Shown here one piece after another: positions 1 to 24,129 of a stretch of 24,129 bases of DNA. The translations under genes and the position numbers were made by a program. Source of the stretch: a virus (taxonomy: Duplodnaviria; Caudoviricetes); the IMG/VR virus record IMGVR_UViG_3300037310_000384, positions 1-24,129 of that record. One strand, written 5' to 3'. The notes beneath the pieces were generated by a model. That model had not been told where the DNA came from. It searched no databases and worked only from the letters and a program-made list of their open reading frames with translations. Positions within the stretch are counted from its first letter, which is position 1. The number at the start of each line of letters is the position of its first letter.

Positions 1-753
1 AGTAGTGGCATCCGTAAAGCCAGGAATTGCCACTTGCCCGCCACCCAAATTGAAATCATTGAACGACTGAAGGCCGGTCTTACTTGCGCCCGTGTCTTCT
101 CCAATCGCATTGCTGCTATCAATGCTCTCAAAATCGTCTGCGCCCCCGGCCAGAGGGGTTGCGGCCAGCGCTCTTGGCCGGTTATTCGGAGCGCCGGTGG
201 GGCTATTCAGGTTAACCAGATTCACCAACCGCGACTTCTGGTTTATCTCGCCAATGCCGGTCGCGCCTACGGTCAAATTATCGAAGGTTTCCTCTTGGTT
301 AAAGAATTGGCTGCGGAGAATCAACTTAAATGTGTCAGGTTGGGAGCCATCCTCAACTTGCGCGCTGATGTCCACCCGCGAGGATGGGTATTTGGCCTCT
401 ACCCGCAAGGTATTCACCCCTGCGCCGGCGCTGCGGTCTTTCAAAATCAGACTTGCTTTAGTGGGCGTTGCGCCCACGACACGGCAAACGACAGCCTGCG
501 CGCCGGAAAAGACGTTGAAAAAGGTAAAGAGCGCGTCGTCCAGATAGCTATTGGGGTCAAACCCGCCGAAACGCCGCGCATAATCAGGCCAGCTGGTCAC
601 TACTGTGGGGGTGTTGACCGGCCCCCAAGGACTGTAGCCAACGACAAAAAACGTGCTGGACGGCTGCCGTTGCACGGGCCGCGCCACTTGCGCCTGGTTC
701 GTCAGAACGGTGACGCCCGGCAAGGTGTGTTCAATCGTAAAAGATTGCGCCAT
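1..753 (-). CDS. Contractile tail sheath protein, N-terminal part (runs off the left edge)
   Basis: Not in the ORF track. Manual translation from ATG 753 gives MAQSFTIEHTLPGVTVLTNQAQ...FFVVGYSPWGPVNTPTVVTSWPDYARRFGG...FTFFNVFSGAQAVVCRVVG, which has the PGV / GP..P..vtSw.dy...FGG / vvRV pattern of sheath proteins. It follows the neck genes. Confidence 0.88.
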   Translation of the reverse strand, partial: MAQSFTIEHTLPGVTVLTNQAQVARPVQRQPSSTFFVVGYSPWGPVNTPTVVTSWPDYARRFGGFDPNSYLDDALFTFFNVFSGAQAVVCRVVGATPTKASLILKDRSAGAGVNTLRVEAKYPSSRVDISAQVEDGSQPDTFKLILRSQFFNQEETFDNLTVGATGIGEINQKSRLVNLVNLNSPTGAPNNRPRALAATPLAGGADDFESIDSSNAIGEDTGASKTGLQSFNDFNLGGGQVAIPGFTDATT

Positions 754-754
754 C

Positions 755-952
755 TTACTTCTCCTTCAACGCTTTCTCGACGGCTTTTTCCGCCACTTCC
801 GCTCCGAGAGCCAATAGTCCGCGCTCCGCGAGGCGTCTATCAAAGGCCGCCAGAACGACTGTTTTTTTTGCGCCGCAAGTTCCGTGCGCGGCCAAAACGG
901 TGCCGTCGCTTAGAATCAACGGACGATTAAAGAGATTGGTGACTTCCTGCAT
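755..952 (-). CDS. Small hypothetical protein between the tail terminator and sheath genes
   Basis: 65-aa ORF packed 3 nt and 1 nt from its neighbours, in the position of Mu gp38. Confidence 0.6.
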   Translation of the reverse strand: MQEVTNLFNRPLILSDGTVLAAHGTCGAKKTVVLAAFDRRLAERGLLALGAEVAEKAVEKALKEK

Positions 953-955
953 AGC

Positions 956-1618
956 TCAATTAACCTCGACGCCGGGTAAATTTGGTTTATAGGGGCGCGA
1001 CGGCGGCGACGGCGTGACGTTGATTATCAACTCCGAGACGGGCGTTCCGGCGGCCCTCCGGTCTGGTTCACGCCATTTGAAGCGCGTCGTAACGTGCTGC
1101 GCGTAGGCCGTCATCTGCGGCATCCGCGCTATGAATTCGTGGCCGGCCAGCGTCAGCGGGTCGAGGGTGAGCAGCACGTTGTCGGTCTCCTCCGTCTCCG
1201 GGTCAATCACCTCCGCCCGCAGCCGCAGACCGGCCAGCGCGGCGCGCACATCAGCCATCATTTTCAACAGGCCGACGCCCCCAGCCGCGCCGCGCCGCCG
1301 GGCCTTGTCGCCACGCGCATCGTCGGCGCAACCGATGACGCTGAAGGTGCAGCGATGCTCGACAATCCTCGGCTGGTCGAACGCTACGGCGACAGGCGGG
1401 CTGTAAACATCCTCGCCATCGGTGTAGGACACCAAGACGAGCGGGAAATTGGGCGAGTTCTCGCGCACAAAGGCCCGCAACGTCTCGGCGTCCAACTCCC
1501 CGCCGTAGAACCCCAGAGTTTTCAAATAACCGCCTTCGCTCGTCTTCAAGGGCGTCAGCGCGGCGCAGATGCCGTCCTCGATGCCGCCCACGAATTCGTC
1601 AAACTCAAGCTGTCGCAT
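956..1618 (-). CDS. Tail terminator/completion protein (Mu gp37-like)
   Basis: Start moved to ATG 1618 (MRQLEFDEF...). Contains IEDGICAAL, YGGELD, FPLVLVSY and a RRGAAGGVGLLKMMADVRAALAG segment typical of gp37-like proteins. Synteny agrees. Confidence 0.7.
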   Translation of the reverse strand: MRQLEFDEFVGGIEDGICAALTPLKTSEGGYLKTLGFYGGELDAETLRAFVRENSPNFPLVLVSYTDGEDVYSPPVAVAFDQPRIVEHRCTFSVIGCADDARGDKARRRGAAGGVGLLKMMADVRAALAGLRLRAEVIDPETEETDNVLLTLDPLTLAGHEFIARMPQMTAYAQHVTTRFKWREPDRRAAGTPVSELIINVTPSPPSRPYKPNLPGVEVN

Positions 1619-1620
1619 AC

Positions 1621-1694
1621 GGTTTTGGGTCTTGGGCCTTTGGTCTTGGGCAGCGGTCAAAGGCCCAAGACCCAAAACCAAAGACCAAAGACCA
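1621..1694. repeat. Heptamer-built 22-bp perfect inverted repeat plus CCAAAGA tandem units
   Basis: GGTTTTGGGTCTTGGGCCTTTG (1621-1642) is the exact reverse complement of 1658-1679, and further CCAAAGA units follow. Confidence 0.9.
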
Positions 1695-2159
1695 TCACAG
1701 CCGCGCGACGTGCCGCTTGAAGATAGCGGCGAGGGCGTCGTAATCCTCGTCCTGAAACATCAGGAAAGGCCGCGCCGGTGTCTTGCTGTGGCCGCGCCCC
1801 GCGCCGCCCGGATAGCCGAAGTGCTGGCGCGGGCCGTAGATGACGTTGGTGCCGATTTCCACGCCGGGCGCGCTCACCAGCCGGAACGACATCGAGTTTT
1901 TCAACCGCGCGGTGTCAATCAGGATTTGCGCCCCGCCGCGCCCGCGTCCTGTGCGGCGTCGTTGCAACGTGGCCGCCGCCAGCTTTTGCCACTTCTGCGG
2001 GCGTCCCTGCGCCCGGAAGTTCCGCTCAATCGAGCCGAGCATGTACGCGCCCGCCGCCTTCAGCGGACGCTCCACCTGCCGCGTGTCGGTGGCGAGTTCG
2101 CCAATGCGCCGGATGACGCGCTCAAGTCCTGTAATGCCTTCGCTCATGTTGTTCATCAA
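1695..2159 (-). CDS. Phage virion morphogenesis protein (Mu gpG/gp31-like neck protein)
   Basis: Motifs RNFRAQGRPQKWQKL, ILIDTARLKNSM, VEIGTNVIYG..QHFG and PARPFL. The start may be ATG 2147. Confidence 0.88.
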   Translation of the reverse strand: MMNNMSEGITGLERVIRRIGELATDTRQVERPLKAAGAYMLGSIERNFRAQGRPQKWQKLAAATLQRRRTGRGRGGAQILIDTARLKNSMSFRLVSAPGVEIGTNVIYGPRQHFGYPGGAGRGHSKTPARPFLMFQDEDYDALAAIFKRHVARL

Positions 2160-2168
2160 TCGTCAATA

Positions 2169-2196
2169 GTAGAGACGCGATGCATCGCGTCTCTAC
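2169..2196. repeat. GTAG-type REP-like perfect palindrome
   Basis: GTAGAGACGCGATGCATCGCGTCTCTAC is a 28-bp perfect intergenic palindrome starting with GTAG, flanked by TCAATCG-like heptamers. Confidence 0.8.
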
Positions 2197-2219
2197 GCCA
2201 CGATTGACGACTCACGATT

Positions 2220-2663
2220 TCAAAACCCGCTCAACTTATCGTCCGTGAAAACCGGACTCGTGTTACCCTTCAAAACCCTGTCAGGGCTGGCCGGATTCGT
2301 TGTCGTTTCCTCAGCCGCCGGCACGTCGAGCGCGGCCTTGCCCTGCTGCACGTCGGTCAGGAATTTCACCGCTGCGTCGTGCGCGTCCTTGCGGACTTTG
2401 TACTCGCCTTCGGTGTCTTTGGCCCGCGATTTGAACAGGTGAAAGACGGCCAAATCCAAGCAGACGGCTTGCACTTTCGGCGTCACCGGCACGGGCAGCG
2501 CGTAGCGCGTCCGGGCGTAACCCTCGAACGTCCCGACCGCGAACGCCAGCGCTTTTTCAACCCGGCGGGCGTTGAGCAACCCGCTCCCGTCGTCGTCGGT
2601 AAGTTGGACGAGCCGGTCAATACCCAACTCATCTTCGAGGTCTTGCTGAGTCAAATAGCTCAT
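2220..2663 (-). CDS. Head-tail connector (Mu gp36 / DUF1320-like)
   Basis: Start at ATG 2663. MSYLTQQDL...LVQLTDD...RYALPVP...CLDLAVFHL...AVKFLTDVQQGKAAL matches the gp36 pattern. Confidence 0.88.
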   Translation of the reverse strand: MSYLTQQDLEDELGIDRLVQLTDDDGSGLLNARRVEKALAFAVGTFEGYARTRYALPVPVTPKVQAVCLDLAVFHLFKSRAKDTEGEYKVRKDAHDAAVKFLTDVQQGKAALDVPAAEETTTNPASPDRVLKGNTSPVFTDDKLSGF

Positions 2664-3118
2664 TGTCCGATTGCGGATTGTGGCATGCGGAGTTTGGATT
2701 GAAAGAAACGTGCCTCCTGCTTCCCGCTTCCTGCCTCCTGCCTCCTGCCTCCTGCCTCCTGCGACCAGTTGTAGGCGGCGGCCCCGAAGTGGATGCCGCC
2801 ACCGATGTAGCGCATCACGCGGGCGGCGCGCGGGTGTTTTTTTTCGAGCCACAGCGTCAACGCATAGACGCCGCCGGCCACGCCCCAATACACCGCTTTG
2901 CGCGTCGCGCCCTGTAACAGCGGGTTGCGCTCGACAAACCCGCGCCGCAACGCCTGTTCGGTGCTGACGTAATCCGCCGCCACGCCGCCCCAATACACGG
3001 ACGACGAAACCACGAACTGTCGCTTGTCAAATGTGGGCGCAGGTGAGGCCGCGCTCTGCGCCCGCGCCGCCAACGGCGCTATCACTCCCAACAACACAAT
3101 AGCCAACCAACGTCGCAT
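2660..3118 (-). CDS. Exported/membrane protein (DUF5658-like motif) whose C-terminus reads through a repeat element
   Basis: Signal-peptide-like MRRWLAIVLLGVIAPLAARAQ, motif ADYVST..AL..G..ErNPL and two hydrophobic stretches. It overlaps both neighbours by 1-4 nt. Confidence 0.6.
   Translation of the reverse strand: MRRWLAIVLLGVIAPLAARAQSAASPAPTFDKRQFVVSSSVYWGGVAADYVSTEQALRRGFVERNPLLQGATRKAVYWGVAGGVYALTLWLEKKHPRAARVMRYIGGGIHFGAAAYNWSQEAGGRRQEAGSGKQEARFFQSKLRMPQSAIGQ
2667..2762. repeat. Composite heptamer element, copy A: (CGGATTG)n - TTGAAAGAAACG - (CCTCCTG)n
   Basis: Read directly from the sequence. A second copy lies at 19222-19328. Confidence 0.85.
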
Positions 3119-3333
3119 CACTTCACCTCTTCCACCAGCTTCGCGCCGCCCGGCCTGTCGAGCCACGCCACGACCAACGGGTCGTTCGTAATTTCGCCTT
3201 GCCGGTAAATGTCAAGCTGCTGCACTAGAATGCGCGCCCAGCGCGCCGGGGCCGGCACAGCGGCGGGAGGCGGGTTTCCCTCTGTCTCCCCATCTCCCTT
3301 TCTCCCCGTCTCCCTGGTTACCTTCGTTGCCAT
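3118..3333 (-). CDS. Small hypothetical protein following the capsid gene
   Basis: 71-aa ORF with AGGAGG upstream. Contains a CTCCCCRT-like octamer array at about 3277-3314. Confidence 0.6.
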   Translation of the reverse strand: MATKVTRETGRKGDGETEGNPPPAAVPAPARWARILVQQLDIYRQGEITNDPLVVAWLDRPGGAKLVEEVK

Positions 3334-3343
3334 CGTCGCCTCC

Positions 3344-4411
3344 TTACTGCTTGACGGTCATCACCACGACGGACTTGGCGAATTGCATTCGCGGGCCGCC
3401 GTAGAAGCCGCCCGTGAGTTCGATACGCGGGTTTTTGCCCGCGCCCAAGTCGGCCATGCTGACCGCCGCGCTGCCGCGATTCGATTGGCCGTTGACCTCG
3501 ATGAAGGCGAACATGCCCGGCGCGGCTTGCCCGGCGCGGTTGAGCCGGTGAGGCGTCGGCGTCAGGCAAAAATCGCCCACTTTCTGGCCCGCCGGACGGC
3601 GGCCCGGAATGGCGATTTTGCCGTCCGGGATGAACAGCTCGAAGTCGCCGTCCAGTTTGTAATAGCCCTCGTCATAGACTTCGAGCATGGGCAGGCCGCG
3701 CGCGCCCAACAGCTTGTTCATCTCGCCGAGGTCCGAAGGCGTGTTGCGGAAATTCTCGGCGCGGAAACCGGCCAGGTCGTTGGCGTTGGCGTTTTCCAGC
3801 AACCAGTTGGCGGTGGTTTGGTTGAGATAGGCTTTCGCGCCCTGAATGGTCGCGCCCGTGCCGCGAAAGAGCAGCTTGACCTGATTGAAATCGTGGAGCG
3901 GGCGCGCGGTGGCGACCGTATCCCAATCCACCGCCGCATCGTAGGTCTGCACCGGGAACGTCTCGCTCACCTTGACGCCGTTTTCGTCAATGGCGAAGCC
4001 GCCAAAGAGCGCTTGCCAGCGCAGCCATTCGGCGCGGATTTTGTTTTTGTCCATGCGGGCCTTGAGCGTGCGCCCGACGAGCGTGGTCAAGTCCACCATC
4101 CCGCCGAGCGTGCCGAGTTCGCGGGCGCGCAGCAGTTCGTTTTCGCGGATAACATCGGTTTCTTTGAAGTGCAGCGGTTCGTAGCGATGCGTCTTCGAGC
4201 CGGGGCGCGCGGCCTGTTTGGGGTCTGTGCCGGGATTGTGCGCGGCGGTCATGCCCAGTTCGTGGTCGAGTTCGTCCCACTCCACGAACGTCGTTTCGGT
4301 GTCCATGAAGGGCAGAATTTCCTCGCCCTTGAACATATCGGACGGAATCTCGTAATCGCGCACTACCTCGTTGAGCGACTCGTTCGTCGGGAAGCGATAG
4401 GTTATTGCCAT
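3344..4411 (-). CDS. Major capsid protein (lambda gpE-like family)
   Basis: 355 aa with a GAGGAG RBS. Motifs ETTFVEWD, PLHFKETDVI, EWLRWQALFGG, W..ATARPLHD, VYDEGY and FIPDGK. It follows the protease and decoration genes. Confidence 0.85.
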   Translation of the reverse strand: MAITYRFPTNESLNEVVRDYEIPSDMFKGEEILPFMDTETTFVEWDELDHELGMTAAHNPGTDPKQAARPGSKTHRYEPLHFKETDVIRENELLRARELGTLGGMVDLTTLVGRTLKARMDKNKIRAEWLRWQALFGGFAIDENGVKVSETFPVQTYDAAVDWDTVATARPLHDFNQVKLLFRGTGATIQGAKAYLNQTTANWLLENANANDLAGFRAENFRNTPSDLGEMNKLLGARGLPMLEVYDEGYYKLDGDFELFIPDGKIAIPGRRPAGQKVGDFCLTPTPHRLNRAGQAAPGMFAFIEVNGQSNRGSAAVSMADLGAGKNPRIELTGGFYGGPRMQFAKSVVVMTVKQ

Positions 4412-4420
4412 TGTTTCTCC

Positions 4421-4460
4421 TCTGACATCTGAAATCTCAAATCTGAAATCTCAAATCTAA
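4421..4460. repeat. Heptamer tandem array (ATCTSAA)n upstream of the capsid gene
   Basis: tctgacatctgaaatctcaaatctgaaatctcaaatctaa fills the spacer between the decoration and capsid genes. Confidence 0.85.
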
Positions 4461-5014
4461 AACTTGAAAATGCCCGCGACGGCGCTGACGCCGCCGAGTT
4501 CCGTCTTGGCCGTGCCGTCCAGCCCGCTCAGGTCCGCTTCGACCAACAAACCGCCGATGATGGCCGGGATGGGCGTGTCGCCCACGCCGTCGCTCGCTTC
4601 GTCGGCAATGAACTTGGCGACCTGCGAACCATCGCTGCCCAAGACCGCCGCGCCCGCCGCCACCGCGACGGCGGCGTTGCCCGTCAGCGTGATGATGTTG
4701 GTCGTCGTGTTGACGCCGCCCGGCGCAATCGTGCCGATGGTCGCGCCGGCGGCATTTTTCAGCACATCGCCCGGCGTGAACACGGAGGCGTCGGCCACTT
4801 GGCCCGTCGTACTGTTGGTGGCGAAACCTGCGCCGGCGGCCAGTGCATGAGTGCGCCGCCGGGCCAGGCCCGTCGCCGTGATGAGGCCGCACACCGCGCC
4901 GCGCGCGACCGCGAAACCGGCGGCAATCGTGGCGTTGACCAAAATCACCAAGTCTTCTCTCAGCGCGGCCAGCGACTTACGCGCCGGGTCTGTTCTGACT
5001 AAAGTAGTTGGCAT
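4457..5014 (-). CDS. Head decoration protein (lambda gpD-like position)
   Basis: Ala/Gly/Thr-rich 185 aa with TIAAG..VARGAVCGLITATG, located between scaffold and capsid. Confidence 0.65.
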   Translation of the reverse strand: MPTTLVRTDPARKSLAALREDLVILVNATIAAGFAVARGAVCGLITATGLARRRTHALAAGAGFATNSTTGQVADASVFTPGDVLKNAAGATIGTIAPGGVNTTTNIITLTGNAAVAVAAGAAVLGSDGSQVAKFIADEASDGVGDTPIPAIIGGLLVEADLSGLDGTAKTELGGVSAVAGIFKF

Positions 5015-6063
5015 TATTTGTCACCTCCGTCTTTTGTCTGCGGCAGGCCCGCCGCTTTTCGCAACGCGGCCACCTCGCCCGGATTGGCGAAGTTGGACGT
5101 GCCGTCTTCGGCCAGATTCGAGAATCTCTCGCCGAACTGGACGAACGGGCCGAGACCGCCAAGAAAGCCCTTGAACCACTCAAGCTGCGATTGCTCGCGC
5201 TTGGTCTCGGTCTTCACGCCGTCTTTCTCGCTGAATTCGATGGTCGTCACTTTGGCGTCGCTGCCGGAGAGCGAGACCATAAACTCCACGACGCCCATCT
5301 GCCTGAAGGCCGGGGGGAACTTAGCCGCGCCCAACTTCTCGCAGAAAGACTCAATTTCGACGCGCGTGGCGTGGCCGTTCTGTGCGGCGACCTGCTGTTT
5401 CAGGGCGTCGGTTTCGGCGACGGCGGCCTGTAGCTTCTCCGTGAAATCCGCCGTCAGCCTCTCGGTGGCCGCCGCGACCGCCTCGTCGGCAATGCGCTTG
5501 GCGTTGGCGTCGGCCTCGCTGAAGTTGGCCGGGGCCGGCGAGGGCGTCGGAGGGCCGCCGCCGAGAATCTTTTTCAGCCATTCTCCGGCTGTCATTCGTT
5601 CGTCTTTTTCGCTCATTGTGTCCTCACTGAAAGAGACTGTGACGGTGGGCGCGACGCCCGCCGCATGAAATTGGATAGGCCGCAAGCCCTTGACCGCCGG
5701 CGGCTGCGCGCCCAAAAATCCGACGTGGCGCAAGGCCGGCCCGTCGGCGTTGAGGTAAAAACTGGCGGAACGCTTCTTGAATTTGCCCGCCGCGACCATC
5801 GCCTCGAAGTCGTCGTCCGTGTCCGCAAACTGCGCCCACAAACTGCCGTCCTCGAATTTCAAAGCCGACACCCAGCCGAAAGCTGGGCCGTTTTCTTCAG
5901 GATGGCCGATAACCGCCGGCGCTTCGTGGGCTTCCGGGTGATAGGATTTGACGACCTGCTCGAAGAACGCGGCGTCCAGATTGCGCGGACGGCCCTCGCT
6001 GTCCGGCCACGTCCCCTCGCGGCAAATCTCTATCCATTGATTGCCAAAGCCCCGTTGCGCCAT
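5014..6063 (-). CDS. Mu-like prohead protease/scaffold (gpI/gpZ-type)
   Basis: ATG 6063 has GGAG just upstream. Motifs WIEICREGTW, APAVIGHP, PAFGWV, FKKRSASF and LRHVGFLGAQPPAVKGL. A helical scaffold-like C-half begins at an internal M (MSEKDE, preceded by GAGG). Confidence 0.88.
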   Translation of the reverse strand: MAQRGFGNQWIEICREGTWPDSEGRPRNLDAAFFEQVVKSYHPEAHEAPAVIGHPEENGPAFGWVSALKFEDGSLWAQFADTDDDFEAMVAAGKFKKRSASFYLNADGPALRHVGFLGAQPPAVKGLRPIQFHAAGVAPTVTVSFSEDTMSEKDERMTAGEWLKKILGGGPPTPSPAPANFSEADANAKRIADEAVAAATERLTADFTEKLQAAVAETDALKQQVAAQNGHATRVEIESFCEKLGAAKFPPAFRQMGVVEFMVSLSGSDAKVTTIEFSEKDGVKTETKREQSQLEWFKGFLGGLGPFVQFGERFSNLAEDGTSNFANPGEVAALRKAAGLPQTKDGGDK

Positions 6064-6091
6064 ACTCCGCTCAAAAATTGTATGCAATAGA

Positions 6092-6178
6092 AAAAGCCCG
6101 CCGGTTCTTTCTCAGAACCAACGGGCTTCTCACGAGCCTCTAAAATTGCGTTACATTGAAGGGCCTCTCGCGGGCCTC
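6092..6178 (-). promoter_or_regulatory. Structured RNA leader, copy 1: two GAG boxes plus a terminator hairpin
   Basis: Minus-strand RNA GAGGCCCGCGAGAGGCCC...GAGGCUCGUGAG-AAGCCCGUUGGUUCU(GAGAA)AGAACCGGCGGGCUU-UUU. Repeated at 17512-17595 with compensatory changes. Confidence 0.8.
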
Positions 6179-6185
6179 GCTACTG

Positions 6186-6216
6186 TCCTTATATTATAAG
6201 GAGCGAAAAATGTAAA
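6186..6216 (-). promoter_or_regulatory. Sigma70-like promoter with an overlapping palindrome
   Basis: TTTACA (6216-6211), 17 nt, TATAAG (6193-6188). A TATAAT also lies in the spacer. Palindrome TCCTTATA-T-TATAAGGA at 6186-6202. Confidence 0.55.
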
Positions 6217-6218
6217 CC

Positions 6219-6407
6219 CTAACCGGCGGTAACGCTTGTCCGCGCCACCAGTTCGAGCCGCACGTCCGGCGCGCTCCATCGCTTTAAGGGCAAAGTGATT
6301 TTTGCCAGCCGCTTGCACTTGCGGCACACCATCTCCACGTCGGCCCGTGACTCCGGGCCGGCGCGAAACAACAGGGCATTACAGGAATTGCAACGAACGT
6401 CGTGCAT
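6219..6407 (-). CDS. com: Com-family zinc-finger RNA-binding regulator
   Basis: 62 aa from ATG 6407. VRCNSCNALLFR...VEMVCRKCKR matches the RCxxCxxLL...ExxCxxC pattern of Mu Com. Confidence 0.8.
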   Translation of the reverse strand: MHDVRCNSCNALLFRAGPESRADVEMVCRKCKRLAKITLPLKRWSAPDVRLELVARTSVTAG

Positions 6408-6533
6408 GTTCAGGTCTGCGCTTGCATTTAACACGCGCCAGAAACGCGCCAGAATCCCCAGAATCGCCCGGACGGGGTAATCGCAAGACGGGACGGCTAC
6501 TTTCAACCTGGGGCAAATATGCGCGAAATATGC

Positions 6534-6776
6534 TCAGGCGGCTTGGGCAGCCTCGACGCGCTCGAACTGAATGCCGTTGTCGCCCGGATAGGGCGCGGTG
6601 TGGCCGTTGCGTCCGAGCCAGATTTCATCAGGGATGCCGCCGGGAAAGGCCGGGCAAGTGCGGTCAAGTTGGTAATGAGCGCAGAAAGTACACACCGAAC
6701 TAAAGAGCGGCTGGCGACTACGCGCTATGGCCGTCCGGTATTGCTCTTTAATTTGCGCTATTGTTTCCATCCTCAC
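6534..6776 (-). CDS. Small Cys/His protein, candidate immunity partner of the MuF extension
   Basis: CTFCAH-x5-TCPAFPGGIPDEIWLG..GH..PYPGDNGIQFE. It is coupled to the MuF stop (GTGA overlap, or ATG 6770). Confidence 0.7.
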   Translation of the reverse strand: MRMETIAQIKEQYRTAIARSRQPLFSSVCTFCAHYQLDRTCPAFPGGIPDEIWLGRNGHTAPYPGDNGIQFERVEAAQAA

Positions 6777-9235
6777 AACCGTATCTGCTTATACCGCATT
6801 CCGTACTTTTTCGCAATCTTTTTCCAAATCAGGTGGCGTCCCAAGTCTTCGGCCTTATCCAATGTCAGCGCCGAACGCAACAAACGTGGCCGCATATCGG
6901 TCTCGAATTGCCGCGAGTAGCGTTCGTGGTCGCCGATAATGTTTCTCAACAATTCCATCGTCCACCTTCCCTGTGGCGGACGCAACGAATATAAGTAACG
7001 CCGCGTGGCGACAAAAGTTTCAGCTTCGTTCTCCTCCACCGACTGAATGATGTCGTCCAAACTGAACGACTCGAAATTAAAATCGCCCTCCGGCGGATGC
7101 CAATGGATAGTCGAGCCGCCGTTTACTTTCGGCACATCTTTGTCCGGGGTCTTGACCCCCTCGGCATCGCCCCGTACTGCCCGCACGAAACGCCCCTTCG
7201 CGTCAAAGATGTGCATCACCTCTTCAGTTGGTTGAGCGCGTTGAAACTCGCGGGCGCTCTCTATAATCCGGGCCGGCGGCTTGTAATTGCGGTCAGGCTT
7301 GGTGAGCCGTTGCAGTTCCTCCAAGTATTCCGCGTCGGAACCGGGTTCGGCCTTTGTGCTGCGGCTTTGACGGGCGCGTTCCGCCGCCGCTTCAATCGTC
7401 TCGCGCAAACCCGCCTGACGCGGCACGCCCTTGAACTTGCCGCCGCTCAGGTTATGCACCTGCATCCCGTCGGACGCGGCCACCGGAACGCCGTCGTCGT
7501 TGTAGGCCAGTTGGTAGTGGCCGCTCGGATTGGCCGGCGTGAAGCTATCCGGGGGAGTCGCTGTGGCCGAAACCGAACAGCGGCAGTTGGAGGCGAAAAT
7601 GCCCTCTGCTACAATCCATCCGCCTTCAGTTTGGAAATCGAAAACATGACCGCAAAAATCGAAGTGCCGAATCTGGATAATCTCATCAGCCGCTATGAGA
7701 GTGGAATATCCATTCTGCAACTCAGCCGCGAACTCGGCTTCTCGCGCCCCGTTATCACCCGCGCCTTGCGTGCGTCTGGCCTCCAATTGCGAAGCCCATC
7801 CGACCAAGAGAAGATTAAATGGCGAAGACTCAAGCACGTCCCTATGGCTGTCGCCCGGCAGTGCGGCGCGGCTTGGCAGGCGCGGCGCGGCAGCCAAGAT
7901 ACTTTTGACACCAAGGCCAAACGCGCTGAGTCCCATTTCCTCAGCAAATGCCGCGTTCACCGCTTTGAGGATGTTGTTTTGACTGCCATCCAGTCCGTCG
8001 GGCTGGATGCTGTTTCGCAATTTCCCGTTGGGGGCTACAACCTCGACATAGCCATTCCCAAACATGGCATCGCGGTGGAAGTCGTTTGGAGTAACTGGAA
8101 ACCGTGCCAGATTGCCAACATTCACGAGCGCACGGAATACTTGCTCGACTGTCAATGGGCTGTCATTTATGTTTTCTTGTGGCGCAAAGACATTGGATTG
8201 CTTCGCCCGCGCAACCCTGATGGAACTTTTGCCCCGCCTGTCCGCCTGCAACCCTGGTTTTCTCCCGCCAAGATAGCTCAATACATAATTTCCCTGACCG
8301 AGCGATTGCGCCGCAACGAAGCCCTCGGCGGTAAGTATCGGGTGATTAGCGGTAACGCGCACCCGATTCCCGCTCCGAGTGGTTATCTCAACGGCTTTCC
8401 CGTCATACCATGAGCGAAAGCCGAGTTGGAATCTACCTTGAATTTTCGTGCCAGGCAGAAAGCAGTTGAAGCCCCAAGGGGGATAGTGTTCGTCCCAGAA
8501 CGGGTCGTTGGCCGGTTTGATGAGTCCGTCAAGGGCGGCATGGGCCGGGCGCGTGCGGTCATCCAGTACGGCGTGATACTCCCAATAAGGCAAATCATCG
8601 GCCACGTCTTCCAGCCCGCGCCGCCGGCCCACGCCGTAGGCCATCTGCATGTTCGTTCTGAAAATCGTCTCCAGATGGAAGTCGCCTAACATGCGATGGC
8701 CGGCCCCGTCGAGGATGCCCTTGAAACGCTTAATGACGGTGGCCTGCGGCGTGCCGTTTTCCAGCGCGACGGCCAGTTCGTCGCGGAAGGCCGTCAGCAC
8801 GTCCTGGCGGTAGATGCCGCCCACGGTGAAAGCCGCGCTCTGCGCGTCATGGCGCAGGTCGCCAAACTCTTTCTTGGTGACGATTTTCTTGCTTCTGAAA
8901 TACTTCAGGGCTTCTTCCGGCGGCACGTTGAAGCGCAATTTGAGAGGCCCGGCGGTCATTTTCGGCGGCGGGTCGCCTTCAGCTAGTTCAACACGGCCCG
9001 TTTCCTCGCGGACGTGCGCCAGGCCGAGTAGATATGCGGCCAGCAGAGCGTCGCCCAACTCCAGTCCAAGCTGCGTCCAATCGTCGCCCAGATTGTCAAA
9101 GACCGCAGCCGGAAACTCCAGCTTTCCCGATTGCTCAAGCGCGGCAATGACCGCGCCTAAAATCCGGTCATAGAGGGGCGCAACCGTCGAAAGCGCGCCG
9201 TCTTCGAGGCCGATGGTGTCGGCGATTTTAGAGTT
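6773..9235 (-). CDS. MuF/gpF minor head protein with intein and C-terminal JAB-like extension, probably entered from the portal by a -1 frameshift
   Basis: MuF motifs EEALKYFRSK, AFTVGG, LETIFRTNMQMAY, YWEYHAVLDDRTRPAHAALDG and DPFWDEHYPPWGFN/CRCS. The first in-frame ATG after the A9 run is 8959, with no clear RBS. The ORF-track portion 9236-9919 is out-of-frame portal sequence. Confidence 0.85.
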   Translation of the reverse strand, partial: NSKIADTIGLEDGALSTVAPLYDRILGAVIAALEQSGKLEFPAAVFDNLGDDWTQLGLELGDALLAAYLLGLAHVREETGRVELAEGDPPPKMTAGPLKLRFNVPPEEALKYFRSKKIVTKKEFGDLRHDAQSAAFTVGGIYRQDVLTAFRDELAVALENGTPQATVIKRFKGILDGAGHRMLGDFHLETIFRTNMQMAYGVGRRRGLEDVADDLPYWEYHAVLDDRTRPAHAALDGLIKPANDPFWDEHYPPWGFNCFLPGTKIQGRFQLGFRSWYDGKAVEITTRSGNRVRVTANHPILTAEGFVAAQSLGQGNYVLSYLGGRKPGLQADRRGKSSIRVARAKQSNVFAPQENINDSPLTVEQVFRALVNVGNLARFPVTPNDFHRDAMFGNGYVEVVAPNGKLRNSIQPDGLDGSQNNILKAVNAAFAEEMGLSAFGLGVKSILAAAPRLPSRAALPGDSHRDVLESSPFNLLLVGWASQLEARRTQGAGDNGAREAEFAAELQNGYSTLIAADEIIQIRHFDFCGHVFDFQTEGGWIVAEGIFASNCRCSVSATATPPDSFTPANPSGHYQLAYNDDGVPVAASDGMQVHNLSGGKFKGVPRQAGLRETIEAAAERARQSRSTKAEPGSDAEYLEELQRLTKPDRNYKPPARIIESAREFQRAQPTEEVMHIFDAKGRFVRAVRGDAEGVKTPDKDVPKVNGGSTIHWHPPEGDFNFESFSLDDIIQSVEENEAETFVATRRYLYSLRPPQGRWTMELLRNIIGDHERYSRQFETDMRPRLLRSALTLDKAEDLGRHLIWKKIAKKYGMRYKQIRL
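7587..7615 (+). promoter_or_regulatory. Putative promoter for the antisense nuclease gene
   Basis: TTGGAG (7587-7592), 17 nt, TACAAT (7610-7615), with extended -10 TG at 7607-7608, 30 nt upstream of ATG 7646. Confidence 0.5.
7646..8413 (+). CDS. HTH + DUF559/Vsr-like PD-(D/E)XK endonuclease encoded antisense inside the intein
   Basis: 255 aa from ATG 7646. HTH LISRYESGISILQLSRELGFSRPVITRALRASG, nuclease-like FEDVVLTAIQSVGLDAVSQFPVGGYNLDIAIPKHGIAVEV...ERTEYLLDCQWAVIYV. Confidence 0.75.
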   Translation: MTAKIEVPNLDNLISRYESGISILQLSRELGFSRPVITRALRASGLQLRSPSDQEKIKWRRLKHVPMAVARQCGAAWQARRGSQDTFDTKAKRAESHFLSKCRVHRFEDVVLTAIQSVGLDAVSQFPVGGYNLDIAIPKHGIAVEVVWSNWKPCQIANIHERTEYLLDCQWAVIYVFLWRKDIGLLRPRNPDGTFAPPVRLQPWFSPAKIAQYIISLTERLRRNEALGGKYRVISGNAHPIPAPSGYLNGFPVIP

Positions 9236-10608
9236 TTTTTTTGCGCTTCGGCGAAGTCCGCCGCCTCCGCGTCGCGTTGGCTGACCTTCGATTCCTGTTG
9301 CTGCGTCGGCGGTTCGATGATGTCCTCGCCCTCCGCGGGCATCGGAATCTGGAAGGTCTGATAGACGTAATCCTTCGGAATCTGGACGCGCATCTGCCAG
9401 AGGCGTTGCAGCCAGTTGATGGCGCTGTTGAGGTCTGCGCCGGGGTCGTACTGAATCGCCCAGACCGGCGGACGCGCGACAGGGCCGTGATTCAATAACA
9501 CCAACGGCCAGACGAGGCGCGTGTTGACAGCCAGCATCAGCGATTTGGCGTCGGCCTCGATTTTCTCGGCGCGGACTTCCTGATGCACGTCGCCGAGCGC
9601 GCGCGAGCCGCCGCCTTCCGAGCCGCGACTGGTGAGCGTCTGGCCCAGGATGGCGCGGGCGATTTCGTTGTTGGAGAAATCGTCCACAAACGCCTGCGGC
9701 GCGTCGCCGATGGGCCGCACCTGCTCGAACGCCTCGATGAGAAACTTCTTGGGCAACGCCGCCACGGATTCTTCCTGCACGGCGCGGGCCGCGTCCAAGG
9801 CGGTCTGTTGCTCGTCTTGGGGCGCGCCGTCGTTGTAGCGGGCGACTACCGAGCCAGCCCCCTTTTCGATGTACCTGAGCCACGTCTTCACCCCCGCGCG
9901 CTTGAACCACGACGGCCAAAAGACCTTTCGCAGCAAGGGCGAACCCCAGCGATTGTTATAGCGCGGGCGATAGGTGTGGACAAAAAATTTGCGTTCCGGC
10001 AGCAGTCCGTCGAGCGGCACGCCCTCGGCCCAGACCACGCCCTGGCGCAGCCGCAAAGGGCCGGTCTGCGGGTAGAGGTAGGAATCGGACGAATACCCCG
10101 CCAACGCCGAATCGCCGAACGCGAACAACTGCTGCGGCTTGAATTTCACGTCCGAGACGTAGATGCGGTCGCGGCCCTCGGCAAAACAGATTTCGCCAAT
10201 CGCCACGCCGCGCCCCACGGCGTCCAACGCCTCGCGCAAGAAATTATCGAACCCGAAATAATCGCCGCCGTCGCCGATTGAGGCGGCGAAGAAATCCTGC
10301 AACGTCTCGTCCACCCACTCGGCCAGCTTCGCGTCCTGCCGCTTCTCCCCGCCGGGCAATACCACGCGCGGCTTTGCCATCACGCCGTCGAGCCGCGTAT
10401 CGAGCGCGGACGCAATCATCGAATCCTTCTCGGCCAGGTCGGAATAAACGGCCATCGCCAACCAAGGGTTCCACCACAGATTTTCCCACACCCACGTCGG
10501 GTCGTCCGGCGCGCCGACAAACGGCTGCCCGTAGCCATACTGCAAATACGAGCCGAGCTTGTCGCTGGCTAGGATTTCGATAAGTGGGTCGTACTTTTGT
10601 TGCATCAT
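9157..10608 (-). CDS. Portal protein (Mu gp29 / DUF935-like)
   Basis: YSDLAEKDSMIASALDTR, DAVGRGVAIGEI, NRWGSPLLRKVFWP, NEIARAILGQTLTS and GSRALGDVHQEVR...ADAK are DUF935 motifs. Confidence 0.92.
   Translation of the reverse strand: MMQQKYDPLIEILASDKLGSYLQYGYGQPFVGAPDDPTWVWENLWWNPWLAMAVYSDLAEKDSMIASALDTRLDGVMAKPRVVLPGGEKRQDAKLAEWVDETLQDFFAASIGDGGDYFGFDNFLREALDAVGRGVAIGEICFAEGRDRIYVSDVKFKPQQLFAFGDSALAGYSSDSYLYPQTGPLRLRQGVVWAEGVPLDGLLPERKFFVHTYRPRYNNRWGSPLLRKVFWPSWFKRAGVKTWLRYIEKGAGSVVARYNDGAPQDEQQTALDAARAVQEESVAALPKKFLIEAFEQVRPIGDAPQAFVDDFSNNEIARAILGQTLTSRGSEGGGSRALGDVHQEVRAEKIEADAKSLMLAVNTRLVWPLVLLNHGPVARPPVWAIQYDPGADLNSAINWLQRLWQMRVQIPKDYVYQTFQIPMPAEGEDIIEPPTQQQESKVSQRDAEAADFAEAQKKTLKSPTPSASKTARFRRLRPSMTGF
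9234..9242 (-). other. A9 slippery run at the portal/MuF frame overlap
   Basis: Portal frame CAA AAA AAA ACT, MuF frame GCA AAA AAA AAC (-1). A small hairpin GCCGA-CACCA-TCGGC lies downstream at 9223-9209. Confidence 0.7.
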
Positions 10609-10610
10609 GG

Positions 10611-11282
10611 TCAAGCGCCGAAAAACATGCTGCCTTTGGAATTATCCCCCACCACCGCCGCTTTGTACGCGACCACTGAGACAGTCCAGGTGCGCGACGT
10701 AATGCCGGTTTTTTCCGCCTCTGCGACACCTCCGCTCGCCACCGTGCGGTAGCCCTCGGACACGGTGCTGTTGCCACCAGCAGAGCCTCCTGTGGTGCCG
10801 ACTCGTTGGCCGTCGCTAAAGCTCTGCGCCCAAGCGCCGGGGGCGTCCCCCGACGGCCCCCAGGTATTGCAGTTGCCAACCCATAACTCCTCTACGCTGG
10901 CGGTCGTCACCTGCCCGGATTTGGGATTCGTGCCGGTGCCGTTGCCGATGGATTTTACGTCATACGCGCCCGTGGCAGCCAAGCCTTCAAACTGGCTGGC
11001 CCAGAGAGCCGCTTTAGTGCTACCCGTGCCGGTCCAGGTCAACACTATATTGCCCGTCCCAGCGTTGACGTTATGAAGCGACGCGACGCCTTGCCCCGCG
11101 TTATTTACTTCCAGGGCGTCCACCGTTAGGTTTTGGCCGTTCCAGGTGACCGTCACTCCGGTTGCGCCGCGCACTCCGAAGCCGACTATCAAACTCGCGC
11201 CCTGCGCGAGGGTCACAGAGGAAATCGTCAGCGAGCTGGCGTTGCCCTGGGCCGTGCCTTTTGCCGTGCGCGTAATCGCCAT
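10611..11282 (-). CDS. Gly/Thr/Ser-rich beta-type virion accessory protein
   Basis: ATG 11282 overlaps the previous stop (TAATG). Composition is typical of fibre or decoration proteins. Confidence 0.6.
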   Translation of the reverse strand: MAITRTAKGTAQGNASSLTISSVTLAQGASLIVGFGVRGATGVTVTWNGQNLTVDALEVNNAGQGVASLHNVNAGTGNIVLTWTGTGSTKAALWASQFEGLAATGAYDVKSIGNGTGTNPKSGQVTTASVEELWVGNCNTWGPSGDAPGAWAQSFSDGQRVGTTGGSAGGNSTVSEGYRTVASGGVAEAEKTGITSRTWTVSVVAYKAAVVGDNSKGSMFFGA

Positions 11283-11683
11283 TATCCCTTCACATAACCA
11301 ACCACATCCCACCGCTGGTCGGCGGCGTGATAGAGAAACGTCAGATAGTCCGTTTTGCCCGCCGGCGTAGCGGTCAGACCGGTAATATCCGCCGTAAAGC
11401 GAAAGCTGTCAACGCTGCCGGTGGTCAGAGTCAGAGTGATGCTGCCGCCGCCCGTGTTTTTCATGGCGAACACTAGAGGCTGCAACGAATACCCTGCGCC
11501 GGGCGCGCCCAACGTGCGGCTGCTGCCGGACTCCAGAGTGAAACGGGTCTGCCCTTGTGTGGCGTCAATCGCCACTGTGGCGGCATCCGTCAAGGCCACC
11601 GCCGCCTGGCCCGCAATGATGTCTCCGCTGGCTAATTCCTTGACCGTGCCCGAGTAATTAGCCAGCGGCTTTTTGAGTGCCAT
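11282..11683 (-). CDS. Virion fibre/accessory protein
   Basis: ALTDAATVAIDATQG...RTLGAP...TPAGKTDYLTFLY...WDVVG resembles small beta-sandwich phage structural domains. Confidence 0.55.
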   Translation of the reverse strand: MALKKPLANYSGTVKELASGDIIAGQAAVALTDAATVAIDATQGQTRFTLESGSSRTLGAPGAGYSLQPLVFAMKNTGGGSITLTLTTGSVDSFRFTADITGLTATPAGKTDYLTFLYHAADQRWDVVGYVKG

Positions 11684-11688
11684 CCCTG

Positions 11689-12195
11689 TTACGCCAAGAC
11701 AATCGGGTCGCCCCGCTCGAAATTAACCGACGTGGCTGAAGTCGCCACGCCGACGCGCTGCACCACGTTGCCTGTGCCGGACGGAGCAGTAGCCGTTCCC
11801 GCACCGGCGGTGGCGGCTAAAAATACGTCGCCGGGCGTCTGGCCGCTGACCGCCGTGTTCGGCCCCTCGAAATAGACGGTGGCATTGTTGCCGCTGGTCA
11901 CTGCCGACAACACAAAGCCGTGCGCCGGTTTGCCGGCGGCGGTAGCGTCCGCTTTACGCACGCGGAAGGCCCCGGCGTTGTCCCAGATGTTGACGTAATC
12001 GCCGGCGGCCAGGTTTTCGCTGGCCTGGATGACCGCCGTGTCCGGGCCCAGGCCACTGGGCATCAGCGATAAATCCAGTTTGCCGGCCCCATCGAGAGCG
12101 GGGATTTTTCCGGCGTCACCGGCTCCCGCGCTGGCGACCAGCCCTTCCACTTCGGCTATCGTGCCGGCGTTGTTTTTCAAGTATTTTGCTGCCAT
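11689..12195 (-). CDS. Virion accessory protein (capsid-cement/DUF2190-like pattern)
   Basis: AGGAG RBS before ATG 12195. ASENLAAGDYVNI...VRKADA...AHGFVLSAVTSG..ATVYFEG...VQRVGVA. Confidence 0.6.
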   Translation of the reverse strand: MAAKYLKNNAGTIAEVEGLVASAGAGDAGKIPALDGAGKLDLSLMPSGLGPDTAVIQASENLAAGDYVNIWDNAGAFRVRKADATAAGKPAHGFVLSAVTSGNNATVYFEGPNTAVSGQTPGDVFLAATAGAGTATAPSGTGNVVQRVGVATSATSVNFERGDPIVLA

Positions 12196-12202
12196 ATTGC
12201 TC

Positions 12203-12673
12203 CTAAAGAAGCACCGGGACACCCGGCGCGAGATAGAGAGTGTCAGGGCGTAAAGCCACCCCAACGCTCAAAGAAAAAATGCTGCCCGGACTCGCCGGCG
12301 GGATTTCCGTCAACGCTCCTGCCAGGCCCACGAAGAGAGCCGCTCCCGGCGTCCAACTCCACGACGGCTCGGTCAGCAGTCCGTGTTTCCTAACTACTAC
12401 CTGCGCGCCCGTGACAGCGGCTTGTGTGCTCACCCCGGCGTAAGCTAACTCGTCGCCCGCCGACGCCGCATCGCAATACACCGCCCGCCCGTCGCTGTTC
12501 AGCCTAACGGCGCGATGCCCGCCGAGGTCTGCGCCGGCGAGGTAGGTCGCCGTTTCCACGCCCGGCGGCCCGGCGGGGCCTTGCTCCAGGACGTTACTAA
12601 CCGCGACTTCGGCCACGCTCAGTTCGACCTGCGTGACCTCGGTTTCCTCTGTAACGACGAGCAAGTCACTCAT
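12203..12673 (-). CDS. Virion accessory protein, similar pattern to the downstream gene
   Basis: AGADLGGHRAV...GVSTQAAVTGAQVVV..HG...WSWTPG..LFVG..GALT...VGVA, with a short collagen-like GPAGPPG. Confidence 0.6.
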   Translation of the reverse strand: MSDLLVVTEETEVTQVELSVAEVAVSNVLEQGPAGPPGVETATYLAGADLGGHRAVRLNSDGRAVYCDAASAGDELAYAGVSTQAAVTGAQVVVRKHGLLTEPSWSWTPGAALFVGLAGALTEIPPASPGSIFSLSVGVALRPDTLYLAPGVPVLL

Positions 12674-13028
12674 AGAACTGCACCACGCGGACACGGCCCC
12701 GCCCGCGCCGTTTGGGGCTGCCCAGCGTGTCCACCGTGCGCCAGTAAAAAATCCCCTGCCGCCACTGCCAACTGTTGACCGCCAACAACGAAATCGTTGC
12801 CTCCGCGCGGCCCTCCAGGGGATTAGTCAAAACCACCGAGCCGTCCGCCGTGCTGAACACCACTTCCTGCTCGTCGCTCACCGCATTGGCCGGGCGCAAA
12901 TGCAATTCCACCAGCCAGCCGGTGATGTTGTAGGGCAGTAGCGACGCCCCGGCGCGATAGAGAAACCGCGCGCGCACCGTATTAGGTTCGCCGCGCCGCA
13001 GAGTCACCAAATCGCTGCCAGCCCCCAT
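12666..13028 (-). CDS. Adaptor-like structural protein (BppU N-terminal-like pattern)
   Basis: ATG overlaps the terminase stop (TGATG). TLRRGE...PYNITGW...GSVVLTNPLEGRA...GRVRV. Confidence 0.5.
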   Translation of the reverse strand: MGAGSDLVTLRRGEPNTVRARFLYRAGASLLPYNITGWLVELHLRPANAVSDEQEVVFSTADGSVVLTNPLEGRAEATISLLAVNSWQWRQGIFYWRTVDTLGSPKRRGRGRVRVVQFYE

Positions 13029-14866
13029 CAATACCCTCGCGCCATCGCACTACCCAATTTGCGCCCGCCGGCCTTGAATCCCGCCGCGCCGACGTAATCC
13101 GTTACCACAACGAACCAGGCGATGGCCGTCGCCATGATTTCGTCATCGTGATAACCGGATTTTGCTTCCATTTTGTTGCCCTCTTGGACGAAGACTCTGG
13201 CCTCGTCGCAGAGATTCTGTGAACACGCCTGAAACTCACCTTCGCGCCAGGCCTTTTCCAACAACCCGAGGGCCGTGCGCTTGAGTTTGTCGGTCATCGG
13301 CAAGCCGGGCCGGGAACGCTCCATCGCTTGCCGCATCGAGACGCGCCCTTCGTCCACGTCGCGCTGGTCTTGCACCTTGAGGTATTTGTAGAGGCGATGC
13401 CCATAGCCTAAATTTTCAACTTCCAAAATGGCGGCTTCGCCCATGTTGGATTCAATCACAATGTCTGCGCCGAAATAATCGTCCGAGAGTTGGCAGCACC
13501 GCTTGGCCTGTAAATCCTGCTTTTCGTAGCCCGTCCAGCTATAAACCTGTGCGCCGGTGTGCCGGTCTATGACGACGAGGGCGGCGGGGTCTGCGCCTTC
13601 AATGCCCATCGAAGGGTCGAGCGCGACAACGTAAGAATGCCCGGCTTCGGCGGCGCGTGGCTGGCAAGCCACCCTCGTATAGCTTTGTTCAAAAACCGAG
13701 CCTCCGGTCTGGGCGAACGGGTCCACATCGTTCTCCGGGTATTCGACGCGGAATTTCTTCGCGCCCTTCTTGTCAATCTCCTGACGCCGCCAGGCGAGGA
13801 AAGCGGCCACTTCCGGGCAGCGCCAATGCGTGTGGGCGTCCACATAGCCCTGACGTTTCAGGTGAACCAAAATCGCCTCGGCGCACGCCCGCTCGGATTG
13901 CAATGGGAGGCTTTCTTTTTGGCGCGTCTCGTCGTCGTAATCGGTCACGCGCAACGCAGCGCGTTCCTCGTCAGGCAGACCGTCGAACCAGGCGAGAGAT
14001 TGGCCGGACTTGAACAAATACCAACCGTCTCGGAATTCCTCGAACCTCGCGCCGGCCAGTTGATAGTTGCGATTCCACCACCACTCGAAAAAATGCGAAC
14101 GGATGGTCTGCCGCTTCTTGCCCTGCGTGTATTTGCGGTGAAACCAATCGCCGACGCCTTTGGCCGTGGATTCGCCGGAGATTTTGCCGCCCTTGGCCGC
14201 GTCGCAGAGCGCGACGGCGGCGGTTTCCGGGTCGCCGCGCCAGAACGGAATCTCAGTCAGGTGAAGCCGGGTAAAGGTGTCGCCGCGCCCCTTTTCTTCT
14301 TGGCCCGGCACAACCGCCGAGACCGAAATACGCGAACCCGTAACGCCCTTGTCCGGGTCGTTGAACTCCAAATCGTAAACGCTATTGTACTTGCTGGCGG
14401 GCTTTATCTCCGGGCGCAGGTGGTCGTACATCGCTTTGATGGCGCGCATCAGCGTCCGCAGAGTGTCCGGGTCTTGCGCCACGAGGCGGACGTGATGCCC
14501 GCTTTCGATAATGGCGTCCGCCAGGTAATCAGCCGAGTAATAGGTCGTGACACCAAGCCGGCGGCACTTGAGCGTAAAGTCTTCGAGCGAAGTATCCTCA
14601 CTGGCTTCTATGCTGGCTTCGAGCAATTCGACCTGCGCGTCGTTGAGGATGAAGGGCTTCAACTTATTTTTGTCGAAGGCGTCGCGGATGTGGATTTCGT
14701 TTTCAATGAACGCTTGCTTTCGCGCCGGCCAATTCTGGCGATACCATTCGAGACTGAATCGCTCCGGCTCAATCTCCAGGCCCGCCTCCCGCGCCCGCGC
14801 GTCGGCCTGCGCGACCAGCCGGTCAATTTCTTCGCCGCTAGTTGGTTTGGGCTTGCGCTGGGGCAT
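13028..14866 (-). CDS. terL: Terminase large subunit
   Basis: LNDAQ, LKCRRLGVTT (Walker A region), GRGDTFTRLHLTEIPFW (Walker B), ESTAKGVGDWF, and nuclease motifs ALDPSMG, VIESN, HDDEIMATAIA. Confidence 0.93.
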   Translation of the reverse strand: MPQRKPKPTSGEEIDRLVAQADARAREAGLEIEPERFSLEWYRQNWPARKQAFIENEIHIRDAFDKNKLKPFILNDAQVELLEASIEASEDTSLEDFTLKCRRLGVTTYYSADYLADAIIESGHHVRLVAQDPDTLRTLMRAIKAMYDHLRPEIKPASKYNSVYDLEFNDPDKGVTGSRISVSAVVPGQEEKGRGDTFTRLHLTEIPFWRGDPETAAVALCDAAKGGKISGESTAKGVGDWFHRKYTQGKKRQTIRSHFFEWWWNRNYQLAGARFEEFRDGWYLFKSGQSLAWFDGLPDEERAALRVTDYDDETRQKESLPLQSERACAEAILVHLKRQGYVDAHTHWRCPEVAAFLAWRRQEIDKKGAKKFRVEYPENDVDPFAQTGGSVFEQSYTRVACQPRAAEAGHSYVVALDPSMGIEGADPAALVVIDRHTGAQVYSWTGYEKQDLQAKRCCQLSDDYFGADIVIESNMGEAAILEVENLGYGHRLYKYLKVQDQRDVDEGRVSMRQAMERSRPGLPMTDKLKRTALGLLEKAWREGEFQACSQNLCDEARVFVQEGNKMEAKSGYHDDEIMATAIAWFVVVTDYVGAAGFKAGGRKLGSAMARGY

Positions 14867-15431
14867 GTTTGGCAATCAAAAAATGGTGAAACGGCTTCGC
14901 GTGTCGCTTGAAAAAAGCATAGCCCTCGGGGTCAACGCTCAGGTAATCAAGTAGCTCGCCGATGATTTTCAGTCCCACTTCCGGCAAATTGGGTTGCGCG
15001 CCCTGCACTTTCAGCTTTTCCAATTCGAGTTGCGCGCGTTTGATTTCCAATTCTTGCGCCCGGAGTTTGCGCCGCTCTTCCTCTTGCTTGACCAAAATCA
15101 GCTTAAACGGGTCGAGTTTCGAGACTTCCCGCACACCGGCCAGAAGGCGGTCTTCGATGTTGTCAATGACGACGGCATATTTGTCGCGGTCTTTCTCGCC
15201 TAAATCTTCTTGGAGTTTGCGGGCCTGGTAACGCGCCAGCCGGTAGCGTTCGGCCAGTTCGTCGCCCGCCGCTTCGCGCCAGCGTTGGAGCGAAGTGCGG
15301 GCCAGCGTCTCGCCCCACTCGGCCTCGAACGCGGCGCAGATTTCGCGGTTCGTGTAACCATCCAGGATGGCGTCAATGACAAACTGGAACTGCGCGTCGG
15401 GCAATTCCTCGACGGCAAAGTTTCGCGCCAT
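14838..15431 (-). CDS. Terminase small subunit (Mu gp27 / DUF3486-like)
   Basis: FAVEELP...GYTNREI...LARTSLQRW HTH followed by a coiled coil, directly upstream of terL. Confidence 0.7.
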   Translation of the reverse strand: MARNFAVEELPDAQFQFVIDAILDGYTNREICAAFEAEWGETLARTSLQRWREAAGDELAERYRLARYQARKLQEDLGEKDRDKYAVVIDNIEDRLLAGVREVSKLDPFKLILVKQEEERRKLRAQELEIKRAQLELEKLKVQGAQPNLPEVGLKIIGELLDYLSVDPEGYAFFKRHAKPFHHFLIAKHAPAQAQTN

Positions 15432-15432
15432 A

Positions 15433-15807
15433 TTAATCCACCCGCGAGACGCCTTCGTGTTCGAGGCGTCCTTCCTGAAAATCCACCCCGTTTTTGGTGA
15501 GGCGCGCGGCCAGCGCGGTTTCGAGTTCGCCCTCCGATTCGGCGTAGCGTTGCAGGAGTTTGGCTTGCCCCACGTTGTCTAACTCCTGCTCGGCGTCGCG
15601 CGGAAAAACGCGCACCAGCCCGGACGTGCGGAGATAATCCGCCTGCGCCGCCAGCCCGCGCTTGGTAAACGGAAAGTTGGCCTGGTCGAGCAACTTTTGG
15701 AGTTCGTGCAGTTCGAGCGGCTGCGGATACGCCTCGCTGAGAAAGCGCAGTATCCAGCCCCGCGCCCGTTCAGTTTGCCGGCGTTGAATTTGCTTTAGGT
15801 CTGGCAT
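15433..15807 (-). CDS. Mu gp26-like winged-helix protein
   Basis: RGWILRFL...YLRTSGLV...ARLTKNGVDFQEG...GV, in the gp26 position before terS. Confidence 0.65.
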   Translation of the reverse strand: MPDLKQIQRRQTERARGWILRFLSEAYPQPLELHELQKLLDQANFPFTKRGLAAQADYLRTSGLVRVFPRDAEQELDNVGQAKLLQRYAESEGELETALAARLTKNGVDFQEGRLEHEGVSRVD

Positions 15808-16189
15808 AATTGGTCGGTGACATCTGTTCGAGGGCGGCGACCCGCTCGCTGAGTTCGCGCAGGGCGTCGCTCAATTTGTCGCTGCTGTCGGCCTGGACAC
15901 GCTGCATGATTCTTACGGTTTCAATAGCTTTGCGCTGCTCGACGGCGACGGACGCCACCACGTCGGCCAGTTTATGGAGCGCGGCTATTTCCTGAATCCG
16001 CACCTTGCCGCTATCGTTGGCCGCGTTCGCCAGCAGGCCGATGCTGCACGACAAGGCAGTGTCGGAATCAATCTTCTTGAGCCGCACTTTTTCCCACGTC
16101 GGCGCGAGCCGGATAGTCGTATAGAAAATCAGCCCGCACAGCATCAGCACCGGCCCGCCGACAATGAGTTGCGCCCAAGGCAAATCCAT
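15770..16189 (-). CDS. Membrane-anchored coiled-coil protein (Mu gp25 position)
   Basis: N-terminal hydrophobic helix and C-terminal heptads. AGGAG RBS. Confidence 0.55.
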   Translation of the reverse strand: MDLPWAQLIVGGPVLMLCGLIFYTTIRLAPTWEKVRLKKIDSDTALSCSIGLLANAANDSGKVRIQEIAALHKLADVVASVAVEQRKAIETVRIMQRVQADSSDKLSDALRELSERVAALEQMSPTNYARPKANSTPAN

Positions 16190-16193
16190 CCGT

Positions 16194-16487
16194 CTAGCTC
16201 CTGTCGGCCAGCATCGTCTTATAGACGAGCGTCGCCAGCGCGAAAATCTGCAACCCGGCTGCCGGAATCTGCGCCGGCGAAAAGCCGCCGGCCAGAATCT
16301 GCGACACCACGAAGGCCGTCAACGCGACGCCGAACGAAATCACAAACGCCGCCAGAGACGCACCCACGCCGGCCAGCCCGCTCGCGCCCTTGAACCACTG
16401 CGTCACGCCCACTGAGGCCAGCGCGCCGACGATGACAACGGCAAGCTGTTCCGGGCTGAAACTAAAAAATGAAATGAGTAAAATCAT
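16194..16487 (-). CDS. Putative holin
   Basis: 97 aa, almost entirely hydrophobic (about three TM helices), within the lysis cluster. Confidence 0.6.
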   Translation of the reverse strand: MILLISFFSFSPEQLAVVIVGALASVGVTQWFKGASGLAGVGASLAAFVISFGVALTAFVVSQILAGGFSPAQIPAAGLQIFALATLVYKTMLADRS

Positions 16488-16501
16488 AGCGTTCCCTTTC
16501 T

Positions 16502-16585
16502 GTGTCGGGAAAGGCGCGGCGTGTCACTTGGAGGGTAAGCAGGCCGCGCCCGTTGTGCGGGCATGTACCCCGCGTTTCCCGACAC
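16502..16585. other. Intergenic three-stem RNA structure upstream of the holin
   Basis: An 11-bp closing stem (16502-16512/16575-16585) encloses an 8-bp stem (16513-16520/16543-16550) and a 5-bp stem (16557-16561/16569-16573). Confidence 0.6.
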
Positions 16586-16588
16586 TCG

Positions 16589-16939
16589 TTAGCCGCCCAC
16601 GATTTCGGGCGGCGCAACTTCTTCTTCCGCCGGCGGCGCGTCGGGCGTGACGAAAATCGCGCTCACGTCGGCAGCGGCCTGGCGAACGGCGGCGATTTCT
16701 GCCCTCAAATCCGGCGCGCCCGGTGTGTTGGCAATGATTTCTTCCAACTCGGCGATTTTGGCTTCGAGCGCGGCCACGCGCGCTTGGCCCTCTGCTTTTT
16801 CCGCCGTGATGGAGTCTTTCAGCTCCTGGATGGACTGATTGAGTTCTGCAATTTGGTCTGCCATAGTTTTTATCGCTCCTGTTAGTTGGCAAATTAAGTA
16901 CGCGAGGACTAAGCCGATGGCCCCTATCAAATACTTCAT
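16589..16939 (-). CDS. Spanin-like membrane-anchored coiled-coil protein
   Basis: ATG 16939 overlaps the endolysin stop (ATGA). MKYLIGAIGLVLAYLIC followed by a long coiled coil and a Pro/Glu-rich tail. Confidence 0.55.
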   Translation of the reverse strand: MKYLIGAIGLVLAYLICQLTGAIKTMADQIAELNQSIQELKDSITAEKAEGQARVAALEAKIAELEEIIANTPGAPDLRAEIAAVRQAAADVSAIFVTPDAPPAEEEVAPPEIVGG

Positions 16940-17490
16940 AAAAGCCTCGCAATCTCGAAGTGCATCCCATCGGGCCGGGCAGCGAAGTGGCCGCCCCAAT
17001 AGAAGCCGTGCTGGTTGGCGAGCGGCACCAGTTCGCGCACCGAACCGGCGCGGCCCGCCAGCGGCGGCGTTTTGCCCAAGGGGTTCCACCCCGCATTGAT
17101 GTCAAAGGCCGAACCGAAAGCGTGATTGCTCAACACCGAGCGGCTGCCGCGAATAAAGCGTGGCACATAGGACCCGGCGTAGGTCTGGACAAGGCCCAGC
17201 AAACCGGCTTTTTCCCATGCCGCCCACAACGCGCGGAGTTGCTCGACGCACAGACGATGCCAACGAATCACGCCGTCACGGTGCAGCCCCTCGATGCCGC
17301 GCAACTGTGGAATCTCGACCTTGACGATGTTCTGGGCTTCCCAATCGCCCAAAATGCGAATCGCTTCCGGGTTGCCCGGCTGCGGGGCTGGCGCAAATCC
17401 AAATGCACCAAACACGGCCTGTCGCGCCGCGGTGTTCATCAACGGCGGGAAGGCCGGACGAGACGGGAAGTTCGAGTCATTTGGCGTCAT
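16936..17490 (-). CDS. Endolysin, peptidase M15 family
   Basis: ATG 17490 with GGAG. SYVPRFIRG, SNHAFGSAFDIN (SxHxxxxAxD), GFYWGGHF and DGMHFE. Confidence 0.9.
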   Translation of the reverse strand: MTPNDSNFPSRPAFPPLMNTAARQAVFGAFGFAPAPQPGNPEAIRILGDWEAQNIVKVEIPQLRGIEGLHRDGVIRWHRLCVEQLRALWAAWEKAGLLGLVQTYAGSYVPRFIRGSRSVLSNHAFGSAFDINAGWNPLGKTPPLAGRAGSVRELVPLANQHGFYWGGHFAARPDGMHFEIARLL

Positions 17491-17511
17491 ACGCGGCGCT
17501 CCGGGAAAAGC

Positions 17512-17595
17512 AAAAGCCCGCCGACCTGTTTTCCAGGTCAACGGGCTTCTCACGAGCCTCAAATCTGTATTCGGTTAGGGCCTCTCGCGGGCCTC
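17512..17595 (-). promoter_or_regulatory. Structured RNA leader, copy 2: two GAG boxes plus a terminator hairpin
   Basis: GAGGCCCGCGAGAGGCCC...GAGGCUCGUGAG-AAGCCCGUUGACCUG(GAAAA)CAGGUCGGCGGGCUU-UUGCUUUU. Boxes are identical to copy 1 and the inner stem covaries. Confidence 0.8.
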
Positions 17596-17610
17596 TCCAT
17601 GCCGCCGAGT

Positions 17611-17639
17611 AAATTACCGTATTATCGGCTTGATGGCAA
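17611..17639 (-). promoter_or_regulatory. Sigma70-like promoter upstream of the lysis operon leader
   Basis: TTGCCA (17639-17634), 17 nt, TAATTT (17616-17611). Confidence 0.45.
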
Positions 17640-17648
17640 GCGGTTTAA

Positions 17649-17951
17649 TCAGCATCCGTCTCTCCCTGCCGCGCGCGAAAAGGGCGGCTCGTGTTTGTCC
17701 AAAATCTTCAGTAATGCTGCCGCCATGACGACTTTCTGGCGGCGATAGGGTAATTGCAGGTAGCCGGCCTCGAAGCGGCGACGCAGGTCGTCGGGCAGCC
17801 GCCCGCGCACATAGTCGTCCACCAGATTTTCCTCCAGCGCGGCGCAACGGTCATCCAGTTCGTCGTCCGCGAAGCAGCGCACGGCCAAGTCGCGCCGCTG
17901 CCGGGCCGGGGCTTCGTCCAACAGGCAAGCGATGATGTGTTCGTCGGTCAT
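17649..17951 (-). CDS. Stand-alone anti-sigma-factor-like helical domain
   Basis: 100 aa from ATG 17951. IIACLLDE...FADDEL...EENLVDDYVRGRL....RRRFEAGYL..PYRRQKV.MA.AL resembles the N-terminal domain of ECF anti-sigma proteins. Confidence 0.6.
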   Translation of the reverse strand: MTDEHIIACLLDEAPARQRRDLAVRCFADDELDDRCAALEENLVDDYVRGRLPDDLRRRFEAGYLQLPYRRQKVVMAAALLKILDKHEPPFSRAAGRDGC

Positions 17952-17976
17952 AAAATTGTTAATTGGAGATTTCCAT

Positions 17977-18153
17977 CTACCACAACAGGACGCCGCCAAC
18001 TGCCGCCGCCAACAGCACCACGGCGAACGCCAGCCGCCAGAACCGGACGCGCCGCTCGGCGGCCTGAATTTCTCCGTGCAGCCGCCACACGGACTCGAAA
18101 TCCGTGCAGTCGTGATAAATCACGTCCGGCCAATCTTCATCAGCGCGAATCAT
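17977..18153 (-). CDS. Small membrane protein (58 aa, below the ORF-track cut-off)
   Basis: ATGA overlap with the upstream stop. MIRADEDWPDVIYHDCTDFESVWRLHGEIQAAERRVRFWRLAFAVVLLAAAVGGVLLW, with a C-terminal TM helix. Confidence 0.6.
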   Translation of the reverse strand: MIRADEDWPDVIYHDCTDFESVWRLHGEIQAAERRVRFWRLAFAVVLLAAAVGGVLLW

Positions 18154-18788
18154 AGAGCTGCCTCCTGTGAAAAAATCTCCGGCTGCGTGGGCGGCGGCGC
18201 AGACTGTTTGGCGCGTTGGTCAATGCCGAGGCGCTGTTTGACTTCCGGGACGTGGGCTACCATCTGCGCGCGTGTAATTTTGCTGTAGCCCGCCGTTTTG
18301 AGGTCGCGCGAGGCAATGATGTTCAGCAAAATGGCTATCAACGAATGGGCTTGGCGCGGTTTGAGCAGCGCCGCCGTGCCGTGTTTGTAGCGCGCTTCGA
18401 GGAATTTGCGCTGGCCTGCGGGTGACCAGCCCAAGTCGTGGAACAGAACCTGAATCGTATAGACCTGCGCGTCGCTGGCGAGGTGGATGATTTTCGCATT
18501 CGCCTCGCGCGCCTCGGCCACCGGCGAGCGGTAAAGCTGCTCTGCGTTGGGCAGCATCGGATAGCGTTGCGCCTTGCGTAGCTCGTCCAGGGCCAGGCCG
18601 ATTTGCCGGTCACTCAAATCCCGCGTGGATTCCAGCGGGCGTTTCAGGCGCAACTTATAGGTCAGCCAATCGAGCCGCGCGTCGCGCGATTCGCCTTGGT
18701 CGCCCCGGTAAAATTTCTTCCACTCAATCTGCAAGGCCGCCATCAGGCTGCGGCGGCCCGTCGTCGTCTTCGTCGCTGTCGTTGCCAT
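18150..18788 (-). CDS. GemA-like (DUF1018-type) protein
   Basis: ESTRDLSDRQIGLALDEL and ASDAQVYTIQVLFHDLGW...LKPRQAHSLIAIL echo the two GemA blocks. Position is at the end of the early region. Confidence 0.55.
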   Translation of the reverse strand: MATTATKTTTGRRSLMAALQIEWKKFYRGDQGESRDARLDWLTYKLRLKRPLESTRDLSDRQIGLALDELRKAQRYPMLPNAEQLYRSPVAEAREANAKIIHLASDAQVYTIQVLFHDLGWSPAGQRKFLEARYKHGTAALLKPRQAHSLIAILLNIIASRDLKTAGYSKITRAQMVAHVPEVKQRLGIDQRAKQSAPPPTQPEIFSQEAAL

Positions 18789-19218
18789 TTCGTGTTTGCT
18801 CCAATAAATCCACGAAAGAAAGTTGCCCGGCCAGCGCCGGGTAGTTGTGGCGGACTATCTGCGCGAGCGTGGAAAGTTCGTCCAAGGCCACGCCGCGCCA
18901 GTACTTAATGAAGTGGCGCATCTCGTCCACGTCGGCGCACCACCAATAACCGGCGGGCCGGCGGCGCGAGGATAGAATCGGCAGTTTGTGGTGGCGGCGT
19001 AGCGCGCGGATGACCGCCTTGACGCGCCGCTCGTCCAATTTGCGGCCCAGGTCGAGCTCGGCGCGGGTGCGTATCTCGCGCAGCGCGACGGGTTGTTGCG
19101 CCGTCCCGCCGAGCAGCAGATGAGCGACGAACTCCTCCACGTCGCTCAACTCGCGCCCCCCCAACGGGTCGAATACCGCCCGCTCGTACATCTCAAATTT
19201 GAATGCTTCCTGCCTCAT
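18724..19218 (-). CDS. Winged-helix DNA-binding protein
   Basis: VALREIR...LDERRVKAVIRALRRHHKLPILSSRRRPAGYWW (HTH followed by the wing GY motif). Confidence 0.65.
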   Translation of the reverse strand: MRQEAFKFEMYERAVFDPLGGRELSDVEEFVAHLLLGGTAQQPVALREIRTRAELDLGRKLDERRVKAVIRALRRHHKLPILSSRRRPAGYWWCADVDEMRHFIKYWRGVALDELSTLAQIVRHNYPALAGQLSFVDLLEQTRNGNDSDEDDDGPPQPDGGLAD

Positions 19219-19221
19219 CTG

Positions 19222-19328
19222 CCGATTGCGGAATGCGGAATGCGGAATGCGGGTTGAACGAAACGCGCCTACTGCTTCCTGCTTCCCGCTTCCCGCCTCC
19301 TGCTTCCCGCTTCCCGCCTCCTGCTTCC
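19222..19328. repeat. Composite heptamer element, copy B: (CGGAATG)n - TTGAACGAAACG - (CTTCCYG)n
   Basis: Same architecture and core as 2667-2762. Confidence 0.85.
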
Positions 19329-19411
19329 CTCATCCCTCGCACTGGCTTGCCTCGTCAGGCGCGCGGTCGCCCACCGCTGCGCGACGCGGGGTGTGCGCCC
19401 CGCGTTTCGGC

Positions 19412-19552
19412 CTAGTTGTCGCCTCTGAGAGCATCAATCGCAGCGTCAGCGTCGTCTGACGAGGCCCCGCGTTCGCCGCAGAAGCGAACGAAAGCCTCGT
19501 AGTGTTCTTCGAGGAAATCAGCGATGTCCATATCAGAGATAGTGTCTTGCAT
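19412..19552 (-). CDS. Acidic micro-protein (46 aa, not in the ORF track)
   Basis: TGATG coupling, with GGAGG in the upstream gene end. MQDTISDMDIADFLEEHYEAFVRFCGERGASSDDADAAIDALRGDN. Confidence 0.6.
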   Translation of the reverse strand: MQDTISDMDIADFLEEHYEAFVRFCGERGASSDDADAAIDALRGDN

Positions 19553-20223
19553 CAGGCGGCCACCTCCAGTTCCTGGAATTCGTCCGGCGCTTCGGCGATG
19601 TGGGGCGCGTTGGTGAGCATGTATTGGATAAAGGAGGCGCGTTCGTCGGCGTCGAGGGCCGCCGCCGTCCGCACGCCGTAGAGCCGTTCGAGCGTGGCGC
19701 GGTAGTGCGTGAAGTCAGCGCCGAAGGCGCTGTCGGTGATGTAGCCGCATTCGCGGGCGACGATTTTGATGCGCCCCAAATCCCTGCGCCGCTGTTCAGC
19801 CTCGCTCGTTACCGAGCGTTGCTCCGACGCGGCAGCCAGCGCCACGACGTTGCCGGCCTTGAGGGGATTGAAACCGGCAGCCGTCAGCGCCGCGCTGAGG
19901 GCGCGCCCGGCAGCCAGAAAATGTTCGTCCATGCCCGGCTTCTCGCCGATGGTGGCGATGCCGGTGCGCGCGAAGTCCCGCCCCTGCGCGTCAATCACCA
20001 CCGCGCGATGCACCACCTGATTCAAGGGCGCGATGTAGTTGACGTAATCCTCGCTGACCGAACGCAGTTCGGGAGATTTGCGCGCCAGCGTGGTCAGCGC
20101 GTTGGGCGAGAGCCACGCCTCGTCCGGCTTATCCGGGTTGAGAAAATAGATGTCTTCTTCGCCTATCCCCAGCTTGTCAGCCAGTTCGAGCGCCCGTTTG
20201 TGTTGTGTTGCTGTGATTTCCAT
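19552..20223 (-). CDS. Hypothetical early protein
   Basis: 223-aa ORF with an AAGGA RBS and protein-like composition. No family recognised with confidence. Confidence 0.7.
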   Translation of the reverse strand: MEITATQHKRALELADKLGIGEEDIYFLNPDKPDEAWLSPNALTTLARKSPELRSVSEDYVNYIAPLNQVVHRAVVIDAQGRDFARTGIATIGEKPGMDEHFLAAGRALSAALTAAGFNPLKAGNVVALAAASEQRSVTSEAEQRRRDLGRIKIVARECGYITDSAFGADFTHYRATLERLYGVRTAAALDADERASFIQYMLTNAPHIAEAPDEFQELEVAA

Positions 20224-20252
20224 GAGTTCGTTGTCCTTTCCTAAGTTGTTGC

Positions 20253-20320
20253 GGTTAGGGGTTAGGTGTTGGGCGAAGCCGTCTCCCCTACTCCCTATCT
20301 CCCCTTCTCCCCTACTGTCT
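20253..20320. repeat. Heptamer (GTTAGGG) and octamer (CTCCCCTA-like) degenerate arrays
   Basis: gttaggggttaggtgttggg...gtctcccctactccctatctccccttctcccctact fills the spacer downstream of MuB. Confidence 0.65.
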
Positions 20321-21340
20321 TCATCCCACCATAAGCCGCCGTCCGGCGGTCTCTATGATTTCTTCCAGTTGAATTGAGCCTTCGTTGAGGCCCTGTTGAT
20401 TGCGAGTTGCCAGTTCTCTGGCGCGCGGCAGGAGCATGTCAACGTGGCGGAAATTGCCGCCCGTCACGCTGAGGATTTTGGCTACCGCCGCGTCCGTCGC
20501 TTGGTCGCCGAGCGCGCGCCGGACGATTGCCTTGAGTTCGCCGGCGGAGAGTTCCACCAGCGGATAGTGCATCGCCACGCGGCTGGAGAGTTGCGCCCGC
20601 ACGTCTTCCGTCAGGCGCGAGGTGGTGAATAGCTCGTAGAGGTCTTTAGTGCCGACCAGGACGATGGGAACCCGCGCCACTTCCCAGAGGTAGCAAACCG
20701 TGCCGAGACTTTTCTCGGTCAGGTAATTGGCCTGGTCAACGAAGATGGGGCGCGGGTTGCGCTTGAGCCGCTCGGCGATGTTGTCTTCGAGGCGGGCCGT
20801 CGGCACTCTGTCGTCCAGGCGCAAATCCTGCGCCAGTTTCTGCACAAAGTAGCGCGGCGTGATATTGGCCGAACAGAGAATCTGAATCGGCGGGGTTTTC
20901 AATTCCGCCAGCGAGTATTGCTGGAGCGCGCGGCTTTTGCCGACGCCGGGACGGGCGTAAACCACTACAATCGCGTTCTCAGTAATGGCAGTGTGGCAAG
21001 CGTGGCGGAATTGCTGCCAGGCCCCGGTTTCCACAAAAGTCTGGCTGTAATCGTGCCGCGTGGTGCCTTCGACTCTTTCCCGGTAGGCGCGGATTTTTGC
21101 CTCTAACTTCGACGCGCCGCCCGGCTGCACGCCCATCCCTCCCTGCTCTTTGGGTATGAAATAGATTCTCTGTAAATAGGCGTCGAGCGTGGTTTTACTG
21201 GCGTTGATATGCTCTATGCGCTCCAGCACGCCAGTAGGTAGGTGCGGATGCTCTTTAATGAAGTTCTCCAGCCAAAGACGGAGTTCCTCATCCCACAAAG
21301 GCTGCCCGCCCACTATTTCGAGTTTAGGTTTAGTTGACAT
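20321..21340 (-). CDS. MuB-like AAA+ transposition protein
   Basis: Walker A ARPGVGKS, Walker B region IFVDQANYL, PIVLVGT, QLSSRV (Arg finger) and GNFR. It lies downstream of the transposase. Confidence 0.9.
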   Translation of the reverse strand: MSTKPKLEIVGGQPLWDEELRLWLENFIKEHPHLPTGVLERIEHINASKTTLDAYLQRIYFIPKEQGGMGVQPGGASKLEAKIRAYRERVEGTTRHDYSQTFVETGAWQQFRHACHTAITENAIVVVYARPGVGKSRALQQYSLAELKTPPIQILCSANITPRYFVQKLAQDLRLDDRVPTARLEDNIAERLKRNPRPIFVDQANYLTEKSLGTVCYLWEVARVPIVLVGTKDLYELFTTSRLTEDVRAQLSSRVAMHYPLVELSAGELKAIVRRALGDQATDAAVAKILSVTGGNFRHVDMLLPRARELATRNQQGLNEGSIQLEEIIETAGRRLMVG

Positions 21341-21435
21341 TGCAATTTGCTCCGTGTTTTTGCACTAGACAGGAAAGGGTGAACCGCGATAGCCTTATTT
21401 TGTTGTTACGGGGTTCGCCCCTTTCCTGAGTTAAG

Positions 21436-21963
21436 TTAATGAGAGGCTTTGATGTTAGTAGCATCGAAGCCTTTCGGCTTTTTGTTCCGGTTGCGTTCCA
21501 TAATGCCCGGGTCGAGTTCGTGCAACAGGTCATAGATAAATACCATCGCCTCAGACGCTGACATCGTTTCCGCGTCGCCCAAGTAAGCCGCAGTTTTGGT
21601 TATCGCCTGCGCTACCTTTTCAGGGAAAGCGACTAAGTTTGTTGCATATTCTTCTTTGCTGATAAAAATCACCTCCTTTCTCTTTTGTCTGACTTTCTGC
21701 GCGTTTTCAAAGATTTGCCGGCGCGTGGCTTCGCGCACTTCAGAAGAGACCACGCCTATTGGTTGAGCTTGCAACACCAACCAGGCTTGCGCTCGGATAG
21801 CTTTGTAGCAAGAATTACAGAAGGCGTGCGGCTGCCGTTGGCCTTTGTAAGCGCGAAAAGCGTGCGGCTGCCTTGTATGCCCGCACATAGGGCAGACTCG
21901 CGCCCACCGCCGAATTTTAGTTGCGGTTCGTTGCTCTTTTATGACACTGGTCAATCGCGGCAT
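21436..21963 (-). CDS. Zn-ribbon-containing hypothetical protein
   Basis: CPMC-x19-CNSC, basic composition, abutting the upstream stop. The DNA is visibly more AT-rich. Confidence 0.65.
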   Translation of the reverse strand: MPRLTSVIKEQRTATKIRRWARVCPMCGHTRQPHAFRAYKGQRQPHAFCNSCYKAIRAQAWLVLQAQPIGVVSSEVREATRRQIFENAQKVRQKRKEVIFISKEEYATNLVAFPEKVAQAITKTAAYLGDAETMSASEAMVFIYDLLHELDPGIMERNRNKKPKGFDATNIKASH

Positions 21964-22371
21964 CTATGCGGCTTCCTCTGCCAACTCCCCTGCGGGTGTA
22001 GCGTAAAAGTCTCCGTTGACGGCGGGCGTCACACGCGGCACCCGACAAGGCAAATTGTTCGGTAAAATGACCCACAGCGCATCCACTTTATCGTTATAGA
22101 AAACCTCTACATGGTGGCCGAAAAACGGCGTCAGTTGCGGCGAATCGTAGTACCAATCATCCTGATAAAAAGTGAAGCCATGCACTCCGACCTCGCGCAT
22201 CTGAGAACGCATCGTGAATTGGGCTTGTAAGCCCTGAAAAGCAATTTCCTGCACGATGCTCTCCGCCGTCTGAATCGGCGCGTCATCACCGAGCGCGGCG
22301 ATATGCTCTTCAAACGGCGTGAAATAGGCAGTCAAAAAACTCTCCAAAATCTTGGCGCGGGTTGCGTCCAT
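21964..22371 (-). CDS. Stand-alone Mu-transposase C-terminal-like domain protein
   Basis: ATG 22371 with GGAGG. It aligns by eye with the C-terminal barrel of the adjacent transposase. Confidence 0.65.
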   Translation of the reverse strand: MDATRAKILESFLTAYFTPFEEHIAALGDDAPIQTAESIVQEIAFQGLQAQFTMRSQMREVGVHGFTFYQDDWYYDSPQLTPFFGHHVEVFYNDKVDALWVILPNNLPCRVPRVTPAVNGDFYATPAGELAEEAA

Positions 22372-22373
22372 CG

Positions 22374-24129
22374 TTAAAAATCCTCCGTTTCCCAAGGTTC
22401 TCTAATCCGCGCCGGCTGTTTGGGCGCGGTAAAAATTTCGTCGGCAGCGGCGGCGGCGGCCACGTCTTCAGCAGTAATTTGCGGCGGGACGGCGCGCAAT
22501 TTCGGCGCGGCCATCCGCGTCAACTGGTGGACGGATGCGCCCCCGCCGGCGCGGGGCGCGTCGTTGACGGCCAGCGGCAGTTCGACGGCCACCGGCTCGA
22601 CGGCGCGCAACTGAGCCGCGACGCGCTCCTCGGTGGTCTCGCCGCGCGCGATGCTGGCCGCCAAGAAATTGAACTCGCGCACCTGTTTGCGTTCGTGCGC
22701 GCGGGCGCGGGCGATGGTTTCGAGCGTCTTTTTGTTGGGGTTGTTGAGGGCCGTCGGCGTGACCAGCGCGGCCTCCACGATGCGTTTGTCGGGCAGGATG
22801 CACCAGACCCGGCTGAAGTCGTTGTCGGTGTAGCGGATTTCGACCTGTGCGCCCTTGAATTCCCACATCGCGTCGTGCAAGAAATTCCAGTTTGCCTGGA
22901 ACATCTGGACGCCATTTTTTCCTATTTTACGGGTCTGCGCTTTCATCAGCAGCAGCGCGAGAGCCTCGTCCGAGATTTCGTAGCGCGTCGTGTAGAGCCG
23001 GTTATATTCCTCAAAAGGAATAATCTCCGCGCCGCCCAATGTGGCGCGCGTGTGGGCCGTGTGGTTGTGTTCCAGAATCCAGCCCGACAGGTTTTCGCGG
23101 TAATCCTCCAGCGTCATAAAAGGCGACTCGCCGCGTTTGCCCTTGCGCCATTTCTCGTGTTGCGCCCACGCCTGATGCCACGCTTCGGGTTTGTTCTTGG
23201 CGTCGCGTCCGCAGTATTCAGGGGTGAAGGTATTCTGTTCCCAGTCGGAAATGTCGCGGTGAACCCGTTCGACGGCCTTCTCGCGGGCGTTGTAGCCTCG
23301 CGCCAACAGATGCTTCAAGCCCATCTCATCAACAAAGCCCACTTTCCGTTGAGTGCAAAGCACTTCTAGGCCGCCGGCAATCTTCGCCGCCTCTTTGAAA
23401 ACCAGCGTCTTGCCGTCCCATGTCTGCGATTTATAATCGCGGCCCTGGTCGGTGTAGATATAGGAGTAAAAATCTTGGTCGGGCCGCGAGAGAGGTTGCG
23501 CCCCGTGCGTTTGCACACCGTTGACGTAGGCGAGTCCAATAGTGCGGCTTGAAGGCGTTAAATCCAGATGCCAGCCCCAAATCAAGTAAGTGCGGAGGTC
23601 GAGCCAGAGCGTCAACCAGGGCCTGGTCAACGCGCCATCCGGCCCCACTACCGTCACATCGCGGATGGAGTGGTCGCCGCACAAAACTTGCAGGGCTTCA
23701 AGGTTGCGGTAATCACGCGGGACGTAGGGCGCAAACTTTGAGGTGTAAGCCTTTTCGCCTTTCCAGAGCAGGGTCTTAACCGTTGCCGGGATGTCTTCGT
23801 ATTTGCGATAAATCCAGGTCTCGGAAGGTATCACCCAGCCGTTGCGCCGGGCGCGTTTTTGCAGTTCGCGGTAAAGGGCGCGGGGACTGCCCCAGTTGCG
23901 GAAATTGTTATTGACCCACTCGGCGGCGGCTGGCGAAATTTCGGCTCTGCGTTTATCGGCAGTTGTAACTTTAGGAAGGGAACGCAGGAAGGCGCAGAGG
24001 CCGTCTTTCTTGAACTTTCGCAGCCATCCGTCGAGAGTAAAGGGGCTAGGGCATTGCGCCCTGTGGGGTTCGTGAGCAAGCAGAAGGGTATCCGAACACG
24101 CTGCCTGCCGGCACAGCGCGTGGACGGCG
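22374..24129 (-). CDS. MuA-like DDE transposase (5' end beyond the window)
   Basis: The frame stays open from 23834 to the right edge ([14 protein letters not shown]...). Catalytic motifs [17 protein letters not shown] and [10 protein letters not shown], plus C-terminal RKIGKNGV...VEIRY. Confidence 0.93.

Follow-up and report, generated by a model that had tools for sequence, protein, structure and literature searches.

A Com-like zinc ribbon and paired box–terminator leaders as a candidate attenuation system for the late operons of a transposable phage

What decides whether the late genes of a transposable phage are transcribed, when both of its late operons are headed by copies of one terminator-like leader and one of these copies lies directly behind a gene for a relative of the RNA-binding Com protein of phage Mu? 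The question is raised by the DNA considered here. The window, that is, the whole stretch of DNA that was analysed, is a virus record of 24,129 bases with an estimated completeness of 32%. Its phage genes lie on the minus strand throughout and comprise those for a transposase, a MuB-like ATPase, GemA-like proteins, an M15 endolysin, terminase, portal and an intein-containing gpF, together with, in the late part, a com-like gene and genes for head protease, major capsid and homologues of Mu gp36 and gp37. The layout is fixed by the following loci:

20321..23834, minus strand: Mu-type transposase and MuB-like AAA ATPase (Pfam PF09299, PF02914, PF13401)
16936..17490, minus strand: M15 peptidase endolysin, first gene of the lysis/packaging block (PF13539, E 2e-15; PHROG endolysin)
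5014..6063, minus strand: head maturation protease, first gene of the head/tail block (phrog_976, E 6e-61; Pfam matches)

The first of these loci marks the carrier of the element as a transposable phage. By PHROG and Pfam matches, the lysis/packaging block runs from the endolysin through the terminase subunits, portal (PF06074) and gpF to com, and the head protease is followed downstream by the capsid gene (3344-4411) and then by the gp36, tail-S and gp37 homologues. An acidobacterium is the probable host, since close relatives of both the element and the genes around it are found in records titled Pyrinomonadaceae and Blastocatellia, and since the ORF at 17649-17999 resembles Acidobacteriota clusters. 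This stand-alone ORF (minus strand), the last gene before copy 2 of the leader and not found in eight related contigs, resembles the N-terminal part of acidobacterial anti-sigma factors, and zf-HC2 occurs in about 40% of the members of its Atlas clusters (score 0.95). A second minus-strand ORF, at 18724-19218, is the conserved phage protein phrog_2113, which in five related contigs directly precedes the GemA-like gene and whose nearest families are, at the level of a lead, HTH-like; as a candidate DNA-binding regulator it could add control at the DNA level. The intein of gpF is of 293 aa (7586-8464, minus strand) and is absent from the gpF proteins of the related contigs G015 and G006. Wholly inside it, on the opposite strand, lies a 255-aa ORF (7646-8413, plus strand), the weak HTH_58 and MTES_1575 nuclease matches of which suggest that it encodes a homing nuclease, antisense to the intein. 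At 2659-2773, 19214-19349, 3276-3322, 20281-20319 and 1621-1693, in or between genes, there are also short tandem-like repeats (GGAGGCA-type units and others) and a perfect inverted repeat of 22 bp.

The two leaders, both on the minus strand, occupy 6085-6178 and 17506-17595, ahead of the head/tail and the lysis/packaging block, respectively. An earlier annotation made from the letters of the window (the sequence-only reading) had described two leader copies that share two boxes, each box being identical between the copies and the boxes being separated by spacers of 20 nt in copy 1 and 17 nt in copy 2, and had placed copy 1 some 40 nt behind com. All of this can be read directly from the sequence, including the com stop codon 40 nt ahead of box 1 of copy 1:

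6161..6178, minus strand: copy 1, box 1, GAGGCCCGCGAGAGGCCC; hairpin GA-GGCC-C-GCGA-GA-GGCC-C, which folds at -7.2 kcal/mol
6123..6140, minus strand: copy 1, box 2, GAGGCTCGTGAGAAGCCC; hairpin GA-GGCU-C-GUGA-GA-AGCC-C
17578..17595, minus strand: copy 2, box 1, GAGGCCCGCGAGAGGCCC (from sequence, pattern and descriptor)
17543..17560, minus strand: copy 2, box 2, GAGGCTCGTGAGAAGCCC, overlapping the terminator base (from sequence, pattern and fold)

Each box is identical in both copies, and box 1 and box 2 differ from one another at three positions. What the earlier annotation had missed is that each box folds as a hairpin of its own, of the form GA-stem(4)-C-N(2-5)-GA-stem-C, in which the loops of the window boxes read C-GYGA-GA and are followed, after the 4-bp stem, by C. 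Also absent from it was the compensatory change by which a C-G pair of box 1 is replaced by U-A in box 2. A pattern derived from the boxes has four exact matches and one three-mismatch match in the window, against 0.29 by chance, and none of 100 shuffles reaches five matches, although this test is partly circular since the pattern was made from the boxes themselves. A hairpin descriptor, composed with the window boxes in view, gives five matches, namely the four boxes and one inside a gene, as compared with a shuffle mean of 0.95, and it finds two tandem pairs in the window versus one across all 200 shuffles. That the element is a host repeat was considered and rejected, exact box matches with the full anatomy being confined to related phage contigs (4 of 13 loci). 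In Rfam there is no match to the element, either in the window or at 20 related loci, where the only returns were chance microRNA matches far below the cut-off and away from the element.

In both copies the 3' half of box 2 is at the same time the 5' arm of the base of a larger, terminator-like hairpin. Necessarily, therefore, the box 2 hairpin and the larger hairpin are mutually exclusive. The latter are as follows:

6085..6128, minus strand: copy 1 terminator-like hairpin (15 bp, 6128-6094) and U-tract UUUUUCUAUUG (6095-6085); fold z -4.4
17506..17548, minus strand: copy 2 terminator-like hairpin (17548-17514) and interrupted U-tract UUUUGCUUUU (17515-17506); fold z -7.0

As had been described, the 15-bp hairpin AAGCCC-GUU-N6 / N6-GGC-GGGCUU with a U-rich tail is present in both copies, and its inner stems differ yet pair (GGUUCU/AGAACC versus GACCUG/CAGGUC). 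The GUU/GGC step becomes a 2x2 loop on the plus strand, where the fold is some 10-12 kcal/mol weaker than its minus-strand counterpart. Both hairpins are far more stable than shuffles, and the minus strand folds better than the plus. In a scan of the window they are the only strong minus-strand hairpin-plus-U sites, at -24 and -26 kcal/mol as against -12 and -14 for two other sites, and they have the form of an intrinsic terminator, in which a GC-rich hairpin runs straight into a U-tract on the transcribed strand. A simple terminator scan of the window reported neither leader hairpin.

The protein that would act on this structure is encoded at the end of the lysis/packaging block:

6219..6407, minus strand: com-like gene, 62 aa, with a CxxC-x18-CxxC zinc ribbon and a low-confidence tail (phrog_13819 gpCom, E 6e-6)

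The 62-aa protein is 45% identical to Mu Com over 33 aa, and an alignment of 21 element-linked proteins (A2), in which C6, C9, C28 and C31 are invariant and form two N-terminal CxxC pairs, meets Mu Com with an HH probability of 97.6. Its AlphaFold model is a four-strand ribbon with pLDDT above 90 over residues 1-40, the tail being of low confidence. The window protein has no match to Pfam PF10122, its 62%-identical relative scores 19.0 where the cut-off is 22.9, and 24 of 54 aligned relatives match the family at E ≤ 0.01. By these sequence comparisons, then, the protein is a divergent relative of Com that stands outside the formal Pfam family. A three-sequence Com profile matched 133 proteins in a 50%-identity representative library. 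Other routes to relatives gave less: Foldseek with the 62-aa model gave only weak rows, of zinc ribbons, and nothing at E ≤ 0.001; in NCBIfam neither the window protein nor Mu Com goes under the name Com; a word-seeded protein search with the window protein returned the query alone; tblastn against cultured phages gave no matches; and protein-pattern scans for Com added no loci to those already known. As for the other regulators of the Mu system, the sequence-only reading had recognised no mom or Mor/C-like gene. Neither Mor/C (PF08765) nor Mom (phrog_1384) is matched in the window or in five records searched, all of them incomplete. The absence of mom is a weak argument, however, since the record itself is only about 32% complete, and the phage as such may have mom.

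The stronger evidence on what the leaders are comes from their relatives. A search pattern comprising box 2 and the terminator base gave 96 matches at 94 viral loci, with 70 unique sequences, which were split into 53 terminator-like matches (the outer four pairs closed in the predicted fold and at least six T in ten bases, two of these fixed by the pattern) and 17 others. Tests of selection were restricted to positions that the pattern had left free. At the free stem position, 50 of the 53 have C, as against three of the 17 (p 2e-9). One purine is shared by the two folds, and with the matches taken as 45 sequence groups its mismatch in the box fold (C-A) occurs twice where 9.7 are expected, and that in the terminator fold (A-C) not at all where 7.2 are expected, these being counts that are not fully independent since the groups derive from local DNA similarity and not from a tree. 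An upstream box, for which the pattern had not searched, lies within 70 nt in 24 of the 53 terminator-like matches, as against none of the 17 others and five of 843 control windows. When boxes are matched by sequence only, 24 of 35 pair fully upstream of the element versus 3 of 202 elsewhere. Among relatives, each position of the box stems is occupied by pairs of several types, 69 G-U pairs are counted on the sense strand against 10 on the antisense, and the more stable fold is the sense one in 44 cases and the antisense one in seven, with two ties. The leaders are thus a real and widespread RNA element, and, on this comparative evidence, both rival hairpins covary in the 53 related elements from other phage contigs and are under pairing selection. 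Two single loci may be set beside these counts. At L147 the upstream box, GAAUGCCAUGAGCAUC, 16 nt upstream of the pattern match on the minus strand, is nearly the Mu operator itself and stands before a terminator and a head gene; L367, in a Latescibacterota record, has two elements within 1 kb.

The same comparisons bear on whether the boxes act as DNA. Box 1 can be read as a direct repeat, GAGGCCC-N4-GAGGCCC, and the relatives have the conserved HTH-like ORF, such that one might picture operator repeats for a phage or host DNA-binding protein (the product of ORF 18724-19218, for instance) beside a constitutive terminator. Against this, box halves break the repetition yet keep the pairing (GAGGCTC/GAAGCCC, GAGACTC/GAAGTCC, GAATGCC/GAGCATC), the spacers vary from 2 to 5 nt, G-U pairs show the strand asymmetry given above, and the element is found together with Com in phages of unrelated types. 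We regard this reading as highly improbable.

That co-occurrence, which the sequence-only reading had suggested looking for, is pronounced. A Com-like profile match is present in 34 of 50 element-bearing records and in two of 50 control-terminator records. The former are drawn from the 53 after one that shared a contig and two near-duplicates were left out; the latter are the first 50 of 62 terminator-like loci obtained with a loose terminator pattern from a sample of about 2,800 stretches, mostly plain terminators, leaving out L101, which carries a true box. With the 19 profile-training records and one close relative removed, 14 of 30 records have a Com match (p 7e-6), counted as profile matches, some of which are weak or partial. 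Many of the 16 element-bearing records (of 50) with no Com match are fragments. In an independent sample (120 of about 580 genome loci), the fetched flank holds a Com-like match at 10 of 47 terminator-like loci, one of them downstream, versus none of 74 others.

Starting from the protein, a search of 251 genomes of the class of G102 gave nine matches in seven genomes, two of the nine being already known. Of the seven new com-like genes, three are directly followed by tandem boxes and a terminator, one has a same-arm terminator but no box and three have neither, the descriptor thus finding no box at four of the seven. It likewise finds none in Anaerostipes phage AC844P1, which has a com-like match, and it does locate boxes close to where com ends in B3, Smp131, DVM-2008 and 2F_1. 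At L396, L398 and L400 (in G101 and G104) the box and terminator lie within the last codons of com (ending TEALEAQG), which is where Mu has its operator, and the genes behind them are not clearly late. At L409 and L412 the com stop codon is inside box 1, and a ribosome finishing com would therefore cover the box.

Given a Com protein and a Com-type hairpin, the nearest precedent is translational control, which is the only demonstrated mechanism of Com (PMC6483171, in its accessible part). In such a scheme Com would open the large hairpin to expose the region where the first gene starts, the U-run being either incidental or an aid to ribosome loading. In keeping with this, 6 of 48 relatives have the start codon no more than 12 nt from the hairpin, and many relatives have no Shine-Dalgarno sequence. 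The start codons of the window, however, are 32 and 25 nt past the hairpin base with GGAG outside the hairpin, and the median among the relatives is 26 nt. Moreover, long U-tracts accompany the intact boxes that have C at the free position, whereas the com-adjacent boxes of Mu, B3, Smp131, DVM-2008 and 2F_1, judged by eye, have no U-tract in 70 nt. Translational control is accordingly an unlikely account of these leaders.

Upstream of each leader are sequences that resemble promoters:

6188..6216, minus strand: promoter-like TTTACA-17-TATAAG, copy 1, imperfect
17611..17639, minus strand: promoter-like TTGCCA-17-TAATTT, copy 2, imperfect

The sigma70-like promoters of the sequence-only reading stand in part. 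The hexamers are present, and the related contig G015 keeps them (TTTACA/TATAAG; TTGCCT-17-TAATTT) while the spacers diverge; both sites are nevertheless imperfect, and neither is reported by a sigma-70 promoter scan of the window. Over the wider set, 18 of 52 loci have a promoter-like site 8-45 nt ahead of the first box, versus 40 of 564 control windows. Tandem boxes close to predicted start sites and ahead of blocks of more than 10 kb are also what might be expected if Com acted on the polymerase or on the fate of the RNA, the boxes either loading a processive antitermination complex, for which nut- or put-like sites are the model, or protecting or exposing a short leader RNA. Such an action is harder to square with the exact overlap of the two hairpins and the one purine that pairs in both folds, as a local switch would predict, and the lysis/packaging block offers no other strong minus-strand terminator-like site to override. 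We give it a smaller chance even than translational control.

The reading that we favour, at a probability of roughly three in four, is Com-dependent attenuation of the late operons, in which the Com ribbon would bind the box hairpins, the terminator base would stay unpaired and the polymerase would read through. Transcription would start upstream, from the leader's own weak promoter or by read-through from early genes, and would by default stop at the leader hairpin. With Com present, the zinc ribbon would bind the hairpin loops on the growing RNA and keep the base of the terminator from pairing, after which RNA polymerase would continue into the lysis/packaging and head/tail genes. The choice between termination and read-through would thus be made during RNA synthesis. 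Com should have time to bind, since box 2 is complete about 30 nt before the 3' arm of the terminator is made. With box 2 held, the upper 10 bp could still form and would no longer abut the U-tract; box 1, optional in relatives, probably adds affinity or cooperativity. In copies 1 and 2 the predicted fold with box 2 held is less favourable than the terminator fold by 11.0 and 9.7 kcal/mol, and in it the upper stem is detached from the U-tract. The terminator fold being the more stable by these amounts, Com must win kinetically or bind tightly.

We infer the direction of the Com effect, and the U-tract of copy 2 is interrupted; it may therefore be asked whether Com binds and represses, or whether the elements are unregulated, leaky terminators that set the dose of the late genes. 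A stabilised box 2, though, removes the terminator pairs that lie next to the U-tract, and a dose-setting terminator has no need of a conserved rival hairpin. Both variants seem very improbable beside attenuation relieved by Com. That Com binds the box, blocks the terminator and switches on the late operons was also the proposal of the sequence-only reading, and it has gained strong comparative support from the operator descriptor, the pairing, the co-occurrence and the late-gene context; its weaker parts are the promoters and the feedback loop.

The late-gene context is evident from what the elements precede. By PHROGs, the first downstream ORFs (48 in number) comprise 21 head or packaging, three lysis and three tail or connector genes, the rest being three others (co-chaperonin, methyltransferase, peptidase), four of unknown function and 14 with no match. 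The element of L182 stands before a GroES-like gene, and that of L197 before a ParB-methyltransferase gene. In G015, G006 and G016 two elements head two late blocks, even where the blocks are inverted, and in the rearranged relatives G006 and G016 the element has kept its place ahead of the same modules. A few copies from Bacillota fall within the final codons of com and are followed by genes that are not clearly late, so the module is not confined to late operons.

In the window com ends the block headed by copy 2 and no clear promoter precedes it, from which it follows that a positive feedback, started by leakage through the terminator, is possible in this phage; we place it at about even odds. 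The gene order on which the sequence-only reading had based such a loop fits in the window, in G015 and G006 and at L338, but in G016 and G036 com follows early or middle genes, for which reason positive feedback was rejected as a general rule.

Records that bear the element are titled Acidobacteriota, Bacillota, Nitrospirae, Nitrospina, Deltaproteobacteria and Patescibacteria, and one carrier, L387 (Anaerosalibacter bizertensis), is an isolate. We incline, with some reserve, to a broader view in which Com zinc ribbons would be widespread, overlooked antiterminators of phage late genes, one protein of 40-70 aa and one small operator hairpin gating the morphogenesis and lysis operons of Mu-like and other tailed phages of several phyla. 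The control of mom in Mu would then be a special use, and in the present phage Com would replace a DNA-binding late activator and constitute a self-amplifying lytic switch. Phage late genes are known to be controlled by DNA-binding activators, by polymerase modifiers of the Q/N type and by phage sigma factors. If the proposal is true, attenuation by a tiny RNA-binding zinc ribbon would be a simple addition to these modes, and many unannotated com-like genes would acquire a function. The 62-aa protein and the 100-nt leader are directly testable in E. coli, and natural variants of the boxes may supply new protein–hairpin pairs and protein-switchable terminators for synthetic biology.

How the system compares with those already described may be considered in turn. 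Among catalogued RNAs, Rfam GP20-a and GP20-b are likewise candidate cis-acting elements before head scaffolding genes; identity with GP20-b was rejected, as its six matches contain no box, and GP20-a had no matches among 121 genomes. As a bare structure candidate the element does not appear in one part of the PMC10690425 supplement, the remainder of which, and the supplement of PMC5737381, may hold one. No link between Com and a terminator was found in the literature searched, which took in few subscription papers; the accessible part of a review of antiterminators makes no mention of phage, zinc or a Com protein (PMC12591593), and in the sections available of two further papers Com homologues are treated as regulators of methyltransferase or cargo genes (PMC3299994, PMC6240691). 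In Pseudomonas, com-like genes stand before llpA and before the cargo or lysis genes of tailocins, which takes Com homologues beyond mom, and their general regulatory role is, according to the review that describes them, still to be explored; no RNA site or terminator is described for these loci in its accessible part (PMC6240691), and the box of DVM-2008 is one of those with no nearby U-tract.

The closest likeness in protein and operator is to Mu. Mu Com is, like the window protein, a four-cysteine zinc ribbon, and the descriptor GA-x4-C-N(2-5)-GA-x4'-C finds the Mu operator as its only match in 1,487 nt of Mu around com. By SELEX and SHAPE, in the accessible part of the study, Mu Com selects the motif GAG-NN-CC-(N)2-3-GAG-NN-CC and reads CC(N)2-3GAG in a hairpin loop, and the Mu operator has the same form as the window boxes, with GA, a 4-bp stem, a loop C-N-GA and then C (PMC6483171). 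The SELEX motif has 2-3 nt between C and GA, whereas the window loop, with 4 nt, is one base longer, and it has a C-G closing pair where box 2 of the window closes with U-A (PMC6483171). Com in Mu exerts positive control in that a small hairpin is stabilised against a larger one and the mom start codon is freed (PMC6483171, same part). Mu, however, has one site, which overlaps its own gene, and an adjacent hairpin that hides the next gene's ribosome site and start codon. Here there are tandem boxes at two distant sites, and the rival hairpin is terminator-like and hides neither. Likewise the target in Mu is mom, directly behind com, whereas here the targets would be the lysis, packaging, head and tail blocks and the gene next to com is the head protease, with mom possibly elsewhere given the incompleteness of the record.

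In architecture the leaders are closest to the targets of the ANTAR proteins (EutV, AmiR, NasR), in which, as far as the accessible part of the source describes them, tandem mini-hairpins with conserved loop bases are bound by protein, the second overlaps the 5' base of the terminator, and binding excludes the terminator (PMC3369931). The likeness ends there: the ANTAR loops are hexaloops with A1 and G4, where the boxes have C-N(2-5)-GA (C-GYGA-GA in the window); the ANTAR linkers are of 5-12 nt, against 11-41 nt in the viral matches; and ANTAR requires both hairpins, where box 1 is found in fewer than half of the relatives (PMC3369931, same part). The ANTAR protein is moreover a helical domain, compared with a zinc ribbon here, and no ANTAR domain is matched by Pfam among 30 window proteins. 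In other words, we infer that the leader works in the manner of ANTAR with an unrelated protein and loop.

Finally, lambda Q and N and HK022 put act by processive modification of the polymerase, and Mu C is a DNA-binding activator. With all of these the present system shares the principle that entire late operons are placed under the control of a small phage product or RNA site; as distinct from them, the element here looks like a local RNA-folding switch.
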